Shown one piece after another: positions 1-55,886 of a stretch of DNA of 55,886 bases. The stretch lies in the NCBI GenBank assembly GCA_003552125.1, contig PUON01000057.1, positions 1-55,886 on the forward strand. Reading direction: 5' to 3'. The DNA is from Dehalococcoidia bacterium (GTDB lineage Bacteria > Chloroflexota > Dehalococcoidia > GIF9 > AB-539-J10). Under the pieces are notes generated by a model that saw nothing but the letters and a program-made list of their open reading frames with translations, had not been told where the DNA came from and did not search any database. How positions within the stretch are numbered: position 1 is the stretch's first letter; every line of letters begins with the position of its first letter. The position numbers and the translations under genes were made by a program.

Positions 1-387
1 GAGTTCAGACAGGCGGTGCTTGATACCCTGGGCATTCCCGGCGAATACTGCCTCGACATCTATGGCATGGTAGAGGGCAATGGATGGATGGTGCAGTGCC
101 CGGAAGGGCACTACCTGCACGTACCCTACACGTACTTCAAGCCGCTCGTGCTGGAGGAGGCGCAGCGACCCCTGCCGTACGGCGAGTGGGGACGCTTCGG
201 GTTCCTCGATGCCTCGGCTTACAGCTATCCCGGATTCATCCTCACCGGCGACACCGCCCGCGTGCTTGAGCGGTGTCCCGTGTGTGACCGCCCGGGCCCA
301 GTCCTCGATCCTGAGATCCGACGCGCATCCGGACAGGGTGATCGTGGCTGTGCGGTTGAGGTGAGGAAGCTGTTCTCGATGGATTGA
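1..387 (+). CDS. LuxE-like acyl-protein synthetase, C-terminal part (5' truncated by window edge)
   Basis: Frame 1 is open from base 1 to TGA 385-387. Motifs DIYGMVE, GRFGFLDASAYSYPGFILTGD and C-terminal RGCA match my recollection of LuxE/PaaK-like acyl-protein synthetases (LuxE is acylated on a C-terminal Cys). Confidence 0.7.
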   Translation, partial: EFRQAVLDTLGIPGEYCLDIYGMVEGNGWMVQCPEGHYLHVPYTYFKPLVLEEAQRPLPYGEWGRFGFLDASAYSYPGFILTGDTARVLERCPVCDRPGPVLDPEIRRASGQGDRGCAVEVRKLFSMD

Positions 388-461
388 ATCGCAGTGTGTC
401 CTTTGACGTTGGCACCGGAGCGCGTACGCACGAGGGAATCATGACATAATGATTTAGGTGC

Positions 462-1481
462 GTGCACCGACGTGGAAGAGCAGGAAGTGCGCAATTGAGA
501 AGGCGAATCCGTCTTTGGGAAGCGATCGCGCGTGGGTATCTGCCGCCATGGCCGGTGCTGCAGCGAATCATTGCGGGCGTCTTTTTCCTCGCGGTGTTCT
601 TCGTCCCGCGGCGACGTCCGCCCTCAACTCAGTTGCGCAGCATTCGGTCTGCTGAGCGCGCGTACGTCCGTCCTGCTCGCGGCTACGAGATTCCCGAGTA
701 TCGCCCCGGCATGAGATACTGCAATTCAAATGAGAAGTACCTCAGGCCGTCGCTGTACTGCAATTCACAGGCCCCTGCGGTGATTGCGCTCGCGCATCAT
801 CTCGGAGCCTACAGGCTGTCAGAGCGCAACTATGCAGAAGCCTCGTTCGAGTTTGTGAAGCGACACATCACCTTCGAGCTGCTCCCTCTCGGTGAGGTGG
901 AGGAGACGATCCGGCGCGGGACGGGCGCGTGCCTGCACCGGCTGGCGTTGCTCGTGGCGCTATTGCGGACAGCCGGAATCAGAACGCGGCATACCCTGTA
1001 CACGCTGACTTCCATCGACACGATGGCTCGAACAATGGGCAGCGCAGCCGGTGCGAAGTGGAGCAGGGAGACCGGCAGGCTCCTCTACCATGGCCAGGCT
1101 GAGGCGTACATCGATGGCGAGTGGGTGGTGGCCAGCATCGGGCTTACGCCCGAGCGACAGGCGTCCCTTGGCCTGCCCATCACAAGGTTCGGCGAGATCA
1201 CGCTCGGCACGTGGTACTCACCAGACCCCCGGTCCGTAATCACCGTGGAGTCGATTCCTTACGGACTCAATCCACTCATGAGATTCGTCTGTCGCGTGGC
1301 TCCGGCGGCAATCGACAGCGTCAACGCGAACATAGTGGAACAGTGTCGACTGGGCCGGACCGTCCTGGATGAGCTTGGGGAAGAGACCTACGATGCGCGG
1401 GCGCGTCTGGCGCTCCCCGCGGCACAGCTGCAGGTGACGCTGAAGCAACGGAAGGAGATCGTCTTCGGACGGGGAGGGTGA
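462..1481 (+). CDS. Transglutaminase-like superfamily protein
   Basis: Contains GTGACLHRLALLVALLRTAGI (Cys codon 930-932) and YHGQAEAYIDGEW (His codon 1089-1091), typical transglutaminase-like core motifs. Start codon uncertain. Confidence 0.75.
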   Translation: MHRRGRAGSAQLRRRIRLWEAIARGYLPPWPVLQRIIAGVFFLAVFFVPRRRPPSTQLRSIRSAERAYVRPARGYEIPEYRPGMRYCNSNEKYLRPSLYCNSQAPAVIALAHHLGAYRLSERNYAEASFEFVKRHITFELLPLGEVEETIRRGTGACLHRLALLVALLRTAGIRTRHTLYTLTSIDTMARTMGSAAGAKWSRETGRLLYHGQAEAYIDGEWVVASIGLTPERQASLGLPITRFGEITLGTWYSPDPRSVITVESIPYGLNPLMRFVCRVAPAAIDSVNANIVEQCRLGRTVLDELGEETYDARARLALPAAQLQVTLKQRKEIVFGRGG

Positions 1482-1574
1482 TCCGTGAAATGCGTATGAC
1501 CATGATCTCGGAAGACCAGACTCCGAGGCACGTCCAGGCATCGCATGCTTTCCGGCATTCTCAGGAGATCAGGA

Positions 1575-2954
1575 ATGGCTTCGCCTGCAATTGATATCAC
1601 GCCCCCCACCAGTGTGCCGCGTCTGAGCCTCCCCAGAAAGGTTGGCTACGGCCTCGGCAGCTCCGCCTCCAACTTCATCTGGCAGATGGTCAGCTTCTAC
1701 CTCGTCTTCTTCTACACGGAGATCTTCGGCATCCCTGCCGCTGCAGTGGGAACGATACTGCTGGCGTCGCGGGTGTTCGACGCGTTGAACGACCCGTTGA
1801 TGGGACACTTCGCAGACCAGACCCAAACGCGTTGGGGTAGATTTCGGCCCTACCTGCTGTTCAACTCGGTACCTATCGCGGTCATCCTCGTCCTTACGTT
1901 CAGTACGCCCGACCTGTCCGTGTCGGGCAGGATCGTTTATGCGGCGGTCACGTACCTGCTGCTGGGGGTGGCGTACACCGCCATGACCGTGCCGCACACC
2001 GCACTCATGGCATCGATTACGCAGGACACCAATGAGCGGTCCAGCCTGGCCTCCGTGCTTACCATAGCGATATTCTCCACGATTCTGGTTGTCGCAGCAC
2101 TCACTATGCCGCTCGTGAACTCGTTCTCTTCACCACAGACGGGTTTCACTGTGACCGCATGTATCTACGGCGCGGTGGCGATCGTGCTGTACCTTGTCTG
2201 CTTCGCCAGCACGAGGGAACTGCCGGTGACACAGAGATCGCGGCACAGTTTCCGCGAGGCACTGAAACTGCTCCTGGCGAACAAGCCGCTGCTGATACTC
2301 CTTCTGGCAGTGTTCTTCACCCAGGCCGCCAACGACATGCGCACGACCTCGGCCATCTTCTTTCTGAAGTACAACCTGGGAATGGAGTCGTTCTATCCCA
2401 TCTTCATGGCCATAATGATCCTGTCGATGATTGCGGGGGCGCTCGTTAGTCCCGCGCTGGGACGGAGGATCGGCAGTAAGAGGAACCTGTATGCCATCGG
2501 GATGCTCATCGTCATTGTCTCCGGGACTGTTGTCCTGTTCACTCCGTACGAGCACGTGACGGCGATTATTGTGCTGCTGGCCGTGTCGAGTGCCGGAGTC
2601 GGGGTCACGTACGTCATGACCCGGTCGATGCTGGCTGACATGGTCGAGTACGGCGAATGGAAGACAGGGGTTCGGGGGGAGGGCATCACCGTCTCAACCT
2701 ATGGGGTCAGCAACAAGCTCGGCTATGCCGCCGGTGGATCGCTCGCCGCGTTCCTGCTGGCGGCCTCGGGCTATGTGCCCAACGTCATGCAGACGCCGCA
2801 GGCACTGGCGATGATTCGGTACATGCTGGTGCTCTTCCCCATCCTTGCCGGCATCGTTGCCATCGGCATCATGACCTTCTACCGGGTCGATTCCACCTCA
2901 TTCAATCGCATCCTCGAACAGATTCACGAGAGACGGGCATCGCAACGCGAGTAG
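1575..2954 (+). CDS. MFS glycoside-pentoside-hexuronide (GPH):cation symporter
   Basis: About 12 hydrophobic segments. GPH signatures FDALNDPLMG, TRWGRFRPYLL, DMVEYGEWKTGVRGEG. ATG 1575 follows AGGAG at 1563-1567. Confidence 0.92.
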   Translation: MASPAIDITPPTSVPRLSLPRKVGYGLGSSASNFIWQMVSFYLVFFYTEIFGIPAAAVGTILLASRVFDALNDPLMGHFADQTQTRWGRFRPYLLFNSVPIAVILVLTFSTPDLSVSGRIVYAAVTYLLLGVAYTAMTVPHTALMASITQDTNERSSLASVLTIAIFSTILVVAALTMPLVNSFSSPQTGFTVTACIYGAVAIVLYLVCFASTRELPVTQRSRHSFREALKLLLANKPLLILLLAVFFTQAANDMRTTSAIFFLKYNLGMESFYPIFMAIMILSMIAGALVSPALGRRIGSKRNLYAIGMLIVIVSGTVVLFTPYEHVTAIIVLLAVSSAGVGVTYVMTRSMLADMVEYGEWKTGVRGEGITVSTYGVSNKLGYAAGGSLAAFLLAASGYVPNVMQTPQALAMIRYMLVLFPILAGIVAIGIMTFYRVDSTSFNRILEQIHERRASQRE

Positions 2955-3084
2955 CCCGATTGCGCTCGAGCACTGCGGTGCTGGTCAAGTCGGAGTGGCG
3001 CTTGCGGAGAAGGATCGTGAACCTGCTGGGTCCAATACGCGGCGAATAGGCTACAGGCCTCGTGAGAAATGGTCGAAGGGAAGG

Positions 3085-3161
3085 TGGGGTGAACGGTGGG
3101 ATTTGAACCCACGATCTCCAGGGCCACAACCTGGCGCCTTAACCACTCGGCTACGCTCACC
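3085..3161 (-). tRNA. tRNA-His (GUG), with genome-encoded G-1 and CCA
   Basis: Reverse complement folds as a cloverleaf: acceptor GTGAGCG/CGTTCAC, anticodon arm CCAGG-TTGTGGC-CCTGG, T-loop GTTCAAATC. C73 pairs with G-1 (3161); CCA at 3087-3085. Confidence 0.97.
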
Positions 3162-3172
3162 GCGAACGACGT

Positions 3173-3200
3173 ATTATACCGTGAGCAGCCGCTGTGTCAA
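3173..3200 (-). promoter_or_regulatory. Consensus sigma70 promoter of tRNA-His
   Basis: TTGACA (3200-3195), 16 nt spacer, TATAAT (3178-3173), 11 nt before the tRNA 5' end. Confidence 0.75.
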
Positions 3201-3398
3201 AGCACACATGTGGTGAGTGGCTGAGCAGTTGGGTTGCGGTCAGTCGGCCTGCTTCCTCCGGGTAGTATTCCGGAACGCCTGCGAATCCCGGATAGATCAG
3301 GGTCCTTCTGTTGAAGCTTCAGTGGCCCGTCCAGTTTCGCCCTCCGGGCAGACAGGCAGTGCTGATGCTGTGAAGAGAGGCCGGCGACTCTCTGCTTC

Positions 3399-4862
3399 CT
3401 AGTCCAGGTAGTCCTTGAGCTTGCGGCTGAGACTGGGGTGCCGAAGCTTTCTGAGCGCCTTGGCCTCGATCTGGCGGATCCGCTCGCGCGTGAGTTGGAA
3501 CTCCTGGCCAACTTCCTCCAGGGTTCGCGCCCGTTCATCGTTGAGGCCGAATCGCAGCTGCAACACTTTCTTCTCCCTTGGGGTCAGTTCGTCCAGGACT
3601 CTGTCGATCTGTTCCTTAAGCAACTCGCGTGTGGCAATGTCCGAAGGAGCAGGACTCAGCTTATCCTCGACGAAGTCGCCCAGGCGCGCGTCTTCGTCTT
3701 CACCCACGGGCGTGTCGAGAGACATGGGTTGGTGAAACATGTCCCTGAGTTCTTCCACGCGGTCCGGGGAGATGTCAAGCCTTGATGCAATCTCCTCGTA
3801 GCTTGGTTCACGTTGGAGCTCCTGGCTCAGTTGCCGTGTGGTGCGCAGCATTCGGCTCATCGTCTCGACCATGTGCACGGGAATTCTAACGGTACGGGAC
3901 TGATCGGCGATGGCCCTGCCTGCACCCTGTCGAACCCACCACGTCGCGTAGGTGCTGAACTTGAAGCCCCTTCTGTGTTGGTATTTCTCCACGGCGCGCA
4001 TGAGGCCGACGTTGCCCTCCTGTATCAGGTCCAGCAGTGGCATCCCGTGGCCGCAGTACTTCTTCGCGATGCTTACGACGAGTCTCAGATTCGCCTGCGT
4101 CAGGTGGACTTTGGCAGCTCTCGCCGTACGCTTCTGCTCATCGTAGTGCTGGCGAAGCTCGCATTCATGCGGCTGGAGTATGGTCTGCAGTGCCCCTTCA
4201 GAGATCAGGAGCTGTAGTTGCGTAAACGTCTCAGTTTCGAGGAGGTTGAGCGCGCGTGGCGGCAGCAGTCCGCTGTTCACGGACAGACTGACGACGGCTT
4301 CGTCCGATGCTGTGGCCGCCCGCCCGGTCTCATCTGCGATGGCATCAATCAGGCCCGGTTTGATGTCATTGTCGATGGCTGTGCGCAGAACCGGCTCCTG
4401 CAGGAGCTCTCCAAGACTGAGAGCCCGGTCGATACCGAGATGGTTTCTGACGAAATCCAGTAGAGAGTAGGCTTTCACAATGTGTCCGATGATGTCCGAG
4501 GTGAACTCCGCTGCCGACAAGGGATAGCCGTGCTCCTTAAGATACGCGGCCTCGGCGGCCTCGATGTACTTGCCACGCTCGATGTGGGTCGAGAGCTCCC
4601 GCTCCTCCACAGCCGAGAGAAGAGGCACCTGTCCAATCTCCCGGAGATACATGGCGACTGAGTCGTCGAGAACGTCAGGACCCTCGAGGCTTAAGGCTGC
4701 CGACACATCGTCTGCGCCGTAGGCGAAGGTTCCCTCTCTATCCCCCGTGCGGATAGAGGTTGCGTATGAATCATCCGCATTGTCGTCTTCGAGGCGGTCG
4801 ATCATGCCACCGCCCGTGCCGGGCTGGCGATCCGGTGCATTCGTTTCCTGGAGTATATCCAT
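3399..4862 (-). CDS. rpoD: RNA polymerase sigma70 factor, RpoD/SigA-like (possibly a paralogue)
   Basis: Region 1.2 [12 protein letters not shown], region 2 [12 protein letters not shown] / [16 protein letters not shown] / KFSTYATWW, region 4 [28 protein letters not shown]. Start is ATG 4862 or 4805; the ORF-track extension to 5321 overlaps the upstream gene and is not believed. Confidence 0.9.
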
Positions 4863-5098
4863 ATATGAGGCGTGTCGACCCGGGGTGCACTCTCCTGATA
4901 GAGACCGGGGGCACACCCACAACAGTATCACAGAAGCGCTCCGGACGCGCAGCTTATGAGTGCGTTCTGCTGTGGATGTGCCAAAGCGGCGAAGGTTACG
5001 GGGTCGTGCCGAATGGTCCCACTGTATACACCCGCTCAGGCCGGCCGGCATCGATTCGCGCATGCGCCACCGATGGCTGGCAGGGCCTTCCGGCGCTA

Positions 5099-6205
5099 TC
5101 AGGTGCTGAGTGCCGACTCGAGATACTCGGTCAGTGGCGTCAGGCCGTGTCCGGGTGGAGTCACGTGTGTTGAGTACAGGTACAGATCGTGCTCGTACGT
5201 AACTCCCATAGCACCGTGCACCTGGTGAGCCAGGCCCATGAACCTGGGGATAACGTCGTGTGCACAGGCGCAGGCGATCGCCGCATCCCGACCAGCATCG
5301 AGTCCTTCGCTGATTCTCCACGCCGCGTGGTAGGTGCTCATCCGCAGCGCCTCGAGCATGATGTGCATGTCGGCGCAGTAGTGCTGCAGGACCTGGAAGG
5401 AGCCTATCGGCTGGCCGAACTGCCTGCGTTCTCGCGCATAGGCCACTGTATCCTCGAGTACCCAGGTCAGCGCACCCACGTTATCCATGCACCTTGCGAC
5501 GTCCATGCGCTGTCGGGCGTGGCTGACCAGTTGGGCTGCCGGTTCGTCCTGTGTCACGAAAGCGGATGCAGGCAATCTCACCTGTTGGAGGTCCAGGCGA
5601 CACGGCCGGTTGTCAAAGGCCGAATCGAGCGCCGTTACGAGCACTCCTTCGGTGTCGGCGGGTACCACCAGCAACGCTTCGCCCGGCTGATCGGTCGCCC
5701 GTGCCCTGCAGAGGAACTGGGATGCTGAGGCGCCGTGGTGGACGAACAGGTGTGTACCATTAAGCACGAACCCGTCGCTCTCACGTACGGCTTCCGGGAG
5801 CTTTCCGTAGCCATCTGCATCATGACAGCCGTTGAACGCCGGAACGAGGATGCTGTCGCCGGTCGCGACTCGCTCGAGCGTTTCCGCATGTGCCTCTGCC
5901 CCCGCCTCCCCCAGCAGCAGGCCGGAGCCTGCGGTCACGTCGGCGAACAGTGAGGGTACACATGCGTAGCCCATCTCTTCGATCAGGACACAGAGGTCCA
6001 GGAAGGACATCCCGCTCCCCCCCGCGGCCTCAGGCAGCGCCAGTCCGAGCCAGCCCAGCTCCCCCAATTGTTGCCACAGCCCGGGCGGTTGACCCTGACC
6101 GGACTTCCGGACCGCGCGTATGGTTGTTGGCGGGCAGTTCTCCGACAGAAACTCGCGTGCGCTGGTGCGCAGCATTTCCTGAGTCTCGTTGAGCTGTATG
6201 TCCAT
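5099..6205 (-). CDS. Acyl-CoA dehydrogenase family protein, short beta-type subunit
   Basis: ACAD fold with [16 protein letters not shown] and HQVHGAMG retained. The SEPxAGSD and GxKxW motifs are degenerate. Confidence 0.88.
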
Positions 6206-6237
6206 GCTTGTGCTCCATTCGTTGCGCTGTGGGAGGG

Positions 6238-7407
6238 CTATGATGGCAGGCCGAGTCCGCGCGTTGCGATGATGTTCTTGAGAACCTCAGTGCTGCCAGC
6301 CTGGAGGCTGTAGCCCTTCGATGCGAAGTACGAGTGCACTGCGAGACCACCGGTTGCGGCCAGCGGTACCGAAGCGGTCAGACCGCCGTACGGCCCGAGC
6401 AGCTCCATGGCGGTATTGGCGAGTCTCTGCTCGAACGTGGTGCCATACACCTTCGAGGTGGCTGCCTCAATGGTGGGTGGTCGGCCCTCGTCCATCACGG
6501 CGGCAGCCTTGTACATCAGGAGTCGACCCGTCTCGAACTGTACCTCGAGCTCGGCCATCACCGAGCGCACGCGGGATTCCTCGATCAGGGGCCGCCCGTC
6601 TTTCTTCGTCTCTGCGACGAAGCGCTTGAGGCTCGCGTACAGCGGGTAGTTACCCATCAACCGTTCCATGCCGCCGCGCTCGTAGGCAAGCTCCTCCACT
6701 ACGTGGTAGAAGCCCTTGTTCCGTTCTCCTATCACGCACTCTTTGGGAACCGGCACGTTGTCGAAGAAGATGTCGTTCCAGGCCTCGGTCCCCGTGATAT
6801 CCACCATGGGTACGCGTGATATGCCCGGCAGGTCCATTGGTACGAGAAACTCGGTGATACCCTTGTGCTTCGGCGCGTCCGGATCGGTTCGCGCGAAGAG
6901 ATCGATGTAGTTGATGTAGGATCCGCCACTGGTCCAGGTCTTCTGTCCGTTGATGATGAAGCAGTCGTCCTGCTCCTCCGCTCTGGTCATCAGTGACGCG
7001 AGGTCGGAGCCCGCTTCGGTCTCGCTCATGCCCAGTCCCACGAACATCTCGCCTCGAATTATTCGTGGCAGGTACTCCTGTCGCTGTTCCTCGGTACCGT
7101 ACCGCAGTATCGAGCCGCCTATCTGCCGGTCGGCAAACCAGTGACACGCCGCGGGTGCACCATAGCGAAGCATCTCCTCGGTCACGATGAGCCGGTCGAC
7201 AAAGCTGCGTTCCTGCCCGCCGTACCGTCGGGGCCAGGTCAGTCCAATCCAGCCACGGTCCGCGACTCTGCGGGTAAAGTCCGGATTGAACTCCTGTATC
7301 CATGCGTCGCATGCGGGCTGCCACCTGTCCTCGGCTATCTCCCGCTGGAGGAATGATCGCACTTCGTCGCGTAGCGCCTCCTGCTCTGAAGCGAATGCGA
7401 AATCCAT
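6238..7407 (-). CDS. Acyl-CoA dehydrogenase, catalytic alpha-type subunit
   Basis: GMSETEAGSDL, GQKTWTSG, LAYERG (candidate catalytic Glu), GSTEVLKNIIATRGLGLP. Confidence 0.92.
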   Translation of the reverse strand: MDFAFASEQEALRDEVRSFLQREIAEDRWQPACDAWIQEFNPDFTRRVADRGWIGLTWPRRYGGQERSFVDRLIVTEEMLRYGAPAACHWFADRQIGGSILRYGTEEQRQEYLPRIIRGEMFVGLGMSETEAGSDLASLMTRAEEQDDCFIINGQKTWTSGGSYINYIDLFARTDPDAPKHKGITEFLVPMDLPGISRVPMVDITGTEAWNDIFFDNVPVPKECVIGERNKGFYHVVEELAYERGGMERLMGNYPLYASLKRFVAETKKDGRPLIEESRVRSVMAELEVQFETGRLLMYKAAAVMDEGRPPTIEAATSKVYGTTFEQRLANTAMELLGPYGGLTASVPLAATGGLAVHSYFASKGYSLQAGSTEVLKNIIATRGLGLPS

Positions 7408-7419
7408 GGCTCACGCTCC

Positions 7420-8988
7420 CTATAGAGTGATGTTAGAGTACTTCCGCGGCGGCCTTTCGGCACGCTTACGAGCGAGGGCGTCCAGTGCGCGGTTGATGTG
7501 GCTGCGTGTGGCCGCAGGCTGAATGATGTCGTCAACGTATCCCCGCTCGGCCGCTGGATATGGGCTTTCGTACATATCGGCGTACTCCTTGAGCTTACGC
7601 CTGCGTTCCTCTTCCGGATCCGCTGCGTTCCTGATCTCCTTGGCGAAGATGACGCTTGCGGCGGTCTCTGCCCCGACGATGGAGATACGCGCCGTCGGCC
7701 ACGCGAAGACGAAGTCGGCGCCTATAGACTTATCGAGCATGCCATAGTGGGCCCCCGCGTACGACTTCCGCAGGATGACCGAGATGAGAGGGACCGTGGC
7801 GTCAGCCCATGAGAACAGCAGTTTTGCCCCATGGCGCAAAATGCCGTTCCAGTCCTGCTGCGAACCAATCAGGTAGCCCGGACAATCCGTCAGTGATATC
7901 AGTGGTACATTGAAGAGGTCGCAGAACCGTATGAATCGGGCGATCTTGTCGCACGCGTTGATGTCCAGCACACCGGCACGGGCGGTGGGCTGGTTTGCTA
8001 CGAGGCCGACGGTCCTGCCGTTGAACCGGGCGAATCCGGTGATGGCATTGGTGGCGTAGTACGGCAGCATCTCGAAGTAGCGGCCATCGTCGACGATGGC
8101 GTGGATCACCTTCTTCATATCGTAGGCCCGCGTGGGGTGATCCGGGATCAGGTCGTCCAGCTCTGCTGCCTGCCTGTCCACGGGATCGTTGGTGGCCGTC
8201 CGTGGTACCTCGTCTGCGTTGTTCGACGGCAGGAAATCGAGCAGCTCCCTGCAGCGGTCGATACACTCCTCGTCCGAGTCGGCAACTATGTGTGTCTGAC
8301 CGGACTTGACGGCGTGGCTGTGCCAGCCGCAGAGGTCCTCGAGGCTGATTTCCTCACCCGTTTGTGTCTTGACGAAGGCAGGACCGGCGATTCCCATGAA
8401 ACCGGTGCTGCGGTTCTGGATCACGAAATCCATCATCACCGGGTGGTACGCCTGTCCGCCGAGGCACGGCCCCAGCAGGAGCGATATCTGCGGGATGATC
8501 CCGGATGCTTCTATCTGCTCCCGAAACGTCCAGCCGTAGGCCTCGAGCGTGTCCATGCCCTCATGCAGGCGCGCCCCGGCTGAATCGTTCATCGTCACAA
8601 ACGGCCAGCCGTTCTCTTTGGCGAACCGTATGGCGCGTGCCAGCTTGCGGCCGTGGTACTCGCCGAACGTGCCCATCATGGCAGTGAAATCCTCGGCGGC
8701 GGCAACGACCGTGCGTCCGTTCACAGGACCAAAACCTGTGATAATGCCCTCGGCCGGGATCTCGCGGGCATCCATGCCGAACGCGGTCGTGCGATGCTTG
8801 ACCCAAAGGCCGATCTCGGTAAACGCACCTTCATCGAACAGGTACCCGAGGCGCTCGCGTGCGGTCATCTGCCCCCTGGCGTGGCGTTCCTCGATTGCCT
8901 TCTCTCCTCCCATCTGGAGCAGGTGCTGACGTCGCGAACTCCACTCGTCCAGTCGTTGTCTGGTGCTCTTCTCTACCGGTTTGTCCAT
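7420..8988 (-). CDS. Acyl-CoA carboxylase/decarboxylase carboxyltransferase (beta) subunit
   Basis: HARGQMTARERL, DSAGARLHEG, GPCLGG, IARFIRFCDLFNVPLISLTDCPG, RKSYAGA. 522 aa, PccB/MmdA-like. Confidence 0.92.
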   Translation of the reverse strand: MDKPVEKSTRQRLDEWSSRRQHLLQMGGEKAIEERHARGQMTARERLGYLFDEGAFTEIGLWVKHRTTAFGMDAREIPAEGIITGFGPVNGRTVVAAAEDFTAMMGTFGEYHGRKLARAIRFAKENGWPFVTMNDSAGARLHEGMDTLEAYGWTFREQIEASGIIPQISLLLGPCLGGQAYHPVMMDFVIQNRSTGFMGIAGPAFVKTQTGEEISLEDLCGWHSHAVKSGQTHIVADSDEECIDRCRELLDFLPSNNADEVPRTATNDPVDRQAAELDDLIPDHPTRAYDMKKVIHAIVDDGRYFEMLPYYATNAITGFARFNGRTVGLVANQPTARAGVLDINACDKIARFIRFCDLFNVPLISLTDCPGYLIGSQQDWNGILRHGAKLLFSWADATVPLISVILRKSYAGAHYGMLDKSIGADFVFAWPTARISIVGAETAASVIFAKEIRNAADPEEERRRKLKEYADMYESPYPAAERGYVDDIIQPAATRSHINRALDALARKRAERPPRKYSNITL

Positions 8989-9225
8989 GACTCTCCTTCC
9001 GACGTTGCGCTGATCGTGCCGTGCCGGGTGCTGCCGGAACCCCTATCTTAAGCCCGTTAAGGGGACACGTTCAAGCGCACAACTGCTCGCTTGGAGGCAG
9101 GCTGTTTCTTTGACATTACTTTGCACTCGATGCTACGCTATTTGCAGGGTGAACCTGCGAGTGGTTCGGTAACGCCATATAACACAACGAGTAATGGTGC
9201 TACGGGAATCGGGTTAGCGTTACAA

Positions 9226-10542
9226 GTGGACGATCCTGCCAGTTGGCTTATACCAGCGTTTCTATTCTGCCTGTTTCTTTCGGGCTTCTTTTCGAGTGCT
9301 GAATCCGCGTTCATATCCGTATCACGTCTTCGAGTGCACTACTTGCGTGAAAGCGGAGTCCGTGGTGCTCAGCGACTCGCTACGGTCCTGGATCGCCCTG
9401 AGCGGTTGCTCGCAACGGTACTCCTTGGCAACAACCTGGTGAACATCGCTTGTGCAAGCATCGGGACAATGCTGTGCATCGCGTGGTTCGGTCTGCCCTG
9501 GGGCCCGGTCATCGCTACTGTTGGCGTGACCTCCCTCGTGCTGGTGTTCGGGGAACTCCTACCGAAGACCGTCGCGGTGCACCATGCAGAGCCGGTGGCC
9601 ATAAGGTACGCGTATACCATACGGTTCGTTGAGATTGTGCTGTATCCGTTTGTGACGCTGCTCGACCGTATCGGGTTCGGATTTCGCAGACTTGTCACCG
9701 ACGTAGAGAGCAAGAAGATGCTGGTCAGCGCCGGAGAGCTTCGCTCTGCTATCTCTGTGGGAGAGAGCGAGGGCGTGGTTGAGGAAGACCAGGCAGAGAT
9801 GCTGCACAAAGTACTGGAGTTCACCAATACACCTGTCAGCAAGGTGATGGTGCCAAGAACGGAAATCGCGTGGGTCATGGAAGGCACGACTGTCGCCGAC
9901 TTCCTCACGATTTATGCGGACAAGCCATACAGCCGGTTTCCGGTCTATCGTGATACCACTGACAACGTTATCGGAATCCTGTCCATTAAGGATGTCCTGA
10001 TGAAGCTCACCACCGCATGTCCTCCCAAAGATCTCCTGGTCGATGAGGTTATGCGCCGCCCGTTCTTCGTCCCGGAGAGTCAGCCACTGGGGCGACTGCT
10101 TGGAGAGATGCGTGATGTCGGTCATCACGTGGCGTTGGTGGTCGATGAATACGGCGGCGTGGCTGGAATGGTGACGCTTGGTCTCCTCACTGAGGAGGTG
10201 GTCGGCGACATACGGGACGAACTCGGCAACGAGGATGAGGATTTTGTCATGACTGCTGTGAACACGTACCAGCTCGATGGAGGGTATCGTGTGGAAGATG
10301 CGAACGAAGACCTTGAACTCGGCCTTCCCGAGGGCGACTATGAGACTGTGGCGGGTTTTGTATTATCCTTCCTCGGTCGCATACCTCGCGAGGGTGAGCA
10401 ACTCAAGTACGGCGACCTCAAGCTGGTGATTGCAGAGATGCGGGGGGTTAAGATCGAGAAAGTTGTGGTGACAAAGGATACGCCCGTGACCGCGCCAATA
10501 CCTGACGCCGGGACGGACAACCATGGAACGCCTTCGTCTTAA
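9226..10542 (+). CDS. CNNM/HlyC/CorC family transporter (DUF21 + tandem CBS + CorC domain)
   Basis: SGFFSSAESAF, LATVLLGNNLVNI, VFGELLPKT, VMVPRTEI, YSRFPVY, VDEYGGVAG, YETVAGF. The GTG start at 9226 is inferred; the ORF is open from 9091. Confidence 0.9.
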   Translation: MDDPASWLIPAFLFCLFLSGFFSSAESAFISVSRLRVHYLRESGVRGAQRLATVLDRPERLLATVLLGNNLVNIACASIGTMLCIAWFGLPWGPVIATVGVTSLVLVFGELLPKTVAVHHAEPVAIRYAYTIRFVEIVLYPFVTLLDRIGFGFRRLVTDVESKKMLVSAGELRSAISVGESEGVVEEDQAEMLHKVLEFTNTPVSKVMVPRTEIAWVMEGTTVADFLTIYADKPYSRFPVYRDTTDNVIGILSIKDVLMKLTTACPPKDLLVDEVMRRPFFVPESQPLGRLLGEMRDVGHHVALVVDEYGGVAGMVTLGLLTEEVVGDIRDELGNEDEDFVMTAVNTYQLDGGYRVEDANEDLELGLPEGDYETVAGFVLSFLGRIPREGEQLKYGDLKLVIAEMRGVKIEKVVVTKDTPVTAPIPDAGTDNHGTPSS

Positions 10543-11185
10543 ATTCGGCCGTCAGGGCCCTGTCAGATTCACCTCGCACCTCGACACCGTTCGTTGCTGG
10601 GAGCGTATGTGCCGGCGTGCCGCGCTTCCACTCGAGTACAGCCACGGATTCACGCCACACCCGAAGATATCCGTCGCCGTGCCGTTGGCGGTCGGCTTCA
10701 CAAGCGAGGCAGAGTTGCTGGATCTGTGGCTCCGAAAGTGGCTTCCGCCCGGATCTGCACTTATGATGCTCAGGGAGCAGTTACCGAAGGGATTCACGCT
10801 GTTCGATGTCTGGGAGATGCCCCATGGTGCTCCCGGCCTGCAGGCCATGGTTCGCAGAGCACGGTACCGCTGTGTGGCGTGGCATGATGATGGCGTTGAG
10901 GCGGCAGGCCAGGCGGCGAGTACGTTCATGCAGTCTGAAAGCGTTGAATACAAATACGTCCGGGGCGATGATTTGAAATCGGTTGACCTCCGACCGCTTG
11001 TACACAGTCTTGTGATGAGCCCTGGCGAGGATAATTGGTGTCGCGTCGATCTTGAAGTCCGGGCCGGACAGGAGAAGAGCGCCCGTCCCGATCATGTGCT
11101 GAACGTGCTCGGCTTTTCCAGTCCTGTTGATTCGATTCACCGAGTCGAGCTGGTGCTCGAAGGACAGGAGCTTGATCCGGCGTAA
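10523..11185 (+). CDS. Radical-SAM-linked protein (TIGR03936/DUF2344-like)
   Basis: RLRLKFGRQGPVRFTSHLD, LPLEYSHGFTPHPKISVAVPLAVG, VDLRPLV. Confidence 0.85.
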   Translation: MERLRLKFGRQGPVRFTSHLDTVRCWERMCRRAALPLEYSHGFTPHPKISVAVPLAVGFTSEAELLDLWLRKWLPPGSALMMLREQLPKGFTLFDVWEMPHGAPGLQAMVRRARYRCVAWHDDGVEAAGQAASTFMQSESVEYKYVRGDDLKSVDLRPLVHSLVMSPGEDNWCRVDLEVRAGQEKSARPDHVLNVLGFSSPVDSIHRVELVLEGQELDPA

Positions 11186-11234
11186 TCACAGTGTGCCCCC
11201 GATGGTTTGAGCCAACCCGGCTGGAGGTTATTCA

Positions 11235-11840
11235 TTGAGACTTATCCTGGTGCGACATGGTGAGACCGTCTGGAACAGCGAGTTCAAGGTTCAGGGCGGC
11301 GGTGTTGATACGGAGCTGAGCGCGAAAGGGCGGCAGCAGATTGTGCGGCTCGGCGAAGTTCTGCGACACGAGCCCGTTGGCGTGATACTGGCGAGCCCAC
11401 TGCGACGCACGTTGCTTACCGCTGAAGCCATTGCACAATTCCACCAGGTACCGGTTACGACGCACCCCGACCTCAAGGAGGTGAACGTAGGCGAATTTGA
11501 CGGTCTTTCGACCGTCGATATGCCCCAGACGTTTACTGAATTACTGCTTGAATGGTGGAAAGGGGGGCGGGAGCGGCTGCCCGGGGGAGAAAGCTTCCAG
11601 GAGTTGCAGGATCGCGCATGGGGTGTCGTGGAACCTCACACCTGTACCGGAACTCAGGAAGATATTCTGGTGGTAAGCCACTACTTCACAACCCTGTCCA
11701 TTATCTTCAAGATACTTGAGCTTCCCTTGCACCTGCTTGTCAGGTTTCGGATGGATCCGGGTTCGATCAGTATCGTCGAATTCGGCAGGTTCGCCGCCAG
11801 GCTGTCGCGTTTCAACGATACGTCCTACCAGGTGGTGTAG
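11235..11840 (+). CDS. Histidine phosphatase (phosphoglycerate mutase-like) family protein
   Basis: LVRHGET, SPLRR, LKEVNVGEFDG, PGGES, VVSH motifs. TTG start after GGAGGT. Confidence 0.9.
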   Translation: MRLILVRHGETVWNSEFKVQGGGVDTELSAKGRQQIVRLGEVLRHEPVGVILASPLRRTLLTAEAIAQFHQVPVTTHPDLKEVNVGEFDGLSTVDMPQTFTELLLEWWKGGRERLPGGESFQELQDRAWGVVEPHTCTGTQEDILVVSHYFTTLSIIFKILELPLHLLVRFRMDPGSISIVEFGRFAARLSRFNDTSYQVV

Positions 11841-11845
11841 GGCTG

Positions 11846-13321
11846 ATGAGGAGCGCCGGGAAGTCTTCTGGCAACGAACTCGAGAAAAGGGTGCTCGCGT
11901 ACTTACGCCAGTACTGCGGCATTGATGTCGGAAGTGATGTAATCGTCGCCGTCTCCGGTGGTGCCGATTCGCTTTGTCTTCTCCACGTGCTGCATCGTCT
12001 CTCCGAACACTTTCCACTGAATCTGCACGTGGCGCATATGGACCACATGTTGCGAGGCCGTGCATCCGGCGAGGACGCTGAGTTCGTAGCTCAGCAGGCA
12101 CGTGCCCTCCGGCTGCCGTGTACGGTCGAATCGCGCGATATCCTTGAGTATAAGCTGGAGCACCGCTGTTCGCTGGAGGAGGCGGCACGGGAGGTGCGGT
12201 ACGAGTTCCTGCGTGCGGTAGCGGAAAGCTGTGGAGCAGAGACCGTCATCACCGGACACACGCGTGATGACGACGTCGAGACCGTGATGCTGCACATCTT
12301 GCGAGGCTCTGGCATACACGGGCTTCGTGGACTGGAGCCGGCAACCGAGGTTCCATTTACGTTGCCGGTATCTGCAAGACGGCGCACATTGCGACTGGCG
12401 AGGCCGCTGCTGACCGTATCGCGGGAAGAAACAGTCACGTACTGTAGCTTGAGGGGACTTACTTATCGACGGGACGTATCCAATGAATACCCCCACTTCC
12501 TTCGGAATCGCATCAGACTGGAGGTGCTACCTGCACTGAGGCAGATCAATCCGCGGTTAGACGATACGCTGCTTCGCCTTGCCTCGGCTGCTGCGGAAGA
12601 TGATGGCTTCATCGTCGAGGCTGCACAGATAACCTGGGATAACGCCGTGACATCGACCCAGACAGCGGTCTTCATCGACCTGCCGGCATTTCAATTCAGC
12701 GCCCCGGCCGTGCAGGCCAGGCTGCTGCGGCAGGCGGTGGTTCATCTCACCGGAAGTGCGCGCGATCTCAGCCATGCTCACGTGACCCTTGTCAGAGAGC
12801 TCGCAGCCGGGACCGAGCCAAGGCAGATGGATCTGCCTCTCAATGTCATCGTGCGGAGAGCACGAGACTGCATGGTGGCGTTTATTCGTGGTCACGACCC
12901 TGCTTGTGATGTCAGCAGGACGCCGTTGCTACCGGTGTCACTCGACGTTCCCGGAGAGACGCGGATACCGGGATGGAGAGTAGTTACGACTTACGAAAAG
13001 GCAGGTTCCGATTTCATTACGGATCCGTATGTTGCGCGCCTGGATGCGGCCAAGACCGGACCGCATCTCACGGTCCGACGGCGCAGGCCGGGTGACCGGT
13101 TCCGACCGCTGGGAATGGTGGGGCAGAAGAAACTGCAGGACTTCATGGTCGATGCAAAGATCCCGGTTCATATCCGTGACTGCGTGCCGGTGGTGTGCTC
13201 GGGTGACGATATCGTATGGGTGGTTGGCTGGCGCATCGATGACAGGGTCAAGCTTGCCGCTTGCACGCAGAATGTGGTGCGCATCGAATTCCTGCCGGTT
13301 CCTGAGGATAACGTGTCCTGA
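11846..13321 (+). CDS. tilS: tRNA(Ile)-lysidine synthetase
   Basis: PP-loop VAVSGGADS, HMDHMLRG, SLEEAAREVRY, GHTRDDDVET, RNRIR, and C-terminal RRRRPGDRF...KKLQDFMVDAKIP domain. Confidence 0.95.
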   Translation: MRSAGKSSGNELEKRVLAYLRQYCGIDVGSDVIVAVSGGADSLCLLHVLHRLSEHFPLNLHVAHMDHMLRGRASGEDAEFVAQQARALRLPCTVESRDILEYKLEHRCSLEEAAREVRYEFLRAVAESCGAETVITGHTRDDDVETVMLHILRGSGIHGLRGLEPATEVPFTLPVSARRRTLRLARPLLTVSREETVTYCSLRGLTYRRDVSNEYPHFLRNRIRLEVLPALRQINPRLDDTLLRLASAAAEDDGFIVEAAQITWDNAVTSTQTAVFIDLPAFQFSAPAVQARLLRQAVVHLTGSARDLSHAHVTLVRELAAGTEPRQMDLPLNVIVRRARDCMVAFIRGHDPACDVSRTPLLPVSLDVPGETRIPGWRVVTTYEKAGSDFITDPYVARLDAAKTGPHLTVRRRRPGDRFRPLGMVGQKKLQDFMVDAKIPVHIRDCVPVVCSGDDIVWVVGWRIDDRVKLAACTQNVVRIEFLPVPEDNVS

Positions 13322-13354
13322 ATCATACGTACGGCATAGGCTATACTTAACGGC

Positions 13355-14062
13355 ATGGATGCCATTCTGCTCATCGATAAGCCGCAAGGCATAACCTCAG
13401 CAAGGGCCGTGGCCCTTGTCAAGAAGAGACTCAGGACGAAGGTGGGTCATACAGGTACCCTCGATCCACTTGCTACTGGACTGCTCATTCTGCTTACAGG
13501 CAAGCGCACAAAGGAAGCGGGCACCTTTCTGCATATGGACAAGGGGTACCGTGTACGTGCGAGGTTTGGGGTCACGACGACGACCTATGATGTGGCAGGA
13601 GATGTGGTTAAGACCTGCGACCGTAAGCTGATGCGTGAGGAGGTTGAAGAGGAGCTAGAAGGCTTCAGCGGAGAACTGCAGCAGGTGCCTCCAGTGTTCT
13701 CGGCGAAGAAACTGTACGGCAGGAAGGCTTACGAGCTTGCGCGCAAAGGAATTAGTGTAGACCTTCCCGCTTCCACTGTTATGGTGCATTCTCTAAGGCT
13801 TGTGGAGTTCGAGTATCCGAACTTCACCTTGGAGTGTGACGTGTCGTCCGGCTTCTATGTGAGAAGCCTGGTGCACGATCTTGGAGAGAAGCTCGGGGTG
13901 GGTGCCACGGTCGAGGAGGTCCGCAGGGTTCGTGTGGGGTCGTACCGCATCGAGGACGCGACCCCGCTGGACGACCTCCTGGCGGACATGTCGTCGGAAA
14001 CTCCGGCATCTGCCTCTCTACAGGGCGGTTGCCAGCCCATGGCTAAGGGTAAGGTGACATAA
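13355..14062 (+). CDS. truB: tRNA pseudouridine(55) synthase
   Basis: DKPQGITS, KVGHTGTLDPLATG, QVPPVFSAKK, SSGFYVRSLVHDLG. Confidence 0.95.
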   Translation: MDAILLIDKPQGITSARAVALVKKRLRTKVGHTGTLDPLATGLLILLTGKRTKEAGTFLHMDKGYRVRARFGVTTTTYDVAGDVVKTCDRKLMREEVEEELEGFSGELQQVPPVFSAKKLYGRKAYELARKGISVDLPASTVMVHSLRLVEFEYPNFTLECDVSSGFYVRSLVHDLGEKLGVGATVEEVRRVRVGSYRIEDATPLDDLLADMSSETPASASLQGGCQPMAKGKVT

Positions 14063-14154
14063 ATACAGCTTGTATGTGACAGTGCTCACGTCGTTCGCGT
14101 ATAATGGCGCGTTTCGACCCGTTGACTCGCAGGTCGTATTCCCCAGGTGATGCT

Positions 14155-14871
14155 ATGGAGATAATTCCGGCGATCGATTTGCGGCATGGTGCCTGCGTAC
14201 GTCTTTTTCAGGGCGACTACGCGAGGGAAGAGGTCTTCGATTTAGACCCGTCGTCGGTGGCGCGTCGCTGGCGGGATTGTGGAGCGCGGTCGATACATGT
14301 CGTGGACCTTGATGGAGCTGCGGAGGGACGCCTGGTGAACCGAGAGGGCATTCTGGCGATTCAGGCGGTCGATGGCGTCAGCATTGAGGTTGGAGGGGGA
14401 ATACGGACAAGAGAAGACGCCGACTGGTTGCTTTCACGGGGGGTGGAGAGAGTGGTTCTCGGGACTGTTGCGGTGGATGATCCTTCGCTCGTTGTTGATC
14501 TCGCGGAAATGCATCCTTCCGGGGTTGCGGTAAGTTTGGATGCTCGGGATGGCTTTGTGACCACTCACGGGTGGCTCGTCGGTACTGAGATCACCGTCCT
14601 TGAACTATGCAGAAAGATGAGGGAAGCAGGGGTGTCGCGTTTCGTGTACACCGACGTGCGGCGTGATGGCACGATGACAGAGCCCAACTTCGAGGCGTTC
14701 GAGGAGCTTGCGCGCAGCACCGATGTTCCCGTAATTGCCGCTGGAGGAATCTCGACGCTTGATCACCTGGGAAGGCTTAAGCATGCGGGTGCGGCTGGCG
14801 CAATTCTCGGCAAGGCTATCTATATAGGGTCTATCGACCTGCATGAGGCAGTGCAACAGTTTGGAGGCTGA
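14155..14871 (+). CDS. hisA: ProFAR isomerase
   Basis: MEIIPAIDL, HVVDLDGA, EVGGGIR, SLDARDG, YTDVRRDGTM, AAGGIS. Confidence 0.95.
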   Translation: MEIIPAIDLRHGACVRLFQGDYAREEVFDLDPSSVARRWRDCGARSIHVVDLDGAAEGRLVNREGILAIQAVDGVSIEVGGGIRTREDADWLLSRGVERVVLGTVAVDDPSLVVDLAEMHPSGVAVSLDARDGFVTTHGWLVGTEITVLELCRKMREAGVSRFVYTDVRRDGTMTEPNFEAFEELARSTDVPVIAAGGISTLDHLGRLKHAGAAGAILGKAIYIGSIDLHEAVQQFGG

Positions 14872-15210
14872 ATGCTCAAGCTAGATGCTCACGGGCTCCT
14901 TCCCGCGATAATCCAGGACGCAGATTCAGGTGAAGTGCTGATGCTCGGGTATATGAACAAAGAGTCACTTCGCCGCACAGTGGAGAGCGGAGACGTGTGG
15001 TTCTACAGTCGCAGTCGCCAGGAACTCTGGCACAAGGGAGACACATCAGGCAACTACTTGCGGGTTCGATCCGTCGCAAAAGACTGCGACAATGACACGA
15101 TACTGGTACAGGCTTCTCCTGTGGGTCCCGTATGTCATCTTGATACGCGAACGTGTTTCATCACGGAGCAGGGTCACATGCGCGGGCTGGATGCGGACGA
15201 TACTGACTAG
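14872..15210 (+). CDS. hisI: Phosphoribosyl-AMP cyclohydrolase
   Basis: [35 protein letters not shown]-x5-CF. Confidence 0.93.
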
Positions 15211-15212
15211 CT

Positions 15213-16124
15213 TCATATACTGGCGGGCGCAGGTTGCGCAGTGTCGGCTATCGGCTCTTGTTGCTCCTCAAGGACGAGTTTCAGAGCCACGATTGCCGCT
15301 TCTATCTGACTATCATCCGGCTTACGTGTCACGAGTCTCTGCAGCGTCAGCCCCGGCACAGTGATCAGCCTTACGAGGGGGTTCTGCTGACGATCGGCCG
15401 ACCACTTGATAATCTCGTAGCTCACTGCGGCGATAAACGGCAGCAGCAGAAGCCTGGAAAGTATGCCGATCAGTATGGGGGGCCTGCCCAGCAGTGAAAG
15501 CACGATAATCGAAACTACGAGAACCACGAAGATGAAGCTCGTGCCACAGCGCGCATGCGATGTTGAGTGTTCCCTGACAGCTTCGGGTGTGAGTGGGATG
15601 CCCGCCTCGTGTGCATTGATAACGCTGTGTTCTGCGCCGTGATATGCAAATACTCGGCGCACATCCGGCATAAGCCCGATGAGCGCGATGTAGGCGACGA
15701 AGATCATCATTCGTACGATGCCCTCGAGTATATTGCTCACCAGGTCTGACGCGATGAATGCGTCCAGGCTTCTGGACGCAAGATGAGGAACCACGAAGAA
15801 CAGCCCCACGCTGAAGGTGAGGCTTGCGACAACGGCGAGAACGAGCGCACCTTTGGGAATCTCCTCACCTTCCTCACCGGATGCAGCCCTCTCAGCGGAG
15901 TACAGGAGCGCCTGGGTGCCGATGATCATGGTTTCAAGTAGAACGAGAAAGCCGCGAACCAGAGGTAATTGTCTTAATCTGCCTGTGTACATGGTGGGTA
16001 TGGGTTTGTGGCTTGTCTCCAGCGTGCCGTCCGGCAGTCGCAACGCCATTGCCAGTTTCTTCTGGCCGCGCATCATGACACCTTCGATCAGGGCCTGACC
16101 ACCGTAGTGGAATTTCTTCGCCAT
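15213..16124 (-). CDS. DUF1385 domain-containing membrane protein (putative metallopeptidase)
   Basis: YGGQALIEGVMMR, VFAYHGAEH, HARCGTSF, PGLTLQRLVTRKPDDSQIE. Start placed at ATG 16124. Confidence 0.9.
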   Translation of the reverse strand: MAKKFHYGGQALIEGVMMRGQKKLAMALRLPDGTLETSHKPIPTMYTGRLRQLPLVRGFLVLLETMIIGTQALLYSAERAASGEEGEEIPKGALVLAVVASLTFSVGLFFVVPHLASRSLDAFIASDLVSNILEGIVRMMIFVAYIALIGLMPDVRRVFAYHGAEHSVINAHEAGIPLTPEAVREHSTSHARCGTSFIFVVLVVSIIVLSLLGRPPILIGILSRLLLLPFIAAVSYEIIKWSADRQQNPLVRLITVPGLTLQRLVTRKPDDSQIEAAIVALKLVLEEQQEPIADTAQPAPASI

Positions 16125-16205
16125 TACAATACCCCGGCGACAAAGAAAAAGGAGAAATGGCACTCGAAAACGCCATTCCCCCCGTTACGCCGAAAAACGG
16201 ACAAC

Positions 16206-16412
16206 TCAGTCCTTGATGCCGTACTTCTTCTTGAATCTCTCCACGCGGCCCATTGTGTCCACGATTCTCTGCTGGCCGGTATAGAACGGATGACATGCGC
16301 TGCAGATTTCAACACGTATCTCCGGCTTCGTTGCTCCACACGGGAACACGTTGCCACAGAGGCAGGTCACCTTGGCGTCGTCGTGGTACTTCGGGTGAAT
16401 CTTCGTCTTCAT
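16206..16412 (-). CDS. rpmE: 50S ribosomal protein L31 (Zn-binding type)
   Basis: [13 protein letters not shown] and [20 protein letters not shown]. 4-nt ATGA overlap with rpmA. Confidence 0.96.
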
Positions 16413-16660
16413 GGATATACGCTGACCTTCTTCTGATATTTGGATGCCGGCTCGAACTTCACGCATCCATCCACAAGCGCGTATATTGTGTGATCTCTAC
16501 CCAGACCTACGTTTGTTCCGGGCCTCACACGGGTTCCGCGTTGTCGAATGATGATGTTTCCCGCGCGCACAAGCTCACCGCCGTAGCGCTTGACTCCCAG
16601 TCGCTTTGAATTGCTGTCGCGACCGCACCTGGTGCTGCCGCCACCCTTCTTATGTGCCAT
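16409..16660 (-). CDS. rpmA: 50S ribosomal protein L27
   Basis: [38 protein letters not shown]. Confidence 0.97.
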
Positions 16661-16663
16661 GTG

Positions 16664-16984
16664 TTACTCCCCGGGCATGACCACACGGTCAATCGTAAGT
16701 CGCGTGTGGCTCGCTCTGAAGCCCGTCTTTCTGCGCTGTCGCGTCTTATTCTTATAGCGGAATACGACAACTTTTTTGCCCTTGACAGGCCCTTGCGACG
16801 TCGCCACCACTTTGGCTCCGGCAACGATTGGCGAACCCACGTGAGTCGATTCTCCATCCGCTATCAACAGCACCCTGTCGAGTTCCACTGTCTCGCCATC
16901 GGTCGCGGACAGGTTGTCGACGTCAAGAGTCTGTCTGGGTGATACCTTGTATTGCTTTCCTCCGGACTCAACTATGGCGTAAAT
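16664..16984 (-). CDS. rplU: 50S ribosomal protein L21, apparently starting at ATT
   Basis: Frame reads (I)YAIVESGGKQYKV...KNKTRQRRKTGFRASHTRLTI. GGAGGT lies 6 nt upstream of ATT 16984-16982, and there is no in-frame ATG/GTG/TTG back to the TGA at 17038-17036. Confidence 0.93.
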   Translation of the reverse strand: MYAIVESGGKQYKVSPRQTLDVDNLSATDGETVELDRVLLIADGESTHVGSPIVAGAKVVATSQGPVKGKKVVVFRYKNKTRQRRKTGFRASHTRLTIDRVVMPGE

Positions 16985-17035
16985 ATCCGCACCTCCAGAA
17001 CAACGGGAAATTCTAGCACCTGCTCGAACGCACAG

Positions 17036-17794
17036 TCAACTTGAGCCGTGTTGCCGAAGCCATTCCAGCGCGGTGGTCATGGCGCGTTCATCGACTCGGA
17101 GCCGGTGAACAGCTCCCGGAACTATCTCCAGTCGCGCGTTCTGACCGGCTGCCGCGGCCAATTGGTGCGCGTGGGACACCGGCACTACTTCATCGGCATC
17201 TCCGTGTAGCAACAGCACAGGGCGTGGTGCAATACGTCCTACATGATCAAGTGGCGCAACTTCCCGGAACCCGGCTGCCCACGCGTCTATATCCTCAGGA
17301 AACTCCGGGTTCCTGATTATGCCGATCTCTCGCCATCTGACAAGGCAGTCGCGCAGTGCAGGGCCTTCAACGAGGTCATCAAAATGCGCAGGCGCAGCGC
17401 AGGACACCACGCCAGCAATCCTGTTGTCATTGGCAGCGACGTGAATGCTCGCGGCGGCACCACCGCTGAAACCGATGAGAAACACCCGTGACACTGCGAT
17501 GTCCTGAGTATCTTTGAGAAAGGTGACGGCTCGTGCCAGGTCCCGGGACCAGCCGCGCATGTCGAAGTCACCCTGGCTCAGTCCGGCTCCCCGAAAGTTG
17601 AATACCAGCGACGCGAATCCCGCCTCAGCACAGCGAGCAGCAAGATCCCGGTAGCCGGTGTCATCGGGGTTGTACGGTACCGCTGGAATGCCGTGGCAGA
17701 TCAACAGACCGGGCCACGGGCCTGAAATGCTCGGGAGGTGCAGTTCTCCCGTGAGCCGCAGTTGGTCGCTTGTGAAACTGACTGGAATAGCCAC
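17036..17794 (-). CDS. Alpha/beta-fold hydrolase
   Basis: Oxyanion CHG, nucleophile elbow GFSGG, HGDADEVV (Asp), GAVH (His). Confidence 0.9.
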   Translation of the reverse strand: MAIPVSFTSDQLRLTGELHLPSISGPWPGLLICHGIPAVPYNPDDTGYRDLAARCAEAGFASLVFNFRGAGLSQGDFDMRGWSRDLARAVTFLKDTQDIAVSRVFLIGFSGGAAASIHVAANDNRIAGVVSCAAPAHFDDLVEGPALRDCLVRWREIGIIRNPEFPEDIDAWAAGFREVAPLDHVGRIAPRPVLLLHGDADEVVPVSHAHQLAAAAGQNARLEIVPGAVHRLRVDERAMTTALEWLRQHGSS

Positions 17795-17812
17795 GCCTTA
17801 CCTGCGCAAGTG

Positions 17813-18388
17813 CTAGAACATCAGCGGGCGTCGTCCGCGCCTTCTGAAGACGAAACCAGCCAGCATCCCGAAGAGAAAGCCGCCGAGGTGGGCCTGCCAG
17901 GCGATGCCGGCTATGAAGAATCCGATAACCAGGAAGAACGTCATTGCGCCCCACAATGGCACGGGTACAGGTAATGGAAACACAATCACCGGAAGTTTGG
18001 GGGCCATGATTGCCAATGCGCCACCGATGGCGAAGATAGCCCCTGAGGCGCCCACGCCCGGGATCGTTGCAGGTCCGAGAAGTATGTAGAGCACATTGCC
18101 TGCAAGCCCTCCGATGAAGAACACCTTCAGAAAATCAGACTCGCCCACGAGCCTCAGGAAGAAGCTGCCAAGGAAGAAAAGGCTGATCATGTTGAACATG
18201 ATATGCATCAGATTCGCGTGGACGAACATCGCAGTGATAATGGTCCAGGGCTCCTGCAGCACGCGAGCGGGTATCAGGCCGAGTGTCCTGATAAGTTCGG
18301 GTCGAAACAGCGTGAATATGAAGACGAGGAAACAGAGAGATACGATGAACAGAATGGCGTTCATCCCTGAAGACTGTGTGGGGCGCAT
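17813..18388 (-). CDS. Rhomboid family intramembrane serine protease
   Basis: PWTIITAMFVH, HIMFNM, GASGA, WQAHLGG. Confidence 0.93.
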   Translation of the reverse strand: MRPTQSSGMNAILFIVSLCFLVFIFTLFRPELIRTLGLIPARVLQEPWTIITAMFVHANLMHIMFNMISLFFLGSFFLRLVGESDFLKVFFIGGLAGNVLYILLGPATIPGVGASGAIFAIGGALAIMAPKLPVIVFPLPVPVPLWGAMTFFLVIGFFIAGIAWQAHLGGFLFGMLAGFVFRRRGRRPLMF

Positions 18389-18445
18389 TTACTGATTATA
18401 GAGGAAGAGCTAGTGGCGTGCCAAAGTCTGTCCGTCGCCGGCCGT

Positions 18446-18913
18446 TCAGTACCAGAGCATCGCGATCGTGATGCCCAGAAGTGCGCCTGCTACCACCTGT
18501 ACTCTTGTGTGGCCAACGAGCCCCATCAGAAACCGATCCAGGTCATCTGAGGTGCGGGGCACGTGCGTCAGTATATGCGTGAGTATTTCCGACTGTCTGT
18601 CGACCGCCTGCCGCACACCTGCTGCGTCGTACATGACGATCATCGCCAGCACCAATGTGATTGCGAAAAGCGGGGAATCCACTCCCTGACTCAGTGCCGT
18701 TGCGGTAGCAAGGCCCGCAACCAGGGCGGAGTGCGCGCTGGGCATGCCTCCGGGATTGATGAGCATTTTCAGGTTTACCTTGCGTCGGCGCAGACTGTCG
18801 ATCGCCGTCTTAATGATCTGGGCGAGCATCCATGCAATTATGGGAGCAACCAGCATCTGGTTACTCAACACGGGCATGCCGAGGTCCCACAAGGACACGA
18901 AAATCTCTGTCAT
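18446..18913 (-). CDS. Divergent PAP2 family protein (DUF212)
   Basis: AQIIKT, GGMPSAHSA, VMYDAAGVR, GHTRVQV. Confidence 0.9.
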   Translation of the reverse strand: MTEIFVSLWDLGMPVLSNQMLVAPIIAWMLAQIIKTAIDSLRRRKVNLKMLINPGGMPSAHSALVAGLATATALSQGVDSPLFAITLVLAMIVMYDAAGVRQAVDRQSEILTHILTHVPRTSDDLDRFLMGLVGHTRVQVVAGALLGITIAMLWY

Positions 18914-19064
18914 GGTTGTAACGGTATATTATTCTCGTGGATACAAGGATTCAAGCTGCTATTGACACGCCTGAGGGGCGATGGCATCATAACCCAACCC
19001 ATGCTCCGAATGACGGCGATACGGAGAACCCGCCGGCATCGAAGTCTGATCAGGTGGTTCCGAG

Positions 19065-19448
19065 TTGCCCACCAATTACGATGAATTGACCCCCGGATTC
19101 GAGTTCCCTCCGGTCGAGTACCGCTTGGAGGAAGGAATTGTCGCCGACTATGTTGCAGTAGTCGGCGTGGAACAGACAGGCCATGTGCCGCCATTGGCTG
19201 TGGCTGCACGGGCTATAGCGTCACTTGGAGAGCTTATGATACTGCCTCCCGGGACGATTCATGCATCTCAGGAGTTCGAGTTTCACGGGCTGGTGTCTCC
19301 CGGGGACGGGATTTCCTGTGTAGCGAAGGTGATTCGAAAAGTATCACGTGGGCCGATACGCATGCTTACGCTCGAGATGAGAATCACCAATGAGTCGGGG
19401 GCACTGATTCAGGTGGGGCGATCCGCTATTGTGCTTCCGGGAGCATAG
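19065..19448 (+). CDS. MaoC-like hotdog protein lacking the hydratase motif (HadA-like subunit)
   Basis: GFEFPPVEY, IHASQEFEFHGLVSPGD hotdog pattern; no GDxNPxH motif. Confidence 0.75.
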   Translation: MPTNYDELTPGFEFPPVEYRLEEGIVADYVAVVGVEQTGHVPPLAVAARAIASLGELMILPPGTIHASQEFEFHGLVSPGDGISCVAKVIRKVSRGPIRMLTLEMRITNESGALIQVGRSAIVLPGA

Positions 19449-19456
19449 ATACTGCT

Positions 19457-19870
19457 ATGACGCTGCGTGAAGGCTTGATGCTTCCCGAACTGGTGAAGGA
19501 AATCACCCAGGCAGATATCAATCGTTACGCAGAGGCTTCGGGCGATTATAACCCCATTCATATAGACGAGGCATTTGCCGCTGGCACTCCGCTGAAGGGA
19601 ACTATAGCTCATGGGATGCTTGTGTTGGCGTTTGTCTCGGAGATGCTCGCTCGTACATTCGGTGACGCGTGGGACGAATCCGGTCGACTGTTTGTCAAGT
19701 TCAAGAGCCCTACCCGCCCTGGCGATACCGTGACGGTATCGGGTCAGATTGATGCCTTGAGTGCAGAGAGTGATATAGTATTGGCCACTTGTTCCGTTGT
19801 ATGTCGCAACCAGGCGGATGAGGTTCTGGTTTCGGGTGAAGCACGTGTGAGGATCCCGGATCGGTTGTGA
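19457..19870 (+). CDS. MaoC family (R)-specific dehydratase/hydratase (HadB-like)
   Basis: Hydratase-2 motif YAEASGDYNPIH, TIAHGML, KFKSPTRPGD. Confidence 0.9.
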   Translation: MTLREGLMLPELVKEITQADINRYAEASGDYNPIHIDEAFAAGTPLKGTIAHGMLVLAFVSEMLARTFGDAWDESGRLFVKFKSPTRPGDTVTVSGQIDALSAESDIVLATCSVVCRNQADEVLVSGEARVRIPDRL

Positions 19871-19939
19871 TGCAGCGGCGATTGGCGTATCCTCAGGTTC
19901 AAATCCCCGGAGTTCGTGTCAGTTGACGAGGAGACCAGT

Positions 19940-20965
19940 ATGTCACAGTCGCCTGGCAAAGTGAGAGTAGCCGTCGACGCCATGGGAGGCGATTTTGCGC
20001 CGACCGAGATAATTAAGGGTGCTGCTGCCGCAGCTCAAGCGGGGCAGGTTGAGGTTGTCCTCGTGGGGCAGGAAGATGTGATTGCGGAGGAGCTGCGCAG
20101 CCAGGGCATTCCTGAGAACCTGATGAAGTGTGTGCATGCGCCGGAAGTGATCAAGGAGGGGGAGCCTCCGGCAACCGCCATCCGACAGAAGCGCAAGTCT
20201 TCCATCGTCATCGGCACCAGGATGGTGCATGCTGGAGAGGTGGATGCGTTTGTAAGTGCGGGCTCGTCTGGAGCCGTTGCCGCTGCTGCGGCCACCTACG
20301 TAGGCATGATCGATGGTATGGAGCGCCCGACTGTTGGTGGCGGCTTCAGCAGCTTCGCTCCGAACATCGTTCTGATGGACCTGGGCGCCAATGTTGATTG
20401 CAGGCCGCATCAATTACTGTCGTTTGCGATTGCCGGAACCGTCTACGCCCGCACCATCTTCCACATTCCGAATCCAACGGTCGGTCTTCTCAGCACGGGT
20501 AGCGAGGAAGGCAAAGGCAACGAGGTGGTCAAAGAAGCATATACGCTGTTCAAGAACAGCGGCCTCAACTTCGTCGGTAATATTGAGGGTGGTGATATCC
20601 TGACGGGCAAAGCCAACGTAATCGTGTGTGATGGTTTCGTCGGGAACATTCTGCTCAAGTTCTACGAGAGTATTGGTGATCGCGCACGAGTCTGGCTGAC
20701 GGGGAAGCATCCACGGATTAAAGGGCTGGTGGGATATGTATTCGACCGGGTCCTCCCAATCAAGAAGCTATCCTATGAGGGAGAGGAAGAAGGGACCGGT
20801 ATCCTCTGGGGTATAGATGGTGTGGTTCGCATCGCGCATGGCGCCTGTCGGGCGGAACACATCGTCCACGGGATTAATGCTGCCCGCAAGGCTGTTGAGA
20901 GTGATATCGTGAGCAATCTCAAACGCGAGATAGCCTCGCTCAATCTACAGAAGAGTACAGAGTAG
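19940..20965 (+). CDS. plsX: Phosphate acyltransferase
   Basis: VAVDAMGGDFAP, VSAGSSGA, DLGANVD, GNIEG, VCDGFVGN, IAHG. Confidence 0.93.
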   Translation: MSQSPGKVRVAVDAMGGDFAPTEIIKGAAAAAQAGQVEVVLVGQEDVIAEELRSQGIPENLMKCVHAPEVIKEGEPPATAIRQKRKSSIVIGTRMVHAGEVDAFVSAGSSGAVAAAAATYVGMIDGMERPTVGGGFSSFAPNIVLMDLGANVDCRPHQLLSFAIAGTVYARTIFHIPNPTVGLLSTGSEEGKGNEVVKEAYTLFKNSGLNFVGNIEGGDILTGKANVIVCDGFVGNILLKFYESIGDRARVWLTGKHPRIKGLVGYVFDRVLPIKKLSYEGEEEGTGILWGIDGVVRIAHGACRAEHIVHGINAARKAVESDIVSNLKREIASLNLQKSTE

Positions 20966-20985
20966 AGTAAGGAGGGTGAAGGATA

Positions 20986-21225
20986 ATGACCGTCGAAGAA
21001 CAGATTAAGGACATCGTCTCACGTATCGCCCATATCGATAAGAGCATCATGGAAAGGGAATCTACCTTCAAAGAGATGAAGGCTGATTCACTTGATGTGG
21101 TTCAGGCACTGGTGGCGGTGGAAGAACAGTTCGACATTGAGATTCCTGACGAAGAGGCGCAGAAGTTTCGTAACTTCGGTGACTTCGTTGATTTCGTGCA
21201 GCAAGAGGTTGAAAAGAAGGGGTAA
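20986..21225 (+). CDS. acpP: Acyl carrier protein
   Basis: 79-aa acidic protein with ADSLD phosphopantetheine site and EEQFDIEIPDEEA; SD AAGGAGG. Confidence 0.93.
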   Translation: MTVEEQIKDIVSRIAHIDKSIMERESTFKEMKADSLDVVQALVAVEEQFDIEIPDEEAQKFRNFGDFVDFVQQEVEKKG

Positions 21226-21230
21226 ACATC

Positions 21231-22013
21231 GTGAAGCCAATGCAGGGGAAACTGGCACTCATAACGGGGAGTGGCCGTGGAATCGGCAAGGCAATTGCCC
21301 TGAAGCTCGCCTCCCAGGGGTGCGACATTGTGGTGAACTACTTTCGACGGCGGGAAGCGGCCGAGCAGACCGCCGAAGAATTGAAACAGCTTGGTGTGAA
21401 GACCCTTTTGGTCAAGGCCAACATGGGCGACTCCGGCAAGATACGGGACATGTTCGATACCATTTCCAGCGAGTTCGGATACCTGGATATTTTCATCGGC
21501 AACGCAGCTTCCGGCGTCGGCCGCCCGATCATGGAGATCGACGAGAAGGCGTGGGACTGGACGCTGGGAATCAATGCGAAAGCACTACTGCTGTGTGCAC
21601 AGCGCGCAGCCGGGCTGATGGATGGCCGGAATGGCAAAATCGTCGCCATTTCCAGCCTCGGTTCCCAGTTTGTATGGCCCACGTATGCTGCCGTTGGAGT
21701 GTCTAAGGCTGCCCTTGAGGCGGTGACCCGTTACCTTTCCATTGAGTTCGTTCCCAAAGGTATAGCGGTGAATGCGGTGTCGGCTTCCGCAGTGGATACC
21801 GAGGCGCTCAAGTTCTACATCCGGGAAGGTCTCGTCAAAGACGTCAAGCAGACCACACCTGTTGGTCGCATGGTGACGCCTGAGGACGTTGCGAATGCTG
21901 TGGCGTTTCTCTGCAGCGAAGATGCGTACATGATTCGAGGACAGACGATTATCGTTGACGGAGGAACAAGCGTGGCGCCATGGTCGTCGGTGATCGAAAA
22001 GGGAGATTCGTGA
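21231..22013 (+). CDS. fabL: Enoyl-ACP reductase, FabL type (SDR)
   Basis: NAASGV.RP, WDWTLGINAKALL, YAAVGVSKAALEAVTRYL, MIRGQTIIVDGG closely follow Bacillus subtilis FabL as recalled. Confidence 0.82.
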   Translation: MKPMQGKLALITGSGRGIGKAIALKLASQGCDIVVNYFRRREAAEQTAEELKQLGVKTLLVKANMGDSGKIRDMFDTISSEFGYLDIFIGNAASGVGRPIMEIDEKAWDWTLGINAKALLLCAQRAAGLMDGRNGKIVAISSLGSQFVWPTYAAVGVSKAALEAVTRYLSIEFVPKGIAVNAVSASAVDTEALKFYIREGLVKDVKQTTPVGRMVTPEDVANAVAFLCSEDAYMIRGQTIIVDGGTSVAPWSSVIEKGDS

Positions 22014-23245
22014 TGAGTACGCCACGCGTGGTTGTCACCGGGATGGGGTCGGTAAATCCCATCGGAAATACCGTCCCGGAATTCTGGAAGAACGCTGTGG
22101 CCGGCAAGTCCGGGATTGGTCACATCACGCGATTCGATGCGACCAACTTCTATGTGAAGGTAGCTGGAGAAGTCAAGGGCTTCGATGCATATGCGCACAT
22201 GGACCCGAAGGTAGCTGATCGCAATCCTCGTGCAGTGCACTTTGGACTGGCAGCTGCCCGCGAGGCGATGACCCAAGCCGGAATTGACATGAATCGCGAA
22301 GTTCCTGAACGCGTTGGTGTATGCGTTGGCTGCATGTCGGAGAGTGACTACATCGTGCGCCAGGCAGACATACTTGAACGCAGGGGAGTTCGTCGTGTCG
22401 ATCCATTGTTCGTCGCGCGATCCGGTCCCAGCGCCCCGGCTATGCAGATCGGAATGCTATACGAGGCGCGTGGACCCAATAGCAGTCCGAACAGCCTGTG
22501 TGCGACTGGCACTGACGCCATTGGAACTGCGATGAACTTCATCAAGCTTGGACATGCCGATGTAATGATCGCGGGAGGTACAGATTCCTGTCTCTCTCCG
22601 CTGGGTGTGGCCGGGCTTGACATAGTTGGTGCGGTTACACGGGAGCCTGATCCCGCAATTGCGTGCAGGCCGTTCGATGCTGAACGCAGCGGATTCGTTT
22701 TTGGAGAAGGAGCCGGCATCGTCGTACTCGAATCGCTCGAACACGCGAAGGCTCGTAATGCAGAGATTCTTGTAGAACTGGTCGGTGCCGGCTGGTCTTT
22801 CGATGCCTATGATCAGACTGCTCCGGCTTCTGAGCCCGAGGCATATGCTATGAGATTCGCGCTGAACCAGGCGCGAATTGATCCGGCGCTTGTCGCTTAC
22901 GTGAACGCTCATGGGACGAGCACGCGGTTGAATGATCCCACTGAAACTCGGGCTCTGAAGATCGCGTTCGGAGATCATGCCTACAAGCTGGCGATCAGCT
23001 CGACCAAGTCGCTCGTTGGCCATGCAATCACCGCGTCAGGAGCTGTGGAATCCATTGTCGCGATAATGACTGTGCGTACCAATACCATTCATCCAACCAT
23101 TAACTACCGCACGCCTGATCCAGAGTGTGATCTGGACTATGTGCCGAACACCGCTCGTGAGGCGACTGTCGATGTGAGTCTTACGAACAGTTTCGGTCTT
23201 GGCGGAGAGAACTGTTCTCTCGTGTTCTCGAAGTTCAAAGACTAG
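22013..23245 (+). CDS. fabF: Beta-ketoacyl-ACP synthase II
   Basis: RVVVTGMG, Cys in SLCATG, NAHGTST, KSLVGH, NSFGLGG. ATG overlaps the fabL TGA. Confidence 0.92.
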   Translation: MSTPRVVVTGMGSVNPIGNTVPEFWKNAVAGKSGIGHITRFDATNFYVKVAGEVKGFDAYAHMDPKVADRNPRAVHFGLAAAREAMTQAGIDMNREVPERVGVCVGCMSESDYIVRQADILERRGVRRVDPLFVARSGPSAPAMQIGMLYEARGPNSSPNSLCATGTDAIGTAMNFIKLGHADVMIAGGTDSCLSPLGVAGLDIVGAVTREPDPAIACRPFDAERSGFVFGEGAGIVVLESLEHAKARNAEILVELVGAGWSFDAYDQTAPASEPEAYAMRFALNQARIDPALVAYVNAHGTSTRLNDPTETRALKIAFGDHAYKLAISSTKSLVGHAITASGAVESIVAIMTVRTNTIHPTINYRTPDPECDLDYVPNTAREATVDVSLTNSFGLGGENCSLVFSKFKD

Positions 23246-23297
23246 CGGAGATGACAGGCATCGGAATTGCGCGAACGCAGTTCTACCCGGAGGCGTT

Positions 23298-24047
23298 ATG
23301 GAACTGGAAGGCAAAATCGCTCTCGTCACGGGAGCGTCACGCGGGTTGGGACGTGCCATCGCCCTCAAGCTTGGCAGCATAGGAGCACGGGTTGCGGTCA
23401 ACTACGTGGCGGTTGATGAACAGAACGAAGCCGATGCTTGCGATGTAGTTGAGAGATTACGGGAAATGGGCACCGACGCCTTCATGGTGGAGGCGGATGT
23501 CCGTGATGGTGAAGCTGTGAAGAGGATGGTCGACGAAATCGTGACTCGGTGGGATGGCCTGCATATACTTGTCAACAACGCTGGCATTACGCGCGACACG
23601 CTGCTCCTCCGCATGTCGGAGCAGGCATGGGACGATGTTGTCGATATTAACCTGCGTGGGACGTTTCTGTGCTCGAAGCACGCCCTCAAGCCGATGATGC
23701 GTGGTGACTGGGGAAGAATCGTGAGTATTTCATCGATAGCCGGTGTTATCGGCAACCCCGGACAAGCCAACTACTCGGCATCCAAAGGTGGCGTCATTGC
23801 GTTCTCGAAGAGTCTTGCCCGCGAAGTCGGGTCGCGCGGCATCACGGTGAATGCAGTCGCGCCCGGCTATATCGAAACGCAGATGACCGGTGTGTTACCA
23901 GAGAATGTACGTGAGAGGTTCCTGGAAATGATTGCGCTGAAACGACCTGGCAAGCCCGAAGAGGTTGCCGAACTGGTCGCATTCCTGGCAAGCGATAAGG
24001 CGTCGTACATCACCGGAGAAGTGATCGGAATCGATGGTGGTATGTAG
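23298..24047 (+). CDS. fabG: 3-oxoacyl-ACP reductase
   Basis: TGASRGLG, NNAGITRDTLLLRM, GNPGQANYSASKGG, YITGEVIGIDGGM. Confidence 0.94.
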   Translation: MELEGKIALVTGASRGLGRAIALKLGSIGARVAVNYVAVDEQNEADACDVVERLREMGTDAFMVEADVRDGEAVKRMVDEIVTRWDGLHILVNNAGITRDTLLLRMSEQAWDDVVDINLRGTFLCSKHALKPMMRGDWGRIVSISSIAGVIGNPGQANYSASKGGVIAFSKSLAREVGSRGITVNAVAPGYIETQMTGVLPENVRERFLEMIALKRPGKPEEVAELVAFLASDKASYITGEVIGIDGGM

Positions 24048-24138
24048 TGTGCGCCACGGCGTTGGCCGTTCTGGAGCCTGAATACTCGCACATCGTGCCG
24101 TCTTCTGCGCGGCAGCTGATTCACCCGTGTAGGTTTTG

Positions 24139-24168
24139 TTGACACCAATGTGTCAATACGAGTAGAAT
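24139..24168 (+). promoter_or_regulatory. sigma70 promoter of rpsU, overlapped by a palindrome
   Basis: TTGACA 24139-24144, 18 nt, TAGAAT 24163-24168. Inverted repeat TTGACAC-N4-GTGTCAA at 24139-24156. Confidence 0.7.
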
Positions 24169-24180
24169 TGCGACCATATT

Positions 24181-24357
24181 ATGGCAAACGTAAGATTGGG
24201 TTCAGGCGAGAGTTTTGAGAGCATGCTGCGTCGCTTCGGCAAACAGGTGGAGACTGACAGGATCCTTGCCGAGGTGAGAAGGCGAAGGTTCTACGAAAAA
24301 CCGAGCGCTGTCAGGAAGAAGAAGGAAGCGGTCAAGAAGCGCAAGAGTTCGCGCTAG
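24181..24357 (+). CDS. rpsU: 30S ribosomal protein S21 (58 aa, absent from the ORF track)
   Basis: Manual translation MANVRLGSGESFESMLRRFGKQVETDRILAEVRRRRFYEKPSAVRKKKEAVKKRKSSR, followed by a yqeY gene as in the usual rpsU-yqeY order. Confidence 0.95.
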   Translation: MANVRLGSGESFESMLRRFGKQVETDRILAEVRRRRFYEKPSAVRKKKEAVKKRKSSR

Positions 24358-24365
24358 GTTCTTCC

Positions 24366-24815
24366 ATGGGTGTGCAGGACAGGCTTCGTGAAGACCTCAA
24401 GGTAGCCCTCCGAGAAAGAAACTCAGAAAGGCTGTCAATCATTCGCGTCCTTCTTGCTGAATGTAAGAACGCAGAGATTGCGCGCATGCACGCCTTGGAT
24501 GATGCGGAGGTGATTGAGGTCCTGTCTCGCGAGGCCAAGCGTCGTGTTGAGAGCATCGACGCCTTTCGTTCCGGTGGTCGGTCCGATCTCGTCACCTGCG
24601 AAGAAGAGGCGCTCGCGGTGATCAAGGAATACCTGCCCGCTCAAATGAGTCGGGACGAGGTTGTCCGGCTCGCGCGTGAGTCCATTACTGTAGTTGGTGC
24701 GACCGGTCCCAAGGATAAGGGCAAGGTAATGTCACATCTTATGCCATCCGTGAAGGGAAAGGCTGATGGCAAGGAAGTCAATGAGATAGTGACTGAAATG
24801 CTCTCAACCCTCTGA
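24366..24815 (+). CDS. GatB/YqeY domain protein
   Basis: EAKRRVESIDAFRSGGRSDL, IKEYLPAQMS, KDKGKVM, KGKADGK. Confidence 0.93.
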   Translation: MGVQDRLREDLKVALRERNSERLSIIRVLLAECKNAEIARMHALDDAEVIEVLSREAKRRVESIDAFRSGGRSDLVTCEEEALAVIKEYLPAQMSRDEVVRLARESITVVGATGPKDKGKVMSHLMPSVKGKADGKEVNEIVTEMLSTL

Positions 24816-24927
24816 TCAGATTGGTGTGCGGTACGGTCGTCTCGGTCATGCGTGTCCAGTACGGCATCGGTGAGTCCGGTGCATCTCAAGGCCGGTGGTT
24901 GTGGAAATGTCTCACTTACAATCGTCC

Positions 24928-26211
24928 ATGATGGTATGTCCCTTTCGGGGTATCCGCTACAACCCGTCCGCCATCACTGATCTCTCATCCGTGCTGTGTC
25001 CTCCATACGACATAATAGATGCCGACCAGCAGCGGGCGTTGTATTCGCGAGATCCGCACAACATGATAAGGCTCGAACATCCGATGCCATTAAGTACGGG
25101 CCAGGATGAGCGCGAACGCTACCGGACGGCAGCAACGATGTATCGTGATTGGCTTCGGGGTGGGATTCTCACCGAGGAAGACGAGCCGGTGCTGTATGTG
25201 CACGATCACAACTTTGAATACCGTGGGCGTCGTCACGTGCGCAGAGGACTCGTAGGTGCGGTGCGTTTAAGGCCCTGGTATGAGGGCGTGTTCCCGCACG
25301 AGCTCACAGGAACCAAGGCAAAACAGGATCGCCTTGAATTGATGCGTGCGTGTAGAGCCAGTTTCAGCTATCCGCTCGGATTGTATGAAGACTCGAGTGG
25401 GACCGTGGCTGACCTGCTGAACGCCTCCGTAGATGATCGCCCGCCCGATGTTACAGCTTGCGAGTCTGCCGATGGCCATCAGGTCTGGGTGATCCGCGAT
25501 CCTGAGATTCTTGAGGGCATTGGAGCAGCCCTTGGTTCCGAGTCTATCTATATTGCCGATGGGCATCACCGTTATGAGACGGGACTCGTGTATCAGGGGG
25601 AACGCAGGGCTGAGGAGGGGAACCCATCGCGGCTTCACGCGTATGACTTCATCCCAATGACCCTCACGGCCTTTCGCGACCCTGGTCTGTTCATCTCGCC
25701 CGTGTATCGCGTGCTCTCAGGGATTGATTTGCCAGACCCGGACGAAATTGAGAGACGTCTGGGCGAGTACTTCTCGATCGATTACATCGCACTGGAGGAC
25801 GTGATTGAACGTGCTGTGCCTGTGGATAAGATGGCGCTGATGGCAGCCGTCGGGTTGCGTGAGGGTTATTCGGCTGAGTTGCGCCCGCGATCGGGGGTCG
25901 ACCTGGGCTCTCTCGTCCCTGGAGAACACTCAAGCGAGTATCGCACGTTTAATGTCAGCATCCTCAATCACGTCGTCATGGCCCGGGCTCTCGGGATAAA
26001 CCCTGATGGAGAAGGCGTGTCCTACAGTCCTGATCTGGTTGGGGTCATTCACGCTGTGCAGAATGATGAGGCCCGGATGGCCTTTCTGCTGGCTCCGCCG
26101 GATCCTCTACTGGTCAAGAAGATAGCTGACCAGATGGAGCGCATGCCCCGCAAGTCGACCTACTTCTATCCAAAACCGCCGACTGGGCTGGTTGCGTACC
26201 CATTCGACTAG
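24928..26211 (+). CDS. DUF1015 family protein
   Basis: PFRGIRYN, PPYDII, FPHELT, YIADGHHRYET, MPRKSTYFYPKPPTGL. Start uncertain (24895-24931). Confidence 0.9.
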   Translation: MMVCPFRGIRYNPSAITDLSSVLCPPYDIIDADQQRALYSRDPHNMIRLEHPMPLSTGQDERERYRTAATMYRDWLRGGILTEEDEPVLYVHDHNFEYRGRRHVRRGLVGAVRLRPWYEGVFPHELTGTKAKQDRLELMRACRASFSYPLGLYEDSSGTVADLLNASVDDRPPDVTACESADGHQVWVIRDPEILEGIGAALGSESIYIADGHHRYETGLVYQGERRAEEGNPSRLHAYDFIPMTLTAFRDPGLFISPVYRVLSGIDLPDPDEIERRLGEYFSIDYIALEDVIERAVPVDKMALMAAVGLREGYSAELRPRSGVDLGSLVPGEHSSEYRTFNVSILNHVVMARALGINPDGEGVSYSPDLVGVIHAVQNDEARMAFLLAPPDPLLVKKIADQMERMPRKSTYFYPKPPTGLVAYPFD

Positions 26212-27785
26212 GACGGCAGGTCGATCAGGCTGACCGTTCTCGCCGAGTGGATGTTGGGGATGGCGAGGATGACGTTCCTCTGCGAATCGCCCAACGGCTC
26301 ATCAAGCGCCATCACGAACAATGCTTCGCCCCGTGGTGCGAGTCTGCTCAAGTGCATTGAACTGATGTTGATGCTCGCCTGACCCAATACCGTGCCGATA
26401 GCCCCGACCAGTCCAGGGCCGTCGATGTGATCACAGAGCAGGAAATGGCCCTCGGTGGGGCTGATGTCCATCCAGAATCTGTTGACCCGCACAATGCGTG
26501 TTTCGCCTTCACGGACAGTCCCCGAGACCGATGTTGATCCCTTATCCGTCTCCAGTGTAACCGTGAGTAGATTCGAGTAGTTGACGCATTCAGGATCAAA
26601 TTCCTCAACGATCTTCAGGCCACGCTGTAGGGCGACAAGCTCTGCATTTACGAGATTCACGCGTTCTTCGGTTGCTTGTTGCAGGATGCCGGCGATGACG
26701 CCCGCCTTCAGTGGTTCGCAGGTGTCCTGTTGCAGTTCGCCAGCGTAATGAACGGTTACCTTTCGTATCTGACCCTCCATGAGTTGGCTGGCGAAGCTGC
26801 CCACCACTGTGCTCATGTGCACATACGGCAGAAGTTCGGGCGAGGCATGGGGCACGTTCACCGCGTACTTACTGATTTGTCCGTCGAGCACCGTGAGAAC
26901 CTGATCTGCGATATCCACTGATACGTTGGTCTGTGCCTCGACGGTTGAGGCACCCAGGTGCGGCGTCAACACACAGCGGGGGGCGGTCAGCAGAGGACTA
27001 TCCACCGGGGGTTCCTCTCCGAAGACATCGAAGGCGGCGCCCGCGATACGGCCCTCTTCGAGCGCGGCTGCTACGGCGGCCTCATCCACCACACCTCCGC
27101 GTGCGCAATTGATGATTCGGACCGTGGGTTTCACGATCTCAAGCTCAGGAGTTCCTATCAGATTTCGGGTTGCCGGGGTCAGTGGAACGTGCAGAGATAC
27201 GTAGTCGGCCCTACTCAGCAATTCATCAAGCGTGACTATCGTTACCTTGTAGGAACGCGCATACTCTGCGGAGATATATGGATCGAAGGCGATAGTGTGC
27301 ATCTCGAAGGCTTGTGCTCTTACGGCTACCTGCGTGCCTATTTGCCCCAATCCTACGATTCCCAACGTCTTGTGTCTAAGCTCCGAACCCATAAGTCTGT
27401 TGCGAGCCCACACACCCTTCCGCATCTCTGTATCAGCGAGGGTCACGTTCCGTGCCAGCGTGAGCATCAGTGCCATGGTGTGTTCCGCAGCGGAAACGGT
27501 GTTGCCCGCCGGAGCGTTGACGACCACTATGCCACGCCGCGTAGCGGCCTCGACATCGATATTGTCCACGCCGACCCCCGCACGGCCTATGACGCGCAGG
27601 CTTCGACCGTGCTCAATGATTTGGGCAGTTACCCTCGTCTGGCTCCTGACCACGAGGGCGTCGTAGGACGCTATTTCGTCGCACAACTCTTCCGTGGAAA
27701 GCTTCGCTTTCACATCCACGGTGGCGCACTTTCTGAGCCGGGCAACGCCTTCATCTGCGATGGGATCTGCGACGAGTATCCTCAT
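26208..27785 (-). CDS. serA: D-3-phosphoglycerate dehydrogenase (with ASB/ACT domains)
   Basis: GRAGVGVDNIDV, GIVGLGQIG, INCARGG, TPHLGAST, C-terminal ACT domain. Confidence 0.95.
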   Translation of the reverse strand: MRILVADPIADEGVARLRKCATVDVKAKLSTEELCDEIASYDALVVRSQTRVTAQIIEHGRSLRVIGRAGVGVDNIDVEAATRRGIVVVNAPAGNTVSAAEHTMALMLTLARNVTLADTEMRKGVWARNRLMGSELRHKTLGIVGLGQIGTQVAVRAQAFEMHTIAFDPYISAEYARSYKVTIVTLDELLSRADYVSLHVPLTPATRNLIGTPELEIVKPTVRIINCARGGVVDEAAVAAALEEGRIAGAAFDVFGEEPPVDSPLLTAPRCVLTPHLGASTVEAQTNVSVDIADQVLTVLDGQISKYAVNVPHASPELLPYVHMSTVVGSFASQLMEGQIRKVTVHYAGELQQDTCEPLKAGVIAGILQQATEERVNLVNAELVALQRGLKIVEEFDPECVNYSNLLTVTLETDKGSTSVSGTVREGETRIVRVNRFWMDISPTEGHFLLCDHIDGPGLVGAIGTVLGQASINISSMHLSRLAPRGEALFVMALDEPLGDSQRNVILAIPNIHSARTVSLIDLPS

Positions 27786-28016
27786 GTGTACCCCCTCATC
27801 ATGACCGCGGTAACATAGCCACGCACTATCGTGTCATTCTATAACAACGCCGGACTATTGTCGTGCGAGAAGTGTCTCCTGAAGACGCCGTTCAGCGATG
27901 GAAGCGTCGCTGATGAAAGGGCTGCTCCAGGAAGGTCATCGCGTGTCCTGGGTCAGGTTCTGGCCTACTTGACAGGCTGATCCTCCTGCATCTTCGGAGT
28001 GTACAGGCCAGCATCC

Positions 28017-29258
28017 CTAGTTCAGTCTGACACGTACGAACACCCGTCTCCCAACCTTTACCACAGAGCCATCCCGAACGGGTACGGTCAGTTCGCCTAC
28101 CTTGTTGCCATCGATCTCGACAGCGTTTTGCGCCACCAGTCGCTTGAATTCACTTGTGCTCTTGACGTGACCACCCTCCACCAGTGGACGGCAAAGGTCG
28201 ACTCTTACGTCGTCGCCGTCCGGAATGCCGGTGACGAATACTTCCGGCATCTCATCGGGGAGCTCATGCATCTGATGCACGCGTGTGAAATGCGCTTCGG
28301 CCTGATCAGCCTCTTCGGCGCCGTGAAACTGGCTCGTGATCTCCGACGCCAATCTCTTCTTGGCGTCCATTGGATTTGCGGTACCTGAGGCGAAGGATTC
28401 CTTCATTTCTCTCATTTCCTCGTCACTCACATCCGTGACGAGTTCGAAGTAATCCAGGATGAGCGAGTCGTCGAGCGACATAACTTTCCCGTACATCTGT
28501 CCCGGTGGCTCGGCTACGCCGATGTAGTTGCCGAGGCTCTTACTCATCTTACTCTTGCCGTCGGTACCCACGAGAATAGGAGTGAAAAACACCTGCTGGG
28601 CATTCTGTCCCATCATCTGCTGGAGTTCTCGCCCGAGGAGACAGTTGAACTTCTGATCCGTGCCTCCGAACTCGACATCCGAATTAATGGCGTAGGAGTC
28701 GTACGCCTGCAGCAGGGGATAGAGCATTTCGCACAGCGAGATCGGGTTCCCAGTCGTGTATCGTTTGTTGAAATCCTCCCTCGCGAGTATCTGTGCAACA
28801 GTGAAACGTGCAGTGAGTCGGATGACCGTATCAAGCGTGAAATCGGAGAACCATTCAGTCTGCCAGCGCACCTCTGTACGATCCTTGTCCACCACCCTGA
28901 AGAACTGTTCCATGTAGGTTTGCGCGTTCTCCTCGATCTGTGCCTCCGTGAGCATTGGTCTGGTGGCTGACTGGCCGCTGGGATCACCGATTCGAGCAGT
29001 CCAGTTGCCTACGATTAGGATGACCTTGTGGCCGAGTTCCTGGAGTTGACGCAGCTTGCGCAATCCCACTACATGGCCGAGGTGTATGTCCGGAGAACTG
29101 GGGTCGAAACCCTCCTTGAGCCGTGCGGGCGTGCCGCGGTTGAGAAGATCGGTGAATTCGTGCTCCGGGATGATTTCTGCAACTCCACGGCGCAGCAGGA
29201 AATCTCTTCGTGCCGGCGGCAGATCACGTAGCAGCGTTACCTTGGCAGTATCACTCAT
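28017..29258 (-). CDS. tyrS: Tyrosine--tRNA ligase
   Basis: GFDPSSPDIHLGH, YPLLQAYD, GGTDQKFN, KMSKS, C-terminal S4 domain. Confidence 0.96.
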   Translation of the reverse strand: MSDTAKVTLLRDLPPARRDFLLRRGVAEIIPEHEFTDLLNRGTPARLKEGFDPSSPDIHLGHVVGLRKLRQLQELGHKVILIVGNWTARIGDPSGQSATRPMLTEAQIEENAQTYMEQFFRVVDKDRTEVRWQTEWFSDFTLDTVIRLTARFTVAQILAREDFNKRYTTGNPISLCEMLYPLLQAYDSYAINSDVEFGGTDQKFNCLLGRELQQMMGQNAQQVFFTPILVGTDGKSKMSKSLGNYIGVAEPPGQMYGKVMSLDDSLILDYFELVTDVSDEEMREMKESFASGTANPMDAKKRLASEITSQFHGAEEADQAEAHFTRVHQMHELPDEMPEVFVTGIPDGDDVRVDLCRPLVEGGHVKSTSEFKRLVAQNAVEIDGNKVGELTVPVRDGSVVKVGRRVFVRVRLN

Positions 29259-30187
29259 TTGTTGCTATCCCCCAGGATTGTTCGAGTTTCCACCACGTCC
29301 CGGTTAATCTGGGACACGAGTTCGTCCCGGTCCCGGAACGCGATCTCCTGCCTTATGAAGGCGACAAACTCGATTGTAAGCGGCGCTCCGTAGACTTGCC
29401 CTTCGAAATCGAGAATGTGGGTCTCCACAACGCGTTCTGAGTGACCGAAGGTGGGTCGAAAACCGATGTTGGTGACGGATGCGAACTGGCCGTCTGGTAC
29501 GTGCGCGATAGTAGCATAAACGCCATCACGCGGCAACGCGCGTTTGGAACAGATGTCCAGGTTAGCGGTCGGGAAACCAATCGAGGCGCCACGCTTGCTG
29601 GTTGATCCGACCGTGCCGCTTAGCGTGTATCTCCGACCGAGCATCCGCGTAGCGGTACCGATATCTCCTGCGGACAGTGCTCCGCGTATAACGGTACTGC
29701 TCACCACCTGGCCATCGATCATGTAGGGAGGAACAACCTCGACGGTGTAGCCGACTTGCGTGCCTAGTGCCTCAAGAGCTTCAGCCGTACCTGCCCGGTT
29801 CTTGCCCAGCACGAAGTCAGGGCCCAGGAGCAACCCGCGCATGTGCAGGTGTGAGACGAGCATTCGGACGAATTCGAGCGGCGAGTATTCGCTGATCTCG
29901 CGTGTGAAGGTGAGAGGCACGGTCAACGGTACGCCGCTCTTACGTATGCAATGCACGCGTTCGTCGATACTCATCAGCAACGGAAGATGCATGTCCGGTC
30001 GCAACACTTCGAGGGGATGTGGATTGAAGGTCACGACCCCCGGGCACAACCCACGTGCCCGCGCACGTTCCACGAGTGTTTCGATTAAGGACTGGTGTCC
30101 CAGATGGACCCCGTCGAATACGCCGAGTGTGAGCAGCGTGTGTGTCTCAGGAGTATGCTGTGACAATTCCTCGGTAGCTGTGCTCAT
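29255..30187 (-). CDS. ribF: Bifunctional riboflavin kinase/FAD synthetase
   Basis: LGVFDGVHLGHQ, TFNPHP, SSTVIR, GFPTAN, VETHILDF. Confidence 0.95.
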   Translation of the reverse strand: MSTATEELSQHTPETHTLLTLGVFDGVHLGHQSLIETLVERARARGLCPGVVTFNPHPLEVLRPDMHLPLLMSIDERVHCIRKSGVPLTVPLTFTREISEYSPLEFVRMLVSHLHMRGLLLGPDFVLGKNRAGTAEALEALGTQVGYTVEVVPPYMIDGQVVSSTVIRGALSAGDIGTATRMLGRRYTLSGTVGSTSKRGASIGFPTANLDICSKRALPRDGVYATIAHVPDGQFASVTNIGFRPTFGHSERVVETHILDFEGQVYGAPLTIEFVAFIRQEIAFRDRDELVSQINRDVVETRTILGDSNK

Positions 30188-30269
30188 CGGTGGTCCACGA
30201 CGTCCGACGACCGTCTGGTCTGCAAGTACACCCGCGACTTATCCGGCGCAGTAATCCGTCTCGTCGAAT

Positions 30270-30298
30270 AGCCTATGCGATTGCCACATACCCGTCAA
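30270..30298 (-). promoter_or_regulatory. Putative sigma70 promoter of ribF-tyrS
   Basis: TTGACG (30298-30293), 17 nt, TAGGCT (30275-30270). Confidence 0.5.
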
Positions 30299-30352
30299 GA
30301 AACCGTCGTGTGCGACGTCTCGAACACATCCAGGGCGCTGTGTGGATTCAGC

Positions 30353-30382
30353 TTGACAATTACGAGATCCCCTCTTTACAAT
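30353..30382 (+). promoter_or_regulatory. sigma70 promoter of the aro leader/operon
   Basis: TTGACA 30353-30358, 18 nt, TACAAT 30377-30382. Confidence 0.8.
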
Positions 30383-30419
30383 CGTCTCAAAGTAAGGGAA
30401 GATCGGTCGTCTTGAGGCA

Positions 30420-30500
30420 ATGAACACCTTCCGGGTACGCTTCGTCTATTGGGTCTACTTTTATCGCACCGTCACGCCCGGGAGCGGTCTTGCCACGTAA
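30420..30500 (+). CDS. Putative attenuator leader peptide, MNTFRVRFVYWVYFYRTVTPGSGLAT
   Basis: 26 codons containing 3 Phe, 3 Tyr and 1 Trp; 6 of residues 8-15 are aromatic. Lies between the promoter and a terminator upstream of aroF. Confidence 0.85.
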   Translation: MNTFRVRFVYWVYFYRTVTPGSGLAT

Positions 30501-30532
30501 CGCACAGAGATAGCAGGTAGCAGGTAAGTGAG

Positions 30533-30565
30533 AAAGGACCCTCCCGCCGGGAGGGTCCTTTGTTT
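30533..30565 (+). terminator. Intrinsic terminator (attenuator) upstream of aroF
   Basis: Perfect 12-bp stem AAAGGACCCTCC (30533-30544) / GGAGGGTCCTTT (30550-30561), followed by GTTT. Confidence 0.88.
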
Positions 30566-30623
30566 GTGTATACCGCCGGACGGCTGAAGAAGCAGTCCGG
30601 ACGAACAGAATGGAGGGATCGCG

Positions 30624-31682
30624 ATGATCATCATGAAGACGGACGCCACAGAGGAGGATATCGAGCGGGTCGTTGAGGAGATTCGACGCAGCGGACTGCG
30701 TGCGGACGTATCGCGTGGCGATTATATGACAGTCATTGGCCCGGTCGGTGACGAACGAAGGCTTCCCTTTGATCGGTTGGCAACACTGCCGGGTGTCAAA
30801 GAAGCCAATCGCGTTGAGTCACCGTACAAGCTCATCAGTCGTGAGTATGCGCGGTTCTTTGGCGAGCCCGGAGCGCACAGGACCGTCGTGATTGGTGATG
30901 TGCGAGTCGGGAACGGAGAACCCGTTATCATCGCGGGACCGTGTGCGGTCGAAAGCCGCGCGCAGCTCATGCGTATCGCTGAGGAAGTCAAGAAGGCCGG
31001 AGCGCATGTGCTTCGCGGCGGCGTCTTCAAGCCGCGAAGCTCGGTGCACTCCTTTCAGGGTCTTGGCGCCACTGGCAGCGAAGAAGCAGAAGAGGCACTA
31101 CGCTGGTTGCGTGAGGCTGGAGACGCCTTCGATATGCCGGTTGTGACGGAGATCAGGGGAGAGTCCATGGTCGAACTTGTAGCAAAATATGTGGATATCA
31201 TGCATATTGGCGCACGAAATATGTATGATCAGGACCTGCTTGTCGCGGTAGCCTGCCAGCAGAAACCGGTACTGATCAAGAGACATTTTGGAGCCAGCAT
31301 CGAAGAACTGCTTTCGTTCAGTGAATACGTCGCTGCCGAAGGGAACAAAGACATCATTCTTTGCGAGCGGGGGATCGTGCCTATGGGCAAGGGTAAGAGC
31401 TTCACCAGGTATACCCTCGACCTTGCCGCCATACCAGTGATCCATGAGGAGACGTATCTTCCGGTCATACTTGATCCGAGCCATGGGACCGGGCGACGTG
31501 ATCTGATACTCCCGATGAGTTGCGCTGCGGTTGCTGCCGGGGCTGATGGCCTTATGATCGAGGCGCACTACGATCCATCGGAGGCCCTTGTCGACGGGCC
31601 GCAGATGGTAACTCCGGATGAATTGAAGGAGATCATTGAGACGTGCGGTCGACTGCGCAGGACGATGGCACCACAGAATTGA
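30624..31682 (+). CDS. aroF: DAHP synthase class I-beta with N-terminal regulatory domain
   Basis: IAGPCAVES, RGGVFKPRSS, IGARNM, ILCERGI, DPSHGTG; N-terminal MIIMK...TVIG ferredoxin-like/ACT-like domain. Confidence 0.94.
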   Translation: MIIMKTDATEEDIERVVEEIRRSGLRADVSRGDYMTVIGPVGDERRLPFDRLATLPGVKEANRVESPYKLISREYARFFGEPGAHRTVVIGDVRVGNGEPVIIAGPCAVESRAQLMRIAEEVKKAGAHVLRGGVFKPRSSVHSFQGLGATGSEEAEEALRWLREAGDAFDMPVVTEIRGESMVELVAKYVDIMHIGARNMYDQDLLVAVACQQKPVLIKRHFGASIEELLSFSEYVAAEGNKDIILCERGIVPMGKGKSFTRYTLDLAAIPVIHEETYLPVILDPSHGTGRRDLILPMSCAAVAAGADGLMIEAHYDPSEALVDGPQMVTPDELKEIIETCGRLRRTMAPQN

Positions 31683-31683
31683 G

Positions 31684-32775
31684 ATGAAGACGCTGGAAGT
31701 CAGGTGTTCCGACAACCCGTATCGTATGTTGATCGGTGCCGGCGCTTTGGAAATGGTTGCGGATGAACTTATCCGACTCGGCTTTTCCGGGACCGTCGTG
31801 GTTGTAACAGACGAGACAGTTGCAGGCTTGTTCGGCGCATGCCTTGAAGAGTACTTGCGGCGAGGGGGCCTGTTGCCGCAGTTGGAGGTGATTTCCCCGG
31901 GAGAAGCACAGAAGAATCTTGAGACCGCCAGCGCACTGTACAGTCGTCTCAATGATCTTGGCGCCGAGCGGTCGACCCCGATGCTGGCTCTGGGCGGCGG
32001 TGTAATCGGTGATCTTACCGGTTTCGTTGCGGCGACCTATTTTCGTGGTTTGCCGCTGGTTCATGTGCCTACCACCCTTGTTGCCCAGGTTGACAGCAGC
32101 ATCGGCGGCAAAGTCGCAGTGAATCACGGGAGACTCAAGAACAACATCGGCTCGTTCTACCAGCCTGCATCGGTGGTTGCCGACACCGCTTCGCTGTTGC
32201 ATCTTCCCGAGCGGGAGTATCGCAACGGGCTCGCGGAGGTAATCAAGAGCGCGATGATTCGTGATGCACAGTTCTTCGGGTACCTCGAGTCGAACATTGA
32301 GCGGGTCGTGGCGCGGGATAGTGAAACCTTGGAGTACGTGGTTGCAGTGACCGCCGGCATCAAGGCAACGGTCGTCGAAGAAGATGAAAAGGATATGGGT
32401 TTGCGCAATATCCTGAACTTTGGTCATACCGTCGGGCATGGAATAGAGACGGCTTCGGCCTTCTCTATTGCTCACGGTGAGGCCGTGGCGATCGGCATGG
32501 TTGCTGCAACCCGTATAGCCTCGTCGATGCAAATCATGTCGGCATCGTGTTGCGAGCGGCTGAAGACACTGCTTCAAAGAGCAGGCCTTCCGGTCGCAGT
32601 TCCGCTTCACGTGGACAGGGATGACGTGGTCGATGCGATGATGCACGATAAGAAGAGGGTGAAAGGGCGCCTGCGGTTCATCCTGCCTGTAAGCATAGGC
32701 GAGGTTCAGATTCGTGATGACGTGCCTGCTGAGCAGGTATACCAGACGCTGGAGGCATTGTATGCAGGGACCTGA
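31684..32775 (+). CDS. aroB: 3-dehydroquinate synthase
   Basis: GGGVIGDLTGF, PTTLVAQVDSSIGGK, LNFGHTVGHGIE, HGEAVAIG. Confidence 0.96.
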   Translation: MKTLEVRCSDNPYRMLIGAGALEMVADELIRLGFSGTVVVVTDETVAGLFGACLEEYLRRGGLLPQLEVISPGEAQKNLETASALYSRLNDLGAERSTPMLALGGGVIGDLTGFVAATYFRGLPLVHVPTTLVAQVDSSIGGKVAVNHGRLKNNIGSFYQPASVVADTASLLHLPEREYRNGLAEVIKSAMIRDAQFFGYLESNIERVVARDSETLEYVVAVTAGIKATVVEEDEKDMGLRNILNFGHTVGHGIETASAFSIAHGEAVAIGMVAATRIASSMQIMSASCCERLKTLLQRAGLPVAVPLHVDRDDVVDAMMHDKKRVKGRLRFILPVSIGEVQIRDDVPAEQVYQTLEALYAGT

Positions 32776-33424
32776 TATCTGTGCATGCATCACAGATGCA
32801 GCCGATCTGCCAGCTGCCATGGATGTAAGGGAACTGGTCTCCTACTACGAGGTGCGAATAGACCTTATCGGCGAGCGGTGGACCGAATTAGTCGCGTCAC
32901 TGTCACTTCCATGGATTGCCTGCAATCGGCTTGTGTCGCAGGGTGGCGCCTGTACACAGTCAGAGGATCTGAGAATGGCCTCATTGGGGCAGGCGGTGGA
33001 TCTCGGTGCGGCGATCGTTGATATCGAGCTCGACGCGCCGGGTTTGGATGAATTGGTAGAGAGTACGAAGGGAAGGGCGACTGTACTGGTTTCACACCAC
33101 GATATGAAGAAGACCGATGACATGGACACTCTCGCAGCAATCGTGGAGAAACAGAGGGCAGCCGGAGCTGATATCTGCAAGCTCGTAACCACAGCCTGCG
33201 GGTTCGGTGATAACATCACCCTTCTCCGCCTTACACGGAGATTCTCCAGCGTGCCTCTGGTCGCTTTCGCGATGGGAGAACACGGGACTGTGAGCCGTGT
33301 GCTCGCACCAGTGGCGGGTGCCCGGTTCACCTATGCATCACTTGCCGCCGGGCGTGAGGCAGCGCCGGGACAGCTGACGGTTCGAGAACTGATGGCAATA
33401 TATGAGGCTATGGGGGTCAGGTAA
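32762..33424 (+). CDS. aroD: Type I 3-dehydroquinate dehydratase
   Basis: EVRID, VDIEL, VSHHD, DICKL, FAMGEHG.VSR, APGQL. Confidence 0.92.
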   Translation: MQGPDICACITDAADLPAAMDVRELVSYYEVRIDLIGERWTELVASLSLPWIACNRLVSQGGACTQSEDLRMASLGQAVDLGAAIVDIELDAPGLDELVESTKGRATVLVSHHDMKKTDDMDTLAAIVEKQRAAGADICKLVTTACGFGDNITLLRLTRRFSSVPLVAFAMGEHGTVSRVLAPVAGARFTYASLAAGREAAPGQLTVRELMAIYEAMGVR

Positions 33425-34288
33425 ATGCACATCTCAGGCGCAACTGCCGTATACGGCATTGTGGGTGATCCTGTCGCGCATTCCCTGTCGCCCTCGATGC
33501 AGAACGCTGCGTTCGAGGCTGTCGGTCTCGACTGTGTGTATGTGCCGTTCCTGTTGACAAGAGGTGCTGCTGACGTGGCTGCGGTTGCAGTGAGGCGGAT
33601 GGGCCTGTGCGGGCTCAACGTTACAGTGCCGCACAAAGTGGACATAATACCATTTCTGGATTCCCTCGACCCGTCGGCACAGAGAGTTGGTGCCGTGAAC
33701 ACGGTGGTGAAAGAGGAAGGGAAGCTGAGGGGATACAACACCGACGCCCCCGGGTTCGCTCGCTCACTGGATTCCTTCGGTGTCGATGTCAAGTGCAAGG
33801 AGGTTCTGGTTCTTGGGGCTGGAGGAGCGGCCAGGGCAGTAGTTTCTTCTCTGCTTGAGCTGGGCGCCAGGGTCGTTGTGCTGAATAGGGACGTCGCGCG
33901 TGCGCAGAGGCTTGCCCGGGATGTTGCTGCCGAGATGGATTGTGGTATTGCCTGCGGCACAATCAGTGATTCCTGCCTTGAGGAGCACATGCCCGGTTGT
34001 GCCTTGCTGGTAAATACCACGAGCGTGGGCATGTATCCCAACTGCCAGGAGTCGCCTTGCCCGCCGCGTTTCTTTCACCGGGATCTCACCGTGTGCGATA
34101 TCGTATACAACCCCATTGACACGCTGTTGCTCAGCGAGGCGAGGAAGTGTGGGGCGCGCGTTATCACAGGGGACGAAATGCTGGTGCAGCAGGGTGCTCT
34201 GGCGTTTGAGTTATGGATGGGCATAACCGCACCCGTGGAAATCATGCGCTCGAAGGTGCGGGAGGAGCTTGGCCGTGGCGCGCAGTAA
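33425..34288 (+). CDS. aroE: Shikimate dehydrogenase
   Basis: HSLSP, NVTVPHK, GAVNT, NTD, GAGGAARA, DIVYNP. Confidence 0.95.
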   Translation: MHISGATAVYGIVGDPVAHSLSPSMQNAAFEAVGLDCVYVPFLLTRGAADVAAVAVRRMGLCGLNVTVPHKVDIIPFLDSLDPSAQRVGAVNTVVKEEGKLRGYNTDAPGFARSLDSFGVDVKCKEVLVLGAGGAARAVVSSLLELGARVVVLNRDVARAQRLARDVAAEMDCGIACGTISDSCLEEHMPGCALLVNTTSVGMYPNCQESPCPPRFFHRDLTVCDIVYNPIDTLLLSEARKCGARVITGDEMLVQQGALAFELWMGITAPVEIMRSKVREELGRGAQ

Positions 34289-34793
34289 CGTCGCGCTAAT
34301 CGGGTTCATGGGAGCTGGAAAGTCAGCCGTGGGCAGAATGCTCGCAATCCGGACGAACAGGTCGTTCGTCGAGACGGATTCGCTCGTGGAAGAATACGCA
34401 GAGACGTCGATCGCGGACATCTTCTCCCGTTTCGGAGAGGAGCGTTTTCGCGATCTTGAGGCTGAGGTAGTCTCCCGAGTGGCGCAGATGACCGATACGG
34501 TCATCTCGTGCGGTGGCGGTGTGGCATTGCGTGAACAGAACGTTGCTTGGCTGAAAACGTCATCGGTGGTGGTCTTTCTGGATGTGACGCCTGAGACCGT
34601 GCTGCAGAGGATTGGTCCGGGATCGAAGATTCGACCGCTGCTTGACGGGCCGGATCGTGACTCTCGGGTCAGGCACTTGATGGAAGAGCGACAACCCATC
34701 TACTGCGCCGCTGCGGACATCACCGTGCAGACCGACCGTATCCCGATCGACCATGTGGTAGAAAGAGTTGAGGAAGAGTTGGTGCGCGTATGA
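34275..34793 (+). CDS. aroK: Shikimate kinase
   Basis: GFMGAGKS, GEERFRDLE, SCGGG, RPLL. GTG 34275 lies 8 nt after GGAGGA. Confidence 0.95.
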   Translation: MARSNVALIGFMGAGKSAVGRMLAIRTNRSFVETDSLVEEYAETSIADIFSRFGEERFRDLEAEVVSRVAQMTDTVISCGGGVALREQNVAWLKTSSVVVFLDVTPETVLQRIGPGSKIRPLLDGPDRDSRVRHLMEERQPIYCAAADITVQTDRIPIDHVVERVEEELVRV

Positions 34794-36055
34794 AGGTCAT
34801 TGTTAAGCGTAGTGATGTTGCCGGGATGGTGGTTATTCCGGGCTCGAAGAGCTACACCATTCGTGCGGTGATGTGCGCGGCGATGGCCAAGGGCGAAAGC
34901 ATCATAGAGAATGCGCTCGAGTCAGAAGATACACACGCAGTCCTGGAGTGTGTTCGTGCGCTCGGGGCCGACGTGTCCCGGTCGTCACGCGGTTTGCTGG
35001 TGCATGGCACCGATCTGCATGAATCCGTTAACCCGCTGTGGTGTCGGGAATCCGGCGCGACACTTCGTTTCCTTGCTGCAGTTGCCGCCACGATCCCCGG
35101 AAGATCGGTGCTGCGCTGTGCTCCTTCGCTTGCCCGGCGTCCGATGGGGCCGTTGCTGGATGCGATTCGGCAGCTTGGTGTGAAGTGCAGCTTCGATGTA
35201 GCCGACGGCGAACTCGTTGTGGAGGGACGTCGGGCGCAATCGTCTCGGGTGATGCTCCGTGGGGACATCAGTTCGCAGTTCGTCTCGGCCATGCTCCTTT
35301 CGGGACCGCGATATGCCGGCGGACTTCATGTGCACGTCGCGTCGTCGCTGGTGTCTGAGCGCTATTTGCAGATGACCGTCCAGTGCATGCGCCGGTTTGG
35401 TGCTGGAGTGAGGGTTCTGGAAGGAGAACGCGCGTTCTTCGTGCCCGGTGGGGGATATACGCCGACCGACTATGTGGTGGAAGGCGATTGGTCTGCGGCG
35501 GCTGCAATTCTTGCTCTGGGAACCCTGTCCGGGAAAGTGGGGGCATCCGGTTTGGATACGGCAAGCGTGCAGGCTGACGCTGCCATGGTCAGTCTCCTTC
35601 AACTCATGGGAGCTTCGGTGACTACGCATTCGCACGGGGTGACTACAGAGAAGACCAGTCTTCATGCGTGTACGTTCGACCTTGAGGAGTCGATAGACCT
35701 GCTTCCGGTGGCCTGTGTGCTCGCAGCGGTGGCGGAAGGCGTCACCCGGTTCACACGAATCGGTCGCGCGCGTGACAAAGAGTCAGATCGCGTTGCAGCG
35801 ATGGCGGATGGGTTGCGACTGCTTGGAATTCGGGTCGAAGTCGATGCCGACGAGATGCGGGTGTGGGGTGGCACTGCACAGGGTGGCGTGGTATCTTCAG
35901 CAGGCGACCATCGCGTCGCAATGGCGTTTGGCGTCCTTGGGACAGTCGTTGGCGACATCACGATTGAAGATGCCGGCTGTGTCTCAAAGACGTACCCATC
36001 TTTCTGGGAGACCATGGAGCAGCTTGGAGTGGAGGTGCACTACTTTGAGCAATAG
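34790..36055 (+). CDS. aroA: EPSP synthase
   Basis: PGSKSYTIR, ESGATLRF, SSQFVSAML, KESDR, DHRVAMA, KTYPSF. Confidence 0.95.
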   Translation: MKVIVKRSDVAGMVVIPGSKSYTIRAVMCAAMAKGESIIENALESEDTHAVLECVRALGADVSRSSRGLLVHGTDLHESVNPLWCRESGATLRFLAAVAATIPGRSVLRCAPSLARRPMGPLLDAIRQLGVKCSFDVADGELVVEGRRAQSSRVMLRGDISSQFVSAMLLSGPRYAGGLHVHVASSLVSERYLQMTVQCMRRFGAGVRVLEGERAFFVPGGGYTPTDYVVEGDWSAAAAILALGTLSGKVGASGLDTASVQADAAMVSLLQLMGASVTTHSHGVTTEKTSLHACTFDLEESIDLLPVACVLAAVAEGVTRFTRIGRARDKESDRVAAMADGLRLLGIRVEVDADEMRVWGGTAQGGVVSSAGDHRVAMAFGVLGTVVGDITIEDAGCVSKTYPSFWETMEQLGVEVHYFEQ

Positions 36056-37136
36056 CATCGGCAGGTTGTTTCGCGTTACGAGTTTTGGGGAGAGCCATGG
36101 TCCCGTAGTAGGCGTGGTGGTTGATGGCTGCCCCGCGGGACTCAGTGTGGATCAGGGGACCATCCAAAGAGATCTCGATCGGCGGCGAGCTGTCGGACAG
36201 GCTGGCGCAACACCACGCAGGGAGGCCGATGCGGTACGCATACTCTCTGGTATGTACGAGGGGTGCACCACTGGCGCTCCCGTATGTATGGTCATCGACA
36301 ATGCGAATGTGGAATCCAGTAATTACCTGCCTTATCCGCGAACGCCACGCCCCGGGCACGCAGATTTCACGGCCAAAATCAGGTATGGCGGCTTCAACGA
36401 TCCAAGGGGAGGCGGCCGTTTTTCCGGGCGTATAACGGCTGGATTTGTGATGGCTGGAGCGCTCGCCCGTGCGGCGCTGGGACGCATTGGTGTTGAGGTT
36501 CATGCACACACAGTCGCCATCGGTGAAGTTGAAGCACCGGTATGTGAGCCCACAAGGGTGAGGGAGCTCAATCGACGCAATGCGCTGTCCTGTTGCGACG
36601 ACCGCAGTGCAGAATCGATGGTTCAGCACATCAGTGAGGCGGAGGCACGTGGCGATAGTGTGGGAGGAGTGGTGGAATGTGTCGTTCTTGGCCTGCCCCC
36701 TGGAGTGGGTGAGCCGGTCTTTTCCGGACTTGAGTCGGAGATTTCCCACGCCGTGTTCTCGATTCCTGCGGTCAAGGGAATCGAATTTGGTGGAGGCTTC
36801 GCGTTGTCCCGTCTGCATGGATCTGCGGCAAATGATCCGTATGAGTTCTGTGGTGACTCGGTCAGGAGCGTGAAGAACGACTCCGGCGGTATACTGGGTG
36901 GACTGTCTACCGGAATGCCCCTGGTGCTGCGTGCGGCTTTCAAACCGACTCCTTCGATTTCCCTTCCTCAACAGACGGTTGACCTTGAGGAGAGAACAAC
37001 CGCGGAACTGATAGTGAGAGGTCGGCATGATGCGTGCATTGTGCCGCGCGGGGTTGTGGTGGTGGAATCGATGGTGGCATGTGTGCTCTGCGACCTTTGC
37101 CTGAGGCGAGGGTTGATTCCAGGAGTGATGGTATGA
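36045..37136 (+). CDS. aroC: Chorismate synthase
   Basis: SFGESHG, RPGHAD, GGGRFSGR, FKPTPSI, GRHDAC. TTG start after GGAGG. Confidence 0.96.
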   Translation: MSNSIGRLFRVTSFGESHGPVVGVVVDGCPAGLSVDQGTIQRDLDRRRAVGQAGATPRREADAVRILSGMYEGCTTGAPVCMVIDNANVESSNYLPYPRTPRPGHADFTAKIRYGGFNDPRGGGRFSGRITAGFVMAGALARAALGRIGVEVHAHTVAIGEVEAPVCEPTRVRELNRRNALSCCDDRSAESMVQHISEAEARGDSVGGVVECVVLGLPPGVGEPVFSGLESEISHAVFSIPAVKGIEFGGGFALSRLHGSAANDPYEFCGDSVRSVKNDSGGILGGLSTGMPLVLRAAFKPTPSISLPQQTVDLEERTTAELIVRGRHDACIVPRGVVVVESMVACVLCDLCLRRGLIPGVMV

Positions 37137-38218
37137 GTATTGATGAGCTTCGTGAGAGATTTGATACGACTGATAGAGAACTCGTTCGCCTTCTGGCAGA
37201 GCGGTTCAAACTCTCGCGTGCGATTGGAGAAGTGAAAGAGCAGCTGGGACTACCGGTTCTGGATGCTGCGAGAGAGCAGTTGGTACTGGAGCGTGTTCGT
37301 GATCTCGCATCCGAATTCGGAGTAGATGCGCAGGATATCGAAGGTGTGTACAGGCGAGTGATCGATGTTTCCAGGTCGGTACAACATACGACCGTGGCGT
37401 TTCAGGGCGAACCGGGAGCGTTTAGTGAAGAGGCGGCGCTGGAATTCTTCGGTCGCGCAGTGACTACCTGCTCATGCGAGAGTTTCGATGACGTATTCAG
37501 TTCGGTTGCGGAGGAACGCACGCGGTTTGGAATCGTGCCGGTTGAGAACTCTTCCGAGGGTAGTATAAGCAGGGTCTATGATCTGTTCATGGATCACGAT
37601 GTGCGTGTCTGTGGCGAGACGGCCCTGCGTATCGTGCACTGTCTGATCGCGCATCGTAACGCTACGCTCGGTGGAATACGCCGCGTCTATTCCCATCCTC
37701 AGGCGCTGGGCCAGTGCCGCTCGTTCCTGTCGCATCTCGGATGTGAACTCATTCCTGCGTACGATACTGCAGGAAGCGTGAAAATGATCAGCGAGGAACC
37801 GGCGTGTGATGCGGGGGCTGTGGCAGGGGCGCGCGCTGCTGAACTGTATGGCATGAAGGTGATTGCCACTGGCATTGAGGACAGCAGGAATAACTACACC
37901 AGGTTCTTCATTCTCTCCAAACGGGACGTGCCTCCTTCAGGTGGGGATAAGACATCGATCGTGTTTTCGGTCAGGCATGAACCAGGCGCCCTGTATGCGG
38001 CTCTCCGGGTTCTTGCAGAGCGGGGTGTCAACCTGACCAAGATCGAGTCGCGCCCCACTCGGCAGCAGCCGTGGGAGTACAATTTCTACCTTGATTTCGA
38101 GGGTCATCGCCTGGAGCCCGATTTCGACGCTGCGCTCAAAAGTATTGAGCCGTACTGTATCTTCGTCAGAGTGCTTGGCTCGTACCCTAAAGCGAAGCCG
38201 GTATGGAAGACACTATGA
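37133..38218 (+). CDS. pheA: Chorismate mutase / prephenate dehydratase (P-protein)
   Basis: N-terminal AroQ domain, then FQGEPGAFSE, PVENSSEG, SHPQALGQC, NYTRF, KIESRP. Confidence 0.95.
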   Translation: MSIDELRERFDTTDRELVRLLAERFKLSRAIGEVKEQLGLPVLDAAREQLVLERVRDLASEFGVDAQDIEGVYRRVIDVSRSVQHTTVAFQGEPGAFSEEAALEFFGRAVTTCSCESFDDVFSSVAEERTRFGIVPVENSSEGSISRVYDLFMDHDVRVCGETALRIVHCLIAHRNATLGGIRRVYSHPQALGQCRSFLSHLGCELIPAYDTAGSVKMISEEPACDAGAVAGARAAELYGMKVIATGIEDSRNNYTRFFILSKRDVPPSGGDKTSIVFSVRHEPGALYAALRVLAERGVNLTKIESRPTRQQPWEYNFYLDFEGHRLEPDFDAALKSIEPYCIFVRVLGSYPKAKPVWKTL

Positions 38219-39150
38219 AGATTGCCATTGTTGGAGCCGCAGGAAAGCTGGGAAGCTGGTTCGCTACCTTGCTGCATCAGCATGGTCATGAACTCGTACT
38301 GGTGGGACGTCGACGGGAGCCTCTCGAATTGCTGGCTACACGTATGGATCGTTGCGTGGTGGGACAGCTCGAGGATTTGGCATCCACGGACCTCGTTATT
38401 GTATCGGTTCCCATGGATGTGGTGGAACGTGTCATCGCGGAACTTGGGCTTCATGTCCGTGAATCCCAACCCGTCATAGACCTCAGCTCGCTCAAGCGTG
38501 CGCCTCAGGGTGCGGCAGATGCTCACATGGCACATGCGTGCTTCCTCGGAGTTCATCCCATGTTCGGCTCAGGCGCAGAGAGTCTCTCGGGTCACAACGT
38601 GATCCTTGTCCCGGACAATCCAAGTGCCGAAGCGCTCGCTACCAAGGTGCGCGAGTACGTTGAACCCCTTGGCGCACATGTAGTCTCGATGGACGTTGAG
38701 ACACATGATGATCTGATGTCAGTGGTTCTCGGGTTGCCTGCACTGGTTGTAGCTGCGGTCGCACGTTCAGTGCTGGCTGGTGGCCGGTTCGGAATGGCAC
38801 GAGAGGTAAGCGGCACGTCGCTTGAAGTACTGGCTTCGCTGACAGAAAGCATGCTGTGCGAGGGGAGCGAGCTGTACGGCACGCTCCTGGCAGCATTGCC
38901 GTCCGCCTCTGAGGTCGCCGGCGCCCTGCAGGATAGTGCCGCCCATTTCGCCCGACTGGTTGAGACACGCGATCGAACTGCGCTGATCGAAGAGTTTTCT
39001 TCGCTCGGACGACAACTGGAGCAGGTCGATCACCGTGCGGGCGATGCCTATGCGCGCATGTACGCTATGCTGGAAGCCCTGAAGCGTTATCCGCCTACTC
39101 CAGCGTCCTCTTCAATGGAGGCAGGCCTGCTACCTCCCGCAGACTGTTGA
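38215..39150 (+). CDS. tyrA: Prephenate/arogenate dehydrogenase
   Basis: MKIAIVGAAGKLG, DLSSLK, GVHPMFG, HDDLMSVVLGLP; last gene of the aro operon. Confidence 0.9.
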   Translation: MKIAIVGAAGKLGSWFATLLHQHGHELVLVGRRREPLELLATRMDRCVVGQLEDLASTDLVIVSVPMDVVERVIAELGLHVRESQPVIDLSSLKRAPQGAADAHMAHACFLGVHPMFGSGAESLSGHNVILVPDNPSAEALATKVREYVEPLGAHVVSMDVETHDDLMSVVLGLPALVVAAVARSVLAGGRFGMAREVSGTSLEVLASLTESMLCEGSELYGTLLAALPSASEVAGALQDSAAHFARLVETRDRTALIEEFSSLGRQLEQVDHRAGDAYARMYAMLEALKRYPPTPASSSMEAGLLPPADC

Positions 39151-40279
39151 TCAGGTACACGAAGTTTTCAAACGGCACGTCCGGCGGCACGAAATGGTCG
39201 ACCGACGGGAAGTATCCTCCGGTTTCGAGAAGGTATGGCACCTTTGAGAGTACCTCATTCCGTATTGCACTCTTGTCTTTGAGCAGAGCACGCTTGTCGA
39301 TATTGCCACCCAGTATGACATCCTTTCCGTACTTCTTGCGCAATTCCACTGCGTCATTACCTGCGGCGCACTCGAGCGGCCAGAAGAAATTGATGCCGCT
39401 TTCAAGCCAAAGGGGAATGAGCTGATTCAAACCCCCGTCGCTGTCGACGAAGATGATATCGATACCCTTGGAACGCAGCATGTCTGTGATTACCCGATAA
39501 CGTGGCATCATGAACTGCCGAAACATCCTCGGGGATATCAATGGCCCTGACTTGAATGCCATGTCCTCCCAGAACATCGCTCCGTCGGCCCGTATATCCT
39601 GCAGTGCCCGGGTGAGGCAGGAAACCTCCATCTCGCATAGCGTGTCCATCATATCCTCGATGAGTCCCGGGTCGTCATGCAATGCGAACAGGAGCGGCTC
39701 CAGCCCCATCCATTCTCGTAGGAATCCGAAAAAGCTGCCGACATTCAGCAGCAGCGGTTCATCCTTAGCGTTCATCCGCTCAACGTAACTCTGCCAGTCT
39801 GCGGGGAACCGTGCCGGGTCGTTGGGGCTCAGCCTCTTCTTATACTCCTGCCACGTGGCACGGTCTTTCACCGGGTGGTCCAGGTACATCGGCATCTTCT
39901 GGGGGTCTCTCTTATCGATTCTCACCACCTGGCCACCTTCATTTACAAGAGTGATAGTGTGTTCGTCCTCCGAGAGTTTCCTGGTCTCGTAGGTCGGCAG
40001 TATAGGTGGTATGGCATATACGTAAGTTCTATCCAGGACCTGAAGTCGCTTGTCCATGAAGAGTCCGGTTTGAATCTCCCGGAGGACACGTATGTGATCA
40101 AATTCGAAGTAAGCGCGCAAGGAGCGTGAATCACGCAATTCAGCCGGAGCGCCACGATTGACCCAGACCTCCGGTGTTTCCATCCAGAAGTCATTCAACC
40201 ACGGGGCAAGAAGACAGAGATCGCCTGTTCGTTTGAATCTGCATATATCCAGGAACCGTTGTCTGGTGGACTCCGTCAT
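39095..40279 (-). CDS. Uroporphyrinogen decarboxylase-fold protein (MtaA/CmuA-like methyltransferase family)
   Basis: FFGFLREWMGLE, FWEDMAFKSGPLISP, VDSDG, PLECAAG, GNIDK, SVDHFVPPDVP. Confidence 0.85.
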   Translation of the reverse strand: MTESTRQRFLDICRFKRTGDLCLLAPWLNDFWMETPEVWVNRGAPAELRDSRSLRAYFEFDHIRVLREIQTGLFMDKRLQVLDRTYVYAIPPILPTYETRKLSEDEHTITLVNEGGQVVRIDKRDPQKMPMYLDHPVKDRATWQEYKKRLSPNDPARFPADWQSYVERMNAKDEPLLLNVGSFFGFLREWMGLEPLLFALHDDPGLIEDMMDTLCEMEVSCLTRALQDIRADGAMFWEDMAFKSGPLISPRMFRQFMMPRYRVITDMLRSKGIDIIFVDSDGGLNQLIPLWLESGINFFWPLECAAGNDAVELRKKYGKDVILGGNIDKRALLKDKSAIRNEVLSKVPYLLETGGYFPSVDHFVPPDVPFENFVYLINSLREVAGLPPLKRTLE

Positions 40280-40302
40280 CTGGTCTGCTCTCCCGTCTGT
40301 TC

Positions 40303-40941
40303 TTACCGCGCCGCCAGTTTCTCAGCCTCCTGCACTGCCGAGGCACAATCCTCGGCGAAGCCTTCGGCGCCTATCTGATCCGCGTATTCACGCGTAATTG
40401 GCGCGCCCCCTATCATCACCTTCACCCTATCTCTCAGGCCCGCTTTGTCAAGGGCATCGATTACCTCCGGCATGTTCGTCATCGAGATTGTCAACAGCGC
40501 GGACATGCCCAGTATGTCCGGGGAATGCTGTCTCACGGCATCAACGAATGTGGTCGCCGGCACGTCGACCCCAAGGTCCACGACCTCAAATCCACCACAC
40601 TCCAGCATTATGCGCACGATGTTCTTGCCTATATCGTGGAGATCCCCTTCAACCGTTCCAAGTACGATTCTTCCCTTTCTGTGAGTGTCGCCGGCGGCCA
40701 GGTGCGGTTTCAACTCCCCTACACCTCTGTCCATCGCCCTGCACGCTATGAGCACCTCGGGAAGAAAGACCTCACCATCCTTGAACAGATCTCCAAGGTG
40801 CTGGATGCCCGGCACGAGTGCCTCGTCAAGAATGCTCATTGCAGGGACTCCCTCTTGCAGAGCCTGCTTGACCAGTGCGACTGTCTGCTCGTCATCCCCG
40901 TTCTGCACCGAAGTGGCGAGTATTTCGGGATCCCATGCCAT
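40303..40941 (-). CDS. Methyltransferase corrinoid protein (MtbC/MttC-like)
   Basis: Cap domain GEVFLPEV, B12 motif DLHDIGKN, DLGVDVP, SALLT, IGGAP. ATG 40941 after AAGGAGGT. Confidence 0.94.
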   Translation of the reverse strand: MAWDPEILATSVQNGDDEQTVALVKQALQEGVPAMSILDEALVPGIQHLGDLFKDGEVFLPEVLIACRAMDRGVGELKPHLAAGDTHRKGRIVLGTVEGDLHDIGKNIVRIMLECGGFEVVDLGVDVPATTFVDAVRQHSPDILGMSALLTISMTNMPEVIDALDKAGLRDRVKVMIGGAPITREYADQIGAEGFAEDCASAVQEAEKLAAR

Positions 40942-40955
40942 GAGTTGACCTCCTT

Positions 40956-41041
40956 GTGTCGATGCTGTGGCCGTCTGTCGGGACTGGTGCACAGTGTCGA
41001 TTCAACACCTGAATCGCCATTGTATGACAGTGTCGATTGAA
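40956..41041. repeat. Direct repeats in the divergent corrinoid/thiolase promoter region
   Basis: ACAGTGTCGATTCAA (40991-41005) and ACAGTGTCGATTGAA (41027-41041), plus a core GTGTCGAT at 40956-40963. Confidence 0.75.
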
Positions 41042-41148
41042 TGCGCAACGTGAATCCATGCCGCTACAAAACGCGTGAGACGTGTTTGCCTGGGGCCGCG
41101 TTTTAGGGCACAATGTCGGATTGACTGAAGTCGAACGAAAGGAGAAGC

Positions 41149-42447
41149 ATGCGAGAAGTCGTTATAGTCAGTGGCTGTCGGACTGCCATAGGTGCATTTG
41201 GTGGGAGCCTCAAGGACGTACCCGCCATCGATCTTGGATCTCTGGTGATGCGCGAAGCGCTACGACGCGCGGGTCTTCGCCCGCGCACGGGGGATTGGTT
41301 CCGGGATGTCAGCCCGGATCGTGTGAAGGACGATGGTGTCATAGATCTGGAACAGCGGTTCTACAAATATGATGAGGGCCTGCGAGAGGTGCAGGTTGAT
41401 GAGGTTGTGATGGGCAACGTGCTCCAGGCCGGCCTTGGACAGAACTCAGCACGTCAGGCATCCATCAGGGCCGGCATACCGAAGGAGACGCCTGCATATA
41501 CCGTCAACAAAGTCTGTGGATCGGGGCTCAAAGCGATCACGGTAGGTGCTCAACCCATTATGCTCGGTGAGGCAGATGTGGTGGTTGCAGGAGGAATGGA
41601 GAGCATGAGCTGTGCTCCATATGGACTTCCGAAGGCGCGCTGGGGGTACCGCATGGATGTCGAGGGAGTCGGAGAGCTTCGGGACCTGATGGTCTTCGAT
41701 GGCCTTTGGGAGATATTCTATGGCTTCCACATGGGTAACACTGCGGAGGAGGTGGCGGCACGTTACGGGATCAGTCGCGAGGATCAGGATGAAGTAGGAG
41801 CGATGAGTCATCAGCGAGCTCGCGCGGCGATTACCGAAGGCCTGTTCAAAGGTGAGATCGTGCCAGTTGAACTGCCCCAGCGCAAGGGTGATCCAATCGT
41901 GTTCGATACTGATGAACGCCCCATGGATACCACCAAGGAAAGGATGGCCAATCTGAAACCGGCGTTTCGTCCGAACGGAACCGTCACTGCGGGCAACTCT
42001 TCCGGCATCAATGATGCAGCTGCGGCTGTGGTCATGATGACCCGTGAGAAGGCAGACGAGCTTGGTCTGAAGCCCATCGTGAGCCTTAAGTCGTTTGGCT
42101 CAGGCGGTGTGGACCCCAAGTACATGGGTATCGGCCCAATCCCCGCAATCCGCAAGGCGCTGGCGCGTGCGGGCCTGAATGTATCCGACCTGGATGTTGT
42201 TGAGTTGAATGAGGCGTTCGCTGCTCAGGCTATCGCCTGCGTGCGCGAGCTTGGCTTCGACTGGGACAAGACGAATCCTCACGGAAGTGGTATCTCTCTG
42301 GGTCACCCGATCGGCTGCACGGGGGCTCGCCAGGTAGTCACGTTGATGCACGACATGATGCATCGTGGATTACGCTACGGACTTGTGAGCATGTGCATCG
42401 GTGGGGGTCAGGGCATGGCGGCGATATTCGAGAGGGCAGCTGACTAG
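41149..42447 (+). CDS. Acetyl-CoA C-acyltransferase (thiolase)
   Basis: RTAIG, VNKVCGSG, NSSGINDAAA, ELNEAFAAQ, SLGHPIG, SMCIGGGQG. Confidence 0.95.
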   Translation: MREVVIVSGCRTAIGAFGGSLKDVPAIDLGSLVMREALRRAGLRPRTGDWFRDVSPDRVKDDGVIDLEQRFYKYDEGLREVQVDEVVMGNVLQAGLGQNSARQASIRAGIPKETPAYTVNKVCGSGLKAITVGAQPIMLGEADVVVAGGMESMSCAPYGLPKARWGYRMDVEGVGELRDLMVFDGLWEIFYGFHMGNTAEEVAARYGISREDQDEVGAMSHQRARAAITEGLFKGEIVPVELPQRKGDPIVFDTDERPMDTTKERMANLKPAFRPNGTVTAGNSSGINDAAAAVVMMTREKADELGLKPIVSLKSFGSGGVDPKYMGIGPIPAIRKALARAGLNVSDLDVVELNEAFAAQAIACVRELGFDWDKTNPHGSGISLGHPIGCTGARQVVTLMHDMMHRGLRYGLVSMCIGGGQGMAAIFERAAD

Positions 42448-42617
42448 CTGCCCTTCTTGGAATAGTCCGGACACCAAGTGGCATGGGGGCGCTCGCGCCG
42501 GTGACAGGCACTGCGCCAGTTCCATTTACAGCTTTCGCATAGAATGACATTGAGACCCAGTGCCCGCCTGAAGCGGATGCGCATGAGATCGAGCCGGCTT
42601 GGTCCTTTGCCTGTCAT
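42444..42617 (-). CDS. 57-aa small protein with C-x2-C-x7-C-x10-C motif
   Basis: MTGKGPSRLDLMRIRFRRALGLNVILCESCKWNWRSACHRRERPHATWCPDYSKKGS. AGGA 6 nt before ATG; begins 59 nt after the rho stop; its TAG overlaps the thiolase TAG. Confidence 0.65.
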   Translation of the reverse strand: MTGKGPSRLDLMRIRFRRALGLNVILCESCKWNWRSACHRRERPHATWCPDYSKKGS

Positions 42618-42676
42618 GGTCTGTCCTGCCCCTTGACACCGGCTACTCCTGGCCGGGCCGTCAGGGTCTCCCGGGA

Positions 42677-43942
42677 TTATATATCCTTGGTGAGGTTGGC
42701 CAGAAACTCGGCATTGTTTCGCGACTTGGCCATGCGTTGCAGCACGCGTTCCGTTGCCTCTCCGAGATTCTGAGTGTCGTCGCTTAGCATGCTCACCATG
42801 CGGCGCAGCAGCCATACCTGTCGCAGGGTCTCAGAATCGAGCAGGAGTTCCTCTCTACGTGTGCCACTGGGGGTGATGTTGATTGCGGGGAACATGCGGC
42901 GCTCAGACATCTTTCTGTCCAGATGCAGTTCCATGTTGCCGGTGCCCTTGAATTCTTCGTATATGAGCTCATCCATTCTGCTACCGGTGTCGACAAGGCA
43001 CGTAGCGATGATAGTGAGGCTGCCGCCCTGATCGGTGTTCCTTGCCGTTCCGAAGAAGCGCTTGGGCGGATGGAGTGCGGCGGAGTCGATGCCACCTGAC
43101 AAGGTGCGGCCGCTTGCGGGCATGGCGAGGTTGTAGGCCCTGGTCAGACGCGTGATGCCGTCGAGCAGTACCACCACGTCTTTGCCAAGCTCGACGAGAC
43201 GCTTGGAGCGCTCCAACGCAAGTTCGGCGACGCGAGTCTGTGTTTCGACAGGTTCGTCGAATGTCGCCGCAATTACCTCAGCATGGACGGACCGTCGTAC
43301 GTCTGTCACCTCTTCCGGGCGCTCGCCGATCAGACAGACGATCAGGTGAACATCAGGATAATTCGTGGCTATGGCGTTTGCGATCTTCTTGAGCAGCACC
43401 GTCTTGCCTGCTTTGGGCGGCGAGACAATCAGGCCGCGCTGCCCGCGGCCAATAGGAGCGATCAGGTCGATAAGCCTTGTGGAGAGTTCATCAGGCATCG
43501 TCTCCAGTGTGAGTCGCTTGTCGGGAAACAGAGGCGTAAGCGAGCCAAATGTCGGACGTTTCTTGGCAGTCTCCGGGTCCAGACCGTTAATGCTTTCTAC
43601 CCGCAGCAGGCCGTAGTACTTCTCTCCCTCCTTCGGAGGGCGCGCCTGACCGCACACGTGATCGCCATCGCGGAGATTGAACCTGCGAATCTGCGAATTG
43701 GATACGTACACATCGCTTGAGCCGCGGAGGAAGCTTTCCTGACGGAGGAAGCCGTAGCCCTCGCCCATTATCTCCAGAATGCCTTCAAGGAACAAATTTC
43801 CCTGCTGCTCTGCCTGAGCCTTCAGTATCTGGTTGATGAGGTCGGCCTTCTTCATGGCCGAGTATCCCGTCATCCCCTGTTCCTTTGCAATCGCCTCTAC
43901 CTCTTCGCGATTCTTGCTCTCCAATAGCGCCATCGTAAGCAT
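42677..43942 (-). CDS. rho: Transcription termination factor Rho
   Basis: [44 protein letters not shown]. Confidence 0.97.
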
Positions 43943-43982
43943 GATTCTCTCCCGGGTTGATTGATATGATGCGCGGCTATCT

Positions 43983-44648
43983 CTATGGAAGAATGCCGGC
44001 AGTGCCCATTACCTTGTTCCAGTCGTCGGCGAACCGCTTGATCCCGATTTCCGTCAACGGGTGTGCAACCATCTGTAGCAGAACCCCGTACGGGATAGTT
44101 GCAATGTGAGCGCCAGCCTTTGCGGCCGAGAGACAGTGTGCGGTGTGCCTGATGCTGGCGGCAATTACCTGGGTGGGACGGTTATAGTAGCTCAGGTAGT
44201 TCACGATGTCAACTACGAGTTGCATTCCGTCTTCCCCTATGTCGTCAAGCCGGCCGACAAAAGGACTCACGTAAGCCGCTCCAGCCTCGGAGGCCAGCAT
44301 AGCCTGATTCAGCGAGAAGCAGAGTGTCATGTTGACCCTGATGCCATCCCTCGCTAGAATCGATGTTGCCTTGAGTCCCTGCGGTGTTGCAGGTATCTTG
44401 ACGGCGATGTTCTCCGCCCACGTGATAATCTCACGTGCCTCGGCAACCATTGCGTCGGCATCCAGGCTGAGGACTTCGGTGGACACCGGGCCGGGAACGA
44501 TCGCACAAATCTCCTTCACCAGAGATCTGTAGTCGACTTTTCCTTCCTTTGAGACAAGGCTCGGATTTGTGGTGACACCCGTCACGACTCCCAGTTCGAC
44601 GCCATGGCGGATGTGCTCGAGATTCGCGGTATCAAGAAACAGGCGCAT
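43983..44648 (-). CDS. tal: Transaldolase (TalC/Fsa family)
   Basis: FLDTAN, GVTTNPSL, Schiff-base VKIP. Glu in VSTEV and Phe in SPFVGR indicate transaldolase rather than FSA. Confidence 0.92.
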   Translation of the reverse strand: MRLFLDTANLEHIRHGVELGVVTGVTTNPSLVSKEGKVDYRSLVKEICAIVPGPVSTEVLSLDADAMVAEAREIITWAENIAVKIPATPQGLKATSILARDGIRVNMTLCFSLNQAMLASEAGAAYVSPFVGRLDDIGEDGMQLVVDIVNYLSYYNRPTQVIAASIRHTAHCLSAAKAGAHIATIPYGVLLQMVAHPLTEIGIKRFADDWNKVMGTAGILP

Positions 44649-44657
44649 GGCAACCTC

Positions 44658-46271
44658 CTAATTGATCGGCAACGGTGACTGCGTTCCCTCCAGCATTACG
44701 GCATCCGCGGCACTGATTAACGACACGAACAGCGGGTGAGGTTGATCTGGTCGCGACCGGAACTCGGGGTGGAACTGGCATCCAATCATCCAGGCGTGAT
44801 CCCTTAATTCGACTAACACGACCGCTTCATCATCAGCGGACAACCCGGATTGGACCAGTCCTGCATTCCTCAGTTGTGGCCGGTAGTGATTATTCAGTTC
44901 AAATGCGTGGCGGTGACGTTCATAAGTAAGGCCACTTCCATATGCTGCTGCCGCGCGGGTTCCTGCTGTCAGCTTACAGGGCAAAGTGCCACGCCTCAAG
45001 CCGGAGGAATCGCCGTCGACCGTGTGGTCAATAACCGGATGTGGAGTTGAGGGCGCAAACTCCGTTGAGTGTGCGCCTTCCAATCCTGCCACATTTCGGG
45101 CGTACTCAATAACGATAGAGTGCATTCCAGAGTTAATCCCCAGAAGAGGAATACCGTGGGTGCGTGCATATTCTACGGCGATAACAAGGCCCTCAATGCT
45201 CGAATAGTGTGAGCTGCCGGGAATCACAATTCCCTGGACACTTCGCAACGGGGCTGCGTTATTCTCCGCCAGCTCGCGAGAATCCACCCAGTGAAGTACC
45301 GGCTCGCGATCGTGTTTGAGGGCCGCATGTACAATCGCTTCTCTCACGGAGTAGTATGCGTCCCACAGTCTCACGTGTTCTCCGACAACGGCGATGTGAA
45401 TTGGGTCATGCAGTTCTTTGAGGCGGTCAACAAGCGCCTGCCACTGATCGAGATCGGGTGTAGGGTTCGCAAGTCCCAATCTGTTGCAAAGATAGTCTCC
45501 AAGTCCGGCTTCTTCCAGGAGCAATGGTACCTCGTAAATAGTGTTACTCGTCTCCAGTGCGACCACGGCCTCTTTCTCGACATCGCAGAACAGCGATATT
45601 TTGTCCCGTATTGATTCGGATACCGGCAGGTCGCTCCGGCACAATATGACGTCAGGCTGGATACCAATGCGCCGCAGCTCGTTAACACTGTGCTGGGTGG
45701 GTTTGGTCTTGAGCTCCTTGGTTGCGCCAATGTAAGGCAGGAACGTGACGTGGACGTACACCACGTTGTCACGACCTTCCTCGTTGCGCATCTGACGAAT
45801 TGCCTCGAGGAAGGGCTGTCCCTCGATGTCACCTACGGTGCCGCCTACCTCTACAATGGCGATGTCAGCCTCGTTCGCATCGGCCCCACGCCGGATCAGT
45901 CGCTTGATCTCGTCCGTCAACTGGGGAACCACCTGGATCGTCCCCCCGAGGTAGTCTCCCCTCCGTTCCTTTTCCAGCAGGGCGTGGTATACCTGGCCTG
46001 CAGTGACGCTGGAGAACCTCGTGAGTTCCACTCCTACGAATCTCTCGTAATGGCCCAGGTCGAGGTCAGCGGCGGCTCCATCCTTGGTTACGAACAGTTC
46101 GCCATGTTGTGCGGGAGACATGATGCCCGGGTCCGCATTCAGGTATGGATCCAGTTTCTGCGCGCCGACAACGTAGGATCGGCTCTTGAGAATCTGGCCG
46201 AGAGATGCGACAGACACGCCCTTGCCAACCGAACTAAGGACGCCACCTGTGACGAATACGTACTTCGCCAT
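44658..46271 (-). CDS. pyrG: CTP synthase with degenerate glutaminase domain
   Basis: VFVTGGVLSSVGKG, KLDPYLN, DLDLGHYERF, EVGGTVGDIEG, KTKPTQHSV. Glutaminase motif reads GINSG instead of GICLG. Confidence 0.95.
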   Translation of the reverse strand: MAKYVFVTGGVLSSVGKGVSVASLGQILKSRSYVVGAQKLDPYLNADPGIMSPAQHGELFVTKDGAAADLDLGHYERFVGVELTRFSSVTAGQVYHALLEKERRGDYLGGTIQVVPQLTDEIKRLIRRGADANEADIAIVEVGGTVGDIEGQPFLEAIRQMRNEEGRDNVVYVHVTFLPYIGATKELKTKPTQHSVNELRRIGIQPDVILCRSDLPVSESIRDKISLFCDVEKEAVVALETSNTIYEVPLLLEEAGLGDYLCNRLGLANPTPDLDQWQALVDRLKELHDPIHIAVVGEHVRLWDAYYSVREAIVHAALKHDREPVLHWVDSRELAENNAAPLRSVQGIVIPGSSHYSSIEGLVIAVEYARTHGIPLLGINSGMHSIVIEYARNVAGLEGAHSTEFAPSTPHPVIDHTVDGDSSGLRRGTLPCKLTAGTRAAAAYGSGLTYERHRHAFELNNHYRPQLRNAGLVQSGLSADDEAVVLVELRDHAWMIGCQFHPEFRSRPDQPHPLFVSLISAADAVMLEGTQSPLPIN

Positions 46272-46348
46272 AAGAAATACAGAATCTTACCTGTGGAACA
46301 CTCCAAAAACGGAAAGAGTCGGGTGTACAGGGGAAGAACACCGGCGAA

Positions 46349-46378
46349 ATTGTAGGCACCTCTCGACTTGACTGTCAA
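46349..46378 (-). promoter_or_regulatory. sigma70 promoter of pyrG-tal-rho
   Basis: TTGACA (46378-46373), 18 nt, TACAAT (46354-46349). Confidence 0.75.
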
Positions 46379-46468
46379 GCATGTGTGACTTCCCGGATGA
46401 ACGCCTGCATCTTTCGGATGGTTCGTATACTCCGAGGCGTAGCGCGCATAGGCACGCTGGCTGTTCAG

Positions 46469-47353
46469 CTATGCGCTTAGCGAGGCACGCTCTGCGGCAA
46501 TCACGGTATGTGCCAGCAGCATCGTCACCGTCATAGGTCCGGCGCCTCCGGGTACTGGTGTAATTGCCTCTGCCTTCAGCTTCACAGCCTCGAAATCGAT
46601 ATCTCCAACCAAGCGGTATCCCTGCTTGGCTGTGGGGTCGTCAATGTAATTCGATCCGAAGTCGATGGCGATCACTCCATCCTTCACCATCTCCGCAGTA
46701 ATGAAACCGGCCTGGTTCACGGAGACCACGAGCAGGTCCGCCTGTCGGGTCATCCCAGCAATGTCGGGGGTATCTGGGTTGCACAGGGTGACGTTTGCAC
46801 CGACATCGTTGCGGGTCAGCAGGGCCGCCATCGGTTTGCCCACGAGGCTGTCCATGTTTACTATGACGGCGTGTTTCCGGCGCAAGTCGTCATGGCCGGT
46901 GCGCTTCAACATCTCCATTATCCCGGAAGGTGTGGCGGGTACAAACGACCGCTGTCCCAGCCACGAGCACCCCACGCTTTGCGGATGGAATCCGTCCACA
47001 TCCTTCTCAGGGGCCACTTCAGCCAGCACAAGCTCCTCATCGATGTGACCTGGAAGCGGAAGCTGCACAAAGACTCCGTGAACGTCTGTCCGTTGCACAA
47101 GGTCGCGCAATCGGCGAAGCAGGTGTTCCTGAGAACAGTCAGCCGGAAGATGTTGCATCTCGGCCCTCAAGCCAACTTCATTGCAGGCCTTCTCCTTGAG
47201 CCGCACGTAACTTGCGGATCCGGGATCGTCGCCGACAAGAACGCCTGCCAGCGTAGGGATGATACCCCGCGGCTCAAGCACCCTTATCCGTTCTGTCAGT
47301 TCCTGGCGAATTTCTGTTGAGAGCTTCCGGCCATCAAGTATCGTTCCAGGCAT
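46469..47353 (-). CDS. folD: FolD paralogue with atypical dinucleotide-binding motif
   Basis: SYVRLK, QLPLP, KDVDGFHP, GDIDF, TPVPGGAGPMTV. GRS motif replaced by NMD. Confidence 0.9.
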   Translation of the reverse strand: MPGTILDGRKLSTEIRQELTERIRVLEPRGIIPTLAGVLVGDDPGSASYVRLKEKACNEVGLRAEMQHLPADCSQEHLLRRLRDLVQRTDVHGVFVQLPLPGHIDEELVLAEVAPEKDVDGFHPQSVGCSWLGQRSFVPATPSGIMEMLKRTGHDDLRRKHAVIVNMDSLVGKPMAALLTRNDVGANVTLCNPDTPDIAGMTRQADLLVVSVNQAGFITAEMVKDGVIAIDFGSNYIDDPTAKQGYRLVGDIDFEAVKLKAEAITPVPGGAGPMTVTMLLAHTVIAAERASLSA

Positions 47354-47375
47354 GGTCCTTCTCCTTCACCATATG

Positions 47376-48251
47376 TTATTGAGAGGACAGCCTCTCAGCG
47401 GCGAGCACCGTGTTGCTGAGCAGTACTGCGGTGGTGACAGGTCCTGTGCCACCGGGAACCGGTGTGATGGCGCCAGCTACCTGTGACACCGGGTCGAAAT
47501 CGACATCGCCCACGAGCCGTGGCTTGTCGCTCTCGGGATCCAGTACCTGGTTCACCCCAACGTCAATTACCACGGCACCGCTGCGAATCATATCCGCAGT
47601 GATGGTCGCCGGGCGTCCCATCGCTGCGACCACAATATCGGCGGTCCTGGTGAACTGAGCCATGTCACGAGTTCCCGTGTGGCACACTGTGACCGTTGCA
47701 TTGGCCCCGGCCTGTTTCTGCATCAATATCCCGGCAAGCGGCTTGCCGACTATGTTGCTGCGACCACATATGACCACATGACGTCCCTCAGGACTGTGAC
47801 CACTGCGCACCAGCAGCTCCTTAACACCATGCGCGGTGGAGGGAAAGAAGGTGTCTTCTCCCAGAAGCAAGCGTCCGGCGCTCACAGGGTTCGTGCCGTC
47901 CACATCCTTCTCGGGCGCTATGGCGCTCTCCGCAGCGAGTGTGTCAAGGTGACGGGGAAGCGGGAGTTGCAGGATGATGCCATGGAACCGGTCGTCCTGA
48001 TTGAGGGAAGACAGCGTCTCCTCGAGTCGATCCTGCGTCACCTCCTCGGGCAGTCTGACCTCTTCGTGATGTATACCAACCGCTTCGCATCCGCGCGCGA
48101 TACCTCTCAGGTACGAGGCCGCAGCGGGGTCATCTCCCACCACGACTGCTGCAAGGCCGGGTTTCACTCCTCCGAGGTTGGCGATCCTGTCCTTCAGTTC
48201 TTCCCGAATCGAGGCTGCGATAGCGCGGCCATCAATTATTTCCGCAGGCAT
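47376..48251 (-). CDS. folD: Methylene-THF dehydrogenase/cyclohydrolase (canonical FolD)
   Basis: QLPLP, KDVDG, GRSNIVGKP, DVGVN, GDVDF, TPVPGGTGPVT. Confidence 0.94.
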   Translation of the reverse strand: MPAEIIDGRAIAASIREELKDRIANLGGVKPGLAAVVVGDDPAAASYLRGIARGCEAVGIHHEEVRLPEEVTQDRLEETLSSLNQDDRFHGIILQLPLPRHLDTLAAESAIAPEKDVDGTNPVSAGRLLLGEDTFFPSTAHGVKELLVRSGHSPEGRHVVICGRSNIVGKPLAGILMQKQAGANATVTVCHTGTRDMAQFTRTADIVVAAMGRPATITADMIRSGAVVIDVGVNQVLDPESDKPRLVGDVDFDPVSQVAGAITPVPGGTGPVTTAVLLSNTVLAAERLSSQ

Positions 48252-48441
48252 GGGTACCTCCTGTCTATGCGTCGGCCCATTCTACCACACGAGCCCTTGG
48301 ACAGCCGTGGCGACTCAGTTGCAGAAATTGCATAATCGAGAAACGCGTGTTACAGTCAGAGATCGGACTAGATCGGCACATCTCGTGCTTCCTGATGTAT
48401 CTGATTTTGCTTCCAAATACATATTTTCGGAGGACTGACGT

Positions 48442-50412
48442 ATGGCTGCTGACAAAGGGATGATGTCCATGATGGACGAGAAGAGGCTTTTTCCGCCTCC
48501 CAAGGAGTTCAGCGAAAGAGCGCACATCAAGAGCTTTGAGGAGTACCAGAAGATCTATGAACAGTCTCTGGCTGACAATGAGGGATTCTGGGCCGAGCGT
48601 GCCGAACAGATCGATTGGTTCAAGAAATGGGACAAGGTACTCGTAACGGATTTCGCCAACGCCAAGCACGAGTGGTTCGTAGGCGGCAAACTGAATGTGA
48701 CGTACAACTGCATCGATCGGCATCTCACGACCTGGCGAAAGAACAAGGCCGCGCTTATCTGGGAAGGTGAGCCGCTTAACGAGAGCAAGACGTACACCTA
48801 CCAGGAACTCTATTACGAGGTGTGTCGCTTTGCGAACGTACTCAAGAAGAACGGCGTGAAGAAGGGTGACCGAGTTACCCTTTACCTCCCGATGATTCCT
48901 GAACTGGCGATTGCGCTCCTGGCTTGTGCCCGGATCGGCGCGATCCACAGCGTTGTGTTTGGAGGCTTCAGTGCTGAGGCCCTTCGTGATCGGATTCAGG
49001 ACTGCGATTCTGAGACGGTCATCTGCTGCGACGGCTACTACCGCAGTGGCAAGATCGTAGGCAGCAAGGCGAACGCCGACGTGGCCATGGACCAGTGTCC
49101 CGGTGTCAAGCGTGCGTTCGTCGTGAAGCGGGCCGGTGTCGAGGTTCCCATGGTTGAGGGCCGCGACCGCTGGTGGCACGATGAAATGTCTGCTCCCGAT
49201 ATCACCGCTGAATGTGAGCCCGAGTGGATGGATGCAGAGGACCCACTGTTCATTCTCTACACGAGTGGCAGCACCGGCAAGCCCAAGGGCGTGCTGCACA
49301 CCACGGCGGGTTACCTCGTCTACGTAACGCAGACGTTCAAGTGGGTGTTCGACTATCGTGATGAAGATACGTATTGGTGCACCGCTGATATCGGTTGGGT
49401 CACCGGTCACAGCTACATTGTGTACGGACCGCTTTGCTCCGGTGCGACCAGCCTCATGTTCGAGGGCGTGCCTACCTTCCCGAAGCCGGATCGTTTCTGG
49501 CAGATAGTTGAGAAGTACGATGTCAACATCTTCTACACGGCCCCGACCGCGCTGCGTGCCCTGATGCGTGAGGGTGATGAGTGGGTCAACAATCGTGATC
49601 TCTCGTCCCTGCGGTTGTTGGGTTCGGTTGGTGAGCCCATTAATCCTGAGGCCTGGATGTGGTACTACACCGTTATCGGCAAGTCACGATGTCCTATTGT
49701 CGACACCTGGTGGCAGACCGAGACGGGCGGCATCCTCATTACTCCACTGCCCGGCGCGATGTCGCTGAAACCAGGTTCTGCCTCGTTCCCGTTCCCTGGA
49801 GTCGAACTGGCGATTCTGCGTGAGGATGGCAGCGAGGTTGAGACGAATGAGGGTGGATACCTTGTGATCAAGCGTCCATGGCCTGGCCTGATGCGCACAG
49901 TCTACGGCGATCCCAACCGGTTCAAAGAGACCTACTTCGTTCAGTTCCCCGGCGTGTACACAACGGGTGATGGGGCCCGCCGCGATGACGATGGCTTCTA
50001 CTGGCTGATGGGCCGGATCGATGACGTCATCAACGTGTCCGGTCATCGCATCGGGTCTGCCGAAGTTGAGAGCGCCCTGGTCTCTCATCCGAAGGTTGCT
50101 GAGGCCGCCGTGGTCGGCATGCCCCACGAGATTAAGGGGCAGGGCATCTATGCGTACGTGACCCTGAACGCGGGTGAGGAGAAGTCCGACGAGCTGAAGA
50201 AGGAACTTGTGACCCATGTACGCAAGGAAATCGGTCCCATCGCGGCTCCGGATGTTATTCAGTTCGCTGACGGGTTGCCGAAGACCCGCAGCGGCAAGAT
50301 CATGCGTCGGGTACTGGTGAAGATCGCTGCCGGCGACATCAAGGAGCTTGGCGACACGAGCACCCTTGCCGACCCGTCCGTTGTAGATGATCTCGTGCAG
50401 GGCAGGAAATAG
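48442..50412 (+). CDS. acs: Acetate--CoA ligase (AMP-forming)
   Basis: [58 protein letters not shown]. Confidence 0.96.
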
Positions 50413-50499
50413 ACCTAATAGTTGCTGAATCAGGGACGGCGGATGCACGTCAGCATCCGCCGTCTGCGTATCACGTCAATCGTAAGGAGAAGGGTGACT

Positions 50500-51069
50500 A
50501 TGACAGATACCCGGCTTGGTAATCCCGCCGTTGTCGGCTTGGCCGGATTTGGTACGACTACGCTGTTGCTCCAGTTTCACAACTTCGGGCTCTGTGGTAC
50601 GGGAGTCGTACTATGGACCGCACTCTTCTTCGGCGGACTTGCTCAGTTAGTTGCCGGACTGAAAGAGTATGGCAGCGGGAACAATTTCGGATTTGCAGCG
50701 TTCACGACGTATGGTGCATTCTGGATGGCGCTGGCGGGTATCTGGGCGGGCATGCACTACGGACTTTTCACACCGAGCACGACCGACATCGGCTGGTTCC
50801 TGGTGGCATTTACCGTTCCCACGGTCGTTTACACGCTCGGCGCACTGCGTGCCAGTTGGGCTCATTCGTTCTTGTTCGTGACACTGCTGCTGGGTTTTCT
50901 TCTGCTGGACGGGAGCTTCCTGGGTGGCGGTCAGGTGTGGCTCACGATGGGGGCGGTTGTACTCACTATCACTGCACTGACCGCGCTCTACATCATGGCC
51001 TCGATAGTGCTGGTTGATTTCGGCTACCGACTGCCACTTGGCACTGCGTGGCTGGCGAAGAAGCGATAG
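50500..51069 (+). CDS. satP: Acetate uptake transporter, SatP/YaaH/GPR1-FUN34 family
   Basis: GNPAVVGLAGF signature, FFGGLAQ, GNNFGFAAFTTYGAFW, six hydrophobic segments, directly after acs. Confidence 0.88.
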   Translation: MTDTRLGNPAVVGLAGFGTTTLLLQFHNFGLCGTGVVLWTALFFGGLAQLVAGLKEYGSGNNFGFAAFTTYGAFWMALAGIWAGMHYGLFTPSTTDIGWFLVAFTVPTVVYTLGALRASWAHSFLFVTLLLGFLLLDGSFLGGGQVWLTMGAVVLTITALTALYIMASIVLVDFGYRLPLGTAWLAKKR

Positions 51070-51095
51070 GGGCGTCCGAGGTACTTGTGATCTGC

Positions 51096-54000
51096 TTAAC
51101 GAGGGGCGTTCTCACGCCCCTCGTTTGTATTCTGCAGCAGCGTGAGCAGTAGTGAGCGCCATTTGCCGCCTGTGCGTGCCGTGTTGATGCGCACCTGTTC
51201 GTTTCCCACACGCACTGCAGGTCCGAGGTTAAGCGATACTGGTAACGCGGCCATGCGCTCCGGGACAAGGACGATGTCGCTGCCCATGCGGGTAATTGAC
51301 GTGACCCGGGCGGCAGTCGCCAGAATCCTGACCCTGGCCACATACAGAAGTTCCCGGACCGGCGGAGGTAGTGGGCCGAACCGGTCTTCGAGTTCTTCCT
51401 CCATTGCATCAACCTGCGGCACGGTCGCCGCATCGCCCAGCCTCTTGTAGAGCCCTATGCGCGCGCCCTGCCCCCTGACGTACTCCTCGGGGATGTACGC
51501 CGACACGGGAAGGTCAAGACTGGGTGCCTGCCTGCTGATCGCCGGTGCTCTCACGCCGTCAACATCAACCTGCAGGCGGCGCACTTCTTCTGCAAGTATC
51601 TGACAATAGAGCTCGAAACCGACAGCTGCAATGTGCCCGCTCTGCCTGGTTCCCAGCAGGCTGCCTGTGCCACGTATTTCGAGGTCTCTCAGGGCAACCT
51701 CCAATCCTGCGCCCAGTTCGTTTGCCTCGAATATGGTGCGAAGCCTTTTGTTCGCCTGTGGTGTCAACTCCCTGTGGCGAGGGAAGAAGAAATAGGCGTG
51801 CGCCTGGTTCCGGCCCCGTCCCACCCGACCCCGTAACTGGTAGAGTTGAGTCAGTCCCAATCGCTCCGCCTGATTGATAATCAGCGTGTTGGCATTTGGC
51901 ATGTCCAGCCCCAGTTGAATTATCGTGGTAGCCACCAGCACGTCGATTTCTTTCGCGGCAAATGCCTTCATAGTTCGCTCAAGCACATGCTCCGGCATTC
52001 GGCCGTGTGCGACCCCGAACGTGGCTTCCGGCACGAGGATCCGCAGTTCGTTTGCGACTGCATCTATAGTCTCTATGCGATTGTGCACGAAGAATGCCTG
52101 TCCGTTTCGTTCCAGTTCACGCAGGATAGCGCGCCGCACCAGTGCATTATCGTACGGTCCGATGTGTGTACGGACCGCCAGTCGTTCCTCCGGTGGCGTC
52201 TCCATTGTGGAAAGATCGCGTATCCCCGTCAGCGACATGTGCAGCGTTCTCGGTATGGGTGTGGCGCTGAGCGTCAGAGTATCCAGATTGGTGCGCATCG
52301 ATCTCAGGGATTCCTTCTGGAGCACGCCGAAGCGTTGTTCTTCATCGACGATAAGCAGCCCGAGGTCGTTGAAAGTCACATCCTTCTGAAGCAGCCGGTG
52401 GGTGCCGATGCAGATATCCACCGCGCCTGAGGCGAGACCGTCAAGCGTCTCGGACTCCTTCTCCGGCGAAGTGAATCTGCTCAGTACCTCGACACGTACG
52501 GGAAATGGGCCTAGTCTCTCGGTGAAGGTGACGTAGTGCTGCTGCGCGAGCACTGTTGTAGGCGCAAGTACGGCAACCTGTCTGCCGTCCATCACCGCCT
52601 TGAACGCGGCACGAAGTGCGATCTCCGTCTTTCCATACCCGACGTCCCCGCATATCAGCCTGTCCATAGGGCGCGGACTCTCCATATCGCGCTTCACGGC
52701 CTCAATCGCATCGGCCTGATCAGGCGTCTCTATGTAGGGGAACGAGGCTTCCATCTCACTCTGCCAGACTGTATCGCTACTGAAGGAATGACCTTCTGCG
52801 AACTGCCGCCGGGCATAGAGGTCGATGAGCTCACGGGCAAGGGAACGCGTAGACTGCCTTACCCTGTGCTTCGCGTTCTCCCACTCCGTGGATCCGAGGC
52901 GGCTCAGTGTGGGTGCATGATCGGCGCCGCCGATGTACCGAGTGACGCGGTGTATCTGGTCCGTGGGCACATACAGTGTGTCGCCACCAAGATAGGTGAC
53001 CTCAAGGTACTCTCGCTCGATCTCACCGGTGCTCAGTGTCGTGAGGCCGCCGAAGCGCCCTATGCCGTGGTCCACGTGTGCGACGAGGTCTCCCGGGTTG
53101 ATGGACAGTGAGTAGCTGGTTGGGCGTGGCCGTGTCCTGCTTGTTCGCCTCTCCTGCTTGACGAAGCCGAATACCTCCACGTCCGAGATGAGTCGCAAGG
53201 TATCCTTCTGGATCCAGCCCCTTCCGGTTGATCCCTGTACGAGCGAAACTGAGCCCGACGGGGGAACCTCATTGATGTCGGCGTTCACCGGCACGTGAAC
53301 GCCGGCATCCTCGAGCAGTTCCTGCAACCTCTGCGCCTGGAGGGAAACCAGCACGACTCTCTCCTCTCGCGTAACCGCTTGCGAGATTGAGGCGATCAGT
53401 TCGTCCATCTTCTGCACGTACGATGGGGCGGCCTGGAAGAGCGCAGGGTGTCCCTCATTCTCCGGGCTCTTCCACGGGATCAGTAGAAGTCGTCGCATCG
53501 TCCGCAGCCTTGCTTCCAACTCCGACCACGCGAGGTAGGAGGCGGTGCCGCCCCCGGACCCATGCGTTGAGCTCATGGAACCGCTATATTCCGCGAGCTC
53601 CGCATGCAGTCGCAGTGATCGTAGGCTGAGACTGTGGGGGTCCTGCAGTGCGACGAGCGTGTCGGTCGGCAGATAGTCCAGAATCGAGGCCGATTCACCC
53701 TCAGCCGAGTTTGACGTGGCGAGTGCCTCATCCACGGCACTGGTGGCTCTTTGTGAAACAGGATCGAAGAACCGAATACTGTCGATCTCATCGCCGAACA
53801 ACTCAATGCGGAACGGCTCTTCGTGAGCCGGGGAGAAGACGTCGATTATTCCTCCCCGGTTGCTCATCTCACCGCTGCGTGTCACGAACTCGACCCGTTC
53901 ATAGCCCATGCGTTCCAGTCGCTCAAGCAACGCGGTGGGGCGGGTGTTGTCGCCTCGACGCAACCGCACCGTCGCACCCGCAATGTCCTGCGGAGGGCGC

Positions 54001-54404
54001 AGCGCACCGATCATGGCGAGCACCGAGGCGACCAGCACTAATCGTGGCTGATCGCCGCTTCTCAGTGACAGGTAGCTGGCAAGCTGCGCGCGCGCGGTCA
54101 TGGCCGGACTGGAAGGGCCGTCAATGTCTGCATACGGGAAGTCCGGCTCGGGCAGGCCTCTAACCTCTGAATCCGGCGGCATCCATCCAGACAGCTCATC
54201 GCGCGCGGCCATCGCCTGCTCCGGGTCTGCAACGACGAGACAGATGGGAACCGACAGGTCATCCTGGAGCGATGCCAGCAGGTAGGGAGTCGCAGCCTCG
54301 AGGATGCCCATCTCGGCTGAGGATTGTGGATCCTCCAGTCGGTCACGTAGCTGCCGATACTCCGGTGCGCGTCTCAGCAGCGGCAGGAGTCCGTGAAGAT
54401 GCAT
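51096..54404 (-). CDS. mfd: Transcription-repair coupling factor
   Basis: UvrB-homology region, RID (VAHVDHGIGRF), GDVGYGKTE, DEEQRFG, SATPIPRTL, QLRGRVGR, DLEIRGTG. Confidence 0.97.
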   Translation of the reverse strand: MHLHGLLPLLRRAPEYRQLRDRLEDPQSSAEMGILEAATPYLLASLQDDLSVPICLVVADPEQAMAARDELSGWMPPDSEVRGLPEPDFPYADIDGPSSPAMTARAQLASYLSLRSGDQPRLVLVASVLAMIGALRPPQDIAGATVRLRRGDNTRPTALLERLERMGYERVEFVTRSGEMSNRGGIIDVFSPAHEEPFRIELFGDEIDSIRFFDPVSQRATSAVDEALATSNSAEGESASILDYLPTDTLVALQDPHSLSLRSLRLHAELAEYSGSMSSTHGSGGGTASYLAWSELEARLRTMRRLLLIPWKSPENEGHPALFQAAPSYVQKMDELIASISQAVTREERVVLVSLQAQRLQELLEDAGVHVPVNADINEVPPSGSVSLVQGSTGRGWIQKDTLRLISDVEVFGFVKQERRTSRTRPRPTSYSLSINPGDLVAHVDHGIGRFGGLTTLSTGEIEREYLEVTYLGGDTLYVPTDQIHRVTRYIGGADHAPTLSRLGSTEWENAKHRVRQSTRSLARELIDLYARRQFAEGHSFSSDTVWQSEMEASFPYIETPDQADAIEAVKRDMESPRPMDRLICGDVGYGKTEIALRAAFKAVMDGRQVAVLAPTTVLAQQHYVTFTERLGPFPVRVEVLSRFTSPEKESETLDGLASGAVDICIGTHRLLQKDVTFNDLGLLIVDEEQRFGVLQKESLRSMRTNLDTLTLSATPIPRTLHMSLTGIRDLSTMETPPEERLAVRTHIGPYDNALVRRAILRELERNGQAFFVHNRIETIDAVANELRILVPEATFGVAHGRMPEHVLERTMKAFAAKEIDVLVATTIIQLGLDMPNANTLIINQAERLGLTQLYQLRGRVGRGRNQAHAYFFFPRHRELTPQANKRLRTIFEANELGAGLEVALRDLEIRGTGSLLGTRQSGHIAAVGFELYCQILAEEVRRLQVDVDGVRAPAISRQAPSLDLPVSAYIPEEYVRGQGARIGLYKRLGDAATVPQVDAMEEELEDRFGPLPPPVRELLYVARVRILATAARVTSITRMGSDIVLVPERMAALPVSLNLGPAVRVGNEQVRINTARTGGKWRSLLLTLLQNTNEGRENAPR
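51098..51127 (+). terminator. Terminator hairpin after acs-satP, lying inside the 3' end of mfd
   Basis: 12-bp stem AACGAGGGGCGT (51098-51109) / ACGCCCCTCGTT (51114-51125), 4-nt loop, followed by TGT. Confidence 0.7.
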
Positions 54405-54415
54405 TCGCGAGCCGC

Positions 54416-54466
54416 AGTATAGCAGGATTGCAGCCTGTGGTTGTTACACGAGGCCACTGCTATAAT
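54416..54466. promoter_or_regulatory. Back-to-back extended -10 promoters of mfd and proB
   Basis: Minus strand TGcTATACT (54424-54416); plus strand TGcTATAAT (54458-54466). Confidence 0.7.
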
Positions 54467-54473
54467 TCCTGAC

Positions 54474-55592
54474 GTGTCGCATCGAAGGATTGTCATCAAG
54501 GTAGGTACTACACTGCTCACCTCAGGGCGGGATCACCTCGACCTCTCCGTGATCGCGATGCTCGTGGAACAGATCGCCCAACTGCACGCCCGGGGTAGAG
54601 AGGTGATACTTGTCTCCTCCGGTGCAGTGGCAGCAGGACGGGAACGGATTCGGCGGCGGATCGCCACTGGCGTAAGCGGTACCCCTCTGAAGCAGGTTCT
54701 GGCTTCGATAGGACAGAGCCACCTCATGAGCACGTACGAAATGCTGTTCTCACGACATGACATAATCACTGCGCAGGCGTTGCTCACACGTGAGTGTCTC
54801 ATGGATCGCTCCGGGTATCTGAATGCCCGGAATACCTTGCTGACATTGTGTGACATGGGCGCTGTCTGCATTGTCAATGAGAACGACGTGGTCGCGGTGG
54901 AAGAACTGGAGGAGCGCCGCTTCGGCGACAACGATAATCTGTCGGCAATGGTCTCGAACCTGGTTGATGCGGACCGTCTGATCATCCTGACCGATACTGG
55001 TGGTCTCTATAGTGCCGATCCCCGGCTATATCCCGATGCTGAGCTCATTCCATTGGTGGAAGCGATCGGCCCGTCCATTGTGGCTCGTGCAGGTGGAACG
55101 CTGAGTGGACAGGGTGTTGGAGGCATGCACACGAAGATAGAGGCTGCGCGGCTCGCGACGTCCTCAGGTGTTGACGTGGTCATTGCAAGTGGTTACGAGG
55201 CAAATGCGCTGCTCAGGTTGGATGACGGTGAACGCATTGGCACGCTTTTTCCCGCGACCAGCAGCAAACTTGAGAGTCGGAAGCGCTGGATGGCCAGCGG
55301 CCTTGCTTCCCACGGCCGCATTGCCGTGGACAATGGTGCCGTGCGTGCAATCAAGAAGGCTACGGGGAGTTTGCTTCCTGCGGGTATCGTTGCGTTTCAT
55401 GGCACCTTTGGGCGTGGTGATATTGTCGACATCGTCTCCGAGCGGGGAGAGCGCGTGGCCTCTGGCATTGTTAACTATGACTGTGCTGACGTCCGGAAGG
55501 TGCAGGGCCTGCATTCTGATCGCATACCTGAAGTGCTGGAACATGCGTACGGGGACGAAATAATTCATCGTAACAACATGGTGGTGTACTAG
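54474..55592 (+). CDS. proB: Glutamate 5-kinase with PUA domain
   Basis: IVIKVGT, VSSGAVAAG, NENDVV, FGDNDNLSA, GGMHTKIEAA, C-terminal IHRNNMV. GTG 54474 chosen as start. Confidence 0.95.
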   Translation: MSHRRIVIKVGTTLLTSGRDHLDLSVIAMLVEQIAQLHARGREVILVSSGAVAAGRERIRRRIATGVSGTPLKQVLASIGQSHLMSTYEMLFSRHDIITAQALLTRECLMDRSGYLNARNTLLTLCDMGAVCIVNENDVVAVEELEERRFGDNDNLSAMVSNLVDADRLIILTDTGGLYSADPRLYPDAELIPLVEAIGPSIVARAGGTLSGQGVGGMHTKIEAARLATSSGVDVVIASGYEANALLRLDDGERIGTLFPATSSKLESRKRWMASGLASHGRIAVDNGAVRAIKKATGSLLPAGIVAFHGTFGRGDIVDIVSERGERVASGIVNYDCADVRKVQGLHSDRIPEVLEHAYGDEIIHRNNMVVY

Positions 55593-55604
55593 CGAGGAGG
55601 AACA

Positions 55605-55886
55605 GTGGAGCATGCACTGCGTGAACTCGAGTCAAAGGCGCAGCGGGCGCGGGAGGCTACCGGTCGACTCGGATATCTGTCGACCACGGTGAAGAATCGT
55701 GCTCTCAAGTCCGTTGCCACGGCGCTTCAAGATGGCAGCAGCCGCGTGCTTGCGGCTAATCGGGAAGACTACGACGAAGCGCGCGCCTCTGGAATGAATG
55801 CGGCGATGCTCGATCGCCTGCTGCTCACCGATGAACGAATCGATGCCATGGCGCGGGATGTGCTGACGGTGGCCGCCCTGCCGGAC
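55605..55886 (+). CDS. proA: Gamma-glutamyl phosphate reductase, N-terminal part (truncated by window edge)
   Basis: GTG after GAGGAGG. Manual translation ...KNRALKSVATAL...LAANRED...MLDRLLLTDERIDAMARDVLTVAALPD, directly after proB. Confidence 0.93.
   Translation, partial: MEHALRELESKAQRAREATGRLGYLSTTVKNRALKSVATALQDGSSRVLAANREDYDEARASGMNAAMLDRLLLTDERIDAMARDVLTVAALPD

Follow-up and report, generated by a model that had tools for sequence, protein, structure and literature searches.

Results

An aromatic-rich leader ORF and an intrinsic terminator separate the promoter from aroF

The window, i.e. the whole 55,886-nt stretch of Dehalococcoidia DNA that was analysed, occurs in soda- and salt-lake metagenomes and carries the genes aroF-aroBDEKAC-pheA-tyrA in a single orientation (Table 1). 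All nine genes of this operon, which an earlier note on the sequence had read as the seven chorismate steps plus pheA and tyrA, were identified by NCBIfam models. The operon includes no trp genes, and the ORF after tyrA lies on the opposite strand. AroF bears an N-terminal extension of about 85 aa, which we take to resemble the regulatory domain of Thermotoga-type DAHP synthases and which would add allosteric control.

Table 1 Positions of the regulatory elements and genes at the aroF locus of the window
Feature	Position	Strand	Details
ribF	29255-30187	-	NF004160, 1e-88; divergent from aroF, upstream neighbour
-35 box TTGACA	30353-30358	+	Promoter scan
-10 box TACAAT	30377-30382	+	18-nt spacer; promoter scan
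Leader ORF MNTFRVRFVYWVYFYRTVTPGSGLAT	30420-30500	+	26 codons plus TAA; ATG 30420, TAA 30498-30500; unannotated
Segment 1 CUUCCGGG	30428-30435	+	5' arm of the 1:2 anti-antiterminator, codons 3-6
Regulatory aromatic tract	30441-30464	+	Codons 8-15, F V Y W V Y F Y; TTC, TAT, TGG, TAC, TTT, TAT
Segment 2 CCCGGGAGCGGUCUU	30477-30491	+	Partner of segment 1 or segment 3
Segment 3	30533-30546	+	Terminator 5' arm AAAGGACCCUCCC plus first loop base
Segment 4	30549-30561	+	Terminator 3' arm GGGAGGGUCCUUU
U-rich tail GUUUGUGU	30562-30569	+	
aroF SD GGAGGG	30612-30617	+	
aroF	30624-31682	+	DAHP synthase; NF006421 3.8e-127, residues 1-348; TIGR01361 residues 87-341
aroB-aroD-aroE-aroK-aroA-aroC-pheA-tyrA	31636-39150	+	Co-oriented, short gaps/overlaps; several start codons approximate
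aroB		+	3-dehydroquinate synthase; TIGR01357 1e-107
aroD		+	Type I dehydroquinase; TIGR01093 3e-37
aroE		+	Shikimate dehydrogenase; NF001319 1e-82
aroK		+	Shikimate kinase; NF010553 7e-47
aroA		+	EPSP synthase; TIGR01356 7e-111
aroC		+	Chorismate synthase; NF003793 2e-125
pheA		+	Chorismate mutase/prephenate dehydratase; NF008865 2e-74 plus chorismate mutase domains
tyrA		+	Prephenate dehydrogenase; NF006409 1e-65

The promoter TTGACA-18-TACAAT and the 26-codon leader ORF with its Phe, Tyr and Trp residues, both proposed in the earlier note, are present. In a promoter scan the former matched the consensus at 11 of 12 positions and was the sole promoter-like site in 1.4 kb, with 0.4 expected. 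Transcription would start near A30389/A30390, giving a predicted 5' UTR of about 30 nt. About 55 nt lie between the U-rich tail and the aroF ATG, which is preceded by its own SD. As the upstream neighbour ribF is divergent, the terminator does not end another gene.

The aromatic residues of the leader ORF are F4, F8, Y10, W11, Y13, F14 and Y15, six of them within codons 8-15. Such a density is rare in this DNA: in a six-frame translation of the whole window, at least six aromatic residues per ten codons occurred in 5 of 86,270 ten-codon stretches, and 3 of the 2,111 stop-to-stop frames of at least 10 aa reached it. The intergenic regions of the window held no other amino-acid-run leader ORF, and neither segment 2 nor the terminator recurred elsewhere in the window.

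The leader RNA can form three alternative helices

The earlier note had rightly placed a hairpin with a U-rich tail ahead of aroF, but had given its stem as 12 bp. It is a perfect G+C-rich hairpin of 13 bp (AAAGGACCCUCCC-GCC-GGGAGGGUCCUUU, 30533-30561) with a loop of 3 and a folding energy of -23.6 to -25.6 kcal/mol, followed by an interrupted U-tract (GUUUGUGU). The antiterminator pairs as had been described, GGGAGCGGUCUU (30480-30491) with 30535-30545, including one bulged C and one G-U pair. RNAduplex extended it by C30479:G30546, so that the full helix joins C30479-U30491 to A30535-G30546 in 12 bp, with an energy of -20.8 kcal/mol as a duplex and -22.8 kcal/mol in context. A further helix, absent from the earlier note, is formed by CUUCCGGG (30428-30435) and CCCGGGAG (30477-30484). 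It holds the aromatic codons in its loop and completes a 1:2 / 2:3 / 3:4 set of pairings, in which helix 2:3 excludes both of the others. The isolated helices have energies of -16.8 (1:2), -22.8 (2:3) and -23.6 kcal/mol (3:4).

Helix 1:2 appears in the minimum free energy (MFE) folds of both the whole and the nascent leader, together with the terminator in the former. Folding with and without a ribosome footprint, as the earlier note had suggested, gave the predicted switch in the transcript up to the terminator loop. With the footprint, whose size is an assumption, masked at W11 or Y15, the MFE structure contained 2:3, whereas without a ribosome the nascent leader folded into 1:2. The complete leader at equilibrium folded the terminator even with the stalled-ribosome mask; the decision to read through must therefore be kinetic, as in other attenuators. 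The spacing is compatible with such a decision: 12 nt separate the last aromatic codon from segment 2, and segment 2 ends 7 nt before the stop codon, so it would be exposed by a ribosome stalled on the tract and covered by one at the stop codon.

The element is conserved upstream of aroF across Dehalococcoidia

A search with AroF returned 80 loci, all from Dehalococcoidia metagenome-assembled genomes (MAGs), with protein identities of 66-92%; the 78 loci with enough upstream sequence were used for all counts. The element always lies directly upstream of aroF. A hairpin with a U-tail and a CCCUCC/GGAGGG core was found in 78 of 78 loci. A promoter matching at least 9 of 12 positions was present in 76 of 78, with a spacer to the TAnnnT box of 16-19 nt (mostly 17-18), and about 75 of the 78 had a perfect TTGACA at the equivalent place. 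In the near clade, the -10 box is kept as TACAAT or TACACT.

Between promoter and hairpin, 76 of the 78 loci carry a short ORF rich in Phe, Tyr and Trp, whose start, stop and frame are kept in the same number of loci. The homologous leader ORFs have 5-10 aromatic residues per ten-codon window and end about 90-170 nt before aroF. The near-clade alignment has two indels within the ORF, and because each is 3 nt long the frame is preserved. Codon use within the tracts varies across the family (TAT 203, TAC 113, TTT 157 and TTC 63), while aromatic identity is retained. This synonymous variation, taken together with the 3-nt indels, is evidence that the leader ORF is read as codons. Outside the tract the peptide drifts. 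The apparent C-terminal motifs PGSG, CAWEA, AGEG and PGG all encode the same G-run, whose third codon positions are invariant in the near clade, which indicates that this part of the leader is constrained as RNA rather than as peptide.

The G-run belongs to the G-rich segment 2, which lies at the end of the leader ORF in 76 of 78 loci. Across the family, its 3' end lies -28 to +9 nt from the end of the ORF, and the stop codon adjoins it in every locus. Among 22 relatives, ACGCCCGGGAGCGGUC within segment 2 is near-invariant at the nucleotide level, third codon positions included.

Segment 2 also matches its own terminator better than that of other loci. The duplex of segment 2 with the terminator 5' arm plus loop had a mean energy of -20.7 kcal/mol for cognate pairs and -16.8 kcal/mol for non-cognate pairs. 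After double-centring, the values were -3.6 versus +0.3 kcal/mol (Mann-Whitney p = 4.4e-27; this and all other p-values overstate independence, as the sequences are phylogenetically related). With the 5' arm alone and the loop omitted, z-scores were modest and the cognate advantage was -0.7 kcal/mol (p = 2.6e-4); the strong signal thus arises because the 2:3 helix extends into the terminator loop. In the alignment of all 78 loci, the matching of segment 2 to the loop is exemplified by the compensatory variant CGCUUGGGAGG:CCUCCCAAGCG. Further compensatory variants are CGCCUGGGGG:CCUCCAGGCG and GCUGGGGAGGGUUU:AGAGCCCUCCCCAG, and matched variants also include UGCCUGGGGGGUUUU:AAAAUCCCCCAGGC and CUGAGAG:CUCUCGG in locus L012.

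Since the MAFFT alignment of all 78 sequences misaligned the 3' arms, whose loops differ in length, pairs were counted in subsets instead. In the near clade (22 sequences), 84.7% of the cells of helix 1:2 were paired (58-65% when slid by one column), with two compensatory pairs; the corresponding values were 91.3% (62-69%) with three compensatory pairs for 2:3, and 96.7% (70-73%) with three compensatory pairs in five cells for 3:4. The compensatory count of 3:4 was reached by none of 500 shuffles. Near-clade covariation is thin, at two to three pairs per helix, because the helix positions are largely invariant. In a distant subset of 23 sequences, 91.7% of the cells of 2:3 were paired (68-73% when slid by one column), and its covariation score was reached by 2 of 500 shuffles.

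In this distant subset, the long-range 1:2 pairing performed no better than shuffles. RNAalifold also returned a local hairpin, GGCGCAC/GUGCGCU, the 3' arm of which coincides with the 5' part of segment 2; in the distant relatives it is this hairpin that fills the role of 1:2 by sequestering segment 2. A C-rich box upstream of the tract, CCUCCC, can also pair with segment 2 in distant loci, but no better than in shuffles. In a footprint model of all 78 loci, the mean probability that the terminator arm lies in a pre-formed helix was 0.83 with the ribosome stalled and 0.34 with the ribosome at the stop codon, and the direction was as expected in 77, although this is a weak control, as masking also removes sequence. 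The alignment of upstream regions that the earlier note had recommended thus yielded an F/Y/W-rich ORF in 76 of 78 loci together with covarying stems, and the trpL/pheL-type geometry proposed there holds in the window and in about 76 related loci, with compensatory changes in all three helices.

Most leaders lack a canonical Shine-Dalgarno sequence

The leader ORF of the window is preceded by GAGG only 2 nt from its ATG, a spacing that the earlier note had correctly raised as a caveat. An SD-like tetramer at 4-11 nt was found in only 14 of the 78 leaders; the weak SD is therefore common to the leader family and not peculiar to the copy in the window. Leaderless mRNAs are implied at 11 loci, where the AUG follows 7-10 nt after the end of the -10 box.

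Terminated and read-through leader RNAs occur in relatives

Transcripts of two relatives were found as assembled contigs, not reads. A metatranscriptome contig with a depth of 70 covers exactly positions 2805-2967 of locus L053, from a deep-subsurface MAG. The span covered begins 3 nt ahead of the leader AUG and ends at the 3' base of the terminator stem; the contig was assembled as a circular permutation joining 2967 to 2805. The simplest reading is an abundant terminated leader RNA of about 163 nt, the ends of which were joined during library preparation. Its 5' end lies 24 nt downstream of the start predicted from TTGACA-17-TATTTT, which may reflect processing or another start site. Another contig from the same locus had a depth of 24. 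No contig covered aroF or the following 3 kb in this metatranscriptome; the library is small and is described as size-fractionated, a treatment that alone could have removed long mRNA.

By comparison, a peat metatranscriptome of a strain close to that of locus L040 yielded a contig that begins at the leader stop codon, passes the terminator and reaches 119 nt into aroF, and aroF was covered in other runs. This contig is a read-through RNA. Together, the two relatives show that both the terminated and the read-through form exist in nature. For the window's own organism no RNA was found; one candidate run, of unknown kind, gave low-depth fragments only.

A ribosome-mediated attenuator is the most probable function of the element

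Taken together, these findings make it very likely that the element is a ribosome-mediated (leader-peptide) transcription attenuator of the aroF-aroBDEKAC-pheA-tyrA operon. For its operation we infer translation of the ORF, a stalling signal, the amino acids that are counted and an order of folding, as follows. Transcription would begin about 30 nt before the leader AUG, and the nascent RNA would first fold 1:2 (30428-35 with 30477-84), whose loop contains the aromatic codons. With ample charging of Phe-, Tyr- and probably Trp-tRNA, the ribosome would reach the UAA at 30498 and cover segment 2, the 3:4 terminator would form, and transcription would stop near 30562-30569. Poor charging of an aromatic tRNA would stall the ribosome at codons 8-15, where it would hold 1:2 open. 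The segment 2 exposed in this way would pair with segment 3 upon its synthesis (12 bp), no terminator would form, and the nine genes would be transcribed. In the event that the leader is not translated, 1:2 would persist and termination would be the default.

A switch controlled by a ligand or a protein (a riboswitch, a T-box or the site of an RNA-binding protein), next to which the short ORF would be untranslated or irrelevant, might account for the strong nucleotide conservation of segment 2 and the terminator core and would fit the weak or absent canonical SD before most leaders. We regard it as improbable. In that case one would hardly expect 76 of 78 loci to preserve the start, stop and frame of the ORF, nor its aromatic identity to persist through synonymous changes while the remaining peptide drifts, nor its stop codon invariably to adjoin segment 2. 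Apart from simple helices, there is no conserved structure resembling a ligand pocket. No Rfam family matched either: a permissive scan of 29800-31000 (E <= 10) gave no T-box, other riboswitch or curated leader above threshold, the best sub-threshold matches being Hammerhead_II (20.6 bits, cut-off 37) and Phe_leader (18.3 bits, cut-off 55). Even less likely, to the point of being very improbable, is that the leader encodes a functional hydrophobic micropeptide, or that the match is fortuitous, and that the hairpin is a constitutive terminator or a structure stabilising the transcript. The peptide is indeed hydrophobic, and the relative with the terminated form contains abundant, stable leader RNA. 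Yet the peptide is unconserved outside the aromatic tract and its C-terminal 'motif' follows the RNA pairing (PGSG, CAWEA, AGEG), the element is invariably found directly upstream of aroF, and a constitutive terminator ahead of an essential biosynthetic operon would be senseless, and read-through RNA exists.

Within the attenuator reading, the question is rather which amino acids are sensed. Summed over the tracts of the 78 loci, Phe accounts for 193 codons, Tyr for 306 and Trp for 63; the tract includes Trp in 59 loci and all three aromatics in 56. Judged from this codon content, sensing of Tyr and Phe is likely, sensing of Trp is plausible at about even chances, and integration of Phe, Tyr and Trp charging by one leader, as originally proposed, is plausible. 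A real attenuator that responds to Tyr and/or Phe only, with the Trp codon being incidental or structural, is an alternative that we consider quite possible, if somewhat less than an even bet. It would agree with the dominance of Tyr and Phe codons, with the 19 of 78 leaders whose tract lacks Trp, and with an operon that combines pheA and tyrA without a trp gene. In many distant loci, moreover, the UGG belongs to the UGGCGC arm of the local hairpin, and its conservation there may be explained by RNA structure. In Corynebacterium glutamicum, the aroR leader (F-Y-F) is likewise described as having an effect with Phe limitation only (PMC11802643). Against a restriction to Tyr and Phe stands the clade of the window, where 20 of 22 leaders (10 of 12 from the operon and 10 of 10 from the paralogue) have a Trp codon in the middle of the tract (Y-W-V-Y-F-Y) that belongs to no stem. 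The chorismate made via the operon is, in addition, also the precursor of Trp.

A second aroF paralogue carries the same scaffold with a different leader

Within the soda-lake clade, nine MAGs possess a pair of aroF loci. Type A heads the operon, as in the window, which holds this one copy of the scaffold and no second, while type B stands alone in varying neighbourhoods. Promoter, segment 2 and terminator are common to both types, which differ in their leaders. In type A, the tracts comprise 36 Phe, 47 Tyr and 10 Trp codons versus 36, 9 and 12 in type B (e.g. FVFAWCFTF, FSWFFVF and FWWFFTFTW), a difference in composition with a Fisher p = 7.5e-5 (no phylogenetic correction). This suggests that the codon content of the leader may tune the aroF isoenzymes individually.

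On this basis we tentatively put forward, as an idea we find possible but do not favour outright, that in Dehalococcoidia a duplicated RNA scaffold sets the amino-acid specificity of the DAHP synthase isoenzymes, with two to three tRNA signals per leader and largely independently of an SD. The reusable scaffold would consist of the TTGACA promoter, segment 2 and the CCCUCC/GGAGGG terminator. It would be fitted with a Tyr-rich Phe/Tyr/Trp leader in the operon copy and with a Phe/Trp-biased leader in the stand-alone aroF copy.

Discussion

Regulation is poorly known in Dehalococcoidia, which are slow-growing and mostly uncultured and include the organohalide respirers used in bioremediation. If our interpretation is correct, one RNA switch governs the common aromatic steps together with the Phe and Tyr branches throughout the class. 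It would also mean that Dehalococcoidia exploit the coupling of transcription and translation, and that leader ORFs without an SD, or even leaderless ones, can act as sensors. An annotation rule applicable to hundreds of MAGs would follow, namely to look for an unannotated ORF together with a premature terminator ahead of aroF. The element would further represent a compact, portable sensor of aromatic amino acids, and the paralogue-specific leaders a natural experiment on how codon content sets specificity.

The mechanism as such is already known, both from the trpL/pheL logic and from aroF leaders elsewhere, whereas we found the present RNA family in neither Rfam nor the literature. The earlier note had supposed such a leader to be undescribed. 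This stands for the lineage, as in the literature apart from Lopatovskaya et al. 2010 (cited in PMC4833913), which was outside the scope, we found no leader-peptide attenuator for Dehalococcoidia or Chloroflexota. It does not extend to aromatic leaders of aroF in general, which are on record for C. glutamicum, going by the published description, and for Acholeplasma.

One close likeness is to aroR of C. glutamicum, a leader ORF (Phe-Tyr-Phe) upstream of the aroF operon at which stalling is described as raising transcription (Neshat et al. 2014; PMC11802643). Both are short mixed-aromatic leader ORFs before a DAHP synthase gene, aroR according to the description, in which only an effect of Phe is seen (PMC11802643). 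According to the same description, aroR has three aromatic codons and controls a smaller operon. The present leader has 6-7 (relatives have as many as 10 consecutive ones) and precedes the seven common steps plus pheA and tyrA; aroR belongs to Actinobacteria, the present element to Chloroflexota. In Acholeplasma, the predicted uORFC-13-1 with Phe codons and, immediately after it, an intrinsic terminator is confined to sites upstream of aroF (Brewer et al. 2021, PMC8632094). It resembles the present element in combining an aromatic-codon ORF with an intrinsic terminator before aroF, but it occurs in Mollicutes and environmental sequences, is U/Phe-rich and represents a different RNA whose mechanism is predicted.

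With pheL-pheA and trpL of E. coli, the element shares the four-segment 1:2 / 2:3 / 3:4 logic, the end-product codons and the terminator before the first gene. There is no homology to Phe_leader (RF01859), as the match of 18.3 bits against a gathering threshold of 55 falls on the terminator only, and no other curated leader family, including Trp_leader (RF00513), was among the matches listed at E <= 10. Unlike in pheL and trpL, the regulatory codons lie in the loop of 1:2, segment 2 is located inside the ORF before the stop codon, the tract mixes Phe, Tyr and Trp instead of a single amino acid, and most leaders have no SD, some being leaderless. For sensor ORFs that lack an SD and begin at a leaderless 5' AUG, mycobacteria offer a precedent in the form of leaderless polycysteine short ORFs, which are described as Cys-responsive attenuators (bioRxiv 10.1101/834739). 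By that description they differ from the present leaders in amino acid and phylum, and the leader of the window has a predicted UTR of about 30 nt. The paralogue-specific leaders, finally, would, if the proposal holds, constitute an attenuator-coded analogue of the TyrR/TrpR-controlled AroF/AroG/AroH of E. coli.

Leader transcripts in relatives

A single metatranscriptome contig (depth 70) exactly spans the leader of the related Dehalococcoidia aroF locus L053 (L053:2805-2967); as assembled, it is a circular permutation with its joint from 2967 to 2805. On the 5' side, the contig begins 3 nt ahead of the AUG; the promoter TTGACA-17-TATTTT would place the transcription start about 24 nt further upstream. 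This offset may reflect processing, use of a different start site or an artefact of ligation during library preparation. Directly upstream of this aro leader promoter, on the opposite strand, L053 carries a molybdenum-cofactor riboswitch.

In 11 relatives (L029, L035, L040, L044, L055, L065, L069, L071, L073, L074 and L076), the -10 box ends just 7-10 nt before the leader AUG and, judged from this spacing, the leader mRNA is therefore probably leaderless. Of the 78 leaders in the family, only 14 have an SD-like motif that is suitably spaced.

A stand-alone aroF paralogue with its own leader

Nine MAGs of the window's clade contain a second, stand-alone aroF paralogue (L013-L016, L018-L023), which is preceded by a separate copy of the scaffold made up of promoter, segment 2 (the G-rich end of the leader ORF) and terminator. 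The peptides of these leaders are biased towards Phe and Trp (F 36, Y 9, W 12) compared to those ahead of the aro operon (F 36, Y 47, W 10; Fisher p = 7.5e-5, obtained on related sequences without phylogenetic correction). In two different MAGs, serpin genes (E ~1e-118 to 1e-123) are located near the paralogue.

Coordinates of additional features in the window and in related loci
Feature	Location	Strand	Match
Paralogue leader scaffold (example)	L016:2788-2943		
Paralogue leader scaffold (example)	L022:2783-2947		
Serpin gene	L016:1349-2692		PF00079
Serpin gene	L022:5163-6443		PF00079
Aromatic-rich frame	window 41849-41983	-	
Aromatic-rich frame	window 15929-15973	-	
Hairpin CCGGAC-N14-GUCCGG	window 30576-30601		
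Molybdenum-cofactor riboswitch	L053:2539-2658	-	RF01055, 67.8 bits

Further elements in the window

Besides the leader, only two stop-to-stop frames in the window reach 6 aromatic residues per 10 codons. Both were taken as chance occurrences; the longer one lies inside the stretch occupied by a long ORF on the plus strand (41149-42447). An additional hairpin follows the terminator, upstream of the aroF SD. The two hairpins jointly gave a Hammerhead_II match of 20.6 bits, below the cut-off of 37, which we likewise regard as chance. Thirty terminator bases (30531-30560) are matched exactly by a 220-nt contig with unrelated flanks from a soda-lake metagenome (X3); this contig may represent a further copy of the scaffold, located elsewhere or in another organism.

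At its N-terminus, AroF itself is extended by about 85 aa (residues 1-86; window 30624-30880) that precede the catalytic domain of DAHP synthase, with the TIGR01361 match beginning at residue 87. The extension is probably an allosteric regulatory domain, and feedback inhibition and attenuation may therefore act jointly.

Follow-up and report, generated by a model that had tools for sequence, protein, structure and literature searches.

A glutaminase-dead clade of Dehalococcoidia CTP synthases that probably depends on free ammonia

The window, by which we mean the whole 55,886-nucleotide stretch of Dehalococcoidia DNA analysed here, carries a conserved pyrG-tal-rho array on its minus strand. 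The pyrG coding sequence (44658..46271, minus strand; 537 amino acids plus stop) is of the dead-glutaminase type described below, tal/fsa (TAL_FSA; 43983..44648, minus strand) lies 9 nt downstream of it, and rho (42677..43942, minus strand), recognized by locus comparison, is the third gene of the array. A strong sigma-70-like promoter match, TTGACA-18-TACAAT (46349..46378, minus strand; a consensus match only, at 11 of 12 positions), precedes the pyrG start codon by about 78 nt. The same gene order is common to eight dead-type loci (L001–L008) and to the canonical loci in Chloroflexota, Dehalococcoidia included, and because canonical Chloroflexota pyrG occupies this slot the window gene is its positional orthologue. 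The original prediction, made from the letters of the window, had described the gene as standing in the usual pyrG-tal-rho position behind a promoter; the position holds, and so does the promoter as a consensus match. Neither a leader nor a riboswitch was detected around pyrG with Rfam, and a search of RNA runs returned one exact 187-nt metatranscriptome contig only, which is too weak for a claim of expression.

Pfam and NCBIfam describe window PyrG as a full-length, two-domain CTP synthase. The synthase (amidoligase) domain (residues 1–267; 45471..46271, minus strand), delimited by Pfam, alignment, and omega, matches CTP_synth_N with 392.8 bits over residues 3–267. The class-I GATase-like pseudo-glutaminase domain (residues 290–537; 44661..45404, minus strand), delimited by Pfam, an AlphaFold2 (AF2) model, and omega, matches GATase PF00117 with 82.1 bits over residues 302–519 (cut-off 22.8); this HMM gives 60 to 82 bits in dead-type PyrG versus 134 to 137 bits in canonical relatives. 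At full length the protein scores 703.6 bits against PRK05380 (NF003792; cut-off 308) and 676.6 bits against TIGR00337 (cut-off 462.75). We also considered PRK06186, the stand-alone family "CTP synthase C-terminal region-related (seleno)protein," to which the C-domain has weak similarity, and rejected membership since the C-domain reaches 129 bits where 260 are required. Its architecture, locus, HMM score, and synthase site make the window protein a PyrG, yet it lacks what defines the glutamine-hydrolysing and GTP-activated enzyme: the Cys of the triad, the oxyanion loop, and the GTP site.

We read the motif changes from alignments to solved CTP synthases and 120 homologues; lost and kept positions are numbered as in E. 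coli CTPS unless window numbering is stated, with roles taken from published work (PMC9138612, PMC8325340). The nucleophile elbow GICLGMQ has become GINSGMH (residues 378–384 of window PyrG), so that Asn380 (codon AAC, 45132..45134, minus strand) stands at the site of the nucleophile Cys379. The oxyanion/L11 loop PGGFG is replaced by PGSSH (window residues 351–355; 45207..45221, minus strand), which in E. coli numbering is Gly352 to Ser, Phe353 to Ser, and Gly354 to His. VGKY is replaced by VGEH (window residues 296–299; 45375..45386, minus strand), the Lys and Tyr giving way to Glu and His. Finally, ERHRHRYE reads ERHRHAFE, with Ala456 (44904..44906, minus strand) replacing Arg470, the counterpart of the guanine-binding Arg481 of Drosophila CTPS. 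FHPE is kept at window residues 500–503. These readings agree with the original prediction, which had the Asn codon exactly (45134-45132), was right about the Ala at 44906-44904, about VGEH, and about retention of FHPE and the synthetase motifs, and had placed PGSSH at about 45208-45222, one base off its codons (45221-45207).

The loss extends to the whole clade. Among the 120 best homologues, the 26 nearest clusters (70–99% identity, about 537 amino acids) all lack the Cys; matches at 63% identity or less (about 542 amino acids) carry canonical GLCLGM(Q/H), PGGFG, VGKY, and RHRHR(F/Y)E, except for a Cys-to-Gly change in two of them, P0086 and P0099. Joining the homologue set with eight species-representative genomes (L001–L008, all Dehalococcoidia MAGs) gave 31 distinct dead-type sequences (70–99% identity), and Cys379 is absent from all of them, which settles in the affirmative the question, raised with the original prediction, of whether close relatives share the loss. 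In a tree, the dead-type sequences are monophyletic with a canonical Dehalococcoidia PyrG clade as sister. A C-domain profile search against 1.84 billion representatives did not enlarge the clade (best match 257 bits); in that search, at 50% clustering, members of the dead clade are merged under canonical representatives.

Across the 31 sequences, the catalytic triad C379/H515/E517 has lost its Cys in every case and its His in five, while the Glu is kept. The nucleophile position is occupied by Asp (17 sequences), Gly (6), Asn (3), Ala (3), Gln (1), or Thr (1), and the codons form a single-nucleotide chain from TGY (Cys, sister clade) through GGC (Gly, basal) and GAC/GCC to AAC in the window. 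In place of the adjacent Leu380 stand Ser, Thr, and other residues. We interpret position 379 as one that no longer matters and for which no replacement nucleophile was selected. Other changes are uniform: G352S, F353S, G354H, and Y298H are fixed in 30 or 31 of the 31 sequences, and K297E/D and R470S/A are near-universal; in the canonical set these six positions show 99 to 100% conservation. Since the altered motif positions are 98 to 100% conserved among 104 canonical relatives, while the 31 clade members have the substitutions in common, their sharing is far beyond chance.

Several of these residues serve GTP rather than glutamine. In the Drosophila GTP complex, the triphosphate is held by Lys306, Tyr307, and Arg376 (E. 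coli K297, Y298, and R356), the guanine by Arg481, Phe373, Leu444 of the wing, and Leu107 (R470, F353, L435, and L109), and the ribose by Arg479 and Phe50 (R468 and M52), the guanine stacking on Phe353 and hydrogen bonding to the Arg of RHRHRYE (PMC8325340). Six of these nine contacts are replaced in the dead clade: K297 has become Glu or Asp, which reverses the charge, Y298 is His, R356 varies, F353 is Ser, L435 is Asp, and R470 is either Ser or Ala. Further GTP-related changes are T438G, G357 to Ser, E68 to Ala, and T51 to Ile; mutation of T438 in L. lactis CTPS lowers GTP activation about 100-fold (PMC9138612, PMC8325340). A clade-fixed deletion of five residues, LLPEQ in canonical relatives, precedes the L13 wing (junction Asp415/His416, 45024..45029, minus strand), and the wing itself changes from GGTMRLG to (A/S)SGLR(R/Q)G. 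The original prediction had taken all four altered motifs to bind glutamine; in two of them the residues concerned, the Lys and Tyr of VGKY and the Arg of RHRHRYE, are GTP ligands in the cryo-EM structure (PMC8325340). Because they are, the allosteric GTP site has been lost too, which strengthens the reading of a dead glutaminase, and we conclude from the aligned residues that the allosteric GTP switch was apparently lost together with the glutaminase. The NH3 gate has also changed, residue 60 being Leu in 31 of 31 dead-type sequences versus Val in 104 of 104 canonical ones. In E. coli CTPS, the bulkier residue of V60F blocks the use of exogenous NH3 unless GTP is bound (PMC9138612), and a tunnel with the V60L gate may operate differently in the dead clade.

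The synthase half shows the opposite pattern of conservation. Window PyrG retains GKG, KLDPY, DLDLGHYERF, EVGGTVGDIE, and KTKPTQHS, and K18, K40, D42, D72, E140, G142–E149, K187–Q192, and K223 are the same in window PyrG and throughout the 31 dead-type sequences, all of which also keep the tunnel residues P54 and H57. The clade-fixed changes in this domain are T51I, V60L, E68A, and H118Q. Amino acid identity in the synthase domain is 90% within the dead clade versus 85% within the canonical sister clade, while in the C-domain it is 67% versus 75%, and the ratio of C-domain dN to N-domain dN is 3.5 versus 1.7. Omega is 0.01 to 0.05 for the synthase domain and about 0.11 to 0.135 for the C-domain of the dead clade, the latter from two pairs with unsaturated dS. 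We conclude that the synthase half is very strongly constrained, which is what an essential and active enzyme would show, and that the pseudo-glutaminase domain is relaxed about two-fold, yet remains under purifying selection and is not decaying. The intact frame claimed at the outset is thus confirmed, together with selection to maintain it.

The fold of the C-domain is retained as well. An AF2 model of window PyrG, built with 40 sequences, has a mean pLDDT of 75.9, with most of the C-domain at 85 to 95 and the weak regions in the N-domain's interface and tunnel loops. Searched with Foldseek, the model retrieved CTP synthases only, at TM 0.84 to 0.87, and the matches include CTPS GAT domains. 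The model thus supports a class-I GATase fold in window PyrG.

We consider it likely that dead-clade PyrG is an obligately NH3-dependent, GTP-independent CTP synthase, orthologous to the canonical enzyme and probably the sole one of its organisms. The N-terminal synthase domain would use ATP to phosphorylate UTP and would then carry out the amination. The C-terminal amidotransferase domain would keep its fold and neither bind nor hydrolyse glutamine, because it has no nucleophile, oxyanion loop, or Arg470, and GTP would no longer be bound as allosteric activator. With the glutamine chemistry gone, free NH3 would have to enter directly, likely via the cleft that forms the GTP site of canonical enzymes, and would then pass through the retained tunnel, in which Pro54 and His57 are kept and the Val60 gate is Leu. 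The dead domain would persist as the wall and mouth (vestibule) of the tunnel and as part of the folded oligomer. We infer this enzyme from the intact synthase site and tunnel residues, the missing glutamine chemistry, and the lack of a GTP "bung." Experiments with the canonical enzyme make the route plausible. Canonical CTPS can use exogenous NH3, whose entry is thought to be via the GTP cleft because GTP inhibits NH3-dependent synthesis (PMC9138612, PMC8325340), and the E. coli G352P variant of Weng and Zalkin has no glutamine-dependent activity and almost full activity with NH4Cl (PMC9138612). The claim of a glutaminase-dead, probably NH3-only PyrG put forward in the original prediction thus gains support from the clade-wide loss, the gene position, selection, the promoter, and independent contigs. 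We speculate that the new residues Glu/Asp298, His299, Ser353, Ser354, His355, and His384 (window numbering) either pack the empty cleft or form an NH4+/NH3 port.

Among the alternatives, the one that fares best, although we think it unlikely, is that the GATase-like domain has been re-purposed, whether to bind a new ligand or regulator, to take NH3 from a donor other than glutamine by means of newly fixed residues (in window numbering, Glu/Asp298-His299, Ser353-Ser354-His355, His384, and, in most members, His457), or to recruit and deprotonate NH4+ as a port at the tunnel mouth. The purifying selection on the C-domain (omega 0.11–0.135) would fit such a role, as would the fixation of its replacements, which do not drift (in window numbering, H299 in 31 of 31 sequences, and S353, S354, and H355 each in 30 of 31) and which lie in loops lining the old GTP/glutamine cleft. 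Against it, no candidate nucleophile is conserved: positions 380 and 381 vary without constraint, 5 of 31 sequences have lost the His of the triad, and no known catalytic motif was recognized. His457 is absent from the sub-clade of the window.

Considerably less probable, in our estimate, is that we are dealing with a paralogue that has diverged, or with a regulatory pseudo-enzyme, and that CTP is made through a canonical, glutamine-dependent pyrG at another place in the genome. Three other Cys-less, PyrG-like lineages (P0195, P0223, and P0241) are also altered in synthase catalytic residues, look like pseudo-enzymes, and may be true ones. The window gene occupies the ancestral pyrG-tal-rho slot, and its synthase domain keeps all catalytic residues and is more conserved than that of canonical relatives, a pattern not expected of a redundant copy. 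We found no second pyrG within the 55.9-kb window, nor within 10 kb on either side of the gene at loci L001–L008. A contig scan seeded with query peptides gave, among the best 80 of 586 loci, 8 dead-type and 72 canonical ones with no assembly prefix in common, and the failure of any dead-type assembly to appear among those 72 canonical loci argues weakly in the same direction. The small size of Dehalococcoidia genomes and the rarity of bacteria with two pyrG genes likewise speak against a second copy.

That the whole protein is inert and CTP comes from cytidine salvage seems to us very improbable. Nothing speaks for it directly, beyond the fact that the organisms are uncultured and may rely on community metabolites, and if the protein did not catalyse, the extreme purifying selection on residues of the ATP, UTP, and Mg sites would be difficult to account for. 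We reject with near certainty that the changes stem from sequencing or assembly artefacts or that the gene is a decaying pseudogene, because the features are common to 31 distinct sequences from independent assemblies, the frame is intact with omega well below 1, and per-run Logan contigs from two salt-lake samples (X1 and X2), which cover the C-domain, agree with the window, having no indels and unchanged Asn380 and PGSSH codons; the original prediction, too, had argued against a single sequencing error as the source of all the changes.

Returning to the NH3-only reading, we compared the dead-clade enzyme with known systems. With canonical PyrG (EC 6.3.4.2; TIGR00337, PF06418 + PF00117; E. 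coli 1S1M and T. thermophilus 1VCO) it shares the two-domain architecture, the fold, 44 to 49% identity, all synthase-site residues, Pro54 and His57, and the pyrG-tal-rho slot of Chloroflexota, and it differs in lacking the Cys, the GG(F)G loop, Arg470, six of nine GTP ligands, and five residues before the wing, and in having Leu for Val60. The dead-glutaminase forms of E. coli CTPS obtained in the laboratory (G352P and DON-modified enzyme) resemble it in that Gly352 is replaced, by Ser in the window; the engineered proteins are single laboratory mutations, whereas the dead clade has some 20 fixed or drifting changes spread over glutamine site, GTP site, wing, and gate. The best analogue, in our view, is carbamoyl phosphate synthetase I (CPS I) of terrestrial vertebrates, which lacks the catalytic Cys and uses free ammonia only (PMC7657897). 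As in the dead clade, CPS I retains a class-I GATase domain without the Cys beside an intact synthetase, and CPS III of a soda-lake fish made the same shift. This is an analogy and not whole-enzyme homology: CPS I is another enzyme, belongs to another domain of life, and has gained allosteric roles in its dead domain. The NH3-dependent and glutamine-dependent forms of NadE present the same choice of NH3 source for an ATP-dependent amidation. They differ from the present case in that the glutaminase domain is absent from NH3-dependent NadE, while window PyrG retains it as a pseudo-enzyme module.

In the literature searched, whose scope mostly excludes subscription journals, we found no earlier account of a PyrG that lacks the Cys by nature. 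The usual view of CTP synthase is that of an enzyme conserved universally, dependent on glutamine, and activated by GTP, and its GTP activation has been called a hallmark unique among amidotransferases. The dead clade would be a natural experiment on the roles of the GAT domain and of GTP in assembling and gating the NH3 tunnel and, if our reading is true, a bacterial counterpart of the change of CPS III into CPS I. It also exposes an annotation problem, as such proteins greatly exceed the cut-offs of equivalog models and receive from them the name "glutamine hydrolyzing CTP synthase."

The habitat of the window's sub-clade, soda- or salt-lake sediment at pH 10, is compatible with direct use of NH3. 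Ammonia has a pKa of about 9.25, and its un-ionised fraction at pH 10 is large. On circumstantial grounds, direct NH3 use may be favoured at such a pH, sparing the ATP of glutamine synthetase, a saving that the original prediction had proposed for an ammonium-rich anoxic habitat. This suggests that for pyrimidine amination some anaerobes, such as those of soda-lake sediment at pH 10, do without glutamine and so avoid the ATP cost of its synthesis. The runs that contain the window sequence are labelled as salt-lake, soda-lake, and alkali-sediment metagenomes, and L001 and L002, which are the nearest to it, are CSSed11 MAGs obtained from sediment of Cock Soda Lake, where the pH is 10 (PMC6146748). 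Other dead-clade members come from groundwater, Danish samples, and further sites, and since these lie outside alkaline habitats, the trait is older and broader than soda-lake life.

Loss of the Cys also occurs beyond the clade. In the C-domain profile search, 21 of the best 150 representatives are Cys-less, and their scattered positions on the tree point to independent losses. Three of them (P0185, P0272, and P0271, the last annotated as a CTP synthase of a Treponema MAG) keep all synthase residues. It is conceivable, though we put this forward only tentatively, that glutamine-independent CTP synthesis is a recurrent and so far overlooked natural strategy, that in the dead clade the cleft has been rebuilt, by an acidic residue together with His299, Ser353-Ser354-His355, and His384 (window numbering), as a permanent NH4+/NH3 port feeding the V60L tunnel in place of the GTP-controlled gate that all characterised CTP synthases have, and that other Cys-less PyrGs with an intact synthase (P0099, the Treponema MAG protein, and P0185) are earlier or parallel stages. 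P0099 and P0086, both in the canonical sister clade, combine the Cys-to-Gly change with T51K and M52I, their domain being canonical in other respects. P0099 is found at pyrG-tal-rho on nine contigs from several samples, and its sequence has the look of a first step along this path.

In the dead-type clade of CTP synthases (PyrG), which lack the nucleophile Cys379 (E. coli numbering throughout) and include the window protein, the synthase domain also carries fixed changes. Position 118 is Gln in all 31 distinct dead-type sequences and His in all 104 canonical relatives, the PyrG proteins with an ordinary glutaminase domain; in the window the Gln is residue 117 (codon 45921–45923, minus strand). 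Further substitutions fixed in the dead-type synthase domain are V47A, A87F, N89S, S92A, and V119L. It is possible that these substitutions and H118Q covary with the lost GTP site.

Absence of the nucleophile extends to other PyrG lineages. Within the canonical sister clade from Dehalococcoidia, the lineage of P0099 and P0086 has Gly (codon GGT) in place of Cys379 and, as its only other changes, T51K and M52I; its glutaminase domain is otherwise canonical. The P0099 gene (L081:1011–2639, L082:802–2430, and L083:652–2280) was found on nine contigs from several samples and, like the dead-type genes, lies at the conserved pyrG-tal-rho locus. We conclude that the nucleophile loss in P0099 and P0086 is a separate event from that in the dead-type clade, and it is apparently recent. 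In a profile search with the C domain, the Cys was absent from 21 of the 150 best representatives, and these 21 are dispersed across the PyrG tree. Among them, P0185 (L084:8001–9602), P0271 (from a Treponema MAG), and P0272 are full-length and retain all synthase catalytic residues; P0195, P0223, and P0241 have changes in synthase residues as well.

Immediately upstream of the window pyrG (44658–46271, minus strand) are two tandem folD paralogues on the same strand (46469–47353 and 47376–48251), with a mutual identity of 44 to 50%. The pair is also kept in dead-type loci L001, L003, L004, and L007, and one folD only is present in dead-type locus L002. No folD adjoining pyrG was found in the canonical loci L009–L040. 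In an alkali-sediment metatranscriptome (run X8), one contig of 187 nt is identical to window 46005–46191, in the N-terminal region of pyrG; it is a weak hint of pyrG expression, and DNA carry-over is possible.

Elsewhere in the window, the ORF listing includes a 123-aa reading frame (42444–42815, minus strand) that overlaps the end of rho, and the sole Rfam match is one tRNA gene (3088–3160, minus strand). A URO-D-like methyltransferase adjoins a corrinoid (B12-binding) protein (39095–40992, minus strand), and the two look like a methyl-transfer or demethylase module. On the plus strand, an acetyl-CoA synthetase-like gene is directly followed by one for a GPR1/FUN34/YaaH-family membrane protein (48442–51069), which may have a role in acetate uptake.

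Follow-up and report, generated by a model that had tools for sequence, protein, structure and literature searches.

Organization of the two-gene locus

The window analyzed here, i.e., the whole stretch of 55,886 nucleotides of Dehalococcoidia DNA, carries two adjacent genes coding for FolD paralogues, one of which deviates from canonical FolD at the NADP-binding site. This raises the question of how the two FolD reactions, the oxidation of methylene-tetrahydrofolate (methylene-THF) and the hydrolysis of methenyl-THF, are distributed between the two gene products. A sequence-only reading had placed the paralogues at 46469–47353 and 47376–48251 with no strand given; open reading frames were confirmed at both places on the minus strand. 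The locus comprises the following features:

48442–50412, plus strand: acs, divergent from the folD pair
48252–48290, minus strand: 5' leader of the two-gene unit, sequence read
47376–48251, minus strand: P0002, upstream FolD paralogue ("Ile type"), 291 amino acids
47354–47375, minus strand: intercistronic spacer of 22 nt, sequence read
46469–47353, minus strand: P0001, downstream FolD paralogue ("Asp type"), 294 amino acids

The spacer contains a Shine-Dalgarno-like AAGGAG (47366–47361) located 7 nt 5' of the P0001 start codon (ATG), and a terminator scan of the spacer found no terminator between P0002 and P0001. In the leader of P0002, AGGAGG (48262–48257) lies ahead of the ATG and is preceded by an extended -10-like sequence, TGGTAGAAT (48287–48279), which was called as a promoter by eye only and was not listed by a consensus promoter scan. 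The next gene after the folD pair, pyrG, has its own TTGACA-18-TACAAT. A single contig of 206 nt from an alkali-sediment metatranscriptome matched a region inside the Asp copy (46589–46792) with 1 mismatch, which does not prove transcription, as the library may contain DNA. According to the run metadata, the sequence occurs in salt-lake and soda-lake metagenomes.

The two proteins are 45% identical, and each gave full-length matches to PF00763 and PF02882 above the gathering scores (126 and 166 bits for P0001, 123 and 200 bits for P0002, at cut-offs of 32.8 and 27, respectively). Neither paralogue reached the cut-off of any NCBIfam FolD model. The best scores were 316.8 (P0001) and 322.4 (P0002) versus 421, and the nearest approach was to NF010783, the model with the lowest cut-off (268 and 292, respectively, versus 333).

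Active-site residues of the two paralogues

The NADP-site motifs of P0002 are intact (GRSNIVGKP, CHTGT, A-M-G-R-P, and DVGVN). The sequence-only reading had regarded this copy as canonical, which holds for GRSNIVGKP and CHTGT; the fourth motif had been given as DVGIN and reads DVGVN, and in the Y-x3-K motif (S-Y-L-R-G-I-A-R) Ile51 replaces the catalytic Lys. This Lys of bifunctional FolDs, K56 in the human and K54 in the Escherichia coli enzyme, is absent from P0002 and present in P0001 (K53). Human K56 mutants are reported to be devoid of cyclohydrolase activity and to keep the dehydrogenase activity (Schmidt et al. 2000). The catalytic residues of the human enzyme are Y52, K56, Q100, and D125 (PMC3368264), and dehydrogenase activity was retained in a K56E mutant (PMC9173628). 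Because Ile replaces the Lys that is needed for cyclohydrolase chemistry, P0002 is predicted to be an NADP-dependent 5,10-methylene-THF dehydrogenase without cyclohydrolase activity. It could be a poor dehydrogenase, given that Lys56 has also been assigned a role in hydride transfer (PMC3368264).

Ile51 was invariant in all 21 of the 21 P0002 orthologues, as was the GRSNIVGKP block, and all four dinucleotide-site motifs are invariant in the clade of Ile-type proteins. The signature changes of this clade (L48, I51, G54, L94, T120, N121, S138, T269, and V272) are situated around the folate/Lys pocket and not at the dimer interface, with T120-N121 coming directly after D-V-D-G. In one genome (G214), the Ile copy has additionally lost the equivalent of Gln100 (Y-I-L-D). 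Eight other FolD representatives (P0139, P0193, P0197, P0207, P0229, P0233, P0257, and P0267) are Lys-less as well.

In P0001, all motifs named by the sequence-only reading were found, namely NMDSLVGKP, CNPDT, and DFGSN together with the conserved Y-x3-K, QLP, and KDVDG. The complete folate and catalytic set is kept (Y49-x3-K53, Q97-L-P, K-D-V-D120-G, and PGGxGP), and the dinucleotide site carries the substitutions G to N166, R to M167, S to D168, H-S to N192-P193, G to N213, and V to F232. With N213, the second of the invariant cofactor-site glycines is gone as well, a loss not noted in the sequence-only reading, and A-x-G-[RK]-P reads S-V-N213-Q-A. The dinucleotide site of bifunctional FolDs was accordingly recognized in P0002 and not in P0001. 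An NAD site of the MTHFD2 type, in which G-R-S is kept and Arg residues bind a phosphate that stands in for the 2'-phosphate (PMC9173628), was not found in P0001 either, the Arg position being occupied by Met, Val, or Thr and the Ser position by Asp. P0001 is not a member of the FTCD_C family (PF04961). The activity predicted for it is that of a 5,10-methenyl-THF cyclohydrolase, with no dehydrogenase function.

Among 5.8 billion proteins searched, at least 120 clusters had 60–87% identity to the Asp copy, and all Asp-type clusters that were readable contained [N/S/G]-x-D-[NS]-L-V-G-K-P and D-F-G-[SAT]-N. Among 135 members of the Asp clade, D168, F95, W131, F232, K53, and Q97 were 100% conserved, as was position 213 as N or D; Y49 and D120 were conserved in 99% and N166 in 88%, and L98, G269, and G272 were also invariant or nearly so. 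Within the best 150 representatives from a library clustered at 50% identity, which served as outgroup, the Asp-type motif was present in one (P0122), the others had mainly G-R-S and in a few cases variants of the G-A-S or N-R-S type, and no other variant clades were revealed. Searching genome contigs with P0001 yielded, among the matches listed, canonical FolDs of 41–50% identity and no close relatives. The matches listed in that search hint at the Dehalococcoidia.

The invariance or near-invariance of D168, N213, and F232 could mean that the former cofactor site is a rebuilt ligand site and not an empty one. A new folate-related function of the Asp copy, for example binding or conversion of 5-formyl-THF or folate sensing, with the Ile copy performing whatever FolD activity is needed, would agree with the invariant new residues L52, F95, W131, and F232 that line the cleft and with the failure of both copies to reach the NCBIfam cut-offs. 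This explanation is very doubtful: it has no positive evidence, the cyclohydrolase catalytic set is intact, and complementation is the simplest explanation for its strict association with a partner lacking the Lys (see below).

Covariation of the two copies across the Dehalococcoidia

Every FolD encoded in a sample of related genomes was read, which yielded 24 complete pairs from 23 genomes in six families of the class. They were distributed as follows:

16 pairs: the genus of the window and neighboring genera
2 pairs: genus g31
1 pair: genome G044, unlinked
5 pairs: four other families of the class

All linked pairs are arranged head to tail in the order Ile copy, then Asp copy, and two further genomes contain an Ile copy followed by the beginning of an Asp copy at the contig end. 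The upstream copy had Y-I-(Q/L)-D combined with G-R-S, G213, and V232 in 24 of 24 pairs, and the downstream copy had Y-K-Q-D combined with [N/G/S]-x-D, replacement of Gly213 by Asn or Asp, and replacement of Val232 by Phe or Ala, again in 24 of 24. All 22 single FolDs of the same order, which came from sister families, from genera of the window's family that have a single copy, and from one congeneric species (G004), showed Y-K-Q-D together with G-R-S, G, and V. No intermediate pair with one fully bifunctional member was present among the 24 complete pairs. This covariation is perfect, but as kin are non-independent it represents one origin (or few) plus transfers and not 46 independent trials. 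The same substitutions recur in the 135 clade members and in every pair examined far more consistently than chance would produce.

Two genomes appear to deviate from strict pairing. In G007 the Ile copy apparently has several frameshifts and deletions and in G141 one frameshift, with an intact Asp copy in both cases; the two genomes are metagenome-assembled with 5–9% contamination. If the disruptions are real, the Asp copy would be useful in these genomes without its partner.

Selection and constraint at the cofactor site

Pairwise dN/dS values (Nei-Gojobori, NG86) from 16 genomes were approximately 0.05–0.17 for both copies, at saturated dS, and dN of the Asp copy was 1.3 times that of the Ile copy. 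Purifying selection thus acts on both copies. The view that either gene is just a decaying, inconsequential duplicate, an outcome which the sequence-only reading had envisaged for the NMD variant if this proved to be non-conserved, has the altered motifs and nothing else in its favor and is almost certainly wrong. It was rejected on the basis of these dN/dS values, the occurrence of the same motifs in at least 120 clusters, and the intact reading frames in the 24 pairs.

Constraint on the cofactor site was scored in 18 paired genomes at 15 positions, which comprise the two loop glycines and the equivalents of the 13 residues contacting NADP in the human enzyme (T148, R173, S174, I176, H196, S197, A215, T216, Q218, M221, C236, G237, and I238; PMC3368264). 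In the Ile copy, the mean entropy at these positions was 0.27 and 11 of the 15 were invariant. The corresponding value for the Asp copy was 0.77, versus a mean of 0.94 over its whole length, and the positions of its 2'-phosphate triad were variable (V/T/A/M; H/D/N/S; mostly P). Seven folate and catalytic positions were invariant in both copies of the 18 paired genomes, with the exception of the K-to-I replacement. The NADP-site entropies and the signature changes of the Ile clade together indicate that it is the cofactor site that has been relaxed in the Asp copy and the pocket of the catalytic base that has been remodeled in the Ile copy.

The sequence-only reading had left a choice between an NAD-specific and a cyclohydrolase-only Asp copy. 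The latter is favored, because the replaced glycines, Arg, and Ser and the variable triad are unlike a re-tuned NAD site. Continued dehydrogenase/cyclohydrolase activity of the Asp copy, with NAD(H) or a different redox cofactor bound in a rebuilt pocket and an NADP-linked dehydrogenase added by the Ile copy, is unlikely. Loss of the Arg and the His-Ser of the 2'-phosphate triad is what a preference for NAD needs, D168, N213, and F232, all newly fixed, show strong conservation, and G007 and G141 seemingly keep only the Asp copy intact. However, both glycines of the dinucleotide loops have become residues with side chains, the cofactor-contacting Ser has become an invariant Asp, and the end of beta-B carries no conserved acidic residue (D52/S44 at position 194). 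Moreover, most cofactor-contact positions drift inside the Asp clade, and G-R-S is kept in every one of 96 or more canonical representatives, among them the NAD-using MTHFD2, whose structure is solved.

Phylogeny and distribution

In a tree of 85 sequences, the Ile type formed one clade (SH-aLRT 99) with a stem of 0.14. The NMD variant, for which the sequence-only reading had proposed a phylogenetic check, proved to be one conserved clade as well (Asp type, SH-aLRT 100), with a longer stem of 0.34. Both clades were nested in a poorly resolved group together with the single FolDs of the order, and the branching order within one mirrors that within the other. Constraining the two clades to be sisters raised the likelihood by 5.6 units relative to a quick unconstrained search (p-AU 0.62). 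The hypothesis that scores best is therefore one duplication, with the reservation that two accelerated lineages may attract each other.

Asp-type matches were obtained in approximately 45 of 201 genomes of the order, all of them in a single family (f1). In 401 genomes of the class, a profile HMM of the Asp clade separated Asp-type proteins (at least 466 bits) from everything else (at most 394 bits) and detected them in 9 genomes, which belong to five families. Paired and single states are mixed within two genera (g1 and g23). This mixture and the patchy distribution suggest that the two-gene unit has been transferred or replaced.

These results are probably explained by reciprocal subfunctionalization into a predicted dehydrogenase-only Ile copy and a predicted cyclohydrolase-only Asp copy. 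According to this scenario, some ancestral member of the Dehalococcoidia would have acquired a tandem duplication of a bifunctional FolD, and the duplicates would then have lost complementary halves of the FolD function. The Ile copy would catalyze only the interconversion of methylene-THF plus NADP+ and methenyl-THF plus NADPH, and the Asp copy, devoid of a dinucleotide site, only that of methenyl-THF plus water and 10-formyl-THF. The putatively co-transcribed pair would replace one FolD between a methylene-THF supply of the MetF/SHMT type and Fhs.

Predicted structures and dimer formation

The AlphaFold2 model of P0001, computed from an alignment of 46 sequences, had a pLDDT of 92.8 and a pTM of 0.89. 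Foldseek superimposed it on FolD structures with TM-scores of 0.92–0.96 and an rmsd of 1.4 Å to 3p2o. The model matches the FolD fold, and the Rossmann-like domain has thus been retained in a structural role, walling the cleft.

A P0001–P0002 heterodimer was predicted with an ipSAE of 0.80 (0.79–0.81 across runs; best control 0.00), a mark that 58 of 80 solved complexes attain, compared with 2 of 110 mismatched pairs. As FolD homodimers have been solved, this score is possibly driven by the predictor's memory; it speaks for compatibility of the canonical dimer interface with a heterodimer, not for formation of the complex, and is given no weight as evidence. Contacts agreed by at least 91% across runs and the pLDDT of the partners was at least 88. 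The predicted interface consists of helix 122–132, helix 170–180, and strand 186–191, as in canonical FolD (compare PMC3338484). Clade-specific residues were not enriched at this interface (2 of 10 and 1 of 14, versus approximately 10% expected).

Since FolD enzymes are obligate dimers (PMC3338484) and the two genes are co-inherited and putatively co-transcribed, the Asp copy might be a silent pseudoenzyme that heterodimerizes with the Ile copy to stabilize or regulate it, hydrolysis being spontaneous or catalyzed by another enzyme. We consider this quite improbable. A silent scaffold needs none of the conserved residues Y49, K53, Q97, L98, D120, G269, and G272, and the clade-specific residues are not enriched at the predicted interface. 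For the preferred subfunctionalization, a further step can be suggested only tentatively and at low probability, namely that the two proteins associate as an obligate heterodimer in which one site is a dehydrogenase and the other a cyclohydrolase, and D168, N213, F232, and W131 would serve as a nicotinamide-mimicking wall of the folate pocket or as a new site for a regulatory ligand.

Metabolic context

The genome (2.09 Mb, 94% complete) encodes P0001 and P0002 as its only FolD homologues, together with one Fhs, a weak match to MTHFR, and a methyltransferase of the MttB family. Across this 94%-complete genome, no match to the FTCD_C/FchA-type cyclohydrolases (PF04961) was obtained, and neither was CdhC/AcsB (acetyl-CoA synthase) found. 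A corrinoid protein nearest to the glycine-betaine and dimethylamine types and a methyltransferase of the URO-D family are encoded 6 kb from the pair. A role in biosynthesis and in oxidizing or redistributing C1 units derived from methyl groups is therefore more plausible for the pair than one in the methyl branch of the Wood-Ljungdahl pathway. The earlier proposal that two cofactor variants let this branch run oxidatively and reductively with different electron pools is not supported, as no CdhC/AcsB was found in the 94%-complete genome and the partner copy lacks the catalytic Lys of a normal bifunctional FolD.

Comparison with known systems

Canonical bifunctional FolD and MTHFD dehydrogenase/cyclohydrolases (E. 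coli 1B0A, Campylobacter jejuni 3P2O, and human DC301 1A4I/1DIB) share the Pfam domains, length, and fold of the two paralogues. They differ from P0002 by the catalytic Lys that this copy lacks, and from P0001 by G-R-S, the glycine of A-x-G-x-P, and the His-Ser of the 2'-phosphate site.

Yeast MTD1 has Thr at the position equivalent to Lys56 and has lost the equivalent of Gln100. P0002 is similar in that dehydrogenase activity is predicted to be kept and cyclohydrolase activity to be absent, with the Lys56 equivalent replaced, and the Ile copy of G214 resembles MTD1 also in the loss of the Gln100 equivalent. MTD1 is a FolD-family methylene-THF dehydrogenase that is monofunctional and NAD-dependent (Monzingo 2000 and Wagner 2005, cited in PMC11064299). 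In contrast, the Arg/His-Thr triad of the NADP type is preserved in P0002, as is the Gln in the present genome; P0002 is furthermore of independent bacterial origin and has a FolD-derived predicted cyclohydrolase as partner.

In acetogens and methylotrophs that combine a dehydrogenase with FchA (FTCD_C), redox reaction and ring hydrolysis reside on separate proteins, as predicted for the folD pair; an example of such a separate dehydrogenase is the monofunctional NADP enzyme of Peptostreptococcus productus (mentioned in PMC6443876). Unlike in the FchA systems, however, the predicted cyclohydrolase here is not an FTCD_C protein but a paralogue of FolD whose Rossmann site is disabled. Another FolD homologue that has lost cofactor use is the N-terminal dehydrogenase/cyclohydrolase-like domain of MTHFD1L from vertebrate mitochondria (PMC6443876, PMC11064299). 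In that case both activities are lost and the relic is fused to a synthetase, whereas P0001 is free-standing and has kept all catalytic residues of the folate site. Dehydrogenases of the MTD1 type, pairs of dehydrogenase and FchA in acetogens, and the inactive MTHFD1L domain are thus already known. A FolD paralogue specialized as cyclohydrolase and accompanied by a Lys-less FolD partner was not found described in the searchable literature.

Implications

FolD is the textbook case of one active site shared by two reactions, which in these organisms would be parted between two proteins of the same fold, each having lost one class of residues. The pair would represent an unusually clean example of duplication, degeneration, and complementation within a single catalytic pocket, and the Asp copy would supply a natural cyclohydrolase-only FolD scaffold on which the contributions of Lys56 and the cofactor to cyclohydrolysis could be dissected. 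If the two proteins do form an obligate heterodimer, the organism could control each step independently and thereby set the direction of C1 flux, and the complex would amount to a natural "un-fusion" in which one shared active site has become two coupled ones. The source names seen for members of the Asp clade contain the term "bifunctional," which under the predicted division of labor is an annotation error, so that metabolic models counting either gene by itself as a complete FolD would be wrong. Likewise, the interpretation as a Wood-Ljungdahl branch with two electron pools should not be propagated for this pair.

Paired and single FolD genes among the relatives

The pair in the window, an upstream Ile-type copy (P0002) and a downstream Asp-type copy (P0001), is not uniformly present even among close relatives. 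One species within the window's own genus (genome G004) carries in its place a single, fully canonical FolD (locus L131, G004:C43:4360-5259), with the catalytic Tyr, Lys, Gln and Asp (Y-K-Q-D) and the NADP-site motif G-R-S. A second genus, g23, is also mixed, containing both pair and single-FolD states. The mixed states in these two genera suggest that the two-gene unit has been replaced or transferred, in either direction. Just 3' of the single FolD in genome G022, a stretch of 47 residues (G022:C3:5060-5200, minus strand) has 62% identity to the C-terminus of P0001; this stretch, beside the canonical single gene, is possibly what remains of another FolD copy.

In two further genomes the Ile-type copy is broken and the neighbouring Asp-type copy intact. 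The Ile-type copy has several frameshifts and deletions in G007 (L087, G007:C125, about 7600-8500), where no further FolD was found besides this locus, and one frameshift in G141 (L117, G141:C13). Either these are errors of the metagenome-assembled genomes, or the lineages retain the Asp copy alone.

FolD proteins lacking the catalytic Lys

Outside the pair clades, the catalytic Lys is replaced (by I, L, N, A or Q) and G-R-S kept in eight unrelated FolD representatives (P0139, P0193, P0197, P0207, P0229, P0233, P0257 and P0267). In a pair from another family (L132, G214:C15, locus 811-1713), the Ile copy also lacks the Gln100 equivalent (Y-I-L-D). Yeast MTD1 has neither Lys56 nor Gln100, and the G214 copy, likewise without both equivalents, parallels it.

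Genomic surroundings, transcription and C1 supply

The following features were located around the pair and elsewhere in the same genome:

48265-49410, minus strand, 381-amino-acid ORF, antisense over nearly its whole length to the gene for acetyl-CoA synthetase on the plus strand (48442-50412)
46349-46378, minus strand, near-consensus sigma-70-like site (TTGACA-18-TACAAT, 11/12) between the Asp-type folD and pyrG
39095-40992, minus strand, B12-binding corrinoid protein and adjoining URO-D-family methyltransferase
G000:C152:5099-6490, MttB-family methyltransferase, away from the corrinoid/URO-D pair

The 381-amino-acid ORF had no Pfam match and is probably not a gene. Given the position of the predicted sigma-70-like site, after the Asp-type folD and ahead of pyrG, the latter probably has its own promoter. 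A single 206-nt contig from an alkali-sediment metatranscriptome (run X8), matching inside the Asp-type gene (46589-46792) with one mismatch, faintly hints at its transcription.

The top NCBIfam matches of the corrinoid protein were glycine-betaine MtgC and dimethylamine MtbC, both under the cut-off. Together with the URO-D-family and MttB-family methyltransferases, this protein suggests that demethylation of a methylated amine feeds the folate C1 pool.
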